Shown here: positions 1 through 64,000 of the stretch, piece by piece
Position numbering within the stretch: position 1 is the first letter of the stretch
How the letters are laid out: each line of letters opens with the position of its first letter
Source: an uncultured Gemmatimonadaceae bacterium
Lineage (GTDB): Bacteria; Gemmatimonadota; Gemmatimonadetes; Gemmatimonadales; Gemmatimonadaceae
Reading direction: 5' to 3'
Assembly (NCBI GenBank): GCA_963790305.1
Contig: CAWBOC010000009.1
Location: forward strand, 384,001-448,000
Length of the DNA stretch: 64,000 bases
Made by a program: the position numbers and the translations under genes
Notes under the pieces: model-generated
What the model was told of the DNA's origin: nothing
What the model saw: only the letters and a program-made list of their open reading frames with translations
Databases searched by the model: none

Positions 1-1371
1 AGCGCGTACAGCTCATCGATTCCCGGTGGCGTCAGCGCGAGAAGATCGCGCGCAACGGCCCGGTCGTGCGACAGATCGAGCGCGCCCGTCATCAAGCGGT
101 CGAATATGGCATCGACACGCTCGGCGTAGTTGGCGCGAAACCGCTCGAACGCCAGCGTGGCGTCCATCTGCCGCGCCCGACAGCCCGGGGCGCCCTCGAC
201 GTCAATGTCGGCATCGGGCACGGGCTGCCCCAGTGCATCCGCGACCGATGGGGCCGGGTCAGACGACACGACGAGTATCGGCTCCTCGGGCCGAGCCAGC
301 GACACACCGAGCGCGCAGGCGGCTGTCGTCTTTCCGACGCCGCCTTTCCCGGCGACGATCGTCAGCGGTCGCAGCAGGCTCGCGACCGCCGGATGCACCG
401 GCGATCGCGGCCGGTCGATGATCCGCCCGGTGATCGTGACGGGCTCAGGTGCCCGGCTCGCGCCACCCACGAACAACGCCTCGATCTCCGCCAGCCCTTT
501 CGGGGATCGTGCGCGGCGAGGGATGCGCACCCGCGGCGCGTCCGGGGCGATCGCAGAGAGTTGCTTCAAGAGCTCGCGATGCCCGATTTCGGCGGCCGCC
601 GGCATCGCATTGACAATGACCGCCCCCACGCGAATCGCCATCGTCTGGAGCGACTGCGCATACCGCACGGTCTCCGCCACGACCATGGGCTCGAGCCGTG
701 TGACGAGGGCCACGGCGGTCCGTTCACCATCGGCGAGCGTTGCTCGCAAGCGCATCCACGCGCTCCTGCATGGCGGCGAGGAACGCATCGGCGGCGTCGG
801 TGCGGTAGCGGCGTGCCAGCATCTGTACCATGAAGCGGTGCTTCTGCTGCATCACATCGAGCAGCGCGATCACGGCACGAAAGGTCTCTGGAAGCGCGAG
901 AAGGCGCAGCGTGTGACCGGTGGGGGCCGTGTCGACGACGATGCGACGCCATCGCGAATCGCGCTCCAGCTCGAGCAACGCGAGCACGGCCATCGCTTCG
1001 TCCGCCCCCGGCAGCGCATCGTCGACGAACCCGGCCAGCTCATCGGGGCTGAGGTAGGTGCCGCGGTCGAGGATCGCGATCACCACCGAGCGCCATTGCT
1101 GCAGGAAGGCGTCGCGCTCATGCTGCGCGTCGAGCTGCATGGCGAACAGCCGCTCACGTCCGGCGACGGGTCCCGGCGTCACCCCGACGACCGCGCCTAA
1201 CGCGGCACCCAGGGAGCGCGCCGGATCAGTCGAGAGCAGCAGGGTCGTGTCGCCGGCCGCGGCGCTCCGCGCCGCAAGCGCGGCCGAGCACGTCGTCTTC
1301 CCGACTCCCCCCTTGCCCGCTACCAGAATCCATCTCGGGAGGGACTGCAGTAGCGGGTCGAGAAGGCTCAC
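1..1371 (-). CDS. Two-domain ArsA/GET3-family ATPase; frameshift near 749, truncated at window edge
   Basis: Domain 1 has GKGGVGKTT, STDPA and DTAPTGH. After removing one base near 749 the frame continues to a second GKGGVGKTT/SSDPAPS domain. Start overlaps the gvpG stop. Confidence 0.8.
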
Positions 1372-1673
1372 TCCTCGGGGGGAGCTTCCCGCGCGACACG
1401 GACCGGACCGCCCGGCGCCGACATCCCGAAGTGCTCACGCCAGGCACGCACCTCCCGCAGCTGCTGCATCAGGCGCGCCTCACGCTGGGCGTACTCCTCA
1501 TCATCAATGTCGCCAAGCTCGAGGAGCATCTGCAGCTCCATGAGCTCCTGCTTGATCGGGGAGTCGTCGGTCAGCTCGGTCTCCACGACCTTCTGCACCT
1601 GATCGAGCGACCACCGGATGCCCGCGACTGGGCCGGTGACTGGAAAGAAGAGGAGCTTGGAGAGGATGCCCAT
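1368..1673 (-). CDS. gvpG: Gas vesicle protein GvpG
   Basis: Motifs LLFFPVTGPVAGIRW and ELQMLLELGDIDDEEY typical of GvpG; adjacent to a GvpF/L gene. Confidence 0.8.
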   Translation of the reverse strand: MGILSKLLFFPVTGPVAGIRWSLDQVQKVVETELTDDSPIKQELMELQMLLELGDIDDEEYAQREARLMQQLREVRAWREHFGMSAPGGPVRVAREAPPEE

Positions 1674-1677
1674 GACT

Positions 1678-1821
1678 GGGGGTCAGAGTCAGGAGTCAGG
1701 GGTCAGTGGTGGAAGGCGCTGTGAGCGCTGGAGAAGGGCTGGAGTAGCGCTCGGATTCTTAGCGCTTGTCCAGCGCCCTCCGCGCTTTTCCAGCGCCTGT
1801 CCATCCCTGACTCCTGACCCC
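1678..1821. repeat. Tandem-repeat hairpin: outer GAGTCAG/CTGACTC heptamers, inner GCGCTGGA-like units
   Basis: ggtcagagtcaggagtcaggggtcag ... ctgactcctgacccc bracket inverted gcgctgga/tccagcgc units. Confidence 0.75.
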
Positions 1822-1827
1822 TTTTCG

Positions 1828-2730
1828 CTATTCAGCCTTCTCCAGCTTGAGCTTGATGTTCACGAAGTTGTACGGTGGCCATGGACCCGTGTACTTGAAG
1901 GTCAGAAGGTCCTCGTACTTTCGCGATACCTCGCGAACTTTCTCATCGAAATCCTTCTCGCGGTGCCGCTCCACGAGAAAGGCCGCGTTCATGATCATGC
2001 GATCGCCGATCGGCTTGTTGCTGCGACTGGCGACGGCGACCTCCTTCAACGTCTCATGAATATCGGAGACGAACGAGTTCCCGGTGTCTTCGAGCGCGCC
2101 CTCGACCAGTCTGCCGAGCTGCATGCGCGCGAAGTAGGTCGAGCTCTGCGTGTTGCGCGTGATCTCGTCCTTGAGACGCCGGATCTCATCGTTCGAGCGC
2201 TCGAGGTCGGCGATGACCTTGTCGCGATCCCAGAGCACCTTGAGCCCGAATTCGATCTTGTCCTGCATCTTGTCGAGCACGTCACTGAACGCCTGATACG
2301 TCGATCGCAGCAGCTCGCCGACGTCGTCCTCGGAACGAAACACCGTTCCGAACGACATCGGGATCACCGTGTGCTCACGCATCACCGTCTCGTTCACGAA
2401 CTCATGCGCCAGCACGTTCTCGCGCGTGGGATCGTAGATCACGATCGGCGTGTCGCTGACCACCGCGCTGAGATCCTTGTAGTGCACCGTATACACGCGG
2501 TTCGCGCCATCCCCAATGCCAATCGGTCCGAAGTCGCGCGCGCTGTCGAGGCGGATGATGCAGTAGACGTACTTTCCTCCCTCGCCACGCCCGTCGGCGC
2601 CCTTGGCGACCGAGTCGTCGCCGCGACGCGATTCTGCTTCCACGGTACGACCGTCTCCCGAGACCATCCCGTCCATGCGCGCTCCTGATTCCACTCGATC
2701 CGCTATATCCACAACGCGAGGAGTATCCAC
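1828..2730 (-). CDS. Gas vesicle protein, GvpF/GvpL family (start uncertain)
   Basis: Motifs YVYCII, AHEFVNE..VIPMSFG, NAAFLV and YTGPWPPYNFV. Confidence 0.85.
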   Translation of the reverse strand: MDTPRVVDIADRVESGARMDGMVSGDGRTVEAESRRGDDSVAKGADGRGEGGKYVYCIIRLDSARDFGPIGIGDGANRVYTVHYKDLSAVVSDTPIVIYDPTRENVLAHEFVNETVMREHTVIPMSFGTVFRSEDDVGELLRSTYQAFSDVLDKMQDKIEFGLKVLWDRDKVIADLERSNDEIRRLKDEITRNTQSSTYFARMQLGRLVEGALEDTGNSFVSDIHETLKEVAVASRSNKPIGDRMIMNAAFLVERHREKDFDEKVREVSRKYEDLLTFKYTGPWPPYNFVNIKLKLEKAE

Positions 2731-3191
2731 ACCGCGAGCACGAGCCCGATCCCAACCTTCATCGCAACCGCGACAATGCGTCCGATGAGGGCCCCCGTTG
2801 CGACGCGCGTCGCGCCGCCAACCTCAGTGCCTTTTCGGGTCATTTCCGCGACCCACGCACCGACAAAAGCGCCCGCGAACGCGCCAATCATTGGGCCGAT
2901 CACGGGCAGGGGGGTCCAGACGAAAGCACCGACCACCCCGCCTATAATAGCGCCCCATCCCGCACGTCGCGACCCACCATACTTGCGCGTATACCGTGCC
3001 GAAAGGGCGAACTCGATGAGCTCGGCGATCAGGGCCAGGACGGTAAGCGCCCCGATCGTCCAGACCGAGATGGTCGGCTTCACGTAGCTATACAGCAGGG
3101 CGGCACCGACCATGAGCCACAGCCCTGGCAAGCCCAGCGGGATCAGCAGCAGTCCCGCTACCAACGCGATCGCGAGCAGCAGCTCTTCCAT
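2703..3191 (-). CDS. DUF456-family membrane protein
   Basis: Hydrophobic, LGLPGLWL, KYGGSRRAGWGAIIGG, Gly-rich TM pairs. Confidence 0.7.
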   Translation of the reverse strand: MEELLLAIALVAGLLLIPLGLPGLWLMVGAALLYSYVKPTISVWTIGALTVLALIAELIEFALSARYTRKYGGSRRAGWGAIIGGVVGAFVWTPLPVIGPMIGAFAGAFVGAWVAEMTRKGTEVGGATRVATGALIGRIVAVAMKVGIGLVLAVWILLALWI

Positions 3192-3209
3192 TCAACCCCC
3201 AGCGTCTCG

Positions 3210-4311
3210 TCAGGCGCTCGTCGCGATGGCGGCGAGAATGATCGACGCCGTGACGGCTACTCCTTCCCCGCGCACATGCTCGAGCGAATCGCGAGGCGTG
3301 TGAATGCGGGCAACCGTGCCGAGCGTTCCTCGGCTCACCGTTACCACCTGCCATCCCGCATCGGCCAGCGCCACGCCGTCGAGTAACGCACCGGGAATCA
3401 AGCGCCCTGTACGGACCGGTATCCCTGCCTCTGTAGCGCGCAGCGTCAGCAGGTCGAGAAGGGCCGTTGGACGGCGCCTCGTCCACGTCAAACGCAGCGC
3501 ACCCGCGTCATCGACACCGTCGACATTGATCGCGTGAACGGCACCCCGTCCGCGGACCCACGCGCGCGCACCCGCCAGGCCCAGCTCCTCCGCACTCGTC
3601 AGCACCACGCCAAGCGCGAGCTGTTGTGGCAACGACTGCGCCACCATGAGGGCAGTGCTCACGCCCGACGCATCGTCGAGCGCGCCCGGCGAGCGCGATT
3701 GCACGACGCTCGCGGCAACCGGAAGTGATGAAAGCACCCCCCATCCAGTGATCCAGGGCCACATCCACCGCACATCGGTGCCGGAGACGTGCAGCGCGGC
3801 AATGATCACCGCGCCCGCGGCGCCTACGAGCAATCCGATTACCCCCAGCGCGCGCACGACGATCGCCACCGGCTGCGACTTCGAATCGAGATGCGCGACG
3901 AGCCAAACCGAGGGGTTTCCTCGGCTCGCGACGAGGTTGCTGGATTCTGCCCGCAGCCAGCGCAGACCAAGCACCCCAACGCGCGTGACCCACCATGCTG
4001 ACGCCCCGATGAACACTGCGCCGCCGAGGAGCAGCGCGAGCGCGAGCGCTGGGTCATTCCGCCACCCGAGAATGGCCGACCGCCGCGAACAGGGCACCGG
4101 AGATGATGCCGAGGACGGGCGTCGCCACCTTGCCGGGTAGCTGCGAATACGAGAATGGCTCCTCGGCGACACCGAAACCGGCGGCGGTAAGCACACCGGC
4201 GCAGTACGCGCGCGCGCGGGCTTCCTCCGTTCCGCCGGCGGGGCGCGGCGCGCTCGCCAGCGCCTCGAGATGCCGTCGCGCAGCCGCCCTGTCGGCAGGG
4301 CGCGCGTCCAC
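3210..4311 (-). CDS. Membrane M28-family metallopeptidase; frameshift near 4070
   Basis: N-part (PRPAGGTEEARAR) in ORF 4054-4311; C-part has AHLDS, GALDDASG, AEELGL, NVDG and IHT. Confidence 0.7.
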
Positions 4312-4314
4312 TCG

Positions 4315-5217
4315 TCAGGCGGCCCGGGAGAGTCCCGCCGTGCGGAGGAGCTCTTCCACCCGCTCCCGGGCCGGTCCGCGCAGCGGCAACAACGGCGCTC
4401 GCACTCGTCCACCCGTTAGGCCGACGAGATCGAGCGCCGCCTTCACCCCGGCCACGCCGAGCTCGCCGACAATGGTTCGGGCGAGCGGCACCAGCCGCTC
4501 CTGGGCGCGACCAGCCGCCGCCGTGTCGCCACTCGTGAACGATCGGCAGAGCGACACGGAGAGGGGCGCAGCGAACAGTCCCACGGCGAGAACTCCGCCG
4601 CGTGCGCCCATCTCGAGAGCTGAATAGAGTCCGGCCCCGCTGCCGGTGAGCACCGTGAATCGCTCGGACTGCGCATCGAGATAGCCACCCAGCTGGGTCA
4701 GATCGCCCGAGCTGTCCTTGATCCCCACGACGTTCCCGTGCGAGGCGAGCTCGCGCACCAGACCCGGCGCGAGGGGAAAATGCGTGTACTTGGGAATGTT
4801 GTAGAGGATGAGCGGCAAGGGACTGTCGTCCGCCACCTGCCGGAAATGAGCGGCCAGCGCCTCGGGCGTCATCTGCGCACCGTAGTAATGCGGCGCGACC
4901 ACGAGAATGGCGTCGGCACCACGCTCGGCCGCTTCGCGCGCGCGTCGAATCGTCAGGCGCGTGGATTCCGCGCCAACGCCCGCGATGAGCCACCGATCGT
5001 CAGGCACGATCGCACGCGCCCATTCGAGAAGCCGGTGCCGCTCATGCTCCTCGAGCAACGCTGCCTCGCCCGTTGAGCCGGCGACGACGATGCCCGCGAG
5101 TCCCGCGTCCAGATGCGCGCGCACGTTCGCGCGATACGGAATGGCCGCGAGATCGCCAGTGCCATCGTCGAACGTCGTGACGACCGGCCCGAGGACGCCG
5201 CCGAGCACTTTCGTCAT
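4315..5217 (-). CDS. Dihydrodipicolinate synthase (DapA) family protein
   Basis: GSTGE, ILYNIP and catalytic GIKDSSG motifs. Confidence 0.85.
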   Translation of the reverse strand: MTKVLGGVLGPVVTTFDDGTGDLAAIPYRANVRAHLDAGLAGIVVAGSTGEAALLEEHERHRLLEWARAIVPDDRWLIAGVGAESTRLTIRRAREAAERGADAILVVAPHYYGAQMTPEALAAHFRQVADDSPLPLILYNIPKYTHFPLAPGLVRELASHGNVVGIKDSSGDLTQLGGYLDAQSERFTVLTGSGAGLYSALEMGARGGVLAVGLFAAPLSVSLCRSFTSGDTAAAGRAQERLVPLARTIVGELGVAGVKAALDLVGLTGGRVRAPLLPLRGPARERVEELLRTAGLSRAA

Positions 5218-6287
5218 CGTGTTTCGCTGAACGTGCGCACCGTGAGGGCGAAATCGCTTGGCCTCGAGGCCGCGGCGTGCGCCACCTCGTATGTCACCGC
5301 GCCCTGCCCCACGAGATCGGCCAGATGCTGGTCGAACGTCTGCATCCCGTATTGGTCGCGTCCCTCGGCAATGACGTCGCGAATCTCTCCCGTGCGCTGC
5401 TCATCCATGATGAGATCGCGCACCAGCGGCGTCACGACCATGATCTCGGCCGCCACGATCCGTCCCTTGCCGTCCGCGCGCGGCAGCAGCCGCTGCGAGA
5501 CGACCGCATGCAGCGATTCCGCGAGACGGACGCGGGTGATTCCCTGCTCCTCAGGCGGAAACATGGCCAGGATACGGGTGATGGTCGTGTGCGCATCCGG
5601 CGTGTGCAGCGTACTCAGGACCAGGTGGCCGGTCTCCGCCGCTTTCATCGCCGTGTCGATCGTCTCCGCGTCGCGCATCTCTCCGACCATGACCACGTCG
5701 GGATCCTGACGCAGCGCGGCACGGAGGCCCGTGCGGAAGCTTTCCGTGTCGACCCCGATCTCGCGCTGGCTCACCGAGCATTGAATGTCGCGGTGGAGAA
5801 ACTCGATCGGGTTCTCCAGCGTGACAATGTGCTTGCTCATGTTCGAGTTCATGTAATTCACGAGCGCAGCCATCGTACTCGACTTTCCGGACCCTGTCAC
5901 CCCTGTGACCAGCACCAGCCCCCGCTCGGCCTGTGCAACGCGCGCCAGCACCGGCGGGAGCGAGAGCCCATCGAACGTCGGCACCTCGAACGGGATTACT
6001 CGCATCACGATCATGAAGCTCGAGCGCTGGCGCAGAATGTTGACGCGAAAGCGCCCGACACCGGCCATTCCCCACGAGCAATCGTAGTCGGTGATCCGAT
6101 CGATCTTCTTCCGATCGTCCTCGTTGGGAATCAGCCGGAGCGCGATGGCTTTCGTCTGATCGGGCGTGAGTGCCTGCTTGGTGAGCGGGACCAATCGCCC
6201 GTCGATGCGCGCACGAAAGACGTCCCCTGCCTTGATGTGCAGGTCCGACGCCCCGCGTTCCACCGCCGCCTTTATGATCTTCTCCAT
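5214..6287 (-). CDS. PilT/PilU-family type IV pilus retraction ATPase
   Basis: GASDLH, GVTGSGKS, ALRQDPD, GEMRD, ETGHLVLSTLHT, GMQTFD. Confidence 0.9.
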   Translation of the reverse strand: MEKIIKAAVERGASDLHIKAGDVFRARIDGRLVPLTKQALTPDQTKAIALRLIPNEDDRKKIDRITDYDCSWGMAGVGRFRVNILRQRSSFMIVMRVIPFEVPTFDGLSLPPVLARVAQAERGLVLVTGVTGSGKSSTMAALVNYMNSNMSKHIVTLENPIEFLHRDIQCSVSQREIGVDTESFRTGLRAALRQDPDVVMVGEMRDAETIDTAMKAAETGHLVLSTLHTPDAHTTITRILAMFPPEEQGITRVRLAESLHAVVSQRLLPRADGKGRIVAAEIMVVTPLVRDLIMDEQRTGEIRDVIAEGRDQYGMQTFDQHLADLVGQGAVTYEVAHAAASRPSDFALTVRTFSETR

Positions 6288-6302
6288 GCCCTCGCCATTC
6301 GG

Positions 6303-7364
6303 TCAGTAGCCAGCCGATTTGTCCACGACGTTCCTCAGCGGACGTCCGGCCGCGAAGCGCGCCCAGTTGTCGGTGAAGAGCTCCAGTTCGCGCCGCCAAT
6401 ACCCGCGAGGCGACGTAGCCGACACGTGCGGAGTGAGCAACAGCCGAGGGACGTTCCACAAATTACTGTCCGGCGGCAGCGGCTCCCGCTCGAACACGTC
6501 GAGCACCGCTCCGGCGACGCGCCCATCCCGCAGGCGTTCCGCCAGGGCCCGCTCGTCGAGCAGTGTGCCGCGCGCGACGTTGACGACGATTGCGCCCTGA
6601 GGAAGATGGTCGAGCCGCTCCGCGGTCACCAGACCGCGTGTTGCGACCGTCGCGGGCGCCGCAATGATGAGAATGTCCGCGCTGGGCAGGAGCGAGTCGA
6701 GCGCTTCAAGGCCGAACACCTTCCCGAACCCCTCCGGGATGCCCCGTTCAGGACGGCGTCGAATCCCGGTACAGCGCGCGCCGAGCGCGGAGAGCCGACG
6801 AGCGATCTCGGTGCCGATTCCGCCGGCGCCAATGATCAAGGCGCGACATTCCCCGAGCTCGCGGATGCGGCTGTCGTCACCGACGAACGGGTCGCGATTC
6901 CACACCCGATCACGTTGTTGTGCGACCGCAACGTCGAACTGTCGAAGCAGAAAGAGAATCCCGCCTAACACGTGCTCGGCCATAGGCACGGCATGAACGC
7001 CAGCGGAGTTGGTCAGGAGCACAGTGCTCGCCGCCAGCTCGGGATAGAGCAGACTTCCCACCCCCGCCGCTGCCGAGTGGATCCACCGCAAGCGCGGCGC
7101 GGCGACGAAGAGTGCGCGTGGCATCCCGAACCCGACGTACGCATCGGCGTCGGCGATCTCCCGCATCACTTCCGCGCTGGGCGACGCATTTCCGTCACCA
7201 TCCGAGATCGTCGGCGAGCCGACAATGTAGGTCGTCCAGCCTGGTGGGGCTGACGAGCGGATACGCGAGGCGGCTTCATCGGTCAGCGACCATGTACGCG
7301 ACGTCGCGCGCAGATCGACGACCAGGCGTCCGTGCGCCTGCGGCGTCCGCTCCGTGTCGGCCAC
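6303..7364 (-). CDS. D-2-hydroxyacid dehydrogenase
   Basis: GAGGIG Rossmann motif, NVARG, LDVFEREP, TPHVS. Confidence 0.85.
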   Translation of the reverse strand: MADTERTPQAHGRLVVDLRATSRTWSLTDEAASRIRSSAPPGWTTYIVGSPTISDGDGNASPSAEVMREIADADAYVGFGMPRALFVAAPRLRWIHSAAAGVGSLLYPELAASTVLLTNSAGVHAVPMAEHVLGGILFLLRQFDVAVAQQRDRVWNRDPFVGDDSRIRELGECRALIIGAGGIGTEIARRLSALGARCTGIRRRPERGIPEGFGKVFGLEALDSLLPSADILIIAAPATVATRGLVTAERLDHLPQGAIVVNVARGTLLDERALAERLRDGRVAGAVLDVFEREPLPPDSNLWNVPRLLLTPHVSATSPRGYWRRELELFTDNWARFAAGRPLRNVVDKSAGY

Positions 7365-7367
7365 CGA

Positions 7368-8093
7368 TCAGTCGAACTCGACGCTGATCACTTCCGGGCG
7401 ATGCATGAGCTCTTCAGCCAGCCGATCGTACTGGCGAGAGGGACCGACCAGCTGGAGTCGATAGACGAGACCTTCTTCCTCTTCCGTCACCTTCTTCGCC
7501 TGGATGGCGATGCGCGACCCACGAAAGATCGGCGAGACGTCCTCGAAGCGGGCGTCTCGACGCATGTGAATCGTGCCGTTGACGACGCGGCGGAACGACA
7601 GCATCCACCGCTCCAGCCAGCCGAGGGCGGTCAGGACGAGGGTCACGAGAAGTGCCGCCGCGACCGCTTCGGCGCGGTGTCCGGCGCCGACTGCCAGCCC
7701 GATCGCCGCGACCACCCAGATGGTTGCAGCCGTCGTGAGACCGACGACCTCGCCGCGCGCTTGCATGATCGTGCCGGCACCCAGAAAGCCGACGCCAGTC
7801 ACGACCTGCGCCGCGATGCGTGCCGGATCCCCGACGCGCACATCACCATCCGTCATTCCGATGGTGATAGAGAGGTCCATGAGAAGGGCGGAGCCGAGGC
7901 AGATGAGGATGTTGGTGCGGAGCCCGGCGGGCTTGCCCGAGAGTTCGCGTTCGACACCGACGATCCCGCCGAGGAGAACGGCGAGAGCGAGTCGGCCTAA
8001 CAGGTCGAACGGAAGCGGCTCCAGGAATTGCAGAGCCGCCAGCGAGCTCATCGGTGACAGGACCGTGTACGTGTCGATGCGAGCCACCTCCAC
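7368..8093 (-). CDS. MgtC/SapB-family membrane protein
   Basis: ERE..KPAGLRT, RIAAQVVTGVGFLGAG, GLTTAATIW. Confidence 0.9.
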   Translation of the reverse strand: MEVARIDTYTVLSPMSSLAALQFLEPLPFDLLGRLALAVLLGGIVGVERELSGKPAGLRTNILICLGSALLMDLSITIGMTDGDVRVGDPARIAAQVVTGVGFLGAGTIMQARGEVVGLTTAATIWVVAAIGLAVGAGHRAEAVAAALLVTLVLTALGWLERWMLSFRRVVNGTIHMRRDARFEDVSPIFRGSRIAIQAKKVTEEEEGLVYRLQLVGPSRQYDRLAEELMHRPEVISVEFD

Positions 8094-8100
8094 GCGATGA

Positions 8101-8364
8101 CTACGGGTTGTTCAGCTCAGTGATGTCGTCGGCCGTGGTATCGGGAGAGACATCGTCGAGGGCGATGTGTCGGCGAGTTTCCTCGAGCTGTTCGATGGTC
8201 GCCTCATCCGCCTCGGTGGGAGAAAAGAAGTTTCGGAACACGGTATTCCCGCACTTCTCGCACTTCACCCGATTGGGGGGCGTGTCGTCGTAATACTTGC
8301 GATTGCCGCAGGTGAGGCAGAGGAGCGTGAGCACGCCGCGCGGGCCATTGGGATCCATGGGCAT
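8101..8364 (-). CDS. Small hypothetical zinc-ribbon protein
   Basis: CLTC..CEKC plus acidic C-terminus. Confidence 0.6.
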   Translation of the reverse strand: MPMDPNGPRGVLTLLCLTCGNRKYYDDTPPNRVKCEKCGNTVFRNFFSPTEADEATIEQLEETRRHIALDDVSPDTTADDITELNNP

Positions 8365-8377
8365 CGGGAACCTCGAA

Positions 8378-8449
8378 GAATGCGGAATGCGGAATACGGA
8401 TGAAACGTTGAGGGGTCAGGCTGTCAACCGCAATCCGCATTCCGCATTC
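8378..8449. repeat. (AATGCGG)n/(CCGCATT)n hairpin, copy 1
   Basis: gaatgcggaatgcggaatacgga ... ccgcaatccgcattccgcattc. Confidence 0.85.
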
Positions 8450-8451
8450 GG

Positions 8452-9432
8452 TTAGACCAGCCCCATCCTCTCCTTGACGTAACCCATCGTTTCTCGTGCG
8501 AGCGCGCGACACCGATCCGCACCAGCGGCAAGCACGTCGCGGACTCGCTGCGGGTTCGATCGAAGCTCACGCGCGCGCTCGTGGATAGGTGTGAGCTCTC
8601 GCTGGATTCCCTCGAGCAGAACCTTCTTGCAGTCGATGCATCCCCAGCCCGCGGTCGAGCACATCTCCGCGACGTGCTCCACCGTCTCCGGCGGATTGAA
8701 CGCCTTGTGCAGGTGAAAGATGTTGCACACCTCCGGCGTGCCCGGATCGGTCCGTCGCACGCGCTTGGGGTCGGTGACCGCGGGGCGGAGCTTCTCCCAC
8801 ACGGCGTCGAACGGTTCCAGAAGTCCGACGGTATTCCCCATGGACTTCGACATCTTCGCTTGCCCGTCGAGACCCATGATGCGCCGTGTGGCGGTCAAGA
8901 GAGCCTTGGGCTCAGGGAAGAAGTCTTCGCCCTTGGCGAACCGCGCATTCCATTTTCGCGCGATTTCGCGCGAAAGCTCGAGATGCTGCACCTGATCCTC
9001 GCCCACCGGAACGCCGTCGGCGCGGTAGAGGAGGATGTCAGCCGCCTGTAGCACCGGATAGTTCAGGAGCCCCGCGACGACGCTCTCCTGTCGCTGCGCC
9101 TTCTCCTTGAACTGCGTCTGTCGCTCCAGCTCCCCGATTGGTGTCACCGTGTTGAAGATCCAGGCGAGCTCCGTGTGCTCGGGCACGTGGGACTGGACGA
9201 ACACGGTACATTTCTCCGGATCGAGCCCGGAGGCGAGCAGCGACACGGCCATGTCCGTCGTCCGTCGTCGCAGGTCGTCGGGGTCGTACGGTACGGTGAT
9301 CGCGTGATAGTCGACGATGCAGAAGATGCATTCGTAGCTGTGCTGAAGCTGGACCCAATTCTTGACCGCTCCCAGGTAGTTGCCAATATGCAACTCGCCG
9401 GAGGGTTGAATTCCGCTGAAGATCCGAGGCAT
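8452..9432 (-). CDS. trpS: Tryptophanyl-tRNA synthetase
   Basis: HIGN and KMSKS motifs, SGIQPSG, VPVGEDQ. Confidence 0.97.
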   Translation of the reverse strand: MPRIFSGIQPSGELHIGNYLGAVKNWVQLQHSYECIFCIVDYHAITVPYDPDDLRRRTTDMAVSLLASGLDPEKCTVFVQSHVPEHTELAWIFNTVTPIGELERQTQFKEKAQRQESVVAGLLNYPVLQAADILLYRADGVPVGEDQVQHLELSREIARKWNARFAKGEDFFPEPKALLTATRRIMGLDGQAKMSKSMGNTVGLLEPFDAVWEKLRPAVTDPKRVRRTDPGTPEVCNIFHLHKAFNPPETVEHVAEMCSTAGWGCIDCKKVLLEGIQRELTPIHERARELRSNPQRVRDVLAAGADRCRALARETMGYVKERMGLV

Positions 9433-9443
9433 CACGGCAAGCT

Positions 9444-10265
9444 ATGAGTGCCCCTAATGCGCTGCAAGCGACGGCGCGCGACCTCGAGATGCTCCGTGAC
9501 GTCGCCGTTGCGGCGGCCAATGGTGCCGCGACCATCGTGCGTTCGCATCGCGGCGCCGGGGCCACCGTCGAGTGGCAGCCCAAGGGACGATCCGACTTCG
9601 TCAGCATCGTGGATACCGCCGCGGAAGAGCGCATTCGAGAAATCGTAGTGCGCGCGCTGCCCGACGCTCGCGTCATCGGCGAAGAGCTTACGCCCGAGGG
9701 TGCCGCCGGCTCCGGGATCACGTTCCTCGTCGACCCGCTCGACGGGACGACGAATTTCCTCCATGACTATCCGGAGTACGCCGTCTCGATCGCAGTCCTG
9801 GTCGATCGCGAAACGCTCGTCGGCACTGTCGTGAATGTGCCGAATCACTCCAGCTGGGTCGCCGTCGCGGGACAGGGCGCGACCGTCGACGGTCGCCCGA
9901 TTCGCGTGAGCGACATTCGCGAGCCCGCGCGCGCCCTGATCGGCACCGGCTTCCCCTTCAAGTACCCGGAGCAGATCGAACGATACGTGCGCGAGCTGCC
10001 GGTGATCATGCGGTCGACGGCGGGGATTCGCCGCGCCGGTGCAGCCGCGCTCGATCTCTGCGCCGTCGCCACCGGCCGCTTCAATGCGTTCTGGGAGCAC
10101 AGCCTCGAGGCGTGGGATTTCGCCGCCGGCGCGCTGCTCATTCGCGAGGCGGGCGGCGTCATCACTGACCTTCAGGGCGCGCCGCTCCCGCTTTCCCGAT
10201 CAGGAGCCCTGGCCGGGAATCCGTGGATGCACGAATGGATGCTCAAAGTTTTGAGTGATGTGTAG
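9444..10265 (+). CDS. Inositol monophosphatase family protein (SuhB-like)
   Basis: GEE, DPLDGTTNF, WDFAAG. Confidence 0.9.
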   Translation: MSAPNALQATARDLEMLRDVAVAAANGAATIVRSHRGAGATVEWQPKGRSDFVSIVDTAAEERIREIVVRALPDARVIGEELTPEGAAGSGITFLVDPLDGTTNFLHDYPEYAVSIAVLVDRETLVGTVVNVPNHSSWVAVAGQGATVDGRPIRVSDIREPARALIGTGFPFKYPEQIERYVRELPVIMRSTAGIRRAGAAALDLCAVATGRFNAFWEHSLEAWDFAAGALLIREAGGVITDLQGAPLPLSRSGALAGNPWMHEWMLKVLSDV

Positions 10266-10356
10266 CTGAGGCGATCGAGGTGGTCGAGGTGCGTCGAAGT
10301 AATCCAGGTGACTTCGCCTCGTTCACCTCGAGCATCCTCGACGACCTCGACGACCT
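10266..10356. repeat. 9-nt-period TCGAGG/CCTCGA tandem-repeat hairpin
   Basis: gatcgaggtggtcgaggtgcgtcgaag ... cctcgagcatcctcgacgacctcgacgacct. Confidence 0.7.
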
Positions 10357-10367
10357 TTGGAGAATTC

Positions 10368-11912
10368 ATGACCCGACTCATCGAGTGCGTCCCGAATTTC
10401 AGCGAAGGTCGGCGCCCAGAGGTGATCGCCGCCATCCGCGATGCGATCGCGGCCGTTGATCGTACGGCAATTCTCGACGTCTCCTCGGACGGGTCGCACA
10501 ACCGCACCGTGATCACGTTCGTCGCCTCGGCGGACACAGCGGTCGACGCCGCGTTCGCGGCTATTGCCAAAGCGCGGGATCTCATCGATCTGACGAGGCA
10601 CACCGGCGAGCATCCGCGGATGGGAGCCGCCGACGTCGTTCCGTTCGTGCCGCTCGAGGGAACGACGATGGACGAGTGCATCGCGCTGGCACGGGCGCTC
10701 GGTGAGCGGGTCGGTCGCGAGCTGGACATTCCCGTCTATCTCTACGAGCGCGCCGCTACGCGCCGAGAGCGCGAGAACCTCGCCGACGTTCGCCGCGGGG
10801 AATTCGAGGGTCTACGCGACGCCATCCCGGGCGATCCGGCACGCATGCCCGACTTCGGGCCCGCGCGCGTGCACCCCACCGCCGGAGCCGTCGCGATCGG
10901 CGCACGTCCCTTCCTCGTGGCGTACAACGTCTACCTTGGCGACAAGGAGAATCTCGCGGTGGCAAAGAAAGTCGCGAAGGCGGTGCGCGGCTCGTCAGGC
11001 GGGCTCAAGTACGTAAAGGGACTCGGGCTCGAGGTGGATGGGCAGGCGCAGGTGTCGATGAATCTCGTCGACGTCGACCAGACGCCGATGCACCGCGCGT
11101 TCGAGGCGGTGAAGATGGAAGCCGCGGCGAACGGTGTTCCGACTACCTGGAGCGAGATCGTCGGGTTGGTGCCGGAACGTGCGCTGTTCGATGCCGCAGT
11201 CCGCCACCTCCAGCTCGACCGGTTCACCCCGGACCAGGTGCTGGAGCGAAAGGTTCGCGCGGCGACGGCGCAGTGGGGTGGTGATGCTGGAGGCGAGAGC
11301 GTGTCGGGCTTCGTGGCGTCGGTCGCATCCTCCAATCCGACCCCCGGAGGCGGGTCCGTCGTCGCCCACGTCGGCGCACTCGCCGCCGCGCTCGCTCAAA
11401 TGGTCGCCGGGCTCACCGCTGGCCGAAAGAAGTACGCTGCCGTCGACGCCGAGATGCGCGACGTCGGCGCCCGCGCCGCGGCGTTAGGCTCGCGCCTGGC
11501 TGCGCTCGTACAGGCGGACGCCCGCGCGTACGGCGCGGTATCGGAGGCGTACAAGATGCCGAAGGAGCCCATGACCGCGGCGACGGCCCGGCACCAGGCG
11601 ATCGAGAAGGCACTCATCGGAGCAGCGGAGATCCCGCTGCAGACGGCGCAGTTGTGCGGCGAAGTCACCGAGATCGCGGCGGTCGTCGCGGCGCGCGGCA
11701 ACACGAACGCCGTATCCGACGCCGGTGTCGCCGCCCTGCTCGCCGATGCCGCCTGCCGCGGCGCGGCCTACAATGTCCGCATCAACGTGGCGGCGTTACC
11801 TGATCGCTCGGTCGGTGCGTCGCTGGCCGCCGAGGCGCAGCGCATCGCGGCCGACACGTCGGCGCGCGCCGCGAGCGTGGTGGAGCTGGTGGAGCGGGAG
11901 ATTGCCAAGTAG
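10368..11912 (+). CDS. ftcD: Glutamate formiminotransferase/formiminotetrahydrofolate cyclodeaminase
   Basis: LIECVPNFSEGR, HPRMGAADVVPFVP, cyclodeaminase PTPGGGS. Confidence 0.93.
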   Translation: MTRLIECVPNFSEGRRPEVIAAIRDAIAAVDRTAILDVSSDGSHNRTVITFVASADTAVDAAFAAIAKARDLIDLTRHTGEHPRMGAADVVPFVPLEGTTMDECIALARALGERVGRELDIPVYLYERAATRRERENLADVRRGEFEGLRDAIPGDPARMPDFGPARVHPTAGAVAIGARPFLVAYNVYLGDKENLAVAKKVAKAVRGSSGGLKYVKGLGLEVDGQAQVSMNLVDVDQTPMHRAFEAVKMEAAANGVPTTWSEIVGLVPERALFDAAVRHLQLDRFTPDQVLERKVRAATAQWGGDAGGESVSGFVASVASSNPTPGGGSVVAHVGALAAALAQMVAGLTAGRKKYAAVDAEMRDVGARAAALGSRLAALVQADARAYGAVSEAYKMPKEPMTAATARHQAIEKALIGAAEIPLQTAQLCGEVTEIAAVVAARGNTNAVSDAGVAALLADAACRGAAYNVRINVAALPDRSVGASLAAEAQRIAADTSARAASVVELVEREIAK

Positions 11913-11934
11913 AGGTGCTCGAGCACCTCTACTT
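11907..11934. terminator. Perfect 28-bp palindrome spanning the convergent ftcD and infA stops; possible bidirectional terminator
   Basis: aagtagaggtgctc|gagcacctctactt. Confidence 0.55.
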
Positions 11935-12147
11935 ATACCGATACGTAATCCGCCCTCGCGACAAATCGTACGGGCTCAGCTCCACGGCGACTTTGTCGCC
12001 TGGCAGGATCTTGATGAAGTTCGTGCGAATCTTCCCCGAGATGTAGGCGAGCACCTCGTGCCCGTTCTCCAGCTCCACCCGGAACATCGCGTTCGGAAGC
12101 GGCTCGATGATCGTGCCCGTGACCTGAATGACCCCATCTTTGGCCAA
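11929..12147 (-). CDS. infA: Translation initiation factor IF-1
   Basis: [23 protein letters not shown] start with GAGGAG Shine-Dalgarno. Confidence 0.97.
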
Positions 12148-12168
12148 ACGCAGTCTCCTCTCCCTGAG

Positions 12169-12924
12169 CTAGGCGAGCCGCGTCAGCACGCGCGGCCCAT
12201 GTTCGGTGATCGCCACCGTGTGCTCGAAGTGCGCCGATCGTGAGCCGTCAATCGTCTTGATGGTCCACCGGTCCGGCATGGTTCGCGTCTTCGCGGAACC
12301 CGCGTTCACCATCGGCTCAATGGCGATCGTCAGCCCGGGCGCGAGCCGCTCGCGACGCTTGGGCTTGCCGTAATTCGGAACCTGCGGCTCCTCGTGAAAC
12401 GCGACCCCAATGCCGTGCCCAACGAGGTCCCGCACCACGCTGAATCCCGCGTCCTCGACTACGCTTTGCACCGCTGCTCCAATGTCGCCAATGTGATTCC
12501 CCGGCTGCGCCGCGGCGATCCCCGCTTCGAGTGCTCGCTGTGTGACGTCGAGCAGCCGCTGCGATGTCTCGTCGACCTCACCGACGGCCACGGTCGTCGC
12601 GGAATCGGTGTAGTACCCCTTGTACCGCACACCCACATCGATCGACACGAGGTCACCCTCGACGAGCTGCCGTGTTCGTGAAGGGATCCCGTGCACGATC
12701 TCATCGTTGATCGACGTGCACACGCTCGCCGGGAAATCGTACAGCCCCTTGAACGCCGGCACGGCGCCCTCGTGCGAGCGAATGAAGTCCTCGGCGAGAC
12801 GATCGAGGTCGGCCGTGGTCATGCCCGGCTTCACCGCCTCGGCGAGCATCGCAACCGTCTCCGCGAGAATCCGCCCGCCCTCGGCCATCACGTCGATCTC
12901 GCGCGGCGATTTCAACTGAATCAT
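12169..12924 (-). CDS. map: Methionine aminopeptidase type I
   Basis: HGIP, GHGIG..HEEP, AIEPM, SAHFEHT. Confidence 0.97.
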   Translation of the reverse strand: MIQLKSPREIDVMAEGGRILAETVAMLAEAVKPGMTTADLDRLAEDFIRSHEGAVPAFKGLYDFPASVCTSINDEIVHGIPSRTRQLVEGDLVSIDVGVRYKGYYTDSATTVAVGEVDETSQRLLDVTQRALEAGIAAAQPGNHIGDIGAAVQSVVEDAGFSVVRDLVGHGIGVAFHEEPQVPNYGKPKRRERLAPGLTIAIEPMVNAGSAKTRTMPDRWTIKTIDGSRSAHFEHTVAITEHGPRVLTRLA

Positions 12925-13556
12925 TTCGGGAGTGCGCGCACGACGCGTTCGGTCACGTCGGCCGGCGATCCCACGGCGTCCACGACGACGAGTGGGGTCT
13001 CGTTCGTGCGGTACCAGTCGATGACGGGGGCGGTCTGGTCACGGTATACGCGGAGGCGGCGACGAACGGCGTCGGGGTCGTCGTCCGTCCGCCTCACGAG
13101 CGTGCCGCCGCACTTGGGGCATGACGTGCCCGGCTCGCGCCCCGTGTAGGGCGTCTGGCAGCGATCGCAAATGGTGCGGCCCGACAGTCGGCGAACGAGC
13201 TCGTCGTCAGGTACCTCGAACAGGAGGACTGCATCGACCTGGCGGCCCAGCTCGCCGAGCACACGCTCGAGCCCCTCCGCCTGCGGCACGGTGCGAACGA
13301 CACCATCGAGAATGACGCCGCGCGCCATCTCCGGACGCTTGAACGTCTCCTTCATGATGCCGAGGATCACCTCGTCGGGAACGAGCTCGCCACGGTCCAT
13401 GTAGCCCTGAGCGGCCTTTCCCATCGCCGTGCCTTCGCGCACCGCCCCGCGCAGCACGTCCCCGGTTGCAATCTTCGGAATCCCGAGGCGCTGCGCAACG
13501 GGCTCGGCCTGAGTTCCTTTGCCTGCGCCGGGCGGCCCAAGGAGGACGATGATCAT
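12921..13556 (-). CDS. adk: Adenylate kinase (zinc lid)
   Basis: GPPGAGKGTQ; CDRC..CPKC lid; start MIIVLLG. Confidence 0.96.
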   Translation of the reverse strand: MIIVLLGPPGAGKGTQAEPVAQRLGIPKIATGDVLRGAVREGTAMGKAAQGYMDRGELVPDEVILGIMKETFKRPEMARGVILDGVVRTVPQAEGLERVLGELGRQVDAVLLFEVPDDELVRRLSGRTICDRCQTPYTGREPGTSCPKCGGTLVRRTDDDPDAVRRRLRVYRDQTAPVIDWYRTNETPLVVVDAVGSPADVTERVVRALPK

Positions 13557-13563
13557 GGGGCGA

Positions 13564-13623
13564 CGAATGCGGAATGCGGAATGCGGAAAAAAACATGAGT
13601 CCGCATTCCGCATTCCGTATTCG
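13564..13623. repeat. (AATGCGG)n hairpin, copy 2
   Basis: cgaatgcggaatgcggaatgcgga ... tccgcattccgcattccgtattcg. Confidence 0.85.
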
Positions 13624-13643
13624 AAACAAGGCCCAAATGCGAG

Positions 13644-15026
13644 TTAGGCAAGGAGGGTCGCAGTCGTCCCAGCGAGCGCCGCGATGATCGCAATCCCCAT
13701 AGCCGGTGCCCCGCGACCCCGGAACCGCACGCGCCCGCCCTTCTTCATGAAGCTGTCGTACTTCCGGAGAAGGAGCGCCTCCTGGAACTTCTGCACCGTA
13801 TCGAGGCCCACGCCGACGACGATCAGCAGCGAGGTTCCGCCGAACTGGAAAGGCACGTTGAAGAGTCCGGCGATCCAGATCGGCAGGAGTGCGACGAGCG
13901 TCAGGAAGACCGCGCCCGGCAGCGTGATGCGACTCACGACGTGGTCGATGTATTCGGCCGTCTTTGCGCCCGGCTTCACGCCCGGTATGAACCCGCCCTG
14001 CTTCTTCAGGTTCTCCGCAATGTCGATCGGGTTGAAGATGATCGACGTGTAGAAGTACGTGAAGAAGAGGATCAGGACCGCCGATAGCAGGAAGTACAGC
14101 GGCGTACCGGGATTGAAGTACTCCGCCATGGTCTGGAGCCGGGGGTTGCCGCTGAACTGCGCGATAGTCCCCGGCACGACGATCAGTGATTGCGCGAAGA
14201 TGATGGGCATGACGTTCGCCGCATTCATCCGCAGGGGGATGAAGTTCCGCGCCGCTTCCCGCATCCGCCCGCGGCCCATCGCCCGCTGCGGGATCTGTAT
14301 CTGGACCCGCCGCGCCGCCACCGTGATCGCGACCGTTGCCGCGACGACGAGAATCATCATGACGATAAGCACCACCAGCTTGAGCGGCGCCAGCGCTCCC
14401 GTCGTGACGAAGTTCAACGTCTGGAAGATGCCGGGCCAAATGCGCTCGACGATCGAGAAGAAGATCAGGAGGCTCGCGCCATTCCCAATGCCGCGCTCCG
14501 TGATCTGCTCGCCGAGCCACATGACGAAGATCGCGCCCGTCGTCAGGAAGAGCGTCATCTGGACCTGATGGCCGAAGCCCGGGAACCGCACGGCCCCCTG
14601 CAGCGACTCGGTGAACAGGGCGAAGCCATACCCCTGGATCATCGCGATGACGACCGTTCCATAACGAGTCCACTGCGTGATCTTCTTTCGGCCCTCCTCG
14701 TCCTTCTGCATCTTCTCCACGGTGGGGATGACCGCCCCCGCCAACTGGAAGAGGATGCTCGACGAGATGTACGGCATGATGCCGAGCGCGAAGAGCGTGG
14801 CGCGCGACAGACCGCCCCCGACGAACAGATCGTAGAGGCCGAGCAGTCCGCCCTGGCCCTGCGCCGCGAAGAAATCGCGGAGGGCGACGACGTCAATGCC
14901 CGGCGCCGTGACGTGCGCGCCGACGCGATAGATGAGCAGACACAGAAGCGTGAAGAGGATCTTCTGCTTCAGCTCCGGCGTGCGGAACAGATTGCCGACG
15001 GCCGCGGCGGGATTCGTCTGCGCCAT
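13644..15026 (-). CDS. secY: Preprotein translocase SecY
   Basis: [30 protein letters not shown]; spc operon position. Confidence 0.97.
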
Positions 15027-15027
15027 G

Positions 15028-15496
15028 TTACGCCTCGACGCGGCCTCCCGCCGCGAGAATCTGCTCCCGAGCCGCCGCGCTCATCTCTGATGCCGCGCAC
15101 CGTCACGGGACGCGTGAGCTTGCCGTTGGCGAGCACCTTGGCCGGACCCTTCCGGCTATGCACCCAGCCCTTCTCGGCAAGCGCTTCCTGCGTCACCTCG
15201 GTCCCCTCGGGCCAATGGTTCAGTGCATCCAGGGTAACGACCTGGTGCTCCACGCGAAACTCATTGGTGAATCCGCGCTTCGGCAGCCGCCGCGTGAGCG
15301 GCATCTGACCGCCCTCGAAGTGGGGCTTGCCGCCACCCGGTCCGCCATGGCCCGCGCGCGCCTTGCTCCCCTTGTGACCCTTGCCGGACGTCTTGCCCGT
15401 ACCGGAGCCCGGCCCGCGCCCAACGCGCTTGCGGTTCCAATGCGAGCCCCGCGCGGGACTCAGGTTGTCCAGTCCAACTCTGGTCGGCTTCCTCAC
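15028..15496 (-). CDS. rplO: 50S ribosomal protein L15; frameshift near 15085
   Basis: [20 protein letters not shown]. The correct C-terminus [22 protein letters not shown] is in the shifted frame. Confidence 0.93.
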
Positions 15497-15500
15497 GATG

Positions 15501-15755
15501 TCACTCCTTCACCGGCGTCACCTTCACCAGGTGACGCACTTGCTTGATCATGCCGCGAAGCGACGCAGAGTCCTGCTTCACGACGACGTCCTGATGGTGT
15601 CGCAGCCCGAGCGCATCGAGCGTGGCGCGCAGCTTCTTCGGATGTCCGATGCCGCTCCGCACCTGCTCGATCAACAGGCGACCCTTGGTCGGCGCACCCA
15701 CGGGCTCCGTCTTCTTCGGGCCACGCGTGCGGTGCCAGACGAACGTTCTAGCCAT
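15501..15755 (-). CDS. rpmD: 50S ribosomal protein L30 (N-terminal extension)
   Basis: [27 protein letters not shown]. Confidence 0.92.
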
Positions 15756-16554
15756 GCACGACCTCCTTCCCCTTCGCGCGCGAACGATAATGGATGCTCG
15801 ACATCTCGACTCCCCGTTCGCGAGCAATCTGTTCGATCGTCGTGAGCTGCTGCAGTCCATCGAGCGCGGCGCGGACCATGTTGTGCGGGTTCGTCGAGCC
15901 CAGGCTCTTGGTGAGAATGTCCTGGACGCCCGCGCACTCGAGCACCGCGCGCACCGCACCGCCGGCAATGACACCGGCACCCGGGGCCGCCGGCTTCATC
16001 AATACCCGGCCCGCGCCATGTTGGCCCACGACCTCATGAGGAATCGTCCCTCCGGTCAGCGGCACACGGACGCGGTGACGACGCGCCGCGTCGACCGCCT
16101 TGCGAACGGCCTCCGACACCTCGTTGGCCTTCCCGGTGGCGACACCAACCTCCCCCTGCCCGTTGCCGACGGCCACGAGCGCATTGAAGGAGAACCGCCG
16201 GCCACCCTTCACGACCTTGGCGACGCGATTGATCGCGATGACGTTCTCAATGAGGTCGCTGCCTTCGCGCTCCCCGCCTGGCCCGCCACGACCGTCGCCG
16301 CGACCGCGGCCGCCGTCACGCCCTCCGCGACCATCGCCGCCGCCGCGTCCACCACGGCCGCCACCCGGTCCGCCTGGGCCGCCAGGCCCGCCACCACGAC
16401 CGCCCCCGCCACCGCCGCGCCCACCGCCGCGTCCGCCGCCGGGGCCGCCGCGTCCACGAGGTCCGCCGCGCGTACCGCCGCCGCCGCCACCACCGCGCTG
16501 GGGCTGTGACGTCTGCCCGCCGCCTTCGCCGCCGCCTTGCTGATTCTCAGCCAT
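15748..16554 (-). CDS. rpsE: 30S ribosomal protein S5 with RGG-rich N-terminal tail
   Basis: [22 protein letters not shown]. Confidence 0.96.
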
Positions 16555-16555
16555 G

Positions 16556-16915
16556 TCAGAACTCCAGTCCGCCCTCTCGGGCGCCATCGGCCACTGCCTT
16601 CACGCGGCCGTGATATCGGTATCCAGCGCGGTCGAAGACGACCTTCGTGATCCCCGCGTCCTTGGCCCTTGCCGCCAGGCGCTTGCCGACCTCGGCGGAC
16701 CGCTCCGTCTTCTTCCCCTCGGCGACGCCGGAATCCGAGACGGTCAAGATCGTCCGCTGTGCACCGTCGTCAACGAGCTGCGCGTAAATGTGCTTGATCG
16801 AGCGGTAGACGACGAGACGCGGACGTTCCGCGGTGCCCGTCACCTTCTTGCGCACGCGCAAATGCCGCTGGTGGCGCTTCTCGGCCCGTGTCTTCGGCTT
16901 GTGAATTGGTCTCAT
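16556..16915 (-). CDS. rplR: 50S ribosomal protein L18
   Basis: [23 protein letters not shown]. Confidence 0.97.
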
Positions 16916-17454
16916 TACTTGGCTCCCGCCTTGCCCGCCTTACGACGGACCTGCTCGCCCTGATACTTGATGCCCTTCCCCTTGTATGGCTCCGGCGGAC
17001 GCAGGCTGCGCAACTCCGCCGCCACCTGCCCGACGAGCTCCTTGTCCGCGCCTTCGATGATAATCTGCGTCGGCTGCGGTGCCGTCAGCTTGATTCCCTT
17101 CGGGGCGCGGTACTCCACCGGATGCGAGAACCCGAGGGCCAGCTGCAGCCCGTACGGCCGAGCTTCCGCCTTGTAGCCGACGCCGATGATCTCGAGCTGC
17201 TTCGAGTACCCCTTGGTGACGCCGTCCACCATGTTGGCGACGAGCGTCCGGGTAAGGCCGTGCAGCGCGCGGTGGCCCGGCTCATCCGAGGGGCGGGCGA
17301 CAGTGATGTTCCCATCGTCCATCGCGATCGCCATGGACGGATGCAAGCGCCGCTCGAGCTCGCCCTTGGGACCCTTCACCTTTACCGTCTGCCCATCGAT
17401 CGTCGCCGTCACGTTCTTCGGCACGGGAATGGGCTTCTTTCCAATTCGCGACAT
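16915..17454 (-). CDS. rplF: 50S ribosomal protein L6
   Basis: [15 protein letters not shown]. Confidence 0.97.
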
Positions 17455-17464
17455 CGTTCCTCTC

Positions 17465-17866
17465 CTACCAGACCACGGCGAGCAGCTCGCCGCCGGTGCG
17501 CGCCTGACGAGCCTGGCGATCGGTCATCAGCCCCTGTGAGGTGCTGAGGATCGCCATCCCGAGGCCGTTGCGGATTCGCGGGATCTCGCTCACGCCGACG
17601 TAGCGACGGAGTCCCGGCGTCGAGACACGCTTCAGCTCGCGGATGACCGGCTGCTCCCCCGCGGCGTACTTGAGGTACACGCGCAGGAGCTTCCGGCCTT
17701 CCTCGGTGTCGAGGACCTTGAAGTCCTTGATGTAGGCGTTGTCGAGGAGGATCTTCGCGATCTCCACCTTCATCTTCGACGCCGGCATGTCCACGCGGCG
17801 ATGCTTCGAGCCGCACGCATTGCGGATGCGCGTGAGCATGTCGGCGATCGGATCAGTCATTGACAT
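17465..17866 (-). CDS. rpsH: 30S ribosomal protein S8
   Basis: [21 protein letters not shown]. Confidence 0.97.
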
Positions 17867-17940
17867 TCTGTCGTGTCCCTCGTCCCGTCGTATCTCTCCT
17901 TCGCTGGAGAGACGTGCGGAAATTCAATGTGAGTCCCTCA

Positions 17941-18000
17941 GACTGCGGAAATCGGAATGCGGAAGTTGTTGCAAGGTTCCGCATTCCGTATTCCGCATTC
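17941..18000. repeat. (AATGCGG)n hairpin, copy 3
   Basis: tgcggaaatcggaatgcggaa ... ttccgcattccgtattccgcattc. Confidence 0.8.
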
Positions 18001-18003
18001 GTG

Positions 18004-18189
18004 TCACCAGCTGGCCTTCCGCACTCCGGGAATCATCCCGGAGAGCGCCAGATCGCGGAAGCAGATGCGGCAAATGCCGAACTTCCGCAGATACGCGCGC
18101 GAGCGCCCGCAGCGCTGACAGCGGTTGTGCTGCCGCACGCCGAACTTCGGCTTGCGCTTCGACTTTTCGACCATGGCCTTACGAGCCAT
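18004..18189 (-). CDS. rpsN: 30S ribosomal protein S14, type Z (zinc-binding)
   Basis: RCQRCGR..ICRICFR. Confidence 0.97.
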
Positions 18190-18218
18190 TCGCCTTCCTC
18201 TCTCTGTTCAGCTTCGTG

Positions 18219-18321
18219 AACTTCTGCAGACGTCAGGATGCAGACGTCAGGGTTCAGGTTTCAGGTTCCGCGCTTCTGACAACTGACGTCTGACGTCTGA
18301 TCCCTGACGTCTTCGGAAGTT
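18219..18321. repeat. GACGTCAG tandem hairpin with terminal inverted repeats (MITE-like), copy 1
   Basis: aacttctgcagacgtcagg ... cctgacgtcttcggaagtt. Confidence 0.75.
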
Positions 18322-18334
18322 GCCCCTGCCGTTC

Positions 18335-18985
18335 TCACGTCGAGACCACGATTGGCTTGTCGTCACCGCGGAATGGCATGCCCAACTCTCTCAAGAGTGC
18401 AAACGCCTGATCGTCGCGGGGCGTGCTGGTCACGAACGTGATGTCCATGCCGTGCACCTGCTCGACCTGGTCGTAGTTGATCTCCGGGAAGATCACCTGC
18501 TCCTTGAGGCCGAGCGAGAAGTTGCCGCGACCGTCGAACGAGCGCGTGTTCACGCCGCGGAAATCGCGGATGCGTGGCATCGCCACGTTCAAGAGGCGAT
18601 CGAGGAACTCCCACATCCGCGCGCCGCGCAGCGTCACGCTGGCACCGATCTCCTGGCCTTCCCGCAGCCCGAAGTTCGAGATCGACTTCTTCGCCCGCGT
18701 GCGCACGGCCCGCTGGCCGGTGATCAGGCCCAGCTCGTTGACCACACTGTCCAGCATCTTGGGCTGCTTCACTGCCTCGCCGAGCCCCACGTTGACCACG
18801 ATCTTCTCGAGCTTCGGGATCTCGTGCGTGTTCGTGTAGCCGAACTGCTGCATGAGCCGCTGCCGCAACGTCGTCTCGTAGTACTCCTTGAGCCGCGGCT
18901 TCGGCGCCGGCGTGTCCACGCCGCGATGCGGCTTCTCGACGGCCTGCGCGTCGGCCTTCTTCTGCTTCTTTTCCTTGGTTGCCAT
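18335..18985 (-). CDS. rplE: 50S ribosomal protein L5
   Basis: [22 protein letters not shown]. Confidence 0.97.
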
Positions 18986-18999
18986 CGCTTCCTCTCTGC

Positions 19000-19398
19000 T
19001 CAGCGCTTGCGGGGAATCGCATCCCCGCTCTTCACGCTGATGCGCTCCTTCGTTCCGTCGTCATCGAGGCGCGCACGCACCCGCGTCGGCGCTCCGGACT
19101 TCGGATCGATCAGCATGACATTGGACGCGTGCACCGGCGCGGGGAAATCGATAATGCCGCTCTGCTCGTTCTCGCGCCGTGCCTTGCGGTGCTTCTTGAC
19201 AATGTTCACGCCCTCGATCGTGACGCGCCCCGTCTTGGGATAGACGCGCAGGACCTTTCCTTCTTTGCCCTTGTCATCGCCGCGCATCACCCGGACGGTG
19301 TCCCCCCGCGTGACGTGCAGCTTCATCCGCTCGGCGTTCAGCTCGTGGCGGCGGCGGTTCTTCAGCCGATCCGCCTTGCGGTACGTCAGGATCCGCAT
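19000..19398 (-). CDS. rplX: 50S ribosomal protein L24
   Basis: [19 protein letters not shown] motif, HASNV. Confidence 0.95.
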
Positions 19399-19399
19399 A

Positions 19400-19768
19400 C
19401 TAGAGCACCTCCGGCGCGAGCGAGACGATCTTCATGAACTTCTTCTCGCGCAGCTCGCGTGCGACCGGACCGAAGATACGCGTCGCGCGCGGCTCGCCGG
19501 CCTCGTTGATGATGACCACCGCGTTCTCGTCGAACCGGATGTAGCTGCCATCCTTGCGGCGCGTCTCCTTCGCCGTGCGCACGACCACCGCGCGCGCGAC
19601 ATCGGACTTCTTCACCGTACCGTTGGGGAGCGCATCCTTGACCGCGACGATCACCTGATCGCCGAGCCCGGCGTAACGCCGTCGTGTTCCCCCCAGCACG
19701 CGGATCACGAGCGCGCGCTTGGCGCCCGAGTTGTCCGCCACCTTGACTACCGATTCCTGCTGAATCAT
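19400..19768 (-). CDS. rplN: 50S ribosomal protein L14
   Basis: [23 protein letters not shown]. Confidence 0.98.
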
Positions 19769-19780
19769 GGCTCGTCTCCC

Positions 19781-20065
19781 TTACCGCGCGCGCTCGATGA
19801 TCTCGACGACACGCCACCGCTTGTCCTTCGACAGCGGCCGGGTCTCCATGATGCGCACGCGGTCGCCGGTCTTGGCGGCGTTCTCCTCGTCATGCGCCTT
19901 CAGCCGCTTCGTCCGGGTGACCATCTTCCCGTACAGCGGGTGCGGAAACCGACGCTCGATCGCGACGACCACCGTCTTCTGCATCTTGTCGCTCACCACG
20001 ACGCCCACACGGGATTTCCGCGTGCCGCGCGTCGAGGTGCTCTCGTTCTTCATCATCTCGGCCAT
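19781..20065 (-). CDS. rpsQ: 30S ribosomal protein S17
   Basis: [20 protein letters not shown]. Confidence 0.97.
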
Positions 20066-20083
20066 GTCCCTGATCGCTCCTGA

Positions 20084-20369
20084 CTAGCGGCCACGGCGGG
20101 CAGTCGCCCGCTTCGTCTTCGTCGTCTTGGTTGCACGCTTCGTCTTCGGAGCCTTGGTTTCCCTCGACCCCCCCAATGGTGCTGGTGCGGTGATGCCCTT
20201 CTGTCGTTCCGTCAATACCGTCATCATGCGCGCGATGTCCTTCCGGAGATCACGCAGCCGGTGCGGCTGCTCCAGCGGTTGCGTTGCCGCCCGCAGGCGC
20301 AGTCGGAAGCGCTCTTCCCGAAGCTCGGCGATCCGGTCCTGCAGCTCCTGATCGTTGAGCTCGCGTATC

Positions 20370-20383
<14 letters not shown>
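20084..20383 (-). CDS. rpmC: 50S ribosomal protein L29 (basic C-terminal tail)
   Basis: [17 protein letters not shown]; operon position. Confidence 0.93.
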
Positions 20384-20801
<418 letters not shown>

Positions 20802-20811
20802 CGGTCGATCC

Positions 20812-21471
20812 TCAGAGGCCCGTCGAGTACGTGTTGCCGCGGCGATCCTCCACGACCTCACCCTTGAAGATCCAGACCTTCACACCGATGGTGCCGAAGG
20901 TGGTTTTCGCGGTGGACGTGGCGTAATCGATGTCCGCGCGGAGCGTATGCAGCGGAACCCGACCCTCGTGATAGCCCTCGACGCGCGCGATCTCGGCGCC
21001 GCCGAGGCGGCCACCGGTCTTGATCTTGATCCCCTGCGCGCCCATGCGCATCGCGCTCTGCACCGCGCGCTTCATCGCGCGACGGAACGAGATGCGCTGC
21101 GCGAGCTGCGCGGCAACCTGGTCGGCCACCAGCTGCGCATCGAGCTCGGGACGCTTGATCTCCTCGACGTTGATGCCGACTTCCTTGCCGCTGAGCTTCG
21201 CCAGCTCGTCGCGCAGCTTGTCGACCTCGGCGCCCTTCTTCCCGATCACGACGCCAGGCCGGCCGGTGTGGATGGTCACCACCACCTTGCCGGGCTTGCG
21301 CTCGATCTGAATGTCCGCGATCGCCGCATGACCAAGGCGTGCCTTGAGATACTTGCGCAGCAGCTCGTCTTCCTTGAGCAGCGCCGGGAAGTCACGGTTC
21401 GCGTACCAGCGCGACTTGTGAAGCTTCGTGATTCCCAGCCGGAACCCAATCGGATGCGTCTTCTGACCCAT
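20812..21471 (-). CDS. rpsC: 30S ribosomal protein S3
   Basis: [27 protein letters not shown]. Confidence 0.97.
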
Positions 21472-21830
21472 TAGCGTTCGCCTCGCTCGGCGACCACGAT
21501 TTCGACGTGGCTCGTCCGCTTTTGAATGGGGGTCGCGCGGCCCATCGCCGCCGGCATGAAGCGCTTGAGCTTCGGCCCCTCGTTGACTATCGCGTGCTTG
21601 ACGTACAGGCGATCGGTATCGAGCGCCTCGCCCGACTCGCGCGCCTTGAATTCCGCGTTCGCCACGGCGGACTTGAGCGTCTTCTCGATCTGCTTGGCGG
21701 CGTGCTTCTTCGAGAACGCCAGCAGCGCCAGCGCCTCGTTCACATCCTTGCCGCGGATCTGATCGATGACCAGCCGCATCTTGTAGGGCGACTGTCGAGT
21801 CGTCCGCTGAAAGGCTCTGACGTCGGTCAT
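21471..21830 (-). CDS. rplV: 50S ribosomal protein L22
   Basis: [15 protein letters not shown]. Confidence 0.96.
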
Positions 21831-22165
21831 GCGGGCTTGCCTCCCTTGGCCGCCGGCGCCGGCACGGCGGGTGTCGCCGATGGCGTCGCCTTCTTGTCGA
21901 CCTTGTTGGCGCCGGTGTGCCCACGGAACAGACGCGTCGGCGCGAACTCGCCGAGCCGGTGACCCACCATGTTCTCGGTCACATACACCGGGATGAACTT
22001 GTTCCCGTTATGCACCGCGAAGGTGTGCCCGACGAACTCCGGCGTGATCGTGCTCGCGCGCGACCACGTCTTCATGACGCGCTTCTCGCTCCGGTCGTTC
22101 ATCGAGCGCACGCGCTTCATGAGCGACTCTTGAATGAACGGGCCCTTCTTTACGCTGCGTCCCAT
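21827..22165 (-). CDS. rpsS: 30S ribosomal protein S19
   Basis: [24 protein letters not shown]. Confidence 0.97.
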
Positions 22166-22213
22166 GAGCAAAGATCTCGACGATGAAGGATCAGTGTATG
22201 CTGCAAACCGCGT

Positions 22214-23047
22214 TTAGCTGGTCGTCGCCTTCCCCCGCTTGCGGCCGCGTACGATCAGCCGCTGCGAGGACTTCTTCTTGTTCCGGGTCTTCACCCCTTC
22301 CTTCTTGCCCCACGGACTGACGACGTTGCGTCCACCGCGCGTGCGGCCGCCGTGCGGATGATCGACCGGGTTCATGACCTCACCGCGGACCTTCGGGCGC
22401 CGTCCGAGCCAGCGCGTCTTGCCCGCCTTGCCGTGCGACTGCAGCTCGTGCTCGGCATTGCCCACCTCGCCAATCGTGGCGAGACAGTTTCCGTGCACCA
22501 GGCGCACTTCGGTCGACGGCATCTTCAGCGTGACGTACTCGCCTTCCTTCGCGACGACCTGGAGGCTCGTACCGGCCGAGCGCGCCAGCTGTCCGCCGCG
22601 GCCAATGCGCAGCTCGACGTTATGCACCGAGGTGCCGAGCGGAATCTCGCGAAGCGGCAGCGCGTTCCCGGTCCGGATATCCGCCCCCGGACCCGACGAC
22701 ACCGAATCGCCGACTCCCAGCCCCTTCGGGTGCAGGATGTAGCGCTTCTCGCCGTCGGTATACTCGACGAGCGCGATACGCGCCGAGCGGTTGGGATCGT
22801 ACTCGATCTCGCGCACCACGGCGGCGATGCCGTGCTTGTTGCGCTTGAAGTCGATCACGCGATACTTGCGCTTGTGCCCGCCACCGCGCCGCCGCATCGA
22901 GATGTGGCCGTGATTGTCGCGGCCTCCCGACTTCTTGAGCGGCTCGGTCAGCGACTTCTCCGGCGTGGAGCGCGTGATCTCCGCGAAATCGGAGACCGAA
23001 CGAAAGCGCGTCGCGGCCGTGACCGGCTTGAATTGACGAATCGGCAT
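22214..23047 (-). CDS. rplB: 50S ribosomal protein L2
   Basis: [22 protein letters not shown]. Confidence 0.98.
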
Positions 23048-23050
23048 GCC

Positions 23051-23341
23051 TCAGCCCTCGAAGATTTCCTCGATCGTTTCCCCTTCGCGGAGACGCACGA
23101 TCGCTTTTTTCCAGTTGTTGCGCGTGCCGACGCTCTTGCCCACCCGCCGCGTCTTGCCACGCCGGTTCGACGTCCACACACCCTCGACGTGCACACCGAA
23201 CAGCTCCTCGATCGCCTGCTTGATCGCCGGCTTCGTCGCCTTCGGATGCACCTCGAACGTGTACTCCTGCCGCTCGTGGAACGCCGCCGAGCTCTTTTCC
23301 GTGATCACCGGACGGACCACGATCTCATGAACGGTCGGCAT
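23051..23341 (-). CDS. rplW: 50S ribosomal protein L23
   Basis: PVITEKS, WKKAIV. Confidence 0.96.
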   Translation of the reverse strand: MPTVHEIVVRPVITEKSSAAFHERQEYTFEVHPKATKPAIKQAIEELFGVHVEGVWTSNRRGKTRRVGKSVGTRNNWKKAIVRLREGETIEEIFEG

Positions 23342-23344
23342 CGG

Positions 23345-24214
23345 TTACTTCCCCTTCTTCTTGTCGCCACCCTTCTTCCGGGGCGCGGACTTTTTCCGGG
23401 CCGCCGTCGTGCCGCCTGCCTTACGAGCGGACTTCTTCGCCGCGGCCTTGCGAGCGGCCGGCTTGGCGGCCTTGCGTGCACCCTTCTTCTTCGGCGCGGC
23501 CTTCGCTTCGCCCGCCGTCTTCGCCGCGCGAGACTTCTTCGCGGCGCGCCGCGGACGCTTCGTCGGCTCCGTCTCCTCGACCGGCTCGAGCTCCTGACCC
23601 AGCGCGCCCGCCTCGACGAGCACGACATCAGACCAGAGCAGGTGGTAGGCGGACACATCGCCGTACGGCATCACCTGAACGTCCTGGAGGTTGCGCGCGC
23701 TCAGGTAGACGTTCTGGTTGATGCCGCTCGTCAGGATCAGGACCTTCCGTCCCACCAGATCGAGTCGGTCGAGCAGCGCCACGATGCGTTTGGTCTTCGG
23801 CGCGTCGAAGGCGAAGCGGTCCACGACGAACAGCGATTCTTCGCGCGCACGCGCGTTGAACGCGCTCTTGCGCGCGAGGGCCTTCACCTGGCGCGGCACA
23901 TCCTGCCGATAGCTGCGTGGCTGTGGGCCGAACACGGTACCACCGCCCACCCAGTGCGGCGCGCGGATCGAGCCCTGACGCGCACGCCCGGTGCCCTTCT
24001 GCTTCCACGGCTTCTGGTTGCCACCCACCACGTACTTGCGAATCTTCGTCGCCGCGGTTCCCTGGCGCTGGTTGGCGAGGAACGCCTTCACCGCCTGGTG
24101 CAGCACGGGCATGTTCACCGTCCCGTCGAACATCTCCTCGGGCAGCGCCACGCGCTCCCGCTCCGTGCCTAGCGCCGTGTATGCGGCGGCGTTCAGTGTC
24201 TCGGTTTCAGCCAT
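23345..24214 (-). CDS. rplD: 50S ribosomal protein L4 with Lys/Ala-rich C-terminal tail
   Basis: KPWKQKGTGRARQG. Confidence 0.96.
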   Translation of the reverse strand: MAETETLNAAAYTALGTERERVALPEEMFDGTVNMPVLHQAVKAFLANQRQGTAATKIRKYVVGGNQKPWKQKGTGRARQGSIRAPHWVGGGTVFGPQPRSYRQDVPRQVKALARKSAFNARAREESLFVVDRFAFDAPKTKRIVALLDRLDLVGRKVLILTSGINQNVYLSARNLQDVQVMPYGDVSAYHLLWSDVVLVEAGALGQELEPVEETEPTKRPRRAAKKSRAAKTAGEAKAAPKKKGARKAAKPAARKAAAKKSARKAGGTTAARKKSAPRKKGGDKKKGK

Positions 24215-24218
24215 GCGG

Positions 24219-24902
24219 TCAGCCCTGCTTGCGGACGAGGAGGATCCCGTTCGTGGGACCAGCCACCGCGCCGCGGATGTAGATGAGGTTCCGTTCCACG
24301 TCGATCTTCTCGACGCGAAGGTTCGTTTCCGTGTGCCGCGCCGCGCCGTAATGTCCGGGCATCTTCTTGCCCTTGATCACGCGCGACGGATCGGTGCCCG
24401 GACCGATCGAGCCCGGACGACGATGCTTGGTATTGCCGTGCGTGTTCGGCCCGCCGCCGATGCCATACCGCTTGACGACACCCTGAAAGCCCCGGCCCTT
24501 CGACGTGCCGGTGACCTTCACTTTCTCCCCGGGCGCGAAGATGTCGACCTTCACCACGTCGCCGATCTTGTAGACGGGGATCTCCGGGTTTTTCCCCGGC
24601 GCGTCGTCGATGCGGAAGCTGCGAAGCACGGCGGGCGGCGCCTCGAGCCCCGCCTTCGCGGCATGCCCAACCTCGGCCTTCGACGCGCGACGTCCGCGTG
24701 GCGTCCGCTCGCCCGACTTCGACGCGCGACGCGTGCGCTGCTGCCCGTACCCGAGCTGAACGGACGCGTACCCCATCCGCTCCTTCTCGTTCACGAACAC
24801 CACCGGATTCGGCGGCGCCTCGACGACCGTCACGGGGATCTGCTGCCCCGCCTCGTTGAAGATCTGGGTCATCCCCAGCTTCTTGCCAATGATTCCGATC
24901 AT
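24219..24902 (-). CDS. rplC: 50S ribosomal protein L3
   Basis: GKKLGMTQ, SKGRGFQG, KGKKMPGHYG. Confidence 0.97.
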   Translation of the reverse strand: MIGIIGKKLGMTQIFNEAGQQIPVTVVEAPPNPVVFVNEKERMGYASVQLGYGQQRTRRASKSGERTPRGRRASKAEVGHAAKAGLEAPPAVLRSFRIDDAPGKNPEIPVYKIGDVVKVDIFAPGEKVKVTGTSKGRGFQGVVKRYGIGGGPNTHGNTKHRRPGSIGPGTDPSRVIKGKKMPGHYGAARHTETNLRVEKIDVERNLIYIRGAVAGPTNGILLVRKQG

Positions 24903-24906
24903 GAGC

Positions 24907-25215
24907 TCACTCGACCTTGATCTCGACGTCCACGCCAGCGGGCAGATCGAGCTTCGTCAACGCGTCCACCGTCTGGGCACGCGAATCGAGAATGTCGATG
25001 ACGCGCTTGTGCGTCTTGAGCTCGAACTGCTCGCGCGACTTCTTGTCCACGTGCGGCGACCGCAACACCGTCCAGCGCTGCGTCTTCGTCGGCAGCGGAA
25101 TCGGCCCCGACACCTGCGCGCCCGTCTTCTCCGCCGTGCGCACGATGTCCGCCGATGCCTGATCGATGACGGCGTGGTCGAACGCCTTGAGACGAATTCG
25201 GATTCTGCCTGCCAT
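24907..25215 (-). CDS. rpsJ: 30S ribosomal protein S10
   Basis: [23 protein letters not shown]. Confidence 0.98.
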
Positions 25216-25230
25216 GAGAGTTCCTTGTCA

Positions 25231-25281
25231 GAATGCGGAAGGCGGAATGCGGATACTATTCCGCATTCCGAATTCCGTATT
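25231..25281. repeat. (AATGCGG)n hairpin, copy 4 (downstream of tuf)
   Basis: gaatgcggaaggcggaatgcgga ... tccgcattccgaattccgtatt. Confidence 0.85.
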
Positions 25282-25284
25282 GGC

Positions 25285-26478
<1,194 letters not shown>

Positions 26479-26501
26479 GGTGTGTGTCGGATCCCGTGTC
26501 A

Positions 26502-26559
26502 GAATGCGGAAGTCGGAATGCGGAAGGTGTTATCCGCATTCCGCAATCCGCATTCGGCA
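26502..26559. repeat. (AATGCGG)n hairpin, copy 5 (fusA-tuf spacer)
   Basis: gaatgcggaagtcggaatgcgga ... tccgcattccgcaatccgcattc. Confidence 0.85.
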
Positions 26560-28656
<2,097 letters not shown>

Positions 28657-29015
28657 ATCTATCGAAATCTCGCCGTAGCGGCTGTAGTCGCGTCCAGAAA
28701 ATTCATCCAGCAAAAATGCGGGTGGACCGTGACGCCCCTTGAGACAGGAGCCGGTATCCATCCGCTGCCGCCGGGTGCACTCGCCACTGTCGCGCGAATG
28801 GGGACCCAAGGGCGCGCCGAGCAAATGCTCGGCGATCAATTGTCCTGCGTCGCTTTTCGGGAGCGTCAGCGTCCTATGCGCCTTCGCCGGTTCGTCGAGT
28901 TGACGACGCCCCGATCGTTCCGAGGCTCCCCCGCGCCGTTCGCGGGCCCATAATTGCCGGCTCGCAGTTAGCCAGGCTAGTCACGAGCACCGCGACTGCC
29001 GGTGCACCGTAGCCT
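28657..29015 (-). promoter_or_regulatory. Long structured 5' leader of fusA (candidate cis-regulatory RNA/attenuator)
   Basis: About 360 nt without a convincing ORF. Long stem at 28718-28765 followed by ATTTTT on the minus strand; hairpin at 28815-28834. Confidence 0.45.
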
Positions 29016-29019
29016 GTGA

Positions 29020-29047
29020 AATGTATTGAAGTTGCGAGCGGTGTCAA
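29020..29047 (-). promoter_or_regulatory. Sigma70-like promoter for fusA-tuf-S10
   Basis: TTGACA-16 nt-TACATT on the minus strand. Confidence 0.6.
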
Positions 29048-29074
29048 CGGGACGAGTCACCGTTGATTCAGCGC

Positions 29075-30238
29075 TCACACGCGCACGAATGCGCGTGCGA
29101 AGCCCACCGATTCCGCCAGCCGGCGAGCGGCTGAGCGCGGGGCTGTCAGTCCGTCAGTCAGCCAGATCGACATCTCGGGATTCTGCCAGGGCCGAGCGTT
29201 TCCGTGGCCACTCCAGCGGGGGCGGAGCGCGGCCGACCAGATGAGCTCGCCAAGCCTTACCGAGGGACACGCCCGCCCTTCAGCGATCTGCCATGTGAAA
29301 TAGCGCTCGAGGCGATCGAGCACGAAGCCCGGCGTCGGGGGCTCCATCGCCCGAAGCGCCGCCGCCGGGACGTCGACCCCGGCCAGGCGATGCGCGAGGC
29401 GGAGCGTCCAATAGACACACGTGGTCGCCCGGGCCGCTCGTGCCCGGCTCTCGCAGAGGGCCCAGTCCACTCCGCCTCGCTCCGTCAGCGCGGCGACGTC
29501 GCGCAACGCGCGCCACGCTCCGCCGTTCATCATGTGAGACCACACCCAGTGCCCGCACAGATACACGAGATGGTCTTCAACTGAAGGGATGAGGATCCCT
29601 CGTCGGGCCCCGCGCACCGCGGTGCCGCGACTGGCCACCGCCTCGGCGTCGAGCACAAACGGATGCCTCGCGGGAAACAGACCGGTGTGAAGCTCGAGCA
29701 GGGCCCGCGTGCCGCGGGCGTCCCGCAGCGGCGGCAGGTGGTGGTGGGTCGAGAAGAATGGCGCGTATCGCACGTCGTGCTTCCACACCCAGCCTGATGA
29801 CGCCGCCGCGACGCGTGCAGCGTCGGTCTCCGCAGCGGGCACGAGGACATCGAGATCCAGCATCGGCCGGTCGACGATGGATTCGTAAACACTCCGCGCG
29901 AGGGCCGCACCCTTGAGCAAGACCGTGCGAATACCGGCCGCCTCGAACGCGGCAATGGTCTCGTCGAGACGCTCGTCCATGCGCTGCAGCTCGAACTCCT
30001 CGACCATCGCCAGGCGTCCCATGTCGCCCGCTGCCGATGGCAGGCGTCCGCCTAACGCGTCACGGACGCGGCGCGCCACAACGGGAACGGCGCGCGCTGC
30101 GACAGCCATACGCGTCACAAGACCCCACCGGACTGCACCGACGGCAATCCGGGCTATCTCGGCGTCGTTGCTGCGCGGACCGGCGCAGAGAAACACCAGC
30201 CGTGCTTCAGCGCCGATCGACGGCTCACGCATCAGCAT
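29075..30238 (-). CDS. Nucleotidyltransferase-family protein (NTP_transf_5-like), lasso cluster tailoring enzyme
   Basis: LLKGAALA..RPMLDLDVLV (DxD), LELH; last gene of the lasso operon. Confidence 0.8.
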   Translation of the reverse strand: MLMREPSIGAEARLVFLCAGPRSNDAEIARIAVGAVRWGLVTRMAVAARAVPVVARRVRDALGGRLPSAAGDMGRLAMVEEFELQRMDERLDETIAAFEAAGIRTVLLKGAALARSVYESIVDRPMLDLDVLVPAAETDAARVAAASSGWVWKHDVRYAPFFSTHHHLPPLRDARGTRALLELHTGLFPARHPFVLDAEAVASRGTAVRGARRGILIPSVEDHLVYLCGHWVWSHMMNGGAWRALRDVAALTERGGVDWALCESRARAARATTCVYWTLRLAHRLAGVDVPAAALRAMEPPTPGFVLDRLERYFTWQIAEGRACPSVRLGELIWSAALRPRWSGHGNARPWQNPEMSIWLTDGLTAPRSAARRLAESVGFARAFVRV

Positions 30239-30239
30239 G

Positions 30240-31040
30240 TCAGTAGTGCGCCAGGGTCCCGGCACGCCGGGCGTATCGCATGCCAATCACGAATGCTCCC
30301 GTTCCAATGGCCAACAGCACGACGGCCATCGCCGCGAGGGTCAGCACGTCCGGAAGCACTTCGCGGAAGGCGACGCCATCGAGCCACACCCGCCGAAGAG
30401 CACGCAACCCATAAGTCAGAGGGATGACCCCGGATAGCGACTGAATCCACGAGGGGATGACCGAGGTCGGATAGTAGACGCCTCCGAGCAGACCGGAGAG
30501 AAGCAACACGGCCTGCGGCAAGGGTCCCGTCGTCCGAAACGCGAGCACCATCGCCGCCGCCATCAAGCCAATGGCGAAGTACGCCGCGGTGATCAGCGCC
30601 AGAATCAGGAGCGCGAAGCCGCTATGACCCGCGCTCAGCCGAACGCCAAGGATCACGGCCATCACAATGGTGAGCGCGCCCCGCACCGCCGTCCAAGTGA
30701 ACGCGTATCCAACGAGCCCGGCGATCAACAATGCGAGGCGCGCGCGCGTGGAGAGCATTGCCTCGAGCGTGCCGGTCGCGATTCCCGACGCGACTGCTCC
30801 GGATACGGCGTTCACCGCCGTCGAGAGAAACGAGAACGCCAGCACCCCCACGACGAGAAAGCCAAAGTAATGTCCGCCTTCGTTGCTGATCCGCTCGGCA
30901 ATCACTGGCTGAAGCGCACCGGCGACGAAGTACATCGGGAGGATCGTGACGATCAGGCCACCAATCGACATCAGCATGCCGAGACGATAGCTCGTCGCGG
31001 TAAGCCAGCTGGCGCGCATGAGCGCGAGGGCTTCACGCAT
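30240..31040 (-). CDS. ABC-2-type transporter permease
   Basis: About 6 TM segments, GTLEAML, GGVYYP..IPSW..IPLTYG. Confidence 0.88.
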   Translation of the reverse strand: MREALALMRASWLTATSYRLGMLMSIGGLIVTILPMYFVAGALQPVIAERISNEGGHYFGFLVVGVLAFSFLSTAVNAVSGAVASGIATGTLEAMLSTRARLALLIAGLVGYAFTWTAVRGALTIVMAVILGVRLSAGHSGFALLILALITAAYFAIGLMAAAMVLAFRTTGPLPQAVLLLSGLLGGVYYPTSVIPSWIQSLSGVIPLTYGLRALRRVWLDGVAFREVLPDVLTLAAMAVVLLAIGTGAFVIGMRYARRAGTLAHY

Positions 31041-32091
31041 CCGAACCCTCCTTGCGACGCGCGACGATGCGGTCGAGAAGCTCGGCCAGCGTGAGTGGCG
31101 CGCGCTCGAAGCGCGCGACCCGTACACCCGCGCACGTCAACAGATCGAGCACGCGTGCGGCATCATCGAGGCCGCCTGGAACGTCAACGTCAATGCGGGT
31201 CCATCCGTCTTCCTGCACGCCACCGCTGACGTGCGCGATCACGCCCCGCTCACCGAGGGCGTGCCAGGCGGGGTGCTGAGCGTCTCGCGTCCACGCCCGG
31301 TACCGGGCATCCCCGACTTCGCGCGCGAGCTGCTCAACCGGCCCGGTCGCGAGCAGGCGACCGCGGTCCAGCACCGCCACCCGATCGCAAAGGCCGAACG
31401 CCTCCTCCGCACTGTGCGTCGCGAGCAGAACCGTGCATCCCTGACGTCCGACGAGCTCGTCGCGCAGAAAGACGCGCAACGCACGCGCCGAAATCGGGTC
31501 GAGACTTCGCGTGGGCTCATCGAGCAGAAGAACGCGCGGGCGCGCGAGCAAGGCGCGCGCAATGAGCAGCCGCTGCTTCATCCCTGACGAAAACGTGCCC
31601 ACCAGCTGAGTCGTCGTGGCATCCAATCCCACCAGACCGAGGAGCTCGCGCACCCGGACTGCGACCTCGGCACGAGGAACGCCGTGCAGCGCGGAGAACA
31701 GCCGGAGGTTCTCCGTCGCGGTCAAGCGCCAGTGGAGCGACCGCTCGTCGGCGATGACCGGCGCCAGCACACGCCGCGTGGTGGCCGGGCTGCGCACGAC
31801 GTCATGTCCGAGGACAGTCGCTCGCCCGGTATCCGGCAGGATGAGCGTCGACAGCACCTTGAAGAGCGTGGTCTTCCCAGCGCCGTTCGGCCCGAGCAGC
31901 CCGACGAACTCTCCTTCGTTGACCTCGAGATCGACGTTCGCGAGGGCGAGCCGGGTTTCGCGCGTCAGCGGAGCGCGCATCGCGACGCTCAACGGGCGGC
32001 GAACCGCGAATCGCTTGCTCAACCCGACGATCGAGATCGCACTCGCCGTCCGCGTGGCGCAGAGAACCGTGGGCGCGGCCACCAGGGTCAT
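31033..32091 (-). CDS. ABC transporter ATP-binding protein (exporter)
   Basis: GPNGAGKT, FSSGMKQR, LLLDEP, ATH; ATGA overlap with the kinase. Confidence 0.92.
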   Translation of the reverse strand: MTLVAAPTVLCATRTASAISIVGLSKRFAVRRPLSVAMRAPLTRETRLALANVDLEVNEGEFVGLLGPNGAGKTTLFKVLSTLILPDTGRATVLGHDVVRSPATTRRVLAPVIADERSLHWRLTATENLRLFSALHGVPRAEVAVRVRELLGLVGLDATTTQLVGTFSSGMKQRLLIARALLARPRVLLLDEPTRSLDPISARALRVFLRDELVGRQGCTVLLATHSAEEAFGLCDRVAVLDRGRLLATGPVEQLAREVGDARYRAWTRDAQHPAWHALGERGVIAHVSGGVQEDGWTRIDVDVPGGLDDAARVLDLLTCAGVRVARFERAPLTLAELLDRIVARRKEGSDA

Positions 32092-33035
32092 ACCGAGCCC
32101 GCTCCTACGCCGTCGGCATGCCACGCGAGCACATCGGCGACGACCTCATCCAGTCGCGTGAAATCACGAGAGACCTCGAGCAGTCGCACCGGGACGCGCC
32201 GCGCCAGCGCGACGACTCGGTCGAGCAGCGCCACCGCTTCGCAACCGGTGAGAAGAGGTGCGATCTTCGCGTGGCGAACGAGCGAGAGCGCCGAGGGCAC
32301 CGGTGGCAAGGCGCTTACGCGAGCCGCTGCGCCGCCGGGAAGCGCGGTCACCGGTGACAGCAAGTACAGCGCGGCGATCGGCACCGCCTCAGCCTGGAGC
32401 CGGTCGATCTCGAGCGCGTCAACGACCATCCGGTCGCCCGACGGGCGCGCCTCACGAGGGGCGGGCGGCAGCCGCGTCGCCGCATCGGAGCGAAGCCGAA
32501 GCTCGTGGACGCCCGGGAATGCGAGAGGCCCGCCGTCGAGCTGAACGCGGAGCGTGTCGTCGGTGAGAAGTCGCGCGCCGGCTCGCACGAGGGCCCACGC
32601 GAGCGTGGATTTTCCGAAGCCCTTCGAGCCGAGAAACGCGATCGCCTCGCGTTCGATCGCGACGGCACTGGCGTGAAAGCAGACGTCGCCAGCAGCGTGC
32701 ATTGCCGTCGCGAGGACTCGGCCCATGATGTCGACGCGCGCGGCGTCTTCGGACACGGTCGCCGGGGCGCGCCAGATGATGGCGCCGCCCGAGGCATCGA
32801 TGTCGAAGCGCCCCGTGTCGTCATACATGAGATGCCAACCGCGACTCGATCGATAGAGACGCGCACTGGCGCTCGCGTCGACCTGGTCGCTGCCGAGCGC
32901 CTCGGCATCCCGGGGCATGGGCTCCGGTGCGTGGCGGTGCAGCGTCCAGGTGGGGCGTGCGGCCGTCAGCGCCCGCAGCGATGGACACTCGAGCGCGGTG
33001 CGGAGCACCCCTCCGAAAATCGCGTAGTCGGTCAC
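32088..33035 (-). CDS. HPr-kinase-like lasso peptide kinase (start uncertain, 33035-33080)
   Basis: FHASAV, GSKGFGKST Walker A, LLTDD; directly after the precursors. Confidence 0.8.
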   Translation of the reverse strand: MTDYAIFGGVLRTALECPSLRALTAARPTWTLHRHAPEPMPRDAEALGSDQVDASASARLYRSSRGWHLMYDDTGRFDIDASGGAIIWRAPATVSEDAARVDIMGRVLATAMHAAGDVCFHASAVAIEREAIAFLGSKGFGKSTLAWALVRAGARLLTDDTLRVQLDGGPLAFPGVHELRLRSDAATRLPPAPREARPSGDRMVVDALEIDRLQAEAVPIAALYLLSPVTALPGGAAARVSALPPVPSALSLVRHAKIAPLLTGCEAVALLDRVVALARRVPVRLLEVSRDFTRLDEVVADVLAWHADGVGAGSV

Positions 33036-33045
33036 TGCGGCTGGT

Positions 33046-33080
33046 GTGGCTGGGAGGTCGACCAGACCCTCCCGAGCCAC
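33046..33080 (-). other. Stem-loop immediately 3' of precursor A2
   Basis: gtggct-gggagg ... cctccc-g-agccac. Confidence 0.6.
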
Positions 33081-33087
33081 GGGAGCA

Positions 33088-33255
33088 TTACGAGCGTGAT
33101 CCGCAGGAACCACTGGAAGGGTACCAGTTGTTCCCATCGGACGTTACGCCGGTATCCGTGCTCGTGACGGTGAAGCCATCACAAGACCCGGTCACCCCGG
33201 CCTGGGTCAGCTCCCGGAACGTCCCGAAGCGCTGAACCTTGGGTTTCTCGTACAC
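33088..33255 (-). CDS. Lasso peptide precursor A2 (55 aa from GTG; alternative ATG at 33270)
   Basis: Leader YEKPKVQRFGTFRELTQ (YxxP, GxxxxxT, Thr at -2); core AGVTGSCD...CGSRS. Confidence 0.88.
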   Translation of the reverse strand: MYEKPKVQRFGTFRELTQAGVTGSCDGFTVTSTDTGVTSDGNNWYPSSGSCGSRS

Positions 33256-33327
33256 AGCATCTCCCTGCATAAAAGGTGAGCCTCCTTCCTACGGGAACGA
33301 CACACACACCTGCACGAGCCTAACGAA

Positions 33328-33360
33328 CTGAGACAGCGAGCCCTGTCCTCACTGTCCCAG
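33328..33360 (-). other. 13-bp stem-loop 3' of precursor A1
   Basis: Minus strand CTGGGACAGTGAG/CTCGCTGTCTCAG pairs fully only with two G-U wobbles. Confidence 0.65.
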
Positions 33361-33366
33361 GGACCA

Positions 33367-33543
33367 CTACGAACGCCCGCTGTTGATGTCACCATCCCAC
33401 GGGCATTCAGGGCGATTCGGCGCCCCACAGATGTTGTCGCCGCCAATTCCGAAGACGACGAGACCATCGTTGTCGCGGTCCCAGCCCGCCCGGGTGAGCT
33501 CGCGGAACGTACCGAAGCGTTCCACCCTGGGCTTTTCGTACAT
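33367..33543 (-). CDS. Lasso peptide precursor A1 (58 aa; hidden in the tail of a spurious 391-aa ORF)
   Basis: AAGGAGG SD; MYEKPRVERFGTFRELTR|AGWDRDNDG...SGRS; leader nearly identical to A2. Confidence 0.9.
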   Translation of the reverse strand: MYEKPRVERFGTFRELTRAGWDRDNDGLVVFGIGGDNICGAPNRPECPWDGDINSGRS

Positions 33544-33632
33544 GAGCCCTCCTTGATGCACGGTCGCCGGGTTCGCCCCCCGGCCGGGAGCGGGCCACAC
33601 CGGCCCGCGTGTCCGATCGTCGAAATCGACTG

Positions 33633-35586
33633 TCACGAAAGAGCACCGGCGAATGCCTGCGAGGCGCGCATCGGGCCGCCGTTCGGCGATCCCCGCGACG
33701 CGTCGTGCGCCCGCGTCCAGAACTCCGTCTGCAGCGTGAGAAAGAGCGTCACGCCAAGGTTGCCGTCGCCGCTCGCCTTCCACTCCTCCCAACCGCGACG
33801 CAGCGCCGCCGGGTCGATGATCCCAAGCTCCGCGAGCCGGCTGTCGCGCACCGCCCTGTCGACGAGACCGGCGCCCGCGTCGCGGAATGCCCGGCTGAAC
33901 AGCCGGCCGGTCGTTCCAGTCCGAGTGCGGCGGGGAGCGAGGACGTCGTCGGGTATGATGCCCCGCATCGCCGCTCGAAGGACCCGCTTCGTTTCCCGCT
34001 GTGACGCGCGCTCCTCCCGCGGACGCTCGGCCGCGAACGCGATCACGCGAGGATCCATCAGCGGTGATCGCACTTCGACCCCTTCCTCGCGCGCGAGGGC
34101 GCTCACGCACGCGTAGACGCGCGGGAAATACGGCGCGGTCATGTAATACCGGCTCTCGACGGCCGCGAAGCTCTCGCCCCGCCGCCGACGTGGCGTGGTC
34201 CGGGCACGCTCCGCAAAAGCATTCCGGCGCGCGAACTCGGGGTTGATCCAGGCGGGAACGTCGCGCTCGAGATATGCGCGGAGTGCGCGGCCGCGTCGAA
34301 GGGTCGCCGCCGCGTTGAGCGCGAACGCGGGCAGCAGCGGCTGAATCGCCCAGCGGAACAGTGTGCGCGCATCGCGAACACCACGCGCGCGGCATTCCTG
34401 TGCCGCCGCGAAGAGCCGACCGCTGCGCACCAGATCGGCGAGGTAGACCAGCGAGACCTGGAAGAGCTGATCGCCACCATTGCCATGCAGTGCGACGTGG
34501 GAATCCACGGCGCGACTTCCTCTGGCGAGAGCACGGTTCCAATGCTCGAACACATGGGCAAAGGGCTCATCCCGGCTGGCCGCGCCCTCGCAGAGTTGAT
34601 CGAGCAAGGAGATCTCTGCACTGTCGATCCAGTGCGGCGTCGCCCCCCAACGCCCCGCGACGGATGTGATGAGCTCATCTTCGCGCCCCGGATCACCCAC
34701 CGGGTACGTGATCGAGACTGCGCGAACCCGATCGACGTCGCCGCGCGTGGCCGACATGGCGGCGCCGAAGACCGCCGGTGAATCCCACCCGCCGCTGAGC
34801 CACACACTCGTTGCGCCGCGCGGCGTCGAGCCGTTCCTGAACGGCGCGCGCGAGGAGGTCGCGCAGCGCCACTGCGCCATCCTCGAGGGTCAGCCGGCGG
34901 CCGCTCTCGAACGTCGGCGCTTCCCAGTGCCGGGCCAGCACCGGGCGTGCGTCACCGATGCAGGAGAGCGTATGGGCGGCGGGAATTCGTTCGATCGATG
35001 CCAGGCAGGTGCTCGTCTCGTCGAGGGCGAGTCCCGCAGCCACTTCGCCAAGGTGAGGGAGATTGAGGGCAGGCTCCGCGCCAGCGGCGACGAGCCCGGA
35101 AACCCCCGAGGCCAACAACAGGCCATCGCGCGTCTCGGTGTAGAAAAGCGGCCGCGTGGCGCCGAGGTCGCGCGCCGCGACCATCCGCCGCGCAACGGAG
35201 TCCCAGATGATGAACGCGAAGTCGCCCTCGAGACGACGGCCGCACTGATCGCCCCACGCGCGATACGCCGCAAGAATCACGTGCGCGGTGGTCGGCCCCG
35301 ACGGACGCGCGTCCCTCTGTCGCAGCGCACGAAGGAGATCGGTTCGATAGTACAATGCGGCATCGGCGACGACGACGATCCCGGCTTCGCTCGCGATCGC
35401 CAGCGTGCTCTCACGGCCAGGCATCGCCTCCCACGTGTCGGATGCGATCGCAAGCGTGGCGTCGCCACACGACACGACCCGCGAGAGCTCGGCGCCGCGC
35501 CGCGCCATCGCGCTGAGTGCACGACTGGCGAGCTCCTCGCAATGCGTGCTGCGAGCGCGGGTGATGACGGCGACGATGGCGCTCAT
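33633..35586 (-). CDS. Lasso cyclase (asparagine synthetase-like C protein); frameshift near 34825
   Basis: N-part LEGDFAFIIWD..AARDLG.RPLFY; C-part WLSGGWDS, GNGGDQLF, VRSPLMD; ATGA coupling to B2. Confidence 0.87.
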
Positions 35587-36035
35587 CGAGCTCCCACGAG
35601 GCGCACGTCGGCGAGAGGCTCGAATGAGGCAACATGCTCTGAGGAATCGGCGAGCACCTCCGCCCCGAGCTCGACCCATGCGTGCGCCTCGAATCGACCG
35701 GTTCGCTCCCGCACACCAATGCGAACGTGCCACCCGGGCACCTGCGCGCGCTCCAGCATCCGCGACAGCGCCAGCGAGCGAACGAGACAGTTGGGACGAA
35801 ACACGCCGCGGCGCGAGACGAGCGACACGGCGTTGGCCAGTTTTCGCGCCGTCACGCGTGCGAGCTCGTCAGGCGCGGCCGATGCCTCACGCTCCCGTCG
35901 CACGAGGCGACCCTGGGGACGGGTCCACACCGCGAGCTGCGCTCGCAGCAAGGCGAGCTGCGCGCGCAGGAGCTCGCGGCGCTCGGCCTCGCTAAGCGAG
36001 ACGAGTTTCGACAGTCGCGACGCGAGGCGGCGCAT
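35583..36035 (-). CDS. Lasso leader peptidase B2 (transglutaminase-like)
   Basis: NCLVRSLAL and IGV..FEAHAWVE catalytic Cys/His motifs. Confidence 0.9.
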   Translation of the reverse strand: MRRLASRLSKLVSLSEAERRELLRAQLALLRAQLAVWTRPQGRLVRREREASAAPDELARVTARKLANAVSLVSRRGVFRPNCLVRSLALSRMLERAQVPGWHVRIGVRERTGRFEAHAWVELGAEVLADSSEHVASFEPLADVRLVGAR

Positions 36036-36315
36036 GCCGGGCGGGCTCCGGAGCGGGGACGAGCAGACCGAACGATTGCAGCGAGCTCAGCAGCTCGATG
36101 ACATCGGCGCGGAGATCAGCCGGCGAAACCTCGGGGTGCCGTGCCGCGAGCGCGGCGCAGAGCGAGTCGAATGACATGTGCGCGGGAGGCAACATCTCCC
36201 AGACTTCCGCCGCAACGGCGTTGAGGCCGAAATACACCTCGTCCGTGAGCGAGAAGAGGACGGCGCCTTCCGACAACGTCCGATAGATGACTGCCTGGTT
36301 CCGAGTGGGCAGCAT
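35992..36315 (-). CDS. Lasso B1 / PqqD-family RiPP recognition element
   Basis: GAVLF..YFGLNAVAAEVWEML..DVIELLSSLQSFGLL. Confidence 0.88.
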   Translation of the reverse strand: MLPTRNQAVIYRTLSEGAVLFSLTDEVYFGLNAVAAEVWEMLPPAHMSFDSLCAALAARHPEVSPADLRADVIELLSSLQSFGLLVPAPEPARHAPPRVATVETRLA

Positions 36316-36640
36316 GCAGCAGCTCTCGTCGACACGATTGCTCGTGCCGTGGCCATTGGGCTCGCAGACGCGAGACAGGGATCGCGTTACGACATGTCCC
36401 GGTTAGCATCCGGGGCTGCAAGCAATGGCAGAGGCGATGCCATCCTCAAGGGATGGTCCCGGGACGTGCCCTCGTGGGCAACGTATTACGCCACAACGGC
36501 TTCCGATCTGAGGGCTCGAATGTGGATAACGTTCGCCGTGCGCGCGTTCCGCATCGTTTGTTGCGGTACTGCGACAGGTGGGCCGTTCCGCAAATGCGAA
36601 ATGATTTTTGCACGTCACCCTCATTAGCGTGCCCTAACGA

Positions 36641-36671
36641 AATAAAACGGCGCCTCAGAGAGGCGCCGTTT
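36641..36671 (-). terminator. Rho-independent terminator after rpsG
   Basis: Minus strand AAACGGCGCCTC-TCT-GAGGCGCCGTTT followed by TATTT. Confidence 0.8.
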
Positions 36672-36694
36672 CATAACGATTCGCTCGAAAGGGC

Positions 36695-37161
36695 TTACCA
36701 GCGATAGTGCGCGAACGCCTTGTTCGCTTCCGCCATGCGGTGCGTGTCTTCCTTCTTCTTCACCGCGTTGCCTTCACCCTTCGACGCCGCGATGATCTCG
36801 GCCGCGAGCTTCTCCGGCATCGACTTCTCACCGCGATCGCGCGAGTACGAGATGAGCCAGCGCATGGCGAGCGCCGTACGCCGCTCGGGCCGCACTTCGA
36901 CCGGAACCTGGTAGGTCGCGCCACCAACACGGCGGCTCTTCACTTCCACGACCGGCTTGAGGTTGGTCAGAGCCTGCTTGAAGACGTTGACGCCCGGTTG
37001 CCCAGTGCGGGATTCCACGAGGTCCATCGCGCCGTAGAAGATGCGCTCGCCGGTGGACTTCTTCCCCTGGTACATCAGGACGTTGATGAACTTCGAGACC
37101 GTCTGGCTGTCATAGCGCGCGTCGGCAAGGACGGGGCGCTTGATGGACTTTTGTCGGCGGC

Positions 37162-37165
<4 letters not shown>
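36695..37165 (-). CDS. rpsG: 30S ribosomal protein S7
   Basis: [25 protein letters not shown]. Confidence 0.98.
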
Positions 37166-37548
<383 letters not shown>

Positions 37549-37576
37549 AACCTCAGGTAAGCAGCACAGAACAATA

Positions 37577-37606
37577 AAGTTAACGGCTCCGGTCGAGCGG
37601 TGTCAA
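37577..37606 (-). promoter_or_regulatory. Sigma70-like promoter of rpsL-rpsG
   Basis: TTGACA, then 17 nt to TTAACT or 18 nt to TAACTT. Confidence 0.55.
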
Positions 37607-37608
37607 TT

Positions 37609-37701
37609 GACGAGGATGGCGAAGTCGTCCAGGTCGTCGAGGTGATCGAGGCGACATCACCTCGAGCACCTCGACATCCTCGACAACCTCGATTACCTCG
37701 C
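37609..37701. repeat. 9-nt-period TCGAGG/CCTCGA tandem hairpin, copy 2
   Basis: gtcgtcgaggtgatcgagg ... cctcgagcacctcgacatcctcgacaacctcga. Confidence 0.7.
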
Positions 37702-37703
37702 TT

Positions 37704-40700
37704 CTATAGCTCCTCGTCGATCACGTGCGTCGCCGTTCCGAAGCCAGCGTCCGATAAACCAGGGACTGGAAGCGGGGCGAAGGGCTCCAGCGGTGCTGCC
37801 GGCACGAAGCCCTCCGGCGGCTCCGGCGCCTGGAGATCGATGTCGATCTCCGAATACCGATACTGACCGGTACCCGCCGGGATGAGGTGGCCGATGATGA
37901 TGTTCTCCTTGAGCCCAAGGAGATCGTCCTTGGCCCCGCGGATCGCCGCATCGGTGAGCACGCGAGTGGTCTCCTGGAACGACGCCGCCGAAATGAACGA
38001 CTGCGTCGTGAGGCTCGCCTTGGTGATACCCAGGAGCAACGGCTCCGAGGTGCCGGGCTTGAGCCCCTTCTTCTGGGCGCGGTCGTTGATCTCGCGGAAC
38101 GAGCCCTTGTCCACATGCTCGGCCTCGAGGAACTCCGTCTCCCCGGGATCCATGATGCGCACCTTCTGAAGCATCTGCCTGACGATCACGCCAATGTGCT
38201 TGTCGTTGATCTTCACGCCCTGCAGGCGATACACCTCCTGCACCTCGTTCAGCAGATACTCCTGCACCGCACGGGGTCCCTTGATCCGCAAAATGTCGTG
38301 CGGATTCACGGGTCCCTCCGACAGGCGGTCACCGGCGCGCACGCGATCGCCCTCGTGCACGCGAAGGTGCTTGCCTGCCGGAACCTCGTACAGCTGCGCT
38401 TCCTGCGACTCGTCCGCGACCTGATAGCCATCTGGGCCGTCACGCGTCGGCTGGACGAAGACCTCGCGCTTGCCACGCTTGATCTCCCCGAACCGCACCG
38501 TGCCGTCGACTTCCGAGATCGTCGCCGGATCCTTCGGCCGGCGCGCCTCGAACAGTTCTGCGACGCGCGGCAGACCACCGGTGATGTCACGCGTCTTGTA
38601 CGCCTCGCGGCCGATCTTGGCGAGAATGGTTCCCGCCCCGATCTTCTCACCATCGTCCACCGTCAGCTGCGCGCCGACCGGGATGACGAAGTCACGCAGA
38701 CGCTTCTCCTTTCCACCCTTCTCCTGCACGATCTCGATGTGAGGGTGCAGCCGCTTCTCGCGATCTTCGATGATCACCCGCTGCCGCAGGCCGGTGAGCT
38801 CGTCGAGCTCCTCGGTCACCGACTCATCCTCGACGATATCGACGAAGCGGACCGTGCCTTCGACGTCGGCGATGATGGGATTCGTGTACGGATCCCAGGT
38901 GAAGATCACCGTGTCCTTCTTCACGTCCTCGCCATCGGCGACCATCAGGAGTGCACCCAGCGGTACCGCGAAGCGCGACGCCACCGGCGCGTTCTTCTCC
39001 GCTGAGCCACGGATGATGATCTCACCCTCGTACGACGTCACGATCCGCTGCCCGTCGGAATTCTCGACGTGCACCAGCCGCTCCCCGTACTCGACGACCC
39101 CTGCCACCTTCGACTTGCGCGCCGTTTGCTCGGCGATACGCGCCGCCGTTCCACCGATGTGGAAGGTTCGGAGCGTGAGCTGCGTCCCTGGCTCGCCGAT
39201 CGACTGCGCGGCGAGAATACCGACCGCCTCGCCGAGATCCACCATGAACATCGTGGCCAGGTTTCGCCCGTAGCACATTCTGGCAGAGCCCGCGCTTGGC
39301 CTCGCAGGTGAGCACCGAGCGGATCTTCACCGTCTCGAGCCCCGAGTCCTCGATCGCGCGCGCCGTTTCCTCATCGATGAGCAGTCCCGCCTCCACGAGC
39401 AGCTTGGGGCGACCCGACTCATCGCGCTCATGCGGATCCTCGACATCCTCGGCCGCCACGTTGCCGACGATACGCTCGGCGAGCGGCTCGATGATGTCTT
39501 CGCCTTCCTTCAGCGCGCCGACCTCCAGTCCGAGGATCGTGCCGCAATCCTCTTCGGTGATCGTCACGTCCTGCGCGACGTCGACGAGACGACGCGTGAG
39601 GTAGCCGGCATCCGCGGTCTTGAGTGCGGTGTCGGCCAGACCCTTACGAGCGCCGTGCGTCGAGATGAAGTACTCGAGCACCGAGAGTCCTTCCCGGAAA
39701 TTCGACTTGATCGGGCTCTCGATGATCTCGCCAATGCCGCCGGTGAGCTTCTTCTGCGGCTTCGCCATGAGACCGCGCATACCCGCCAGCTGACGGATCT
39801 GATCGCGGCTGCCGCGCGAGCCGGAATCGAACATCATGAACACCGGGTTGAGCCCGCTCTTCGACTTCGACATCGCCTTCACCATGGCGTCGGCAATGTC
39901 GTTGTTCGCGTGCGTCCAGGTGTCGATCACCTTGTTGTAGCGCTCGCCGTTCGTGATGTTGCCCGTCTGATACGCGCGCTGGAAGCGCTCGACGCGCGCC
40001 TCCGCCTCCTCGAGCAGCGTCTCCTTCTCGCCGGGAATCTCGAGGTCTTCAACGCCGATGGAGACACCACCCATCGTCGCGTAGCGGAACCCGAACTCCT
40101 TGAGGCGATCGAGGAACGCGACCGTTCCCGAGAGCCCCGAGCGCCGATAGGCCTCGAACACGAGCTCCGAGAGTGCCTTTTTCTTCATCTCGCGGTTCTG
40201 GAACGGCATGACGTCGGGGATGATGCTGTTGAACAGCACGCGTCCCGCCGTCGTACGCTCCCACCGCGCGGGGCCACCCGGTTCACGAACCAGAAACTGG
40301 ACTGGCGTGTGATAGGTGAGCCGGCCCACCGCGAGTGCCGCCTCGATCTCCGCGAGCTCCGTGTAGCGTGGCGCATCGGTGACCTTCGTCGGATCGACCG
40401 GAGCGCGCGTGAGGAAGTAGCAGCCGAGGACAATGTCCTGGCTGGGCTCCGCCACCGGACGTCCATCCGACGGCTTGAGGATGTTGTTCGACGACAGCAT
40501 CAGCAGGCGCGACTCGAGCTGCGCCTCGAACGACAGCGGCACGTGCACCGCCATCTGGTCGCCGTCGAAGTCCGCGTTGAACGCCGCGCAGACGAGCGGG
40601 TGGATGCGGATGGCCTTCCCCTCGACGAGCACAGGCTCGAACGCCTGGATGCCTAACCGGTGCAGCGTCGGCGCGCGATTCAACAGAACGGGATGATCCT

Positions 40701-42027
40701 TGATGATCTCTTCGAGGATCTCGTACACCTCCGGGCTCTCGCGCTCGACGATCTTCTTCGCGCGCTTGACCGTTTCGGCGATCCCCTTCTCCACCAGCTT
40801 GTGGATGATGAACGGCTTGAACAGCTCGAGCGCCATCGCCTTCGGAAGTCCGCACTGGTGCAGGCGGAGCTCCGGGCCCACGACGATGACCGAACGTCCC
40901 GAGTAGTCCACGCGCTTGCCGAGCAGGTTCTGACGGAACCGGCCCTGCTTGCCCTTGAGCATGTCGCTGAGCGACTTGAGCGGCCGCTTGCCGCGACCGC
41001 GAATCGCCTTGGAGCGACGGCCGTTGTCGAACAGCGCGTCGACGGCCTCCTGCAGCATGCGCTTCTCGTTCCGGAGAATGACTTCCGGCGCGCGATGCAT
41101 GATCAGCTTCTGCAGTCGGTTGTTGCGGTTGATGACACGGCGGTACAGGTCGTTCAGGTCCGACGTCGCGAAGCGGCCGCCATCGAGCGGCACGAGCGGA
41201 CGCAGGTCGGGCGGAATCACTGGAATGACGTCCAGGATCATCCACTCCGGCTTGTTGCGCGTGTCGCCCGACTCACCCGAGTTGCGGAACGCGTCGACGA
41301 TCTTGAGCCGCTTGAGCATCTGCTTCTTCCGATGCTGCGACGTCTCCGTCTGCACGTCCTCGCGGAGCTGGTCGGAGACCTTGTCCACGTCGAGGCGGCG
41401 AAGCAGCTCGCGCACCGCCGGCGCTCCAATGTCCGCCTTGAAGGCGTCGTCGTTCGCCTCACGCGCCTTGGCGCGGAGGTCGAGGTACTCGTCCTCGTCG
41501 AGCAGCTGCAGCGGACGCACTTCCTGCTCGCCCGGCTCGATGACGACGTAGTTCGAGTAGTAGATGACCTTCTCGAGATCACGGAGGGTGAGATCGAGGA
41601 GGTTGCCCATCGGGCTGGGCAGGGTCTTGAAGAACCAGATGTGCGCCACGGGCACCGCGAGCTCGATGTGACCCATGCGCTCGCGACGCACCTTGGACAG
41701 CGTCACCTCGACACCGCAGCGGTCGCAAATCACCCCGCGGTAGCGGATGCGCTTGTACTTCCCGCAATGGCACTCCCAGTCCTTGACCGGACCGAAGATG
41801 CGCTCGCAGAAGAGGCCGTCCTTTTCGGGCTTGAACGAGCGGTAGTTGATGGTCTCGGGCTTGGTGACCTCGCCCCACGACCACCAGTTCCGCCCGCCGC
41901 CCATTTCGATCCGCTCACGCTCCTTGGGATCCTTGGGACCACGGATCTCCTCGGGCGACGCAATGCGAATCTGGATGAAATCGAAGTTCGAGCTGCGCGG
42001 CTCGCGCGCGCTACGGAAGTCAATCAT
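37704..42027 (-). CDS. rpoC: RNA polymerase beta' subunit; frameshift near 39280
   Basis: NADFDGD, zinc-binding motifs, [10 protein letters not shown]. The two ORFs join as [13 protein letters not shown] after removing one base. Confidence 0.97.
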
Positions 42028-45000
42028 TTACTCCTCCCCCCGACCGTTGCCATCGCCGAAGGCACCGCCATCACCATCGGTAGAGCCTAACGTCACCTTG
42101 ATGCCGAGCGCCTGAAGCTCCTTCACCAGCACGTTGAAGGACTCGGGAATGCCCGGATCCGGCAGATTCTGTCCCTTCACGATCGCTTCATACACGCGAC
42201 TGCGACCGTTCACGTCGTCGGACTTGACGGTGAGAATCTCCTGAAGCGTGTGCGCCGCGCCGTACGCCTCGAGCGCCCACACCTCCATTTCACCGAACCG
42301 CTGCCCGCCGAACTGCGCCTTCCCGGCGAGCGGCTGCTGCGTGACGAGCGAGTACGGTCCGATGCTCCGCGCGTGGATCTTGTCGTCCACCAGGTGCGAC
42401 AGCTTCAGCATGTAGATCTCCCCGACCGTCACCGGGCTCGCGAAGCGTTCCCCGCTCCGGCCGTCGCGCAGCCACACCTTCCCCCAGGGCGTGAGCCCCG
42501 CGAGACGCATGAGCTCGCTCACGGCGGCATCGACGTCGGCTTCCGACTTCGGGCCGAGCATCCGAGCCAGCGCCGGCAGCTCGTCCATCTTCAACGTCTC
42601 GGCCGGATCGCGCTCCTGCATTTTCTCCAGCTGCTTGAGCGCGGTCTTCACTTCCCCGCGCCGTGCCTTCGGGATCGAGTCATCATCCCCGACGGTGCCA
42701 TGGTATTGCACCTGGTACTCGATCTCCTGCCGCTCACGCTCGGCCATCTCGCGCGCCGCGGCGGCGACGAAATCGCGCAACCGGTGGAAGAGGTCGCGGG
42801 TCTCCTGGGAGACGACGCGCGCGCCCAGCTCGTTCAGCGACGCCTCTTCGAGCTTCTTGAAGTCTTCCTTCTCGCCCATCGCCGGCTTCACGTCGGTGAG
42901 CAGACGCCGCACCTCGGGGTCGCCGATTGCCGGCCGCGGAGCCGCGAGACGCAGCGCGTCGGCTGCCCAGTGCACTCCGGCAAGCTTGAGCAGCAGGCCG
43001 ATCTCACGCTCGTTGGCGCCCTGGAAGACAGGGGTCTTGGCATAGAAGCCGAGGATGCGCGCCGCCCAGCCCAGATGCGTCTCCAGGATCTGACCGACGT
43101 TCATACGGCTCGGCACACCTAACGGGTTGAGCACAATGTCCACGGGGCGGCCATCGGGAAGGAACGGCATGTCCTCCTCCGGCACGACGCGCGCGACGAT
43201 ACCCTTGTTCCCGTGACGACCGGCCATCTTGTCGCCGACGGAGACCTTGCGCTTCTCCGCCAGATAGACCTTCACCAGCTGAATGACGCCCGGCGGCAGC
43301 TCGTCCGGCTGGAGGATCTTGTCGATCCGCTCCTCCGCCTTCTCCTCGATGCGCGCCTTCTCGGTGTTCGCCGCGTCGATGATCTCGCGAACGCGGTCGT
43401 TCACCTTCTTGTTCTCGACTCGGAACGTCTTGAGGTCCAGTGTCGCGATCTTGAGCTCACGCAGATCGTCCGCGCTCAGCTTCGTGCCGGCGGAAATCGC
43501 TTCCTCGACCGTGCCGGCCTTGAGCGCCAGCGTGACGGTCTGCCCCTCGAGCATCTCACCCAGCTCGGAGTCGCGCACTTCGTTGACGCGGATCTTCTCT
43601 TCCGCCTCGAGACGCCGCACCTCACCAATGCGCTCGCCGCGATCCTTCTCGATCACCTGATCGTCGATCCGCGAGAAGATCTTGACGTCGATGACGACGC
43701 CTTCCATTCCCGGCGGCACCTTCAGCGACGAATCCTTCACGTCCTTCGCCTTCTCGCCGAAGATCGCCGTCAGCAGCTTTTCTTCCGGCGACAGCTCGGT
43801 CTCGCCCTTCGGCGTGATCTTGCCGACGAGGATGTCGCCCGGCTTCACGTGCGCGCCAATGCGCACGATGCCGCGCTCGTCGAGGTCCACGAGGGACTCC
43901 TCGGCGACGTTCGGAATCTCGCGCGTGATCTCTTCCTGACCACGCTTCGTATCGCGGACGTGCAGCTCGAGCTCCTGGATGTGGATCGACGAATAGACGT
44001 CATCCTTGACCAGTCGCTCGGACAGCACGATGGCATCTTCGAAGTTGTGCCCATACCACGGCATGAACGCCACCGTGACGTTCGCGCCCAGCGCCAGCTG
44101 CCCCTTCTCGGTGGCGGCGCCGTCGGCGAGCACGTCACCGGCCTTGATCCGCTGACCGAGCTTCACCAGCGGGCGCTGGTTGATCGCCGTGTCCTGGTTG
44201 GTGCGCCAGTACTTCTTCAGCCGGTACCGGTCGTGCTGCGTGAGTCGCGCGAGCGGACGATCCGACCCGCGACGCTCGTCGGTGCGGCCACGATCGGCTG
44301 GACCGGAGTCGACGATGATCTCGTCGGCCGTTACGCGCGTCACGACACCCGCTCGCTTCGCGATCACGACCGCGCCAGAATCGCGTGCCACCTTCTCCTC
44401 GAGGCCCGTGCCCACGACGGGCGTGCGCGGGTTGAGGAGCGGGACCGCCTGCCGCTGCATGTTCGAGCCCATGAGAGCGCGGTTCGCGTCGTCATGCTCG
44501 AGGAATGGAATGAGCGCCGCCGCGATCGAGACGAGCTGTTCGGGCGACACATCCATGTAGTCAATGCGATCGGGCGGCACGAGCGGCACGTCGCCACGCT
44601 GCCGGCAGAGCACCAGCTCGTCGGAGAACGTGCCGTCCTCACGGATCTGCGCGTTCGCCTGCGCGATGACGACTTCCTCTTCGCGGTTGGCGTCGAGCCA
44701 CTCGATCTCGCCGGTCACCTTGCCGTTCTTCACGACCCGATAAGGCGTCTCGACGAAGCCGAGATCGTTCACGCGGGCGTAGCAGGCGAGCGACGTGATG
44801 AGCCCAATGTTCGGACCTTCCGGCGTCTCGATCGGGCACATGCGCCCGTACTGCGAGTAGTGCACGTCGCGGACCTCGAAGCCCGCACGCTCGCGCGTCA
44901 AGCCACCGGGGCCTAACGCCGAGAGGCGGCGCTTGTGGGTCAGCTCCGCCAGCGGGTTCGTCTGGTCCATGAACTGGCTGAGCTGCGACGAGCCGAAGAA

Positions 45001-46626
45001 CGCCTGGATCACCGCCGAGACCGTTCGCGCGTTGACCAGATCGTCGAGCGTGATCTTCTCCGGATCGGTGTTGATCGACATGCGCTCCTTCACCAGGCGC
45101 GCCATGCGCGACAAGCCGACGGAGAACTGGTTCGCGATCAGCTCACCCACCGACCGAATGCGCCGGTTGCCGAGGTGATCGATGTCGTCCGTGTACCCGC
45201 GCCCTTCGTGGAGCTCCACGAGGTAGCGGATGATCGCAATGAAGTCTTCCTTGGTGAGCACGGTGTGGCTCGCGGGAAGGTTCAGCGCCAGACGCTGGTT
45301 GATCTTGTACCGGCCGACGCGCCCGAGGTCGTAGCGCTTGGGCGAGAAGAACAGGCGCTCCAGTGCGAGGCGCGCCGTCTCGATGTTCGGCGCGTCGCCC
45401 GGACGCAGCAGCGAGTAGATCTGCTGCAAGGCATCCTTTTCCGCCTTGGTGGGATCCTTCGCCAGCGTGTTCTTGATCAGCGTCGACTCGGCGCGGCCGG
45501 AGGCGACGAACACGTTGACCTTGTTGATCTCCGCCTTGCGCAGCTTCCGAATGAGCGTGTCGGTGAGCTGCTGCCCCGTCTCGGCGATCACCTCGCCGGT
45601 GTCGGCCTCGACGACGTCGGTTGCCAGGACGCGACGCTGGGGGCGCTCCCCGCGCTCGATCGCGTCGACCTCATCGCGCAGGTCGATCAGCGTATACGAG
45701 GCGAAGACCTTTACCGCATCGATATTCAGCCTCCGCAGGCGGTTATATACCTCGGGGGTGAGCTCGTCGCCTTCCTTGACGAGCATCTCCGCCTCGGCCC
45801 GCTCCCGCTCCGCGCGTGCCTTCTTCGTCTTGAGCTTGGGCGCCTCGGGATCGTGCGCCTCGCCGGCGAGCGTGATGTCCTCGGCGATGATCGCGCCGAG
45901 CACTTCGCGCTGGTCGCCACGACTCTCGAGCTTCTTGGTGAGATCGAGCTCACGCACCGCGAAGAAGAGTCGGAGGATGTCCGAGTTGGTCCCGTAGCCT
46001 AACGCGCGCAGCAGCGCCGTGGCCGGGAACTTCTTCTTCTTGTCGATGTGGACGAAGATCACGTCGTGAATGTCGACGGTGAACTCCACCCACGACCCGC
46101 GGAAGGGGATGATGCGCGCCGAGATCAGCCGCTGGCCGTTCGGGTGCGTGGACTCCTCGAACACCACGCCCGGCGACCGGTGCAGCTGGCTGACGATGAC
46201 CCGCTCCGCCCCGTTGATGACGAAGGTGCCCAGCCCGGTGAGCAAGGGCAGCTCGCCGAGGTAGACCTCCTTCTCGATGATGTTGCGCGGGCGCTTTGCG
46301 CCGTTGACCTCCTCGTTCACCACGAGCTGCAGCGTCGCCTTCAGCGGCGCCGAGTAGGTCATGTCGCGCTCGATGCACTCCTCGACGGAGTACTTCGGCT
46401 CGCCCAGCGAGTACCGCACGAACTCCAGCGAGTAGTTCTCGTGGACGTCCGTGATCGGGAAGAGGTCCTTGAACACGCGCTCGAGACCCACGTCCTCGCG
46501 ATCGTGCGAGGCGGCATCCAGCTGGAGCAGCGCCTCGAAGGCGCGCGTCTGGATATCGAGGAGATGTGGCATCTCCATTCCGTGCTCGAGCTTGGCGAAC
46601 GAAATCTGCTTCAGCATATCAGGCAT
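42028..46626 (-). CDS. rpoB: RNA polymerase beta subunit
   Basis: [34 protein letters not shown]. Confidence 0.99.
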
Positions 46627-46760
46627 GGCTCACCCGCGCAGACGAAAAGAAGCCCCGCCCCGTTTCCCATTGTGAAAAACGTGGCCAGAGCAAAAGCTGC
46701 TTCAGTTGTAAAGCGACGATGACAGTCAGCATCGCGTGGGTAGTGAAAGTGGCCGGGAGG

Positions 46761-46807
46761 AGGGCTCGAGGGACGCGAGAGTCGTGACCCTCGATCCGTC
46801 GAGCCCT
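46761..46807. repeat. Short TCGAGGG-unit hairpin after rplL
   Basis: agggctcgaggg ... ccctcgatccgtcgagccct. Confidence 0.5.
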
Positions 46808-46816
46808 GACACCCGA

Positions 46817-47215
46817 CTACTTCACTTCCACGCTCGCTCCCTGCTCCTCGAGCTTGGCCTTGATCTGGGCGGCTTCGTCCTTCGAGACGCCGGACTTCAC
46901 GACGTTCGGGGAACCGTCGACCAGATCCTTTGCTTCCTTGAGACCGAGGCCGGTGATCTCACGAACCACCTTGATGACCTGGATCTTCTTCGCACCCGCT
47001 TCCTTGAGGGTGACGTTGAACTCGGTCTGCTCTTCTACTGGAGCGGCGGCTGCGCCGCCTCCCCCGCCACCCGGGGCGCCACCACCAACCGGTGCCGCCG
47101 CGATCGTGACGTTGAACTTCGACTTGAAGGCTTCGATCAGCTCGGCGAGCTCGAAGACCGACATGTTGCCGATCGCATCGAGAATCTCGTCCTTGCTCAT
47201 GGTCGCGTTAGCCAT
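46817..47215 (-). CDS. rplL: 50S ribosomal protein L7/L12
   Basis: [24 protein letters not shown]. Confidence 0.98.
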
Positions 47216-47311
47216 TGTATCCTCTGCTTCGTGATGAATAGTACCCGTGGTCGTCGCTACCGGTCCGTGATCCGACCGGCCGTGGGCTGTCGTTGAGCGC
47301 GTCGCGGCCCG

Positions 47312-47833
47312 CTAGGCGCTCGCACCTTCTTTTTGCGTCCGGAGCGCCTCGAGCGCGCCCGCGAACATGTACAGCAAGCCGTTCAGCGCGCCCACGAAGG
47401 CGGCCATCGGCGACATCAACCCGGCGCCCAGATCGGCGAGCATCTGCTCGCGCGAGGGCAGCGCAGCCAACTGCTTCACCTGCGCCACGTTGATTTGCTT
47501 CCCTTCGAGCAGCCCGCCTTTCACCTCGGGCTTGGAGTCGAACTCCTTCGCGAAGTCGGTGAGGACCTTGGCGGCCGCGATCGGATCCTTCCCGATCACG
47601 ACACCGGTGGGCCCACGAAGGCGCTGCCCCGCGAGGCCGCTTTCGTTGACCGCGCGCAGCGCGAGGGTGTTCTTGATGACCACGTACTCCACCCCCGCCT
47701 TGCGCAGGCGGCGGCGCAGCTCGGTCATCCGCTTCACGTTGAGGCCCGTGAAGTCGGTGTAGTAGAGCGCCTTCGCGCCCTCCATCTTCTCACGCAGCTC
47801 GGTGACGAGCTGTTCCTTTTCGGATCGCTTCAT
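47312..47833 (-). CDS. rplJ: 50S ribosomal protein L10
   Basis: DFTGL, VIKNTL, LAALPSRE. Confidence 0.96.
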   Translation of the reverse strand: MKRSEKEQLVTELREKMEGAKALYYTDFTGLNVKRMTELRRRLRKAGVEYVVIKNTLALRAVNESGLAGQRLRGPTGVVIGKDPIAAAKVLTDFAKEFDSKPEVKGGLLEGKQINVAQVKQLAALPSREQMLADLGAGLMSPMAAFVGALNGLLYMFAGALEALRTQKEGASA

Positions 47834-47839
47834 CGCTCG

Positions 47840-48529
47840 TTACCGGTACGGGGTGGTATCGATCGTAACGCCCGGTCCCATGGTGCTCGAGATCGCGACG
47901 TTTCTGATGTAGACGCCCTTCGACGCGGATGGCTTGGACCGAACGATCTGGTCCATGAACGCGCCAAAGTTCTGCTCCAGCTGGTCGTGCGTGAACGAAA
48001 CCTTGCCGATGGGCGCGTGGACGTTCCCAGCCTTGTCGACGCGGAACTCGATCTTGCCCGCTTTCACCTCACGCACGGCGCGGCCGACGTCGAAGGTGAC
48101 GGTGCCCGCCTTGGGGTTCGGCATGAGACCGCGGGGTCCGAGAATGCGGCCCAGCTGTCCGATCTGTCCCATCTGATCGGGCGTCGCGACCATGACGTCG
48201 AAATCGAGCCAGCCTTCCTTGATCTTCGCAATGTGCTCGACCCCGACGAAGTCGGCGCCCGCCGCCTCCGCCTCACGCGCTTTCTCGCCGACTGCGATGA
48301 CCAGCACGCGCACCGACTTTCCGCTGCCCGCGGGCAGCACGACCGTGCCGCGCACGACCTGATCCGCGTGGCGCGGATCGACGCCTAACCGGACAGCGAC
48401 CTCGACCGTCTCATCGAACTTCGCGAACGCGCCGTTCTTCACCAGCTCGATGGCCTGCTTGGCCGGATAGTGCGTTCCGATGTCGCGTCCCTTGGCGGCT
48501 TCCTTGTACTTCTTTCCGTGGCGCCGCAT
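47840..48529 (-). CDS. rplA: 50S ribosomal protein L1
   Basis: [24 protein letters not shown]. Confidence 0.98.
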
Positions 48530-48954
48530 CAGCTCTCGACCTCCACGCCCATCGAGCGAGCGGCGCCGGCGACCATTGCCATGGCGGAGTCGATCGTGTC
48601 GCAGTTGAGGTCAGGGAGCTTGAGCTCCGCGATCTTGCGAACTTGCGCCTTGGACAGCTTACCCACCTTGGTGCGATTCGGGACGCCCGACCCCTTGTCG
48701 AGGCCCAGCTCCTTCTTGATCAGAATCGCCGCGGGGGGTGTCTTGGTGATGAAGGTGAAGGACTTGTCCGAGAAGATCGTGATCTCCACGGGCGTGATGG
48801 TCCCGTCCTGCGCCTGCGTTCTGGCGTTGAACTCCTTGCAGAACGCCATGATGTTGATGCCGTGCGGCCCGAGCGCCGTGCCGACGGGCGGCGCGGGATT
48901 CGCGCGACCGGCCGGCACCTGCAGCTTCACAAAGCCAATTGCTTTCTTAGCCAT
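48529..48954 (-). CDS. rplK: 50S ribosomal protein L11
   Basis: [20 protein letters not shown]. Confidence 0.98.
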
Positions 48955-49017
48955 ACATTCCTCTAGCGCTTGACGCTCCCACTGGCGGTTTAACGTCGAA
49001 GTGGTGGTCGACGGACT

Positions 49018-49146
49018 TCAACTTCCGCAGACGTCAGGGATCAGACGTCAGGTGTCAGGTCTCAGGACCTTCCAACTTCACGATGTCGTGGCCGTTTTCT
49101 GACCACTGACAGCTGACGTCTGACACCCGACGTCTGCGGAAGTTGA
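49018..49146. repeat. GACGTCAG tandem hairpin with terminal inverted repeats (MITE-like), copy 2
   Basis: tcaacttccgcagacgtc ... gacgtctgcggaagttga, a perfect 18-bp inverted repeat. Confidence 0.8.
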
Positions 49147-49154
49147 TCTCGAGC

Positions 49155-49697
49155 TCAGTGAGCTCGAAGCTGCAAATAATCCAGCTCTACACTCGTTGGC
49201 CGGCCGAAGAGAGAGACAGACACTCTCACTTTGCCCTTGTCGGGGTACACCTCTTCCACCGTCCCGTTGAAATCGCTGAACGGCCCCTCGGTGATCGCCA
49301 CCGCCTGACCGACGAGAAACGGGATCTCTTCTTTCGGCTCCTGCTCCTCGAGCTCATCGGCGATGCCGAGGAGTCGGTTCACTTCTTCCGGGCGCAGCGG
49401 CTGCGGCAGGCGGTCGTGCCCGACGAACTTGATCACACCCTGGATGCTGTTAATGACGTGGAGCGTCTCCTGGTTCATGATCATCTCCACGAGCACGTAG
49501 CCGGGATAGATCTTCCGCTCCACCGTCACCTTCTTGCCGTTCTTGATCTCGATCTGGTCCTGCGTCGGCACGAGCGCCTGACGAATCGGACGCTCCTCCG
49601 CCGCCTTGGGATCAGCGTCGATCTTTCGCTGAACCAGCGACCGAACCTTGTTCTCGTGCCCCGCGGTGGTCTGAATGGCGTACCAGCGATGGGTCAT
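49155..49697 (-). CDS. nusG: Transcription factor NusG
   Basis: [23 protein letters not shown] motif, FGRPT. Confidence 0.97.
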
Positions 49698-49700
49698 CGC

Positions 49701-49955
49701 TTACTGCACTCCGAAGAGCGACGGAATGCCGCGCACGAGGATCGCCTGGAGCGCGAGATCCATGAGCGCGATCACCGCTCCGATGAGCAGCACGAACACG
49801 ATGATGGCGATGGTCGCCTGCCGAAGCTGCGTACGATCCGGCCAGGTGACCTTCCGCATCTCCTGACGCACCTCGCCGAGGAACGTCGGGATCTCACGGA
49901 GGCCATCCATGAACCGGGCAAATCCACCGCGACGCGGGGCAACGCTCGTCGACAT
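49701..49955 (-). CDS. secE: Preprotein translocase SecE
   Basis: EMRKVTWP followed by one TM helix. Confidence 0.95.
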   Translation of the reverse strand: MSTSVAPRRGGFARFMDGLREIPTFLGEVRQEMRKVTWPDRTQLRQATIAIIVFVLLIGAVIALMDLALQAILVRGIPSLFGVQ

Positions 49956-49956
49956 G

Positions 49957-50109
49957 CTACTTCGTTTCCTTGTGCAACGTGTGCTTGTTGCAGCGGGGGC
50001 AATACTTCTTCCACTCGACGCGCTCGGGATGCAGACGCTTGTTCTTGTCGGTGAAGTAGTTGCGGTTTTTGCAGTCGTTACAGGCGAGAATGATTTTCTC
50101 TCTAGGCAT
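49957..50109 (-). CDS. rpmG: 50S ribosomal protein L33 (zinc type; not in the ORF track)
   Basis: Manual translation [18 protein letters not shown]...[17 protein letters not shown]. Confidence 0.96.
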
Positions 50110-50126
50110 AGCTTTCTATTTCAACT

Positions 50127-50180
50127 GGAATGCGGAAGGCGGAATGCGGATACTACTTCCGCATTCCGAATTCCGTATTG
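50127..50180. repeat. (AATGCGG)n hairpin, copy 6
   Basis: Near-identical to 25231-25281. Confidence 0.85.
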
Positions 50181-50182
50181 GC

Positions 50183-51376
<1,194 letters not shown>

Positions 51377-51412
51377 GGTCGTCTGTTCCTAACTAATGAG
51401 AGTGCTTCTTCA

Positions 51413-51473
51413 GAAGGCGGAATGCGGAATGCGGATTCTTTTTTTCCGCATTCCGAATTCCGCATTCGCCTTC
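51413..51473. repeat. (AATGCGG)n hairpin, copy 7
   Basis: gaaggcggaatgcggaatgcgga ... tccgcattccgaattccgcattcgccttc. Confidence 0.85.
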
Positions 51474-51476
51474 CAG

Positions 51477-51549
51477 AGCTCGCGATCGGGATTGAACCAA
51501 TGACCTCACCCTTACCAAGGGTGTGCTCTACCAACTGAGCTACGCGAGC
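51477..51549 (-). tRNA. tRNA-Thr(GGT)
   Basis: Cloverleaf; acceptor GCTCGCG/CGCGAGC; loop CTGGTAA-type TT-GGT-AA. Confidence 0.95.
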
Positions 51550-51680
51550 GGCGCTACTGTCCGAGGCATTTGTTCACGCCGAAAGCCGCCGTGCCCGCGG
51601 CGGCCTCCGCGATCGATCATCGATCTCTTCCTGCGCGCGGCATCGACACCGCATCCCATCCTACCTAACGACGACACCCA

Positions 51681-51753
51681 AGCGGGAGACGGGGCTCGAA
51701 CCCGCGACATCAAGCTTGGAAGGCTTGCGCTCTACCAGCTGAGCTACTCCCGC
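51681..51753 (-). tRNA. tRNA-Gly(TCC)
   Basis: GCGGGAG acceptor, CT-TCC-AA loop, GTTCGAG. Confidence 0.95.
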
Positions 51754-51768
51754 GACACTGTGCGACAG

Positions 51769-51851
51769 TGGTGGGGGAAGGATTCGAACCTTCGAAGGCC
51801 GGAGCCGACAGATTTACAGTCTGTTCCCTTTGACCGCTTGGGTACCCCACC
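51769..51851 (-). tRNA. tRNA-Tyr(GTA)
   Basis: GGTGGGG acceptor, CT-GTA-AA loop, long variable arm. Confidence 0.95.
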
Positions 51852-51902
51852 GATCGGATCACGCCGACCGCCCCGCGTCGAGTACCCTGGCGACTCGCTC
51901 AG

Positions 51903-51975
51903 AGCTGACGGCGAGAATCGAACTCGCAACCTGCCGCTTACAAGGCGGCTGCTCTGCCATTTGAGCTACGTCAGC
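51903..51975 (-). tRNA. tRNA-Thr(TGT)
   Basis: GCTGACG acceptor, CT-TGT-AA loop. Confidence 0.95.
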
Positions 51976-52001
51976 GCACGGCAGTTTTTTGCGAGACTCT
52001 T

Positions 52002-52030
52002 AGGATAACCAGGGCGGAAAAGCGTGTCAA
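52002..52030 (-). promoter_or_regulatory. Sigma70-like promoter of the tRNA-tuf operon
   Basis: TTGACA-17 nt-TATCCT. Confidence 0.7.
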
Positions 52031-52049
52031 TACACGGTCAGACAGCGAC

Positions 52050-53495
52050 TTAGCCGCCGCGCACCACCCGCCACTCGGTTCCACCGGGCCCATCCTTCAC
52101 TTCGATCCCTCGCTGCTCGATCTCGTGGCGGATCGCATCGGCGAGCACGAAGTTGCGCGCCGCGCGGGCTTCCCGACGCGCCGCGAGCCTCTCCTCCACC
52201 CATTGCGCCAGTTGCTCACGCTCCAGTCGGGCGTTGTCGTCGCCGTCTGCGTCCTGCGCGCGCGGGGTGAGGTCGAGCACACCGTCAATGGTCGCGAACG
52301 CGGCACGCGCGCGGTCCAGGCCGTCGCGGTCCGCACCGTTCTTGTTGAGCTCGGCGTTCGCGCTTCGAATGAACGTGAAGAGCGCGGCAAGCGCTTCCGG
52401 CGCGTTGAGATCGTCGAAGAGCGCCGCCCGCACCTCCCGCTCGGCGTCTTCCGCTGCCCGCGCGAGCTTCGGCGTCCCGCCTCGGGCCTTCGCCAGCCGG
52501 TCGGCAAACTCCCCAATGCGTCGCACCGCCTGGACCGAACCCTCGAGCGCATCGTCCTTGAGGTTCAGCTGTTGGCGATAATGGACGCCGAACATCAGGT
52601 GGCGCGCCGCGACCCCCGGGATGCGCTGCTCACGCAACGTTTCGACGGTCACGACGTTCCCCACCCGCTTCGCCATCTTCGAGCCCTCGACCAGAAGAAA
52701 CTCGCCGTGACACCAGAGGCGAGCGAACGGAACGCCCGTGGCCCCTTCGGACTGGGCGATCTCATCCTCGTGATGCGGGAAGATGAGATCGACCCCGCCG
52801 CAGTGAAGGTCCAGGGTCTGGCCGAGATACTTCATCGCCATCGCCGAGCACTCGAGATGCCAGCCGGGACGGCCGCGTCCCCATGGTGCGTCCCATGCGG
52901 CACCAGTGCGCTCGTCCTCCGGCTTCGCCGCTTTCCAGAGCGCGAAATCGCGCACGTCCTCCTTGTTGTAATCATCGGCGGCGACGCGCGCGCCCGGCTT
53001 GATGGTGCGCGTGTCGAGGCGAGAGAGCCGTCCGTATCCCTCGAACTTCGAGATCGCGTAATAGATCGACCCGTCCTCGGCACGGTAGGCGAGTCCGCGT
53101 TTCATGAGTCGACCAATCAGGTCGATCATCTCCGGAATGTGCTCGGTCGCCTTCGGGTACACCTCCGCATCCTCGATGCGCATGTACCGGCGATCGCGAT
53201 GAAAGAGCGCCGTGATCGGCTCGGTGATCTCGCGAATGGAGAGGCCGTCTTCGTGCGCCTTCGTGATGATCTTGTCGTCGACGTCGGTGAGGTTCATGAC
53301 CTGCACCACACCCCACCCATTCAGCCGAAGCGTCCGCCGAAGGAGGTCCTCGAAGAGGAACGTTCGATAGTTTCCAATGTGCGCAGGCTTGTACACGGTG
53401 GGCCCGCACGTGTACAACCGAACGGTCTTGCCGTCCGCCGGGGCGAACGGCTCGACACGCCGCGACATCGTGTTGTAGAGGGCGAACTCCGACAT
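52050..53495 (-). CDS. cysS: Cysteinyl-tRNA synthetase
   Basis: CGPTVY..HIGN, GRPGWHLEC, FPHHE, KMAKR; start MSEFALYNT. Confidence 0.96.
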   Translation of the reverse strand: MSEFALYNTMSRRVEPFAPADGKTVRLYTCGPTVYKPAHIGNYRTFLFEDLLRRTLRLNGWGVVQVMNLTDVDDKIITKAHEDGLSIREITEPITALFHRDRRYMRIEDAEVYPKATEHIPEMIDLIGRLMKRGLAYRAEDGSIYYAISKFEGYGRLSRLDTRTIKPGARVAADDYNKEDVRDFALWKAAKPEDERTGAAWDAPWGRGRPGWHLECSAMAMKYLGQTLDLHCGGVDLIFPHHEDEIAQSEGATGVPFARLWCHGEFLLVEGSKMAKRVGNVVTVETLREQRIPGVAARHLMFGVHYRQQLNLKDDALEGSVQAVRRIGEFADRLAKARGGTPKLARAAEDAEREVRAALFDDLNAPEALAALFTFIRSANAELNKNGADRDGLDRARAAFATIDGVLDLTPRAQDADGDDNARLEREQLAQWVEERLAARREARAARNFVLADAIRHEIEQRGIEVKDGPGGTEWRVVRGG

Positions 53496-53527
53496 TTCGC
53501 GGAAGCTAGAGAGCGCCCGATGGACGG

Positions 53528-54436
53528 TCAACGGATGGGCGCGCGCTCCTCCGCGACGCGAGCGCGCGACAGGCTTCCGACCATTACGATCCGCGAGCCA
53601 TGGACGGCAATGCCAAGGCGGCGGCACTCGGCCAACACGTCCTCGGCGGATGCGCCGCCAAGCGCGACGCGCACGGTGCGTGGGCCGGCGGAGCGGGCGG
53701 GCCGAGTGCGGCCGAGCCGCGATGCGACGCGTGATGCGTGATCGACGGTGAGCTCGAGGGCGCGCGGGAGCGGCGCCGAGAGCGCGCGCAGGCGTCCCTC
53801 CTCGAGCGCCAACACGCGCAATGCGACCGCGGCCAGCGTGCGTGCGCTCACGGCGGAGGCGACCACGGTCACGCCTCGCGTCGCGAGCCAGGCGATAGTG
53901 TCGGGAATTTCCCGTCCGCCTTGCAGGTCCGGCTCGTCCGCAATGTCATCGAGCAGCGCGATGCGCGGAGGTGAAAGCACCAGCTCGGCCAGCGCGAGGC
54001 GGCGCAGCTCACCGGCGCTGAGCCGCGAAAGGCGCACCGATGCGCTCGCACCCATCGCAACACGCTCGAGAGCGATGCGGAGATCGCTCGCCTTGGGCGT
54101 GATGTCCCGCCGAAGCATCGCGTGCGTGAGCGACTCGGCGACCGTCATGCACCCGTAGTGCGACGGCACCGAGCGATAGATCACTCCCGCCGGCCGGCCA
54201 GCAGGGGATGTCGTTTCGCCGAACCACTGGACGCGGCCGCGGTCGGGGCGAAGCAGACCGGCCGCACACATGAGAAGTGTGCTCTTCCCTGACCCAGGCC
54301 GCCCGGTAATGATGACGACCTCGTGCGGACGCACGTGCAGCGTGACGCCACGAAGCGCCTGAACGGTGGCTCGGCAGGTGCCGAGGCCGACCCGATATCG
54401 TTTGTGAACGCCGAACAGGCGGAGTGCGTGTGACAT
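53528..54436 (-). CDS. Orphan, apparently degenerate ABC ATPase
   Basis: GRPGSGKS and LSAGE present; Walker B reads LLDD, no H-loop His seen. Confidence 0.65.
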   Translation of the reverse strand: MSHALRLFGVHKRYRVGLGTCRATVQALRGVTLHVRPHEVVIITGRPGSGKSTLLMCAAGLLRPDRGRVQWFGETTSPAGRPAGVIYRSVPSHYGCMTVAESLTHAMLRRDITPKASDLRIALERVAMGASASVRLSRLSAGELRRLALAELVLSPPRIALLDDIADEPDLQGGREIPDTIAWLATRGVTVVASAVSARTLAAVALRVLALEEGRLRALSAPLPRALELTVDHASRVASRLGRTRPARSAGPRTVRVALGGASAEDVLAECRRLGIAVHGSRIVMVGSLSRARVAEERAPIR

Positions 54437-54487
54437 GGGGCGGACGAAGGGTGCCCCAATGTGATCAGCGCGCGCCGAACCTCCGCA

Positions 54488-55663
54488 TCACCGGCGCGCG
54501 GCGCGGCGCGAACTCGCGCGCTTCCGCTTGCGGTGGAATCGATCGATCGCCTCGACCACCGGCGCGGGGTCGAACCGAACCGGGTCCGTTGTCGGAAGCC
54601 CCGTCTCGCGCTCAATGGCCTTGATGGCGGCCTTTGCCTTGCGCTCGGAGAGGTCGTACGTGTTCAGCGATACGGCGATGACAGGGGCCGGCCGGAGATG
54701 CCTCACGAGTGCCTCGTGAAGCTCGATGAGATCGCTCAGCGGCGGAAGCTTGACCCACGGATTGTTGGTCACGTGCGCACGTGACGGTTGATGGCACATG
54801 ACCATCGCGTGCGGGAGAGAGCCGTGGATGAGGCCTAGCGTCACCCCCGAGTATCCCGGGTGTATGACCGACCCCTGGCCTTCGACGAGTACGATGTCGG
54901 CGTCCTTCGACGCCTCGAGCACGAGCCGCTCCGCCGCACCGGCGATGAAATCGGCGATGACCGCATCGACGGCGATGCCGCCGCCATCGATCAGAATGCC
55001 GGTCTGCCCGGTCCCCGCGAAAGCGACGCGGTTTCCGCGCTCGGTCAGCCCGTCACGCATCTGCAGGGCGGCCGTCATCTTCCCAATGTTGCAGTCCGCG
55101 CCCACCGTCAGCACGACGGTCGCGTCGACCGTTCGAACGCGTCCGCCCGCGACGGGAAGATCCTTGGGCGGACGGCGCAGGTCATGAATCGACACCCCGC
55201 GCTGCTCGGCGAGATCGCGGAGCTCCACATCGTCACCGACGAAGGTGTGCAAGCCGCTCCAGACATCCATGCCGTGCTCGATCGCACGGCGGATCGTCGT
55301 GCGCCATTCTTCGGGCAAGCGACCACCCTGTGGGGCGATGCCGATGAGCAGCGCTGTCGGTCCGAGCGAGAGCCCGTCCTCGATGCCAGCGAGAACCGGA
55401 ATGTCGCCACCGAATCCAAGGATGTCGTTGGCGGTTTTCCCGGCGCGACGGGAATCGATCACGCCTACGACGCGCTCCGGTGTGTACCGGATGCAGGAGT
55501 TCGCGGTTTTCGACGTCAGCGGTCCGAACTGACCCTCGGCCAGGATCAGAAAGACAGGGGCCGCGGGATCGCGCGGTCGCGCGATGGTGCGCGTCCCCGG
55601 CGATGGCACCGCAGTGGTCTTTGGTTCCCTGTCCCTGGACATCTCGACCCCCGACGCCCTCAT
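54488..55663 (-). CDS. DUF1611-family protein
   Basis: SGLH, GADCNIGKMT, TGQTG, VEGQGS..HPGYS. Confidence 0.85.
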   Translation of the reverse strand: MRASGVEMSRDREPKTTAVPSPGTRTIARPRDPAAPVFLILAEGQFGPLTSKTANSCIRYTPERVVGVIDSRRAGKTANDILGFGGDIPVLAGIEDGLSLGPTALLIGIAPQGGRLPEEWRTTIRRAIEHGMDVWSGLHTFVGDDVELRDLAEQRGVSIHDLRRPPKDLPVAGGRVRTVDATVVLTVGADCNIGKMTAALQMRDGLTERGNRVAFAGTGQTGILIDGGGIAVDAVIADFIAGAAERLVLEASKDADIVLVEGQGSVIHPGYSGVTLGLIHGSLPHAMVMCHQPSRAHVTNNPWVKLPPLSDLIELHEALVRHLRPAPVIAVSLNTYDLSERKAKAAIKAIERETGLPTTDPVRFDPAPVVEAIDRFHRKRKRASSRRAARR

Positions 55664-56849
55664 GCCACCCGCTCTCGCCTCACTTCCGCGAGCGTCAACG
55701 GGTCCACGCCCGGAGGTGGCGGAACGAGCACCCCGCCCTTCGCCGCGGGTACACGGATCACCAGCACGCTATCGCGAGTCGTGCGACGGAACCCCTGCCC
55801 CTCGTAGATACGGCTAATGAGAATGCGGCGCACGACCACCATGATCACCGCGAGGGTGGGAACCGCCACGACGAGTCCGATTGGGCCGAGCAGCTTGCCC
55901 ATGATCAACACCGCCATGATGGTGAGCACGGGCGGCAGATCGATTTGCTTTTGCATGATGCGCGGCAGGACGACGTTCGCCTCGATCACATGGATGACGA
56001 CGCCCAGCGCCGCGACGAACAAGGCGTGCGTGAAGCCGCTGAGACCCCAGATGCCGTTGCCGGCGATGACGAAGAGCGCGGGAAGCACGGTCGACACCAG
56101 CGACCCGAAGAACGGTACCACGGCGACGACGCCGGTGAACACGCCGAACGTCAGCCAGTACGGAACCTCGAGGAAATACAACCCGGCTGCGGTGAACACG
56201 CCGAGGATCGTCATCGCCAACAGCTGCCCGACGATCCAGGAGCGGAGGGTGTTCGCAAGATCGCCCAGGACGTCGCGCACGAGATCGCGATGGACCGGCG
56301 GGAACATCGCGATCATCCATTCGCGATACAGCCCGGGGTGAAGCGCGAGGTACAGCGACATGATCGCCACGGCGAACACGTTGATCGCGCCGTGAAGCAC
56401 CCCATACACCTTCGGCACGACATCGCCAAACGCTCCCGTAATGCGGTCGTACACGGCGCGCAGCAGCGTTCCTTCGCCGACGGCATCCTGAAGCGCGGGA
56501 AAGCGCGACGCGAGCCGCTCCAGTCCACGCTCCCAGTTCTGGATGTACTCCGGAAGGACGCGGATGAGCGCCTGGGTCTGGTCGATCACCGGCGGGACGA
56601 GCACCCAGAACAGGGCGACGATACCAGCCAGTGTCGAGACGACGGCGATCGCGAGCGCGACGCCGCGCGACACCCGGATGCGATCCCGAAGCCAGTCGGC
56701 CACGGCGCCGAGGTACAGCGAGATCAGGATCGCAATGAACAGCAGGATGAACAGTTCGGCCGCGTGGCCGAACAGCATGATCAGCAGAACCGTGATGACG
56801 ACTGCCGTGAGAATGGGCGCGAAACGAAAGCGCCCCACCGTCAGGGCGC

Positions 56850-56853
<4 letters not shown>
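55660..56853 (-). CDS. AI-2E family transporter
   Basis: VPFFGS, IEANVVLPRIM, LLGPIGLVVAVP. Confidence 0.88.
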
Positions 56854-57659
<806 letters not shown>

Positions 57660-57661
57660 GC

Positions 57662-58069
57662 TCAGCGTGCCTCGCGGTAGGGCGCCAGCTCGCGAAGATG
57701 CGACGCGAGCGCCAACGTGATGCCTTCGTAGCTGGCGAGAAACTCCTCGTAGTCGAGGTGCGCCAGCTCGAGCGCCTCGGTCAGCACGATCGCGTCGTCG
57801 GATTGAATGCCGTACGAGCCGTGCACGAGATCGGACGCGTTGAGCTCCAACAGGCGTCGCGAAAGACCAGCGGCTTGGCGCTCGTCCTTTGGCAGATCCA
57901 TCACCTTCACCCGCAGCAACACCACCGGCGGCGAGTAATTGACCACGACATCGGCGTCGAGCATGCCACCGGGCTTCACGATCCAGAGCCCTGGCTCGAC
58001 TTCGGTGTAGCTCGCGCCTTCACTGGCGAGACGGTCCAGAAAGCTTTCGATATCTTCTCGGGTGACCAT
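57662..58069 (-). CDS. CesT/YbjN-like chaperone-fold protein
   Basis: RRLLELNASDLVHGSYGI; small acidic protein directly upstream of the PspA gene. Confidence 0.6.
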   Translation of the reverse strand: MVTREDIESFLDRLASEGASYTEVEPGLWIVKPGGMLDADVVVNYSPPVVLLRVKVMDLPKDERQAAGLSRRLLELNASDLVHGSYGIQSDDAIVLTEALELAHLDYEEFLASYEGITLALASHLRELAPYREAR

Positions 58070-58209
58070 GAAGCACCTGGGGTGTGCGGGCGGCATCGTC
58101 GCGGGGACGCGCTGACTTCACTACGGACGACGCGGTCCTGCTGTTTCCGCGATCCTCGCGCAGGTTGGCGGGAAGATAGTCCTGAAGGCTAGACCGGTCG
58201 AGGGATTCG

Positions 58210-59088
58210 CTAAGTCTTCTTCAGCTGGACCAGACGCTCCCGCGTCAACCGCCGACCAGTGGGGGTGGCAGCGAGCCCGCCGCCGGCGGTCTCTCGGTAA
58301 CGGACATCCATGCTCCGCCCAATCTCTCCCATCGTGTCGATGACCTCGTCGACGGGAATGCGGAATTCGATGCCGGCGATCGCCATCTCGACGGCCGCCA
58401 TCGCGATCGCCGCGCCGGTCGCGTTTCGAAAGACGCAGGGAATCTCGACCAGGCCGCCGAGTGGATCGCAGACGAGCCCTAGCGTGCCCTGCATAGCGAG
58501 AGCGATGGCGTGTCCGGCCTGCGTGGGCGTGCCGCCGCACATTTCGGTTGCCGCACCGGCTGCCATTGCTGCAGCGGCTCCCGTCTCGGCCTGGCAACCG
58601 CCTTCCGCACCCGATAGTGACGCTCGCTCGGCGATCACCGCCCCAATGAGCCCCGCGGTCGCGAGGGCGTCGACGAGCTGCTCATCGTCCACGCGGCCTG
58701 CCGCGGCAAGTCCCGTGAGCACGGCCGGCAGCACCCCCGCTCCGCCCGCTGTCGGCGCGGCGACGATGACTCCCATCGCGGCGTTGACCTCCTGCACGGC
58801 CAGCGCGCGCGCGAGGACATCCCGAAAGAGTGTCCCGGCCAGCGGACCCGGCGGGCCGTCGCGCAACTTTGCGGCATCACCACCGACGAGTCCGGAGGCA
58901 GACCGGAGATCTCCGCGCATCCCGCGCTCGACCGCCCCCCGCATGATGTCGAGCGCCCGACGAAGGGCCGAGCGAATGTCGTCGATGGACCGTCCCTGAT
59001 CGCGCGATTCCGCCTCCAGGGCAACACGCGCGAGCGAAACGCTCTGGGCTTCGGCGGCGGCGATGGCCGTGTGGAGCGAAGAAAACAC
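58210..59088 (-). CDS. sdaAA: L-serine dehydratase alpha subunit
   Basis: APTAGGAG, GAEGGCQAE, GLVCDP, RETAGGGLA. Confidence 0.93.
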   Translation of the reverse strand: MFSSLHTAIAAAEAQSVSLARVALEAESRDQGRSIDDIRSALRRALDIMRGAVERGMRGDLRSASGLVGGDAAKLRDGPPGPLAGTLFRDVLARALAVQEVNAAMGVIVAAPTAGGAGVLPAVLTGLAAAGRVDDEQLVDALATAGLIGAVIAERASLSGAEGGCQAETGAAAAMAAGAATEMCGGTPTQAGHAIALAMQGTLGLVCDPLGGLVEIPCVFRNATGAAIAMAAVEMAIAGIEFRIPVDEVIDTMGEIGRSMDVRYRETAGGGLAATPTGRRLTRERLVQLKKT

Positions 59089-59090
59089 GC

Positions 59091-59759
59091 TTACCCGGCG
59101 ACCTTGTCCAGCGCGCGCGTCATGCGCACCCATTCGAGCTTGCCGATCTGCGCGAGTGCTCGAGCGCTCGGCGGATCGTCGAGCTCGAGGACCATGAACG
59201 CGTCGCCGCCGCGCTCCTTTCGGGTCACGCGCATCGTGGCGAGGTTGACGCCTTCATCGGCGAGGATGCCGCAGATGCGCGCGATGGATCCGGGCTGATC
59301 GCGGGCGACCAGCACGATCGTCCACAGCGCCCCGGTCACCTCCACCGGAAAGCCGTCGATGCGTGTAAGCCGCACGCGGCCGGCGCCGAGGGATTCTCCG
59401 ACGACCTCGACGACGGCGCCATCGCGCTCCACCGTTAGGCGCACGGTGTTGGGGTGCGCGTCCTCCGCGATCGTCGTCTTCTCCACGCGATAGGCGAGAC
59501 CTTCGCGCTCGGCGATGTCGAGCGCCTCGCGCAGTCGCTCGTCGTCAGGCCGGAAGCCAAGCAGGCCGCCGACGAGCGCCTTGTCGGTGCCGTGCCCCTC
59601 GCCGGTCCGCGCGAACGATCCATGGAGCTCGAGCTTCGCGCGCTGCGGCGTTCCACCAACGAGTGACCGGGCCAGCAGCCCAATGCGGCACGCCCCCGCC
59701 GTGTGCGAGGAGGACGGCCCCACCATGACCGGGCCAATGATGTCGAGGAGCGAGACCAT
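59091..59759 (-). CDS. sdaAB: L-serine dehydratase beta subunit
   Basis: GPVMVGPSSSHTAGA, GHGTD, C-terminal ACT domain. Confidence 0.93.
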   Translation of the reverse strand: MVSLLDIIGPVMVGPSSSHTAGACRIGLLARSLVGGTPQRAKLELHGSFARTGEGHGTDKALVGGLLGFRPDDERLREALDIAEREGLAYRVEKTTIAEDAHPNTVRLTVERDGAVVEVVGESLGAGRVRLTRIDGFPVEVTGALWTIVLVARDQPGSIARICGILADEGVNLATMRVTRKERGGDAFMVLELDDPPSARALAQIGKLEWVRMTRALDKVAG

Positions 59760-59774
59760 GGCGCGACCGTCGCG

Positions 59775-62684
59775 CTAGGCGGCGGGGGTGCGCGCGTCGC
59801 GCAAACGCTGCCCGCGCGCGCGCGAGCGCTGTCCCACGACCGGCTTCAGATATCGACCCGTATGCGAGGCCTCGACGTCCGCCACATCCTCGGGCGAGCC
59901 GGCCGCGACGACGGTTCCGCCACGCGTTCCGCCCTCGGGGCCAAGATCGATCACCCAGTCCGCGGTCTTGATGACGTCGAGATTATGCTCGATCACGAGA
60001 ACGGTGTTGCCCTTGTCCACGAGGCGATGCAGGACCTGCAGCAAGAGCCGCACGTCCTCGAAGTGCAGACCGGTCGTCGGCTCATCCAGAATGTAAAGCG
60101 TGCGTCCCGTGTCGCGCTTCGAAAGCTCGGACGCGAGCTTCACCCGCTGGGCTTCGCCGCCGGACAGTGTCGTCGCGCTCTGGCCAAGGTGGATGTAGCC
60201 GAGGCCGACATCGACCAGCGTTTCCAGCTTCTGTCGAATGCGCGGCTGGTTCTCGAAAAACTCGAGCGCGTCCTCGACCGTCATCTCGAGCACATCGGAG
60301 ATGCTCTTTCCGCGGAAGCGTACCTCGAGCGTCTCCCGGTTGTACCGTTTGCCTTTGCACACCTCGCATGGCACGTACACGTCGGGGAGGAAGTGCATCT
60401 CGATCTTCACCAGGCCGTCGCCCTGACAGGCTTCGCACCGGCCGCCCTTCACGTTGAACGAGAAACGGCCGGGCCCGTATCCGCGAATCTTCGCTTCCGG
60501 CAGCTCGGCGAACAGCTCGCGAATGGGCGTGAAGAGCCCGGTGTAGGTCGCCGGATTCGAGCGCGGCGTCCGACCGATCGGGCTTTGGTCAATGTCGATG
60601 ACCTTGTCGATGTGCTCGAGTCCGCTGATGCGGCGATGCGCTCCCGGAATCACGCGTGCCCGATAAAAGTGCCGTGCGAGCGCGCGATGCAGAATGTCCT
60701 CGATGAGCGTCGATTTGCCGGATCCGGAAACGCCGGTGACGGCGACGAAAAGCCCGAGGGGGATGTCGACATCGAGGTTCTGAAGATTGTGCGCCGTTGC
60801 GCCCTCGATGCGGATGGACTGTCGCGGGCGCGGCGACCGCCGCTGCTCCGGAACGGCGATCTGCATCTCTCCGGTCAAATAGCGCGCGGTGATGGACTCG
60901 GTATGCGCCTCGACTTCGGCGACCGTCCCCGCGGCCACCACGCGACCACCATGTCGACCCGCTCCCGGACCGAGATCGATGAGATAGTCGGCCTCGCGCA
61001 TCGTCTCCTCGTCGTGCTCGACGACGATGACCGTGTTCCCGAGGTCCCGCAGCTGTTTGAGCGTCGCGAGGAGACGGGCGTTGTCCCGCTGATGCAACCC
61101 GATCGATGGCTCGTCGAGGATGTACAGTACGCCAACCAGTCGCGAGCCGATCTGCGTCGCGAGACGAATGCGCTGCGCCTCGCCACCGGACAGTGACTCC
61201 GCCGACCGGCTCAGGGTGAGGTAGTCCAAGCCAACGTCGACGAGAAAGCGAAGCCGCTCGCGAACCTCTTTAAGGATGGGGCCCGCGATATCGGGATCGA
61301 GACCGTTGCGACCCGGAGCGCGCAGCGGGACCGACTCGAAGAATTCGAGCGTCTCGGTAACGGGAAGCTCGGTCACCTCGCCGATGTTGCGTCCGGCGAT
61401 GGTCACGGCCAGGGACTCTCGTTTGAGACGTCGTCCCTGACAGTGGGTGCATGGCGCTTCGACCATGTACTCCTCGAGCTCCTCCCGCACCGAGTCGGAC
61501 GTCGTCTCCTCGTACCGGCGCTGGACGTTGGTGAGCACTCCCTCCCAGGCGGTGCTGTACTCTCCACGGAAGCTCGGCGACTCGTAGCGAATCGTCGACT
61601 GTCGCCCACTCGCGCCGTAGAGGATCATCTCGCGAACGCGCTGCGGAAGCTTGCCCCAGGGCGCGTTGAGCTCGAAGTCGAACTGTTTCGCCAACGCGGG
61701 GAGAATGCCCTTGCGGAGGTGACCGCTTGGCTCGCCCCACGGCAGAATGACGCCCTCGAGAATGGAGATACTTGGATCGCCGAGGATGAGCTGCTCGCTC
61801 ACCTCTCGGCGCGTGCCCAGTCCTCCGCAAGGAGTGCACGCTCCGTACGGCGAGTTGAACGAGAACTGCCGCGGCTCGAGCTCAGGCAGCGAGATGCCGC
61901 AGGTCGGGCATCCGTAGCGTTCGGAGAACAGGGAGGAGCGAGGAACGAGATCCGACGCATCCGTGACGTGGGCGATGACCTCGATCAGCCCATTGGCCAG
62001 CTTCAGGGCGGTTTCGATGGAGTCCGTGAGGCGGCCGCGGTCCTCGGGTCGCACGACGAGGCGATCGACGACGACCGAGATCGAGTGGTTCTGGCGACGA
62101 TTGAGCTTCGGCGGATTTGCAAGCTCCACCGTCGCGCCATTGACGATCGCGCGGATGAAGCCCTGCTTCCGCACCATCTCGAACAGATCGCGGAACTCAC
62201 CTTTGCGGCCGCGCACGAGCGGCGCCAGGACCTCGACGCGGGTGCCTTCCGGCCACGCCAGGATGCTTTGGGCGATCTGGACCGCGCTCTGCCGCTGGAC
62301 GGGACGCCCGCACTGCGGACAGTGCGGAGTTCCGGCGCGCGCGTAGAGCAGGCGGAGGTAGTCGTAGATCTCGGTGACGGTTCCAACGGTCGAGCGTGGG
62401 TTGTGACCCGCCGTCTTCTGCTCAATGGAGATCGCCGGCGACAGCCCTTCGATGGCGTCGACGTCCGGCTTTTCCATGAGGCCGAGGAACTGGCGTGCGT
62501 AGGCGGACAGCGACTCGACGTACCGGCGCTGTCCTTCGGCGTAGATGGTATCGAAAGCGAGCGAGGACTTGCCCGAGCCGGACAGGCCCGTGATGACGGT
62601 CAGGCGATCGCGCGGGATCGTGACGTCGACGTTCTGGAGGTTGTGCTCGCGGGCACCCCGAACGATGAGTGCTTCTTCGGCCAT
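59775..62684 (-). CDS. uvrA: Excinuclease ABC subunit A
   Basis: GAREHNL, two GSGKS and LSGGE cassettes, zinc fingers. Confidence 0.97.
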
Positions 62685-62727
62685 AGCCGGTGAAAGGTCA
62701 CAGGCGGGCGGGCGGGATTCAAGAGTC

Positions 62728-62865
62728 GAGGCGCTAGGAGCGCTAAGGGCGCTAAGGGCGCTAAGGGCGCTTGAACGGCTGGGCCATTGAGAGCTTCGAC
62801 ATGCGCGCGCATCTTGATGGCGAAATTCCAGCGCCCTTAGCGCCCTTAGCGCCCTCGAGCGCCTC
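62728..62865. repeat. (GCGCTAAGG)n nonamer hairpin between divergent uvrA and cutA
   Basis: gcgctaagg x3 ... gcgcccttagcgcccttagcgccc. Confidence 0.85.
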
Positions 62866-62870
62866 TCGCC

Positions 62871-63203
62871 ATGCCCCCCAACGCCATCGTCGTCCTCACC
62901 ACCGTCGCCTCGGCCGATGAGGCGGTGGCCCTTATTCGCGCGCTCCTCGACCGCCGGCTGATCGCATGCGGCAACATCCTCCCAGGGGTGCGGTCGCTCT
63001 ATCGCTGGGAAGGCAAGGTTGCCGATGAGCGGGAGGTAATCGTCCTGCTCAAGACGAGGCCGTCGCGCGTCGAAGCCCTCGAAATGGCGTTCGGGGAGCT
63101 GCACCCGTACAAGGTGCCGGAGCTGTTGGCACTTCCGGTATCGGCCGGGTTACACAAGTACCTGGAGTGGATCGACGACGAGACCTCGCTCGCATTGAGC
63201 TGA
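62871..63203 (+). CDS. cutA: Divalent cation tolerance protein CutA
   Basis: LIACGN, SLYRWEG, HPYKVPE, YLEW. Confidence 0.92.
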
Positions 63204-63282
63204 GAGCGCCGCCGGGTCCGCTCCATCGAGCGTGGAGCGGATTCGCAATGTCGATCGTGTCGTCACACCGTGAGCTCGCCAG

Positions 63283-64000
63283 GTGATCCGTCGCGGAAGT
63301 GTGGCGGCGGTGATCCTCATCGCCTGGCTGGCCGGCCTCGCGGTCCTGGTCCGTCGCGAGCTCTTTCGCACGGAGACCGACCGCATGCGCGACGCTGGCG
63401 CCCGCGTCGACCCGGGCACGGCGTACTATCGCGTGATGCAGGCGGGGACGCAGATCGGCTTCGCGTCCTCTCGCATCGATACGACGGCGACCGAGATCAC
63501 GATGAGCGATCAGCTGCTCTTCGATGTCGAGGCCGGGCGTCGCACGCATCGCGGCTCAGCGCGCCTCTCGTCACGGCTGACCCGCGCGCTGGAGCTTCGG
63601 TCGTTCTTGCTCGAGCTCAGTCCCGAAATCGGCCCCCTGCGGGCGAGCGGAGAAGTGAGCGGCGACAGTCTGCTGACGCTCTCGATTCGCATGGGCGATG
63701 AGCCGGCGGAGGTCCGCCGCATCCCGCTCACCAAGCCGCTGCTGCTGCCGACGCTGGTGCCCATGACCTTTGCGCTGATGGAGCGGCCGGCGTTAGGCGC
63801 GAGGCGCACGTTCTCGGTGTTCGACCCGTTGTCGATGGCACCGGGCGAAGTCACCGTCGCCGTGCGGGCCGAGTCGCTGTTCGTCGTGAACGACAGCGCA
63901 ACGTTCGACTGGGACCGCAAACGGTGGATGCCCGCGCGCAGCGACACCATCCGCGCCTGGCTGGTCGAGCAGGAAGGCGGGGTGATCTCCGGGTGGGTGG
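63283..64000 (+). CDS. Membrane-anchored hypothetical protein, runs off the right edge (possibly transglutaminase-like)
   Basis: Open frame GTG-IRRGSVAAVILIAWLAGLAVLVRRE.. with N-terminal TM; no catalytic domain visible in the window. Confidence 0.55.
   Translation, partial: MIRRGSVAAVILIAWLAGLAVLVRRELFRTETDRMRDAGARVDPGTAYYRVMQAGTQIGFASSRIDTTATEITMSDQLLFDVEAGRRTHRGSARLSSRLTRALELRSFLLELSPEIGPLRASGEVSGDSLLTLSIRMGDEPAEVRRIPLTKPLLLPTLVPMTFALMERPALGARRTFSVFDPLSMAPGEVTVAVRAESLFVVNDSATFDWDRKRWMPARSDTIRAWLVEQEGGVISGWV

Follow-up and report, generated by a model that had tools for sequence, protein, structure and literature searches.

Nine genes of an uncultured soil Gemmatimonadaceae bacterium lie between rpsG and fusA, in the str operon. 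The locus raises two questions: whether these genes form a working biosynthetic cluster, and why such a cluster should stand between two core translation genes. The position is a new observation and the least ordinary feature of the locus. Here, the window is the whole 64,000 nt stretch of DNA that was analysed. It is very probable that the nine genes are a genuine cluster, most likely a working one in nature, for two lasso peptides of the type that a kinase and a nucleotidyltransferase tailor by phosphorylation and glycosylation. Lasso clusters had already been counted by genome mining in Gemmatimonadota metagenome-assembled genomes (MAGs) (PMC11316326). The first-pass annotation, made from the window alone, had guessed at a Gemmatimonadota genome; a search with the kinase gave close relatives that, without exception, are titled Gemmatimonadaceae, Gemmatimonadales, or Gemmatimonadota MAGs, in agreement with this.

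The same annotation had described nine co-oriented genes making up a split-B lasso cluster with a kinase, a nucleotidyltransferase, and an ABC transporter. All nine are present as minus-strand ORFs in the order B1-B2-C-A-A-K-ABC-N (29075-36315), and HMM searches matched every one to a family model, bearing out the description, with K, B1, and C scoring under the curated NCBIfam cut-offs. The genes are tightly packed: B1 and B2 overlap, there are ATGA start-stop overlaps at B2/C and K/ATPase, and the ATPase and permease genes overlap by 8 nt.

Features of the rpsG-fusA junction in the window, from the upstream to the downstream flank.
Feature	Position	Strand	Basis
rpsG, ribosomal protein S7, upstream flank	36695..37165	-	ORF; 95-98% identical to rpsG of congeners beside the same cluster
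Intrinsic-terminator-like hairpin	36636..36674	-	15 bp stem, 3 nt loop, U-run; directly past the rpsG stop
TGGCAT-N6-TGCCA element, GG-N10-GC spacing	36426..36442	-	111-127 nt upstream of B1
B1, PqqD-like RiPP recognition element (RRE)	35992..36315	-	PF05402 1.6e-13
B2, transglutaminase-like leader peptidase	35583..36035	-	NF033537, PF13471
C, predicted lasso cyclase, Asn-synthetase-like	33633..35586	-	Lasso cyclase models, two frames
A1 precursor, 58 aa	33367..33543	-	NF033521
A2 precursor, 60 aa	33088..33270	-	NF033521
K, HprK-like peptide kinase	32088..33035 (ORF 32088-33137)	-	Weak HprK matches
ABC transporter ATPase, DrrA-like	31033..32091 (ORF open up to 32124)	-	PF00005, TIGR01188
ABC-2 type permease	30240..31040 (ORF open up to 31127)	-	PF01061
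N, NTP_transf_5 nucleotidyltransferase-fold protein	29075..30238 (ORF open up to 30286)	-	PF14907
Right cargo edge (29055) and sigma-70-like TTGACA-16-TACATT	29020..29055	-	Conserved fusA upstream region
fusA (EF-G), downstream flank	26560..28656	-	ORF; 95-98% identical in congeners

The two halves of the split B function are both recognizable. B1 scored 51.2 bits with the PqqD model PF05402 (cut-off 23.4); it fell short of the lineage-specific lasso_PqqD models of NCBIfam, with 32.1 bits (1e-07) for NF033530 and a cut-off of 70 bits. B2 was matched by the lasso_biosyn_B2 model NF033537 at 74.1 bits (cut-off 33) and by PF13471 (3.8e-19), and carries the Cys in NCLVRS (residue 83) and the His in AHAWV (residue 118).

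Both precursor genes are preceded by an AAGGAGG Shine-Dalgarno sequence, and both products exceed the cut-off of 19 bits for lasso_leader_L3 (NF033521), with 28.3 bits for A1 and 27.5 bits for A2. A1 consists of an 18-aa leader, MYEKPRVERFGTFRELTR, and a predicted core of 40 aa, and A2 of a 23-aa leader and a predicted core of 37 aa; as linear peptides the cores have masses of 3.6-4.2 kDa. The lasso leader pattern YxxPxLxxxGxxxxxT, with Thr at -2, is visible in both precursors and their orthologues, and each core has Ala1 and Asp8, which fits the small first residue and the Asp or Glu at positions 7-9 of a macrolactam. Leader motif, Thr-2, Ala1, and Asp8 recur in four of four A1 orthologues and three of four A2 orthologues (G002, G003, G004, and G007), the exceptions being the A2 core of G003, which starts with Val rather than Ala or Gly, and the A2 leader of G004, where Cys replaces the Tyr of the motif. 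An RS end and two Cys residues are found in all ten precursors from the window and these four genomes. The A1 core is 84-98% conserved in congeners, and the A2 orthologues are 60-89% identical, both Cys and the RS end being kept. That the products were not recognized as known compounds in the first-pass annotation holds, as homologues of A1 were confined to 13 protein clusters among 5.8 billion, all unnamed or 'hypothetical'.

The cyclase gene is read in two frames, because there is one extra base (+1) near 34811-34820: the N-terminal part, whose true start is at 35586, follows the frame of 34693-35733, and the C-terminal part follows that of 33633-34880. Earlier wording about a 'repaired C' implied a broken gene, and this frameshift is indeed in the assembly. 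GATase_7 (3.6e-18) and Asn_synthase (5.5e-31) domains were identified, the PP-loop LSGGWDS being directly past the shift point, and the top NCBIfam models for both halves are those for lasso cyclases, NF033535 and NF033561. The N-terminal half scored 110.4 bits with NF033535, for which the cut-off is 525 bits. Intact C proteins of congeners likewise scored best with this model (219.6 and 203.5 bits, versus 145.8 and 141.3 bits for asparagine synthase), all of these values being under 525 bits.

If the frameshift were real, this would be a decaying pseudogene cluster with no lasso peptide made in this strain, although congeners may make one. This is unlikely. The extra base does stand in the deposited assembly, and at the same site G016 and G032 have reduced clusters without C, precursors, or kinase, so decay at the rpsG-fusA locus does occur. 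However, the remaining eight genes have open frames and full-length HMM matches, and C is in a single frame in all four congeners examined (G002, G003, G004, and G007). The essential rpoC is also frameshifted within the window and open in three of three congeners, which points to assembly indels. In addition, a public soil contig (run X1, 283 nt) matches with 0 mismatches and does not have one base at 34818; its depth, however, is only 3.3, and the total depth at 34818 is 6.33, so another record spans the position with no base missing. The extra base is probably an assembly error, with a small probability left to a strain-level pseudogene because the base is deposited and the contrary contig has low depth.

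It is very improbable that the product is instead a non-lasso RiPP, a linear peptide, phosphorylated or otherwise decorated, that is freed by B2 and for which C is dispensable. Cyclase-less sets do exist, both in this genome (PqqD-B2-NTP_transf_5 on contig C5) and in the lineage, as B1-B2-ABC-N in G016 and G032 and as K-N-ABC in G001 and G006, where the leader is of the lasso type and the core lacks acidic residues. Here, however, the cluster contains a predicted cyclase, with 55-83% identity among congeners, and both cores have the canonical Ala1/Asp8 pair.

The remaining genes suggest tailoring and export of a lasso product. For K, the likely start, inferred from the congeners, is the GTG at 33035. 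Its HMM matches are weak, with 33 bits (3.1e-08) against a cut-off of 200 for TIGR04352 and a match under the cut-off for PF07475 (1.4e-04); its residues H120, K141, D158, and D159 are invariant in all 15 aligned kinases, and this His-Lys-Asp-Asp motif is the one described for lasso kinases (PMC9266682). N was matched by PF14907 (1.6e-35, 123.3 bits) and has an LDLDV (DxD) motif at residues 127-131; in PsmN, the D134A/D136A mutant is reported as inactive (PMC6993621). The ATPase matches PF00005 (2.6e-30) and the drrA model TIGR01188 (231.9 bits), and the permease, which likely starts at 31040, matches PF01061 (1.8e-17). A single-polypeptide exporter of the McjD type was ruled out, as the ATPase and the ABC-2 permease are separate genes. 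McjD is a fused transmembrane and ATPase half-transporter.

For a lasso system of this composition, the following pathway is predicted from the sequence. A1 and A2 would be translated from their strong ribosome-binding sites, and the leader YxxPxVxxxGxxxxxT would be bound by B1. While the precursor is still linear, the HprK-like kinase would phosphorylate its invariant C-terminal Ser; since BsfK of Bradymonas is described as phosphorylating Ser3, not a C-terminal Ser (PMC10368454), the phosphorylation site in A1 and A2 is not certain. B2 would then cleave after Thr(-2)-Xaa(-1), and the ATP-dependent C would link the new Ala1 amine to the side chain of Asp8, giving an 8-residue ring around the tail. 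The NTP_transf_5 protein would be needed to put a further group on the phosphate, a hexose in the case of pseudomycoidin. One disulfide may form in each peptide, tail-to-tail in A1 (Cys21-Cys29) and ring-to-tail in A2 (Cys7-Cys33), and the two-gene ABC-2 transporter may serve peptide export, producer protection, or both. The cores may be trimmed further, or fail to thread.

By its genes, the cluster is a variant of the known paeninodin/pseudomycoidin/bsf kind, with known enzymology and with predicted products that are uncharacterised. Among the closest parallels is the pseudomycoidin (psm) cluster of Bacillus pseudomycoides DSM 12442. In the published account, it too has a B function divided into B1 and B2, together with a cyclase, a kinase of the HprK type, an ABC transporter, and an uncharacterised N protein with a nucleotidyltransferase fold; its core likewise has Ala as the first residue and Ser as the last, and the ring closes on an internal Asp (PMC6993621). 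That account also gives differences: one precursor, the order C-A-K-B1-B2-N-D, a single transporter gene (psmD), and a mature unphosphorylated peptide of m/z 2618 (PMC6993621), where the linear cores here have 3.6-4.2 kDa. In contrast, the present cluster has two precursors, cores of 37-40 residues with two Cys each, and a two-gene ABC-2 transporter, and is from a different phylum. With its PF14907 match and its Asp-pair motif, N is a candidate PsmN-like protein.

The paeninodin (pade) kinase of Paenibacillus dendritiformis C454, as described, acts on the linear precursor, where it phosphorylates the Ser at the C-terminus, and has the His-Lys-Asp-Asp motif seen in K (PMC9266682). The pade cluster and the present one share a lasso leader with Thr-2; unlike here, pade is presented as having no N gene (PMC6993621), and paeninodin is given as a class II peptide with no disulfide (PMC9266682). 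The first-pass annotation had placed clusters with both kinase and nucleotidyltransferase in Firmicutes; the type is real, but Firmicutes are not its sole home, with the type reported from Bradymonas (PMC10368454) and a kinase from Sphingobium (PMC9266682). The bsf cluster of Bradymonas sediminis FA350, likewise not from Firmicutes, is described with the same gene set, A, B1, B2, C, D, K, and N; its precursor carries Ile at -2, and the phosphate goes to Ser3 (PMC10368454). The precursors here have Thr at -2 and the invariant C-terminal Ser.

At 40 and 37 residues, the predicted cores would exceed all the characterised lasso peptides that a 2026 review names; it gives pandonodin (33 residues) and achromonodin-1 (30 residues) as the largest and assigns pandonodin a tail-to-tail disulfide (class IV), as predicted for A1 (PMC13352647). 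These two peptides are reported from Proteobacteria, achromonodin-1 from Achromobacter. Neither of them is known to have kinase or N tailoring. Very long predicted peptides and the position between two core translation genes are the unusual traits of this cluster.

The terminator-like hairpin behind rpsG, which a consensus scan had not listed, is kept in all five spacers from congeners, and the G003 copy carries a compensatory change. The hairpin has a fold z-score of -5.59; none of 200 shuffles folds as well. Sigma-54 promoters have a -24/-12 consensus, on the basis of which the GG-N10-GC spacing of TGGCAT-N6-TGCCA is read. The element is a candidate sigma-54 promoter or palindromic operator, and rpoN is present in the genome. 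It is invariant in five of five congeners and is the sole match in the window (0.15 expected; at least one match in 13 of 100 shuffles). It is also present in G032 and absent from the 11 other scanned spacers of other genera. On the fusA side, homology in congeners that lack the cluster (G001 and G006) resumes exactly at 29055; the TTGACA-16-TACATT match there (1 found, 0.8 expected) is not significant alone. This fusA is the genome's principal EF-G gene; contig C10 carries a paralogue with 37% identity. The terminator behind rpsG and the conserved element that the cluster has upstream of B1 mark it as an insulated unit of cargo.

The same cluster lies between rpsG and fusA in G002, G003, G004, G007, and G008, and in rearranged form in other genera. 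With rpsG as the marker gene, a sample of 151 genomes of the family gave 38, belonging to 21 genera, with a B2 gene at the junction. Both flanks share a contig in 83 genomes, and in at least 27 of these the junction holds unrelated cargo, including exopolysaccharide genes, Ser/Thr kinases, catabolic genes, and a beta-lactamase-family gene. The rpsG-fusA junction is a general, family-wide variable site.

It is unlikely that the position reflects an adaptive tie to translation, whether through peptides that hit the ribosome, EF-G, or RNA polymerase next to co-evolved resistant neighbours, or through expression coupled to the str operon. The recurrence of B2 at this site would fit such a tie, as would its co-orientation with the operon in every examined case, the grouping of all junction-embedded kinases in one clade (SH-aLRT 99), and the description of lariocidin as a ribosome-targeting lasso peptide (PMC11451635). 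However, the same junction accepts unrelated cargo, the cluster is bounded by the conserved terminator and has its own upstream element, and the fusA upstream region is conserved with or without the cluster. Likewise, rpsL shows 100% identity both in congeners that have the cluster (G004 and G008) and in those that lack it (G001 and G006).

It is only a slim prospect that one str-operon lineage of tailored lasso clusters has been kept because its peptides serve the translation or transcription machinery, as inhibitors of the ribosome, EF-G, or RNA polymerase with co-evolved targets, or as growth-linked signals. If this were true, the family would make lasso peptides larger than any known (37-42 residues), with a phospho-sugar cap and a disulfide, and the cores in sister genera, which have no acidic residue at positions 7-9, would imply ring chemistry outside the known 7-9-membered rule.

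The lasso peptide cluster consists of nine co-oriented, closely packed open reading frames, each of which was identified by family models (see the table), confirming the nine-gene cluster proposed in the first-pass annotation. Among NCBIfam models, C matches two lasso cyclases best, NF033535 and NF033561. Start and stop codons overlap as ATGA between B2 and C and between K and the ABC ATPase gene, overlaps are also present in B1/B2 and ATPase/permease, and an AAGGAGG Shine-Dalgarno sequence precedes both A1 and A2. Because the kinase starts at the GTG indicated by homology to the congeners (other genomes of the same genus), it does not overlap A2. No Rfam family was matched in window 28000-38000 at E<=0.1. 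The reading as a lasso system is supported. The enzymology is of a known kind, and the cluster adds one to the lasso systems found by genome mining. What distinguishes this variant is a pair of very long, Cys-bearing cores, an ABC-2 transporter encoded by two genes, and family-wide occurrence in a split str operon.

Features of the lasso peptide cluster and its surroundings (window coordinates)
Feature	Position	Strand	Description and evidence
Lasso cluster	29075-36315	minus	nine genes (ORF calls)
B1		minus	PqqD-like RRE; PF05402, 1.6e-13
B2		minus	lasso B2 peptidase; NF033537, 74.1 bits (cut-off 33)
C		minus	Asn-synthetase-like, two frames; GATase_7 3.6e-18 on N part, Asn_synthase 5.5e-31 on C part
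A1, A2		minus	two small ORFs; lasso leader model NF033521, both above cut-off
K	start 33035 (GTG)	minus	HprK-related kinase; weak HMM matches
ABC ATPase		minus	DrrA-like
Permease		minus	ABC-2
N		minus	NTP_transf_5, 1.6e-35
A1-A2 hairpin	33328-33360	minus	13 bp, just after A1 stop
(TG)n run	34800-34808		in C
GCGCGGCGC run	~34811-34820		extra base in C
rpsG	36695-37165		cluster flank
fusA	~28656-26560		cluster flank
rpoC ORFs	37704-39278, 39022-42027	minus	frameshift near 39280-39290
tuf-like ORF	50183-51376		397 aa
tuf-like ORF	25285-26478		397 aa, after fusA

Both precursors have the YxxPxVxxxGxxxxxT leader, with Thr at -2, and Ala1 and Asp8 in the core. In A1 (MYEKPRVERFGTFRELTR followed by AGWDRDND...SGRS) the core is 40 residues long, with Cys21 and Cys29; in A2 (MQGDAVYEKPKVQRFGTFRELTQ followed by AGVTGSCD...GSRS) it is 37 residues long, with Cys7 and Cys33. 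The monoisotopic masses calculated for the linear cores are 4200.877 Da (A1) and 3616.495 Da (A2), to which lasso formation would add -18.011, a disulfide -2.016, a phosphate +79.966 and a hexose +162.053. The RS ending and both cysteines are present in all 10 precursors from the window and four congeners (G002, G003, G004, and G007), among which identity is 84-98% for A1 and 60-89% for A2; the exceptions are the A2 core of G003, which begins with Val, and the A2 leader of G004, which has Cys instead of the motif Tyr. In the text available for paeninodin and pseudomycoidin, an Ala1-to-Asp ring is combined with a phosphorylated C-terminal Ser (PMC6993621). Following the classes in the available part of a 2026 review, where a tail-to-tail disulfide is class IV and a ring-to-tail disulfide class III (PMC13352647), a disulfide in A1 is predicted to be tail-to-tail and class IV-like, and one in A2 ring-to-tail and class III-like. 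The record sizes in the same part of the review are 33 residues for pandonodin and 30 for achromonodin-1 (PMC13352647), whereas the cores here are predicted to have 40 and 37; by those records, peptides of 37-40 residues would be the largest lasso peptides. The products are predicted to join a C-terminal phosphate, possibly with a sugar, with a disulfide, a combination for which no description was found in the available portions of the lasso peptide literature consulted. Homologues of A1 make up only 13 protein clusters among 5.8 billion, all of them metagenomic and either unnamed or 'hypothetical'. Two topologies from one enzyme set would be a test of cyclase substrate tolerance.

In an alignment of 15 kinases of the lineage, His120, Lys141, Asp158, and Asp159 are invariant. 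The accessible text on lasso kinases describes a conserved and essential His-Lys-Asp-Asp motif and has these enzymes act on the precursor in its linear form, at the C-terminal Ser (PMC9266682). The N protein carries an LDLDV motif, and it is by motif, rather than by sequence alignment, that it is likened to PsmN of pseudomycoidin; according to the excerpt available, phosphorylated pseudomycoidin no longer receives its +162 Da (hexose) additions when PsmN carries D134A/D136A (PMC6993621). The pairing of kinase and nucleotidyltransferase is known from Firmicutes but extends beyond them, since the same A-B1-B2-C-D-K-N set is described in the available text on Bradymonas sediminis (PMC10368454). 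The kinase of that species phosphorylates Ser3, so the phosphorylation site in the present peptides is one that we infer.

The two frames of C join just upstream of LSGGWDS, which we take to be the PP-loop. Alignment of the site shows that C is a single frame in G002, G003, G004, and G007, and that, relative to these congeners, the window carries a single additional base, in the GCGCGGCGC run. Slippage in the (TG)n run was considered and rejected, since the congeners share TGTGTG and the extra base is upstream of it. For the intact C of two congeners (649 and 650 aa), the highest-scoring model is the lasso cyclase, with 219.6 and 203.5 bits, compared with 145.8 and 141.3 bits for asparagine synthase; each of these values is below the narrow 525-bit cut-off. 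A 283 nt contig from X1, a public soil sequencing run, spans 34723-35005 without a mismatch and with a single gap, where the base at 34818 is missing; this is suggestive, not conclusive, because the depth at that place is only 3.33 of 6.33. The public runs contained only 5-24% of sampled words, no RNA run was among those listed, and this single X1 contig was used as evidence on the frameshift. A second 1-base gap in X1, at 35162, is found where contigs fit only in part and have loose ends. Elsewhere in the window a frameshift also splits rpoC, an essential gene whose frame is open in three of three congeners; this points to indel errors in the assembly, and other split genes of the window are to be read accordingly. 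Most likely, therefore, the break in C is an assembly indel. A real strain-level pseudogene of C is improbable, given an X1 contig without the base and a further frameshift, in rpoC.

The cluster is located between rpsG and fusA of the str operon, with rpoC-rpsL upstream and tuf downstream. Both tuf-like ORFs of the window are weak matches to EF-G domains. A second fusA acting as a resistance copy was considered and rejected; the one EF-G paralogue is 37% identical, on contig C10 of the source genome, and unlinked to the cluster. In a within-genus comparison that leaves out G005, this cluster is found at the junction in G002, G003, G004, G007, and G008 as well. In G006 the site is empty, with homology to the window restarting at 29055 after 93 nt, and in G001 it holds another insert of 1.58 kb, with a reverse-oriented 361 aa ORF without a Pfam family and the same right junction as G006.

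A consensus scan for promoters and terminators listed no terminator between rpsG and B1. One was found by alignment and folding, a 15 bp hairpin and U-run directly 3′ of the rpsG stop (z -5.59), kept in five of five congeners with a compensatory change in G003; GC-rich hairpin-like sequences, read by sequence and unfolded, follow rpsG in most other genera too. At 111-127 nt upstream of B1 is TGGCAT-N6-TGCCA, with GG-N10-GC spacing, which is invariant in the genus and the single match in the window (0.15 expected). It is present in one of 12 spacers from other genera and was not found in the other 11, making it at most a genus feature. The spacing is sigma-54-like, and rpoN is present in the genome; the element may be a sigma-54 promoter or, equally, a palindromic operator. 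Full and empty sites alike keep the 400 nt preceding fusA, in which there is a TTGACA-16-TACATT match. Together, the hairpin, the TGGCAT element and the conserved fusA upstream region suggest an insulated transcription unit, not simple co-transcription with the ribosomal genes. Within the cluster, the 102 nt A1-A2 spacer contains a hairpin and folds with z -2.99 (one of 200 shuffles as good); the hairpin may stabilise the transcript or act as an attenuator. The C-A1 and A2-K stretches show no excess of structure over shuffled sequence (z -0.28 and -1.38).

A one-genome-per-species profile scan with a 6-sequence kinase alignment gave 25 loci. The close kinase loci are all from MAGs titled Gemmatimonadaceae, Gemmatimonadales or Gemmatimonadota, in agreement with the Gemmatimonadota host first proposed, and the distant ones are from Acidobacteriota, Rhodothermia or unclassified genomes. 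B2 genes are frequent (39/61 relatives; 104/151 family genomes). Lasso clusters have already been counted by genome mining in 29 marine Gemmatimonadota MAGs, according to the available text (PMC11316326); no characterised lasso compound from the phylum was found in the accessible portions of the literature searched. The source genome has a second B2 (contig C5:448017-448337; locus L002 1073-2887) in a PqqD-B2-NTP_transf_5 trio, around which tblastn found no cyclase or kinase and a leader regex no lasso-type precursor within ~10 kb; possibly the trio is related to the system and lacks the cyclase. A separate B2-K-N-ABC cluster, in which tblastn found no cyclase, is present in G001 (L017) and G006 (L022) (~1400-2000 of L010/L011), congeners without the str-operon cluster. 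Its precursor has the lasso-type leader YEAPKLVVYG..DLTH and a 28-residue Gly/Arg/Ser-rich core ending in RS with no Asp or Glu, and therefore a macrolactam is not possible. In the sister family f3 (G044, G046, and G050), a B2-C-K cluster follows rpsG in the same orientation at a distance of 31-37 kb, off the rpsG-fusA junction.

Several layouts occur across genera, among them type I with the gene order of the window and type II with C-A-B1-N-B1-B2-K-ABC. In several str-operon clusters of other genera, of type I (L049, L050, and L056) and type II (L053, L054, L058, and L062), the cores are 34-38 residues long and, counted after the Thr-Xaa site, positions 7-9 are free of acidic residues; in some the first Asp comes at 10-14, and some start with Gln. 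For these cores, either the cleavage site would be different or the ring non-canonical. Reduced forms, with B1-B2-ABC ATPase-permease-NTP_transf_5 between rpsG and fusA, are present in L030 (G016) and L031 (G032), where tblastn found neither a cyclase nor a precursor nor a kinase.

Positions of B2, rpsG, and fusA were cross-matched by hand in a 151-genome family sample. In 33 genomes B2 follows rpsG within 10 kb in the same orientation, and in five more, with rpsG on another contig or not found, it precedes fusA within 7 kb, giving 38/151 genomes and 21/77 genera with B2 at the junction. Where rpsG and fusA are on one contig and strand (83 genomes), the gap is <1.3 kb in 24, 1.3-3 kb in six, and at least 3 kb without B2 in 27; it contains B2 in 26 (4.3-22.8 kb), including six genomes with gaps of 4.3-4.8 kb, of which the two examined have the reduced form. 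The unpublished genomes G015, G065, G066, and G164 count in denominators only, G065 and G066 also in the <1.3 kb class, and none is lasso-positive. The cargo in 11 B2-less gaps includes catabolic, exopolysaccharide, and PEP-CTERM genes, Ser/Thr kinases, BTAD regulators, a beta-lactamase-family gene, and OmpA. This diversity makes the junction a general variable island of the family, of which the lasso lineage is the commonest recognised occupant. With other cargo at the same site so diverse, it is unlikely that the peptides are functionally linked to translation.

In the kinase tree, all junction-embedded kinases are in one clade of 26 rows (SH-aLRT 99), which also includes seven rows of other or unknown context; kinases from the second G001/G006 clusters, those without a cyclase, are outside it. 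The pattern is consistent with, but does not prove, a single ancient capture with later rearrangement, loss, and some relocation. Among the papers listed by a full-text literature search, none dealt with a lasso cluster between rpsG and fusA, and the only one naming lasso peptides and both genes is a species description. The str operon is split at this junction across the whole family, and the site is a simple handle for mining clusters in uncultured Gemmatimonadaceae.

Follow-up and report, generated by a model that had tools for sequence, protein, structure and literature searches.

The window, that is, the whole stretch of 64,000 nucleotides that was analysed, carries on its minus strand what reads as a complete lasso peptide gene cluster around a small precursor gene, A2. 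Besides A2, this cluster comprises B1, B2, a cyclase, a further precursor gene (A1), a kinase, a two-part ABC exporter and an NTP_transf_5 gene. The genes are contiguous in the order B1, B2, C, A1, A2, K, ABC ATPase, ABC-2 permease and N. The source genome has 4.31 Mb in 13 contigs and is 94% complete, and relatives of the kinase with named hosts put the organism in Gemmatimonadaceae. The following features were located:

29056..36692: whole 7.6-kb insertion, absent from the rpsG-fusA junction of the same-genus genome G006
35992..36315, minus strand: B1, PqqD-like RRE (PF05402, 51.2 bits; lasso PqqD models below cut-off)
35583..36035, minus strand: B2 leader protease, transglutaminase-like (PF13471, E 3.8e-19; NF033537, 74.1 bits against a cut-off of 33)
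33633..35586, minus strand: cyclase C, Asn-synthase-like, in two frames here with an extra A near 34811-34812
33367..33543, minus strand: A1 precursor gene, 18-residue leader and 40-residue core, AAGGAGG upstream
33328..33360, minus strand: RNA hairpin directly 3' of the A1 stop, by folding, with an 11-13 bp stem and a 7-nt loop
33088..33255, minus strand: A2 precursor gene, GTG start, 55 codons and TAA stop, 18-residue leader and 37-residue core
33046..33080, minus strand: hairpin in the spacer from the A2 stop to the kinase start, by folding, with GGGAGG in its 5' arm
32088..33035, minus strand: HprK-like kinase K with P-loop, 315 aa from a conserved GTG/ATG start
31033..32091, minus strand: ABC exporter ATPase, DrrA-like, from domain and family models
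30240..31127 (ORF limits), minus strand: ABC-2 type permease (PF01061)
29075..30286 (ORF limits), minus strand: N, NTP_transf_5 nucleotidyltransferase-fold protein (PF14907, E 1.6e-35)

The ATG of the cyclase gene overlaps the stop codon of B2 (ATGA) and the ATG of the ABC ATPase gene at 32091 overlaps the stop codon of K (ATGA). By analogy, this Gemmatimonadaceae cluster can be assigned to the paeninodin/pseudomycoidin type. The two name-giving systems from Firmicutes, paeninodin (PadeA/PadeK) and pseudomycoidin (PsmA/PsmK/PsmN), come with the same split B1/B2, cyclase and HprK-like kinase, and they have the same Ala-Gly core start, Asp as ring acceptor and terminal Ser as kinase target. The psm cluster also possesses a gene for a nucleotidyltransferase-fold protein, as N here, both K and N being likened to their counterparts by description. 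The present case differs from both known systems in its Gemmatimonadaceae host, in the two-gene ABC-2 exporter and in the location of the kinase gene downstream of the precursor genes, and whereas paeninodin and pseudomycoidin are class II peptides without Cys, the 37 residues of the A2 core include two conserved Cys. The masses given for pseudomycoidin in the available text of its report correspond to about 2.6 kDa (PMC6993621).

In G006, which belongs to the same genus, the rpsG-fusA junction is empty (L059) with a spacing of about 330 nt. The insertion in the window is flanked by a stem-loop with T-run after rpsG, which is read as a putative terminator, and by some 400 conserved nt that precede fusA. 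At the same junction, G001 (L060) has 1.8 kb of ORFs without Pfam matches and G012 (L061) has 6.5 kb of unrelated sequence encoding PAP2/VTT proteins, two alpha-amylases and an MFS transporter, and from these comparisons the junction appears as a variable site among relatives. Neither end of the 7.6-kb insertion showed an integrase gene or a tRNA, and neither rpsG nor fusA was found within up to 10 kb per side, where the contig allowed, of five other Gemmatimonadaceae kinase-type lasso clusters. A functional tie of the cluster to the str operon was considered and rejected because the junction is variable, rpsG is followed by the putative terminator and the five other clusters show no rpsG or fusA in the DNA compared, so that the position beside translation genes hints at no target. 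A promoter scan returned one site where 0.8 were expected by chance, the promoter-like TTGACA-16-TACATT at 29020..29047 on the minus strand, and this site falls just within the stretch before fusA that genomes without the cluster also have. Searching the window with Rfam models detected four tRNAs only and none at A2; these four genes stand in a row at 51477..51975 on the minus strand and presumably are the tRNA cluster that usually precedes secE-nusG/rplK.

Read from the GTG at 33255, the A2 leader is V(M)YEKPKVQRFGTFRELTQ (translation of 33088..33270, minus strand), followed by the core AGVTGSCDGFTVTSTDTGVTSDGNNWYPSSGSCGSRS and the stop codon. Translation of the minus strand thus reproduces the 37-residue core with Cys7 and Cys33 of the preliminary description; the core begins with Ala1, has Asp8 next to Cys7, ends with Arg36-Ser37 and contains 14 Ser/Thr and 7 Gly. 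At the position of the start codon, relatives have GTG or ATG, and the motif GGGAG is located 5 nt before it in six of six genomes compared. An ATG at 33270 was rejected as start, as the genome G004 has no such upstream ATG and as GTG/ATG at 33255 is conserved. The NCBIfam model NF033521 (lasso_leader_L3, curated cut-off 19) gives 27.5 bits for A2 and 28.3 bits for A1, and in the A2 leader both the Y-x-x-P motif and Thr at -2 are present. Among 22 database candidates, 21 were relatives of A2 at E<=1 (best E 1e-28). When 1.84 billion cluster representatives (50% clustering) were searched by profile, 322 matched at E<=0.001, and leader and core were separable in 149 of the best 150. Judged from its sequence, A2 is a real and conserved second lasso precursor in a soil Gemmatimonadaceae bacterium. 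An AlphaFold2 model of the linear A2 precursor, based on an alignment of 20 sequences, displayed a mean pLDDT of 50.5, a pTM of 0.13 and zero secondary structure, and is uninformative on a β-hairpin loop, which the alternating Thr-Val-Thr pattern might suggest.

The core of A1 contains Asp8, Cys21, Cys29 and a terminal Ser. As described earlier, the leaders of A2 and A1 differ at 3 of 18 residues (positions 6, 8 and 18 only; 43 of 54 nucleotides are identical), and the cores have little in common beyond Ala1-Gly2, Asp8-Gly9 and the terminal Arg-Ser. It also still appears that the two disulfide topologies should differ, as A1 keeps two Cys in the tail (21 and 29) and A2 one in the ring (Cys7) and one in the tail (Cys33). 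The leader-model scores and the cluster content agree with the earlier proposal that A2 is a second lasso precursor using a common B1/B2/C set with A1. However, a B/C set serving more than one precursor is not something new, since according to the available text of the sources several precursors are served by one set in the cases of felipeptins A1/A2 and of caulosegnins I-III (the latter from a reference title in PMC8498205). The suggestion that one cyclase may make two disulfide classes stands only in part: the B/C set is common to A1 and A2, but the cyclase makes the isopeptide bond, not disulfides. The felipeptins come as two precursors from one cluster and both are class IV, whereas here two topologies are predicted; in the literature searched, supplements aside, no single cluster was found to be described as a source of class III together with class IV products.

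Stem-loops of the attenuator or mRNA-stabilising kind are common after RiPP precursor genes. The hairpin following A1 is kept in six genomes, changed bases still pair at 5 of 11 pairs and the ACAGGG loop is conserved, and it is probably an intercistronic attenuator or an mRNA-stabilising element. In the hairpin between A2 and the kinase gene, one pair varies between U-A, C-G and U-G in the six genomes and most pairs are invariant. The fold z-scores obtained from the window sequence alone are weak for both hairpins (-1.78 and -1.27), and it is covariation, not the z-score, that supports the A1 hairpin.

K displays weak matches to Hpr_kinase_C and HprK_rel_A, and with all HprK models in Pfam and NCBIfam its scores fall far short of the curated cut-off. 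In an alignment to solved HPr kinases (E 0.003, next to the weak Pfam/NCBIfam scores), the His, GxGKS and Asp-Asp residues of K coincide with those of the structures, and they are invariant in seven orthologues. According to the available text of three reports, PadeK and PsmK transfer phosphate to the C-terminal Ser of their precursor peptides, the rest of the substrate sequence matters little to the paeninodin and pseudomycoidin kinases, which require their His-Lys-Asp-Asp motif, attachment of one or two hexoses to the phosphate depends on PsmN, a nucleotidyltransferase-fold protein described as uncharacterised, and a bulky C-terminal group may help to lock the thread, as the authors suggest (PMC8498205, PMC9266682, PMC6993621). 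That A1 and A2 invariably end with Ser agrees with the C-terminal Ser being the target of PadeK and PsmK. A terminal Ser is present in 104 of 149 family representatives (best 150 of 322), and Ser37 of A2 in all 20 aligned relatives. By analogy with these kinases, the last Ser of A2 is the expected kinase target and is probably phosphorylated. In the preliminary description, the Ser/Thr-rich tail had been offered as a source of extra modification sites, a view that is not borne out, as K and N are the only tailoring enzymes of the cluster and the C-terminal Ser is the sole site at which characterised relatives of the two act. A Brevibacillus locus (L054) obtained in the kinase scan was discarded because it encodes an oligopeptide ABC transporter that was matched via its P-loop only.

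The precursor profile has matches in 22 of 61 related genomes, a tally in which the source genome of the window is counted along with the unpublished G015, to which no specific claim is tied, and five of the eight other genomes of the same genus have matches, two each. The pair of A1 and A2 with the cluster occurs in five same-genus genomes, and a related cluster occurs in G021 from another genus; in the six loci fetched (from G002, G003, G004, G007, G008 and G021) the order of the cluster is the same. In G021, an A2-type precursor comes first and is followed by a second precursor with ring Cys, and the NTP_transf_5 gene is missing. In this second precursor of G021 (L041, 3057..3197), codon 4 of the core is an in-frame TGA, as opposed to Trp in the intact relative P0148, owing either to a nonsense mutation or to an error of sequencing. 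The A2 ORF is intact in seven genomes and in addition 12 distinct A2-type proteins derived from metagenomes were obtained. Codon differences in the A2 leader among five genomes are synonymous in 41 cases and non-synonymous in 15, and those in the core among genomes number 84 synonymous and 89 non-synonymous for A2, compared with 157 and 70 for A1. These numbers for the A2 core suggest that it diversifies around fixed positions. An alignment of homologous precursors, as had been proposed earlier, shows Asp8, Gly9, Arg36 and Ser37 to be invariant in 20 of 20 A2-like precursors, and the tail Cys to be present in 19 of 20; Gly2 is near-invariant, and position 1 is variable across the family.

Two deviating cases were noted among close relatives. 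The A2 orthologue of G004 (L036, 7847..8011) has Tyr replaced by Cys in the Y-x-x-P motif of its leader, and in its core Phe10Arg, Asp22Ser and Gly23Arg are found with both cysteines retained; this copy may be on its way out. In a soil-metagenome contig of 630 nt (depth 4.4), the kinase start region is joined to the region downstream of A1 (window 33079..33309), with 10 differences in 545 aligned bases, flanks that are about 98% identical and 45 other letters in place of A2, and this contig would represent a close strain with A1 but without A2. The soil contigs were assembled from four runs, and none of them reaches the extra A of the cyclase gene near 34811-34812. No RNA dataset was among the sequencing runs listed, and no run shared more than 0.19 of the sampled words.

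With exactly two Cys, one in the ring (7) and one in the tail (33), A2 has the sequence prerequisite of class III. As had been noted before, both a ring Cys7 and a tail Cys33 belong to A2, and both are kept in 19 of 20 distinct A2-type cores, a set made up of 17 cores, that of G004 and those of P0024 and P0025. The exception is P0025, in which the tail Cys is replaced by Val. An aberrant sequence, P0017, has its ring segment missing and a degenerate leader. Three cores on the A2 scaffold (Asp-Gly-Phe-Thr-Val-Thr...) have Ser/Thr at position 7 and show a new Cys24 together with the tail Cys, and this pairing of Cys7 loss with Cys24 gain indicates that a ring-tail arrangement was exchanged for a tail-tail one, and not that a Cys was simply lost. 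For the 149 cores from the best 150 of the 322 representatives, the number of Cys per core was compared with a Poisson expectation:

0 Cys: observed 23, expected 27
1 Cys: observed 7, expected 46
2 Cys: observed 109, expected 39
3 Cys: observed 10, expected 22

As the representatives are related to one another, this comparison is descriptive and no formal test, but the surplus of pairs is clear all the same. The excess of two-Cys cores and the exchange of Cys7 for Cys24 argue for disulfide pairs. In the same cores (best 150 of 322), both Cys lie in the tail in 86 of 149 and one in the ring and one in the tail in 21 of 149, the ring Cys of the latter being at position 3, 5, 6, 7 or 8. Long cores with two Cys are the rule in this family with NF033521-type leaders (best 150 of 322) and no peculiarity of A2. 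A2 is probably class III-like, Cys7-Cys33 tying ring to tail, and A1 would be class IV-like.

None of the cluster genes encodes a thiol oxidoreductase according to the domain search. The genome encodes three DsbA-like Thioredoxin_4 domains, one of which shares an open frame with a VKOR domain, and an oxidising system outside the cytoplasm would thus be available. Characterised class III and IV clusters are mostly without thiol oxidoreductase and disulfide formation is probably non-enzymatic, as stated in the available part of PMC9266682, which names two class III lasso peptides and adds that very little is known on their biosynthesis. In class III BI-32169 and 9401-LP1 the same arrangement of one ring Cys and one tail Cys is seen (available text of PMC9266682 and PMC13352647). 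A2 differs from these two in its predicted loop of more than 20 residues, in a tail Cys located four residues from the end and in that its disulfide is a predicted one; moreover, the 9401-LP1 cluster consists of A-D genes only in the accessible text of PMC9266682, whereas A2 comes with tailoring enzymes. Class IV LP2006, pandonodin and felipeptins A1/A2 have two tail Cys, as in the partner precursor A1. In the literature covered, supplements aside, no paper describing the 322-representative family was found, and for Gemmatimonadota lasso precursors no description was found beyond cluster counts, PMC11316326 being available in part.

We consider it somewhat probable, at slightly better than even chances, that A2 is a genuine second precursor in a paeninodin/pseudomycoidin-type cluster and is matured to a lasso peptide with a ring-tail disulfide. 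While the existence of the gene, its conservation and cluster context and the pattern of Cys pairing can be read directly from the compared sequences, all chemical steps of the following pathway are ones that we infer. The RRE B1 would bind the Y-x-x-P leader, which is near-unchanged between A2 and A1. Once the phosphate is on the precursor, the NTP_transf_5 enzyme may add hexose to it. B2 would then cleave after Gln(-1), guided by Thr(-2), the cyclase would link the amine of Ala1 to the side chain of Asp8 around the tail, and the ABC-2 transporter would export the peptide. Outside the cytoplasm, the Cys7-Cys33 disulfide of A2 would form and lead to a class III-like figure-of-eight, and in the case of A1 a tail-tail bridge Cys21-Cys29 would give a class IV-like peptide. 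If Cys33 lies at the ring of the matured A2, residues 9 to about 30 would form the loop and the small residues 28-35 would pass through the ring, Trp26/Tyr27 being placed on its upper side and Arg36 and the modified Ser37 on its lower side.

Several alternatives have to be weighed against this pathway, beginning with those in which no A2 product is made. The cluster might be dead in the source genome if the frameshift in its cyclase gene were real: relative to five relatives there is a +1 shift by one extra A near 34811-34812, and at the junction compared the gene forms a single uninterrupted frame in the five same-genus genomes. The gene rpoC is essential, and in the window it is split into two overlapping frames (ORFs 39022..42027 and 37704..39278, minus strand) by an extra A at 39278-39279. 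The site falls within the conserved Cys-x-x-Cys-Tyr-Gly-Arg segment and reads CCAGAATG here, as opposed to CCAGATG in two relatives. This defect, an A read as AA, is of the same kind; it is almost certainly an assembly indel and calibrates other frameshifts of the source genome, in which two other Asn-synthase-like genes are also fragmented, their pieces lying in different open frames. Considering rpoC and these split genes, the cyclase frameshift is read as probably an assembly error, and a dead cluster seems quite unlikely. We also regard as decidedly improbable that A2 is a dispensable, decaying paralogue of A1 without functional product and that A1 is the cluster's real product, although several observations point that way: the soil contig of the close strain is without A2, the share of non-synonymous differences is higher in the core of A2 than in that of A1, the G004 copy has Tyr2Cys in the RRE-recognition motif, the second precursor of G021 has a TGA in place of the Trp of P0148, and other Gemmatimonadaceae clusters with kinase hold tail-tail precursors only. 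The fast evolution of the A2 core also counts against the preferred pathway, as do the cyclase frameshift, the soil contig without A2, the changes in the G004 copy, the deviating P0025 and P0017 and the low model scores of the kinase. However, intact A2 ORFs persist in the seven genomes and the 12 metagenome-derived proteins, the start codon and Shine-Dalgarno motif are conserved, selection on the leader is purifying (41 synonymous and 15 non-synonymous differences), and the pattern of fixed Cys7, Asp8, Gly9, tail Cys, Arg36 and Ser37 with variation of the rest is that of a diversifying functional RiPP core.

Other alternatives accept that A2 is matured and concern the structure of the product. 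A lasso or branched-cyclic peptide without the Cys7-Cys33 bridge, its Cys being reduced, metal-bound or engaged in intermolecular bonds, is in our opinion unlikely. The loss of the tail Cys in P0025 and the family members with three Cys (10 of 149) or one (7 of 149; best 150 of 322) would agree with it, as would pseudomycoidin made without psmK and psmN, which in the available text of its report is said not to be a threaded lasso (PMC6993621). On the other hand, exactly two Cys are found in strong excess (109 of 149; best 150 of 322), Cys7 is exchanged for a new tail Cys in A2-like cores, the cluster has no enzyme for other thiol chemistry, and an exporter and a VKOR/DsbA-like system are present. 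In a further variant, cleavage would occur one residue later and the ring would be a 7-membered Gly2-Asp8 ring, for which speak the nearly invariant Gly2 and the mixture at position 1, where 149 cores (best 150 of 322) have Val in 39, Ala in 34, Leu in 27 and Ile in 17 cases. Against it, Thr is invariant two residues before Ala1, and Thr at -2 is the canonical position at a lasso cleavage site. Paeninodin and pseudomycoidin close their ring with the N-terminal Ala of their Ala-Gly start (available text of PMC6993621), and we consider a Gly2-Asp8 ring very unlikely. The Ala1-Asp8 ring predicted in the preliminary description fits with Thr at -2 and with Asp8-Gly9 being invariant in the 20 aligned relatives; Asp8 is also present in 136 of 149 family representatives (best 150 of 322).

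If A2 is matured with the Cys7-Cys33 bridge, its dimensions would be unusual. The cores of A2 (37 residues) and A1 (40 residues) both exceed the 33 residues of pandonodin, which the available text of PMC13352647 quotes as having the longest tail and as the largest characterised lasso peptide. Among the 148 cores considered from the best 150 of 322 family members, 95 are longer than 33 residues and the median length is 36. For Cys33 to reach Cys7, the ring would have to be placed around residues 30-35, small ones with the conserved Trp26 and Arg36 on either side, which would leave a loop of more than 20 residues. The largest loop quoted in the same available text is the 20-residue loop of achromonodin-1, a class II peptide of 30 residues in total that shares with A2 a very long loop, and A2 would exceed it in loop and length if Cys33 sits at the ring (PMC13352647). 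A loop of this size threaded through an 8-membered ring would surpass the achromonodin-1 record, which counts against the preferred pathway. It is possible, though we lean towards doubting it, that A2 with 37 residues is the largest lasso peptide yet, having a loop of more than 20 residues, a ring-tail disulfide and a phospho-hexose on Ser37 as second lock, and being made by one enzyme set together with the 40-residue, tail-bridged A1. If this were true, one cluster would give two disulfide topologies, and the family of 322 representatives would be an unexplored class of giant, disulfide-bridged and C-terminally tailored lasso peptides. With near-identical leaders, a ring-tail and a tail-tail precursor and an intact cyclase in relatives, these clusters offer a natural test system for how far one B1/B2/C set tolerates changes in core length and Cys placement, for whether disulfides arise spontaneously after export and for whether C-terminal phospho(glyco)sylation and disulfides jointly lock the thread.

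A different arrangement of ring Cys and tail Cys was noted in a distinct sub-family with the same type of leader, composed of P0051, P0056, P0079, P0084, P0086, P0131, P0149, P0160, P0166 and P0168. Its members have the ring Cys at position 3 and a tail Cys followed by Phe or Leu, and they end with Ser-Arg instead of Arg-Ser, a misfit to the Ser-kinase rule. This Cys3 sub-family is a second and larger set of lasso peptides predicted to be of the ring-tail kind.

Follow-up and report, generated by a model that had tools for sequence, protein, structure and literature searches.

A conserved lasso peptide precursor gene with a predicted 40-residue core between rpsG and fusA of an uncultured Gemmatimonadaceae bacterium

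A lasso peptide cluster between rpsG and fusA

The window analysed here is a stretch of 64,000 nt from an uncultured Gemmatimonadaceae bacterium (CAWBOC010000009.1, positions 384,001-448,000; assembly GCA_963790305.1). A lasso peptide cluster occupies positions 29075-36315, between rpsG (36695-37165) and fusA (26560 to ~28656), and is oriented like rpoB-rpoC-rpsL-rpsG and fusA-tuf. The genes B1, B2, C, A1, A2, K, the two ABC exporter genes and NT all lie on the minus strand. The features, in the direction of reading, are the following.

35992-36315, minus strand: B1, PqqD-like RRE (PF05402, 1.6e-13; NF033530, 32.1 bits, below the cut-off of 70)
35583-36035, minus strand: B2, transglutaminase-like leader peptidase (PF13471, 3.8e-19; NF033537 lasso_biosyn_B2, 74.1 bits, cut-off 33)
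33633-35586, minus strand: cyclase C, asparagine-synthetase-like (PF13537, PF00733; NF033535 on both halves)
33566-33608, minus strand: two GC-rich inverted repeats, located between the cyclase stop and the A1 Shine-Dalgarno site (seven-locus alignment)
33548-33554, minus strand: A1 Shine-Dalgarno site AAGGAGG, 4 nt ahead of the ATG (direct reading)
33367-33543, minus strand: A1 ORF, ATG to TAG, encoding a 58-aa peptide (P0001; translation)
33490-33543, minus strand: predicted A1 leader, 18 aa (MYEKPRVERFGTFRELTR), with a Y-x-x-P motif and Thr at -2 (NF033521 and alignment A1)
33370-33489, minus strand: predicted A1 core, 40 aa, with Ala1, Gly2, Asp8-Gly9, Cys21, Cys29, Pro30-Trp31 and Arg39-Ser40 (translation, conservation)
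33367-33369, minus strand: A1 stop codon TAG (direct reading and translation)
33330-33358, minus strand: conserved RNA hairpin directly downstream of the A1 stop, an 11-bp stem capped by a conserved 7-nt loop (N-ACAGGG) (covariation, folding)
33088-33255, minus strand: A2, second precursor (NF033521, 27.5 bits)
32088-33080, minus strand: K, HprK-like P-loop kinase (PF07475 and TIGR04352, below cut-off; fold)
31033-32124, minus strand: ABC exporter ATPase (PF00005, 2.6e-30)
30240-31127, minus strand: ABC-2 permease (PF01061, 1.8e-17)
29075-30286, minus strand: nucleotidyltransferase NT, NTP_transf_5 (PF14907, 1.6e-35, 123.3 bits, cut-off 31.2)

The second precursor, A2, lies 100 nt downstream of A1. 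It probably starts at the GTG at 33255 rather than at the ATG at 33270, since the upstream ATG is not conserved and an in-frame TAG is found there in the same-genus locus L005. Its 37-aa core has Cys7 within a predicted Ala1-Asp8 ring and Cys33 near the end. This pairing of a ring Cys with a distal one suggests that A2 may be class III-like, so that one cluster may yield two disulfide classes. The order A1-A2 within B1-B2-C-...-K-ABC-ABC-NT is the same in the five closest loci (L034-L038).

Two conserved elements flank the A1 gene. In the hairpin at 33330-33358, 98.5% of cells are paired and 5 of the 11 pairs have compensatory changes; the covariation score, computed on 6 distinct rows, was reached by none of 500 shuffles. 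The folding z-score is -3.25, with none of 200 shuffles equally stable. The hairpin has no T-run, and an Rfam search of the conserved hairpins found no family. Stem-loops are common beside RiPP precursor genes. The one below A1 may stabilise the 3' end or terminate transcription in part, favouring precursor mRNA over that of the downstream genes. The GC-rich repeats at 33566-33608 are strongly conserved in sequence, and their folding energy is no better than that of shuffles (z 0.20), so that a folded structure there is putative. Past the A2 stop, at ~33050-33085, lies a further conserved inverted repeat (z -1.99).

A scan for sigma-70-like promoters, whose consensus may differ from that of the phylum, found none before B1 or A1. 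The sole match in 28700-36800 (8.1 kb) is TTGACA-16-TACATT at 29020-29047 on the minus strand (10/12), in the 418-nt gap between NT and fusA. As it falls in this gap, fusA-tuf may have a promoter of its own behind the insertion.

The location recurs in relatives. Among 32 related cluster-bearing loci, 20 have rpsL/rpsG upstream and/or fusA downstream, 12 of these on both sides. The other 12 are mostly short contigs; in L047, L055, L082 and L084 there is enough sequence to reveal that the cluster lies elsewhere. The GC content of the cluster is 0.65-0.70 versus 0.62-0.65 in the flanks. Some relatives carry 1.3-6.4 kb of extra genes between rpsG and B1. In the window, the 380-nt rpsG-B1 gap holds a putative gene, a 73-aa ORF at 36403-36624 (minus strand) with no Pfam or NCBIfam match.

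As assembled, the cyclase gene is split into two frames by one extra base in a GC run at ~34813-34825 and stops at residue 298, a frameshift on which the first-pass annotation was silent. With such a gene the strain would be unable to make the ring. Read literally, the cluster would be dead in the source strain, the cyclase a pseudogene and the A1 product, if made at all, left unmatured. We consider this very unlikely. The base is absent from 5/5 orthologues and its removal gives a single 650-aa ORF; related loci with both cyclase halves have them in one frame in all cases except L084, whose second half is itself split. Over 34723-35005, a 283-nt contig from sequencing run X1 differs from the window in nothing but the omitted base 34818 (one contig, depth 3.3 of 6.3). 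A frame break at 39270-39282 (minus strand) likewise divides the essential rpoC gene into two overlapping ORFs (39022-42027 and 37704-39278), and a contig from run X3 omits base 39281 there (one contig, depth 2.2 of 15.3). A1 itself is without sign of decay. These contigs are short and of low depth, the best share of sampled words being 0.24 and below half in every run; another deletion, seen at 35162 in a single contig, is not mirrored in the reading frame and was set aside. Because five of five orthologues and the X1 contig lack the base and rpoC is also broken, the extra base in the cyclase is probably an assembly indel error. The rpoC break is probably one too, and calls for caution with every gene call in the window.

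The A1 gene and its predicted ring

In the mechanical ORF list, A1 is visible solely as the end of a 391-aa TTG ORF (33367-34542) that overlaps the cyclase gene in another frame. It has no entry of its own because the frame upstream is stop-free for 1.1 kb. The first-pass annotation had described a hidden lasso precursor behind a strong AAGGAGG Shine-Dalgarno site, and the description is accurate on each point. The ORF is buried in the longer open frame, the GGAGGG of the Shine-Dalgarno site is kept in 7/7 aligned orthologous loci, the peptide passes the curated leader model NF033521 (lasso_leader_L3, 28.3 bits, cut-off 19), the full enzyme set adjoins it and its orthologues are conserved. A Pfam search of A1 gave no match, and phmmer found none at E <= 10 among all PDB chains of at least 20 residues. 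Across the genome, the NF033521 cut-off is exceeded only at the A1 and A2 places. A third, weak leader-like match of 17.5 bits, below the cut-off of 19, is found at G000:C10:411380-411430 on the minus strand (locus L003).

High-GC DNA carries a large load of long spurious ORFs; 14 kb here contain 144 ORFs of at least 30 aa. A search of sequencing runs listed no RNA run with this sequence. That A1 is an untranslated chance frame has a probability close to nil. The leader model and the conserved Shine-Dalgarno site argue against it, as do the substitutions: in 6/6 pairwise comparisons of the window with orthologous loci (L005, of the same genus, and the Gemmatimonadaceae MAG loci L034-L038), synonymous changes predominate, with a pN/pS of 0.03-0.23. 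By this measure, the A1 orthologues are under purifying selection. In a search of 5.8 billion proteins, 13 homologues reached E <= 0.01, with identities of 81-97% in nine, and the library contains 277 representative clusters at E <= 0.001 (50% identity), hence a family of at least 277 clusters. To the extent that sequence evidence allows, the chance frame is already refuted. A 221-nt contig from the independent soil run X3 covers 33372-33592 with 0 differences. We regard A1 as confirmed, at the level of sequence, as a genuine conserved lasso precursor gene.

The peptide combines a leader with Y-x-x-P and Thr(-2), an Asp at core position 8 and adjacent B1, B2 and C genes, as looked for in a lasso precursor. 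In the 15-row alignment A1, the invariant leader residues are Y2, K4, P5, V7, R9, G11, F13, R14, E15, L16 and T17; in the core, Gly2, Asp8-Gly9 and the last two residues, Arg-Ser, are invariant. With T17 at -2, the core is 40 aa long and contains Asp8, Cys21 and Cys29, in agreement with the first-pass annotation.

Lasso peptides are known to close their ring at core position 7, 8 or 9. Asp8 is the sole acidic residue (Asp or Glu) at positions 7-9 of A1, and two wider sets support its role. The first consists of 79 distinct cores from loci of the phylum, with one 3-aa core and two cores cut by contig ends set aside. The second comprises 141 library representatives, kept from the best 148 of 277 because they are short and carry the leader motif; the other 7 were excluded. 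Asp8 is retained in 73/79 and 122/141 cores, respectively, and Gly2 in 78/79 and 137/141. The Ala1-Asp8 macrolactam proposed earlier is therefore well supported by conservation.

Cysteine pair, terminal serine and core length

A1 contains exactly one Cys pair, with both residues outside the predicted macrolactam ring, the pattern expected in the sequence of a class IV lasso peptide. Cys makes up 2 of the 40 core residues, whereas the share over 11 ordinary genes of the window is 30/4810 (0.6%). All 16 A1-type sequences (the window, P0003-P0011, L005 and L034-L038, which are not all independent) have both Cys, separated by seven residues (six in P0011) and followed by Pro-Trp. Among the A1 orthologues the resulting C-x7-C-P-W block at positions 21-31 is invariant. 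Across the 79 cores from loci, 43 have two Cys, 33 have three, 3 have none and 0 have one; the last two Cys are separated by 6-7 residues in 43/76 cores. The library representatives have two Cys in 96 of 141 cases, one in 10 and none in 26, so that a disulfide is not obligatory family-wide. For A1, a Cys21-Cys29 disulfide is the natural reading and a likely one.

The first-pass annotation read the pair as a class IV-like disulfide, for which both Cys would have to sit in the tail below the ring. The threading point, however, is fixed by nothing in the sequence, and the two Cys may instead lie in the loop above the ring, or be reduced or metal-bound. The peptide would then be not class IV, but an undescribed loop-loop disulfide type or class II with free thiols. 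Possible plugs flank the Cys pair on both sides: Phe13 stands before it and Trp31, invariant among the A1 orthologues, after it. Position 13 varies between F, W and L, and the three-Cys sister group has a Cys there. Loops of up to 20 aa (achromonodin-1) have been characterised, according to the sections of the review drawn on here (PMC13352647), and a loop extending to Cys29 would be near this precedent. The same sections describe all characterised lasso peptides with two Cys outside the ring as tail-tail, class IV. A small closed loop, on either side of the ring, would suit the conserved spacing of the last two Cys. Overall, we hold a reading in which the pair lies in the loop, stays reduced or binds metal to be less likely than not, though of some weight.

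The downstream kinase gene K may start at either of two GTG codons, at 33080 or 33035. K scores below the curated cut-offs of the HprK families (PF07475, 21.9 bits, cut-off 33.3; TIGR04352, 33 bits, cut-off 200), and a sequence search against PDB chains gave weak HPr kinase matches only (E 0.07) and no solved lasso kinase. Because the sequence matches were weak, K was folded from a 23-row alignment of relatives. The AF2 model has a pLDDT of 93.3 and, in Foldseek, matches PEPCK (E 1e-7) and the HprK/P kinase domain 1kkm_B (E 6.3e-7, TM 0.54-0.64 on the target) with a probability of 1.00. As modelled, K is a P-loop kinase of the HprK/PEPCK fold; orthology to the proven lasso tail kinases is putative. 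For NT, a sequence search against PDB chains returned nothing relevant.

HprK homologues transfer phosphate to the Ser that ends linear lasso precursors, and the pseudomycoidin nucleotidyltransferase adds one or two hexoses to phospho-Ser, as described in the portions of the source used here (PMC8498205). The A1 core ends in Ser40 and the cluster holds a nucleotidyltransferase gene, as in kinase-tailored lasso peptides. Since the invariant Arg-Ser end adjoins an HprK-like kinase gene and a PF14907 gene, a combination on which the first-pass annotation was also silent, we predict that Ser40 is phosphorylated and possibly glycosylated. A terminal Ser is found in 107/141 library representatives. 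Only 19/34 kinase-linked precursors from the fetched loci end in Ser, so this is no strict family rule; from the sequences, it holds for the A1/A2 subfamily (L034-L038), not for the whole family.

The earlier statement that a 40-aa core is exceptional stands against characterised peptides and falls within the family. The largest characterised lasso peptides are pandonodin, with 33 aa, and achromonodin-1, with 30 aa, in the size records given by the 2026 review (PMC13352647, consulted in part). Core lengths range over 17-44 aa in the 79 cores from loci (median 37, above 33 aa in 54/79) and over 17-56 aa in the 141 library representatives (median 36, above 33 aa in 83/141). A1 is thus larger than any characterised lasso peptide and of ordinary size in its large, uncharacterised soil-bacterial family. 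A literature search for papers naming a largest or longest lasso peptide found none.

The encoded length may differ from that of the product. Carboxypeptidases often trim lasso tails as far as the residue beneath the lower plug, a point made in the consulted part of the review (PMC13352647). A1 could be genuine and its mature product far shorter than 40 aa through tail trimming after maturation, in which case the giant size would be a property of the precursor only. The most variable stretch of A1, core residues 32-38, would suit such trimming, and in a sister subfamily what follows a conserved G-S-P-V-S is variable (IG, IT, ST, VS or nothing), as if dispensable. We nonetheless consider it unlikely. 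The C-terminal Arg-Ser is invariant in 15/15 rows of alignment A1, the RS end is present in 10/10 A1 and A2 copies of L034-L038, and the C-x7-C-P-W block is unchanged among the orthologues. By analogy with paeninodin, kinase action on the C-terminal Ser would require the full length until that point. If the kinase does act on this Ser, the full-length peptide would persist at least to phosphorylation.

Within the phylum, a family member is present in 55/401 sampled genomes, a tally that includes G000 and the unpublished G157, the latter contributing to this count alone. Relatives come from Gemmatimonadaceae, Gemmatimonadales and Gemmatimonadota, with two from Longimicrobiaceae. Literature searches found no characterised product for the A1 family and, for Gemmatimonadota, lasso cluster counts only; going by these searches, the A1 product would be the first from the phylum.

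Some family members are found in other settings. Three-Cys precursors of the sister type stand alone, with lasso enzymes absent from the fetched flanks (L040, L041, L043, L049, L056-L058, L062, L064, L067, L069, L071 and L072; match near 10001 in most), and the majority of them are without a terminal Ser. The neighbours of L049 are a DcuC carrier, an M28 peptidase and an OmpA-family protein, and a single MAG has both this orphan precursor and a str-operon cluster (L051). The library representative P0016 (235 aa) has an A1-like start, loses the frame after core residue 11 and has an A2-like leader later, which suggests a frameshift or a wrong gene call in the A1-A2 region of another assembly.

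Proposed maturation and comparison with known lasso peptides

From the known pathway we infer each chemical step, as well as where the chain threads and how long the finished A1 product is. The PqqD-like B1 would bind the Y-x-x-P leader of A1, and B2 would cleave after Thr(-2)-Arg(-1). The cyclase would then activate the Asp8 side chain and couple it to the Ala1 amine, giving a ring of 8 residues that encircles the other 32. A disulfide between Cys21 and Cys29 probably closes a 9-residue loop (C-x7-C), which would be too bulky to slip through this ring. The Ser40 hydroxyl of the linear precursor is the probable target of the HprK-like kinase, and the PF14907 nucleotidyltransferase may add a sugar to the phosphate afterwards. 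The ABC-2 pump would export the product. That A1 is translated and processed along this route is, in our judgement, probable.

A wider reading takes in the genomic location. A1 may belong to a large, experimentally unstudied family of giant lasso peptides with a disulfide-closed sub-loop and a phospho(glyco)sylated C-terminal Ser. In Gemmatimonadaceae, its gene cluster may have entered the str operon by an old insertion, inherited vertically since, and its product may be linked to translation or growth. If so, the layout rpsL-rpsG-[cluster]-fusA-tuf would couple its expression to the translation apparatus, and the product would act on, or report, the translation or growth state rather than serve as an occasional antibiotic. 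We offer this whole picture as a conjecture with little chance of being right in full. A literature search found no paper tying lasso clusters to the str operon, a weak test given the noise from Fusarium and fusilassin FusA. The rpsG-fusA location is unusual for a secondary-metabolite cluster and makes a link between RiPPs and a translation operon directly testable.

With typical cores of 36-41 residues, the A1 family would extend threading by a lasso cyclase to larger peptides. It combines a conserved Cys pair with a tail kinase and a nucleotidyltransferase, and its long, partly variable tail may offer a grafting scaffold.

Several characterised systems share parts of this arrangement. Achromonodin-1 is a class II peptide of 30 aa with a 20-aa loop, as given in the relevant part of the review (PMC13352647); compared with A1 it is shorter and has no Cys and no tailoring kinase. 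Because it shows that very long loops are possible, a Cys pair in the loop of A1 stays viable. Pandonodin, described there as class IV with the longest known tail (18 aa) and as the largest characterised lasso peptide at 33 aa (PMC13352647), resembles A1 in its long segment past the ring and its one Cys pair outside the ring. The A1 core is 7 aa longer, at 40 residues, belongs to Gemmatimonadaceae rather than Proteobacteria and is accompanied by kinase and nucleotidyltransferase genes. A tail placement of the Cys pair, as in the class IV peptide pandonodin, is a possibility for A1.

Paeninodin and the proteobacterial polyphosphorylated lasso peptides, like A1, have an HprK-like kinase gene beside Ser-ending precursors. 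In contrast to the paeninodin type, the kinase of the A1 cluster scores below the HprK cut-offs, although the fold agrees; the A1 and A2 cores are far longer and Cys-bearing, the ABC-2 exporter is encoded by two genes and the phylum is different. Pseudomycoidin, the phosphoglycosylated peptide of Bacillus pseudomycoides, shares the presence of both kinase and nucleotidyltransferase genes with the A1 cluster, and its nucleotidyltransferase is presumably a PF14907 member like NT. The two peptides differ in size, Cys pair and taxon, and are likened here by gene content, not by sequence.
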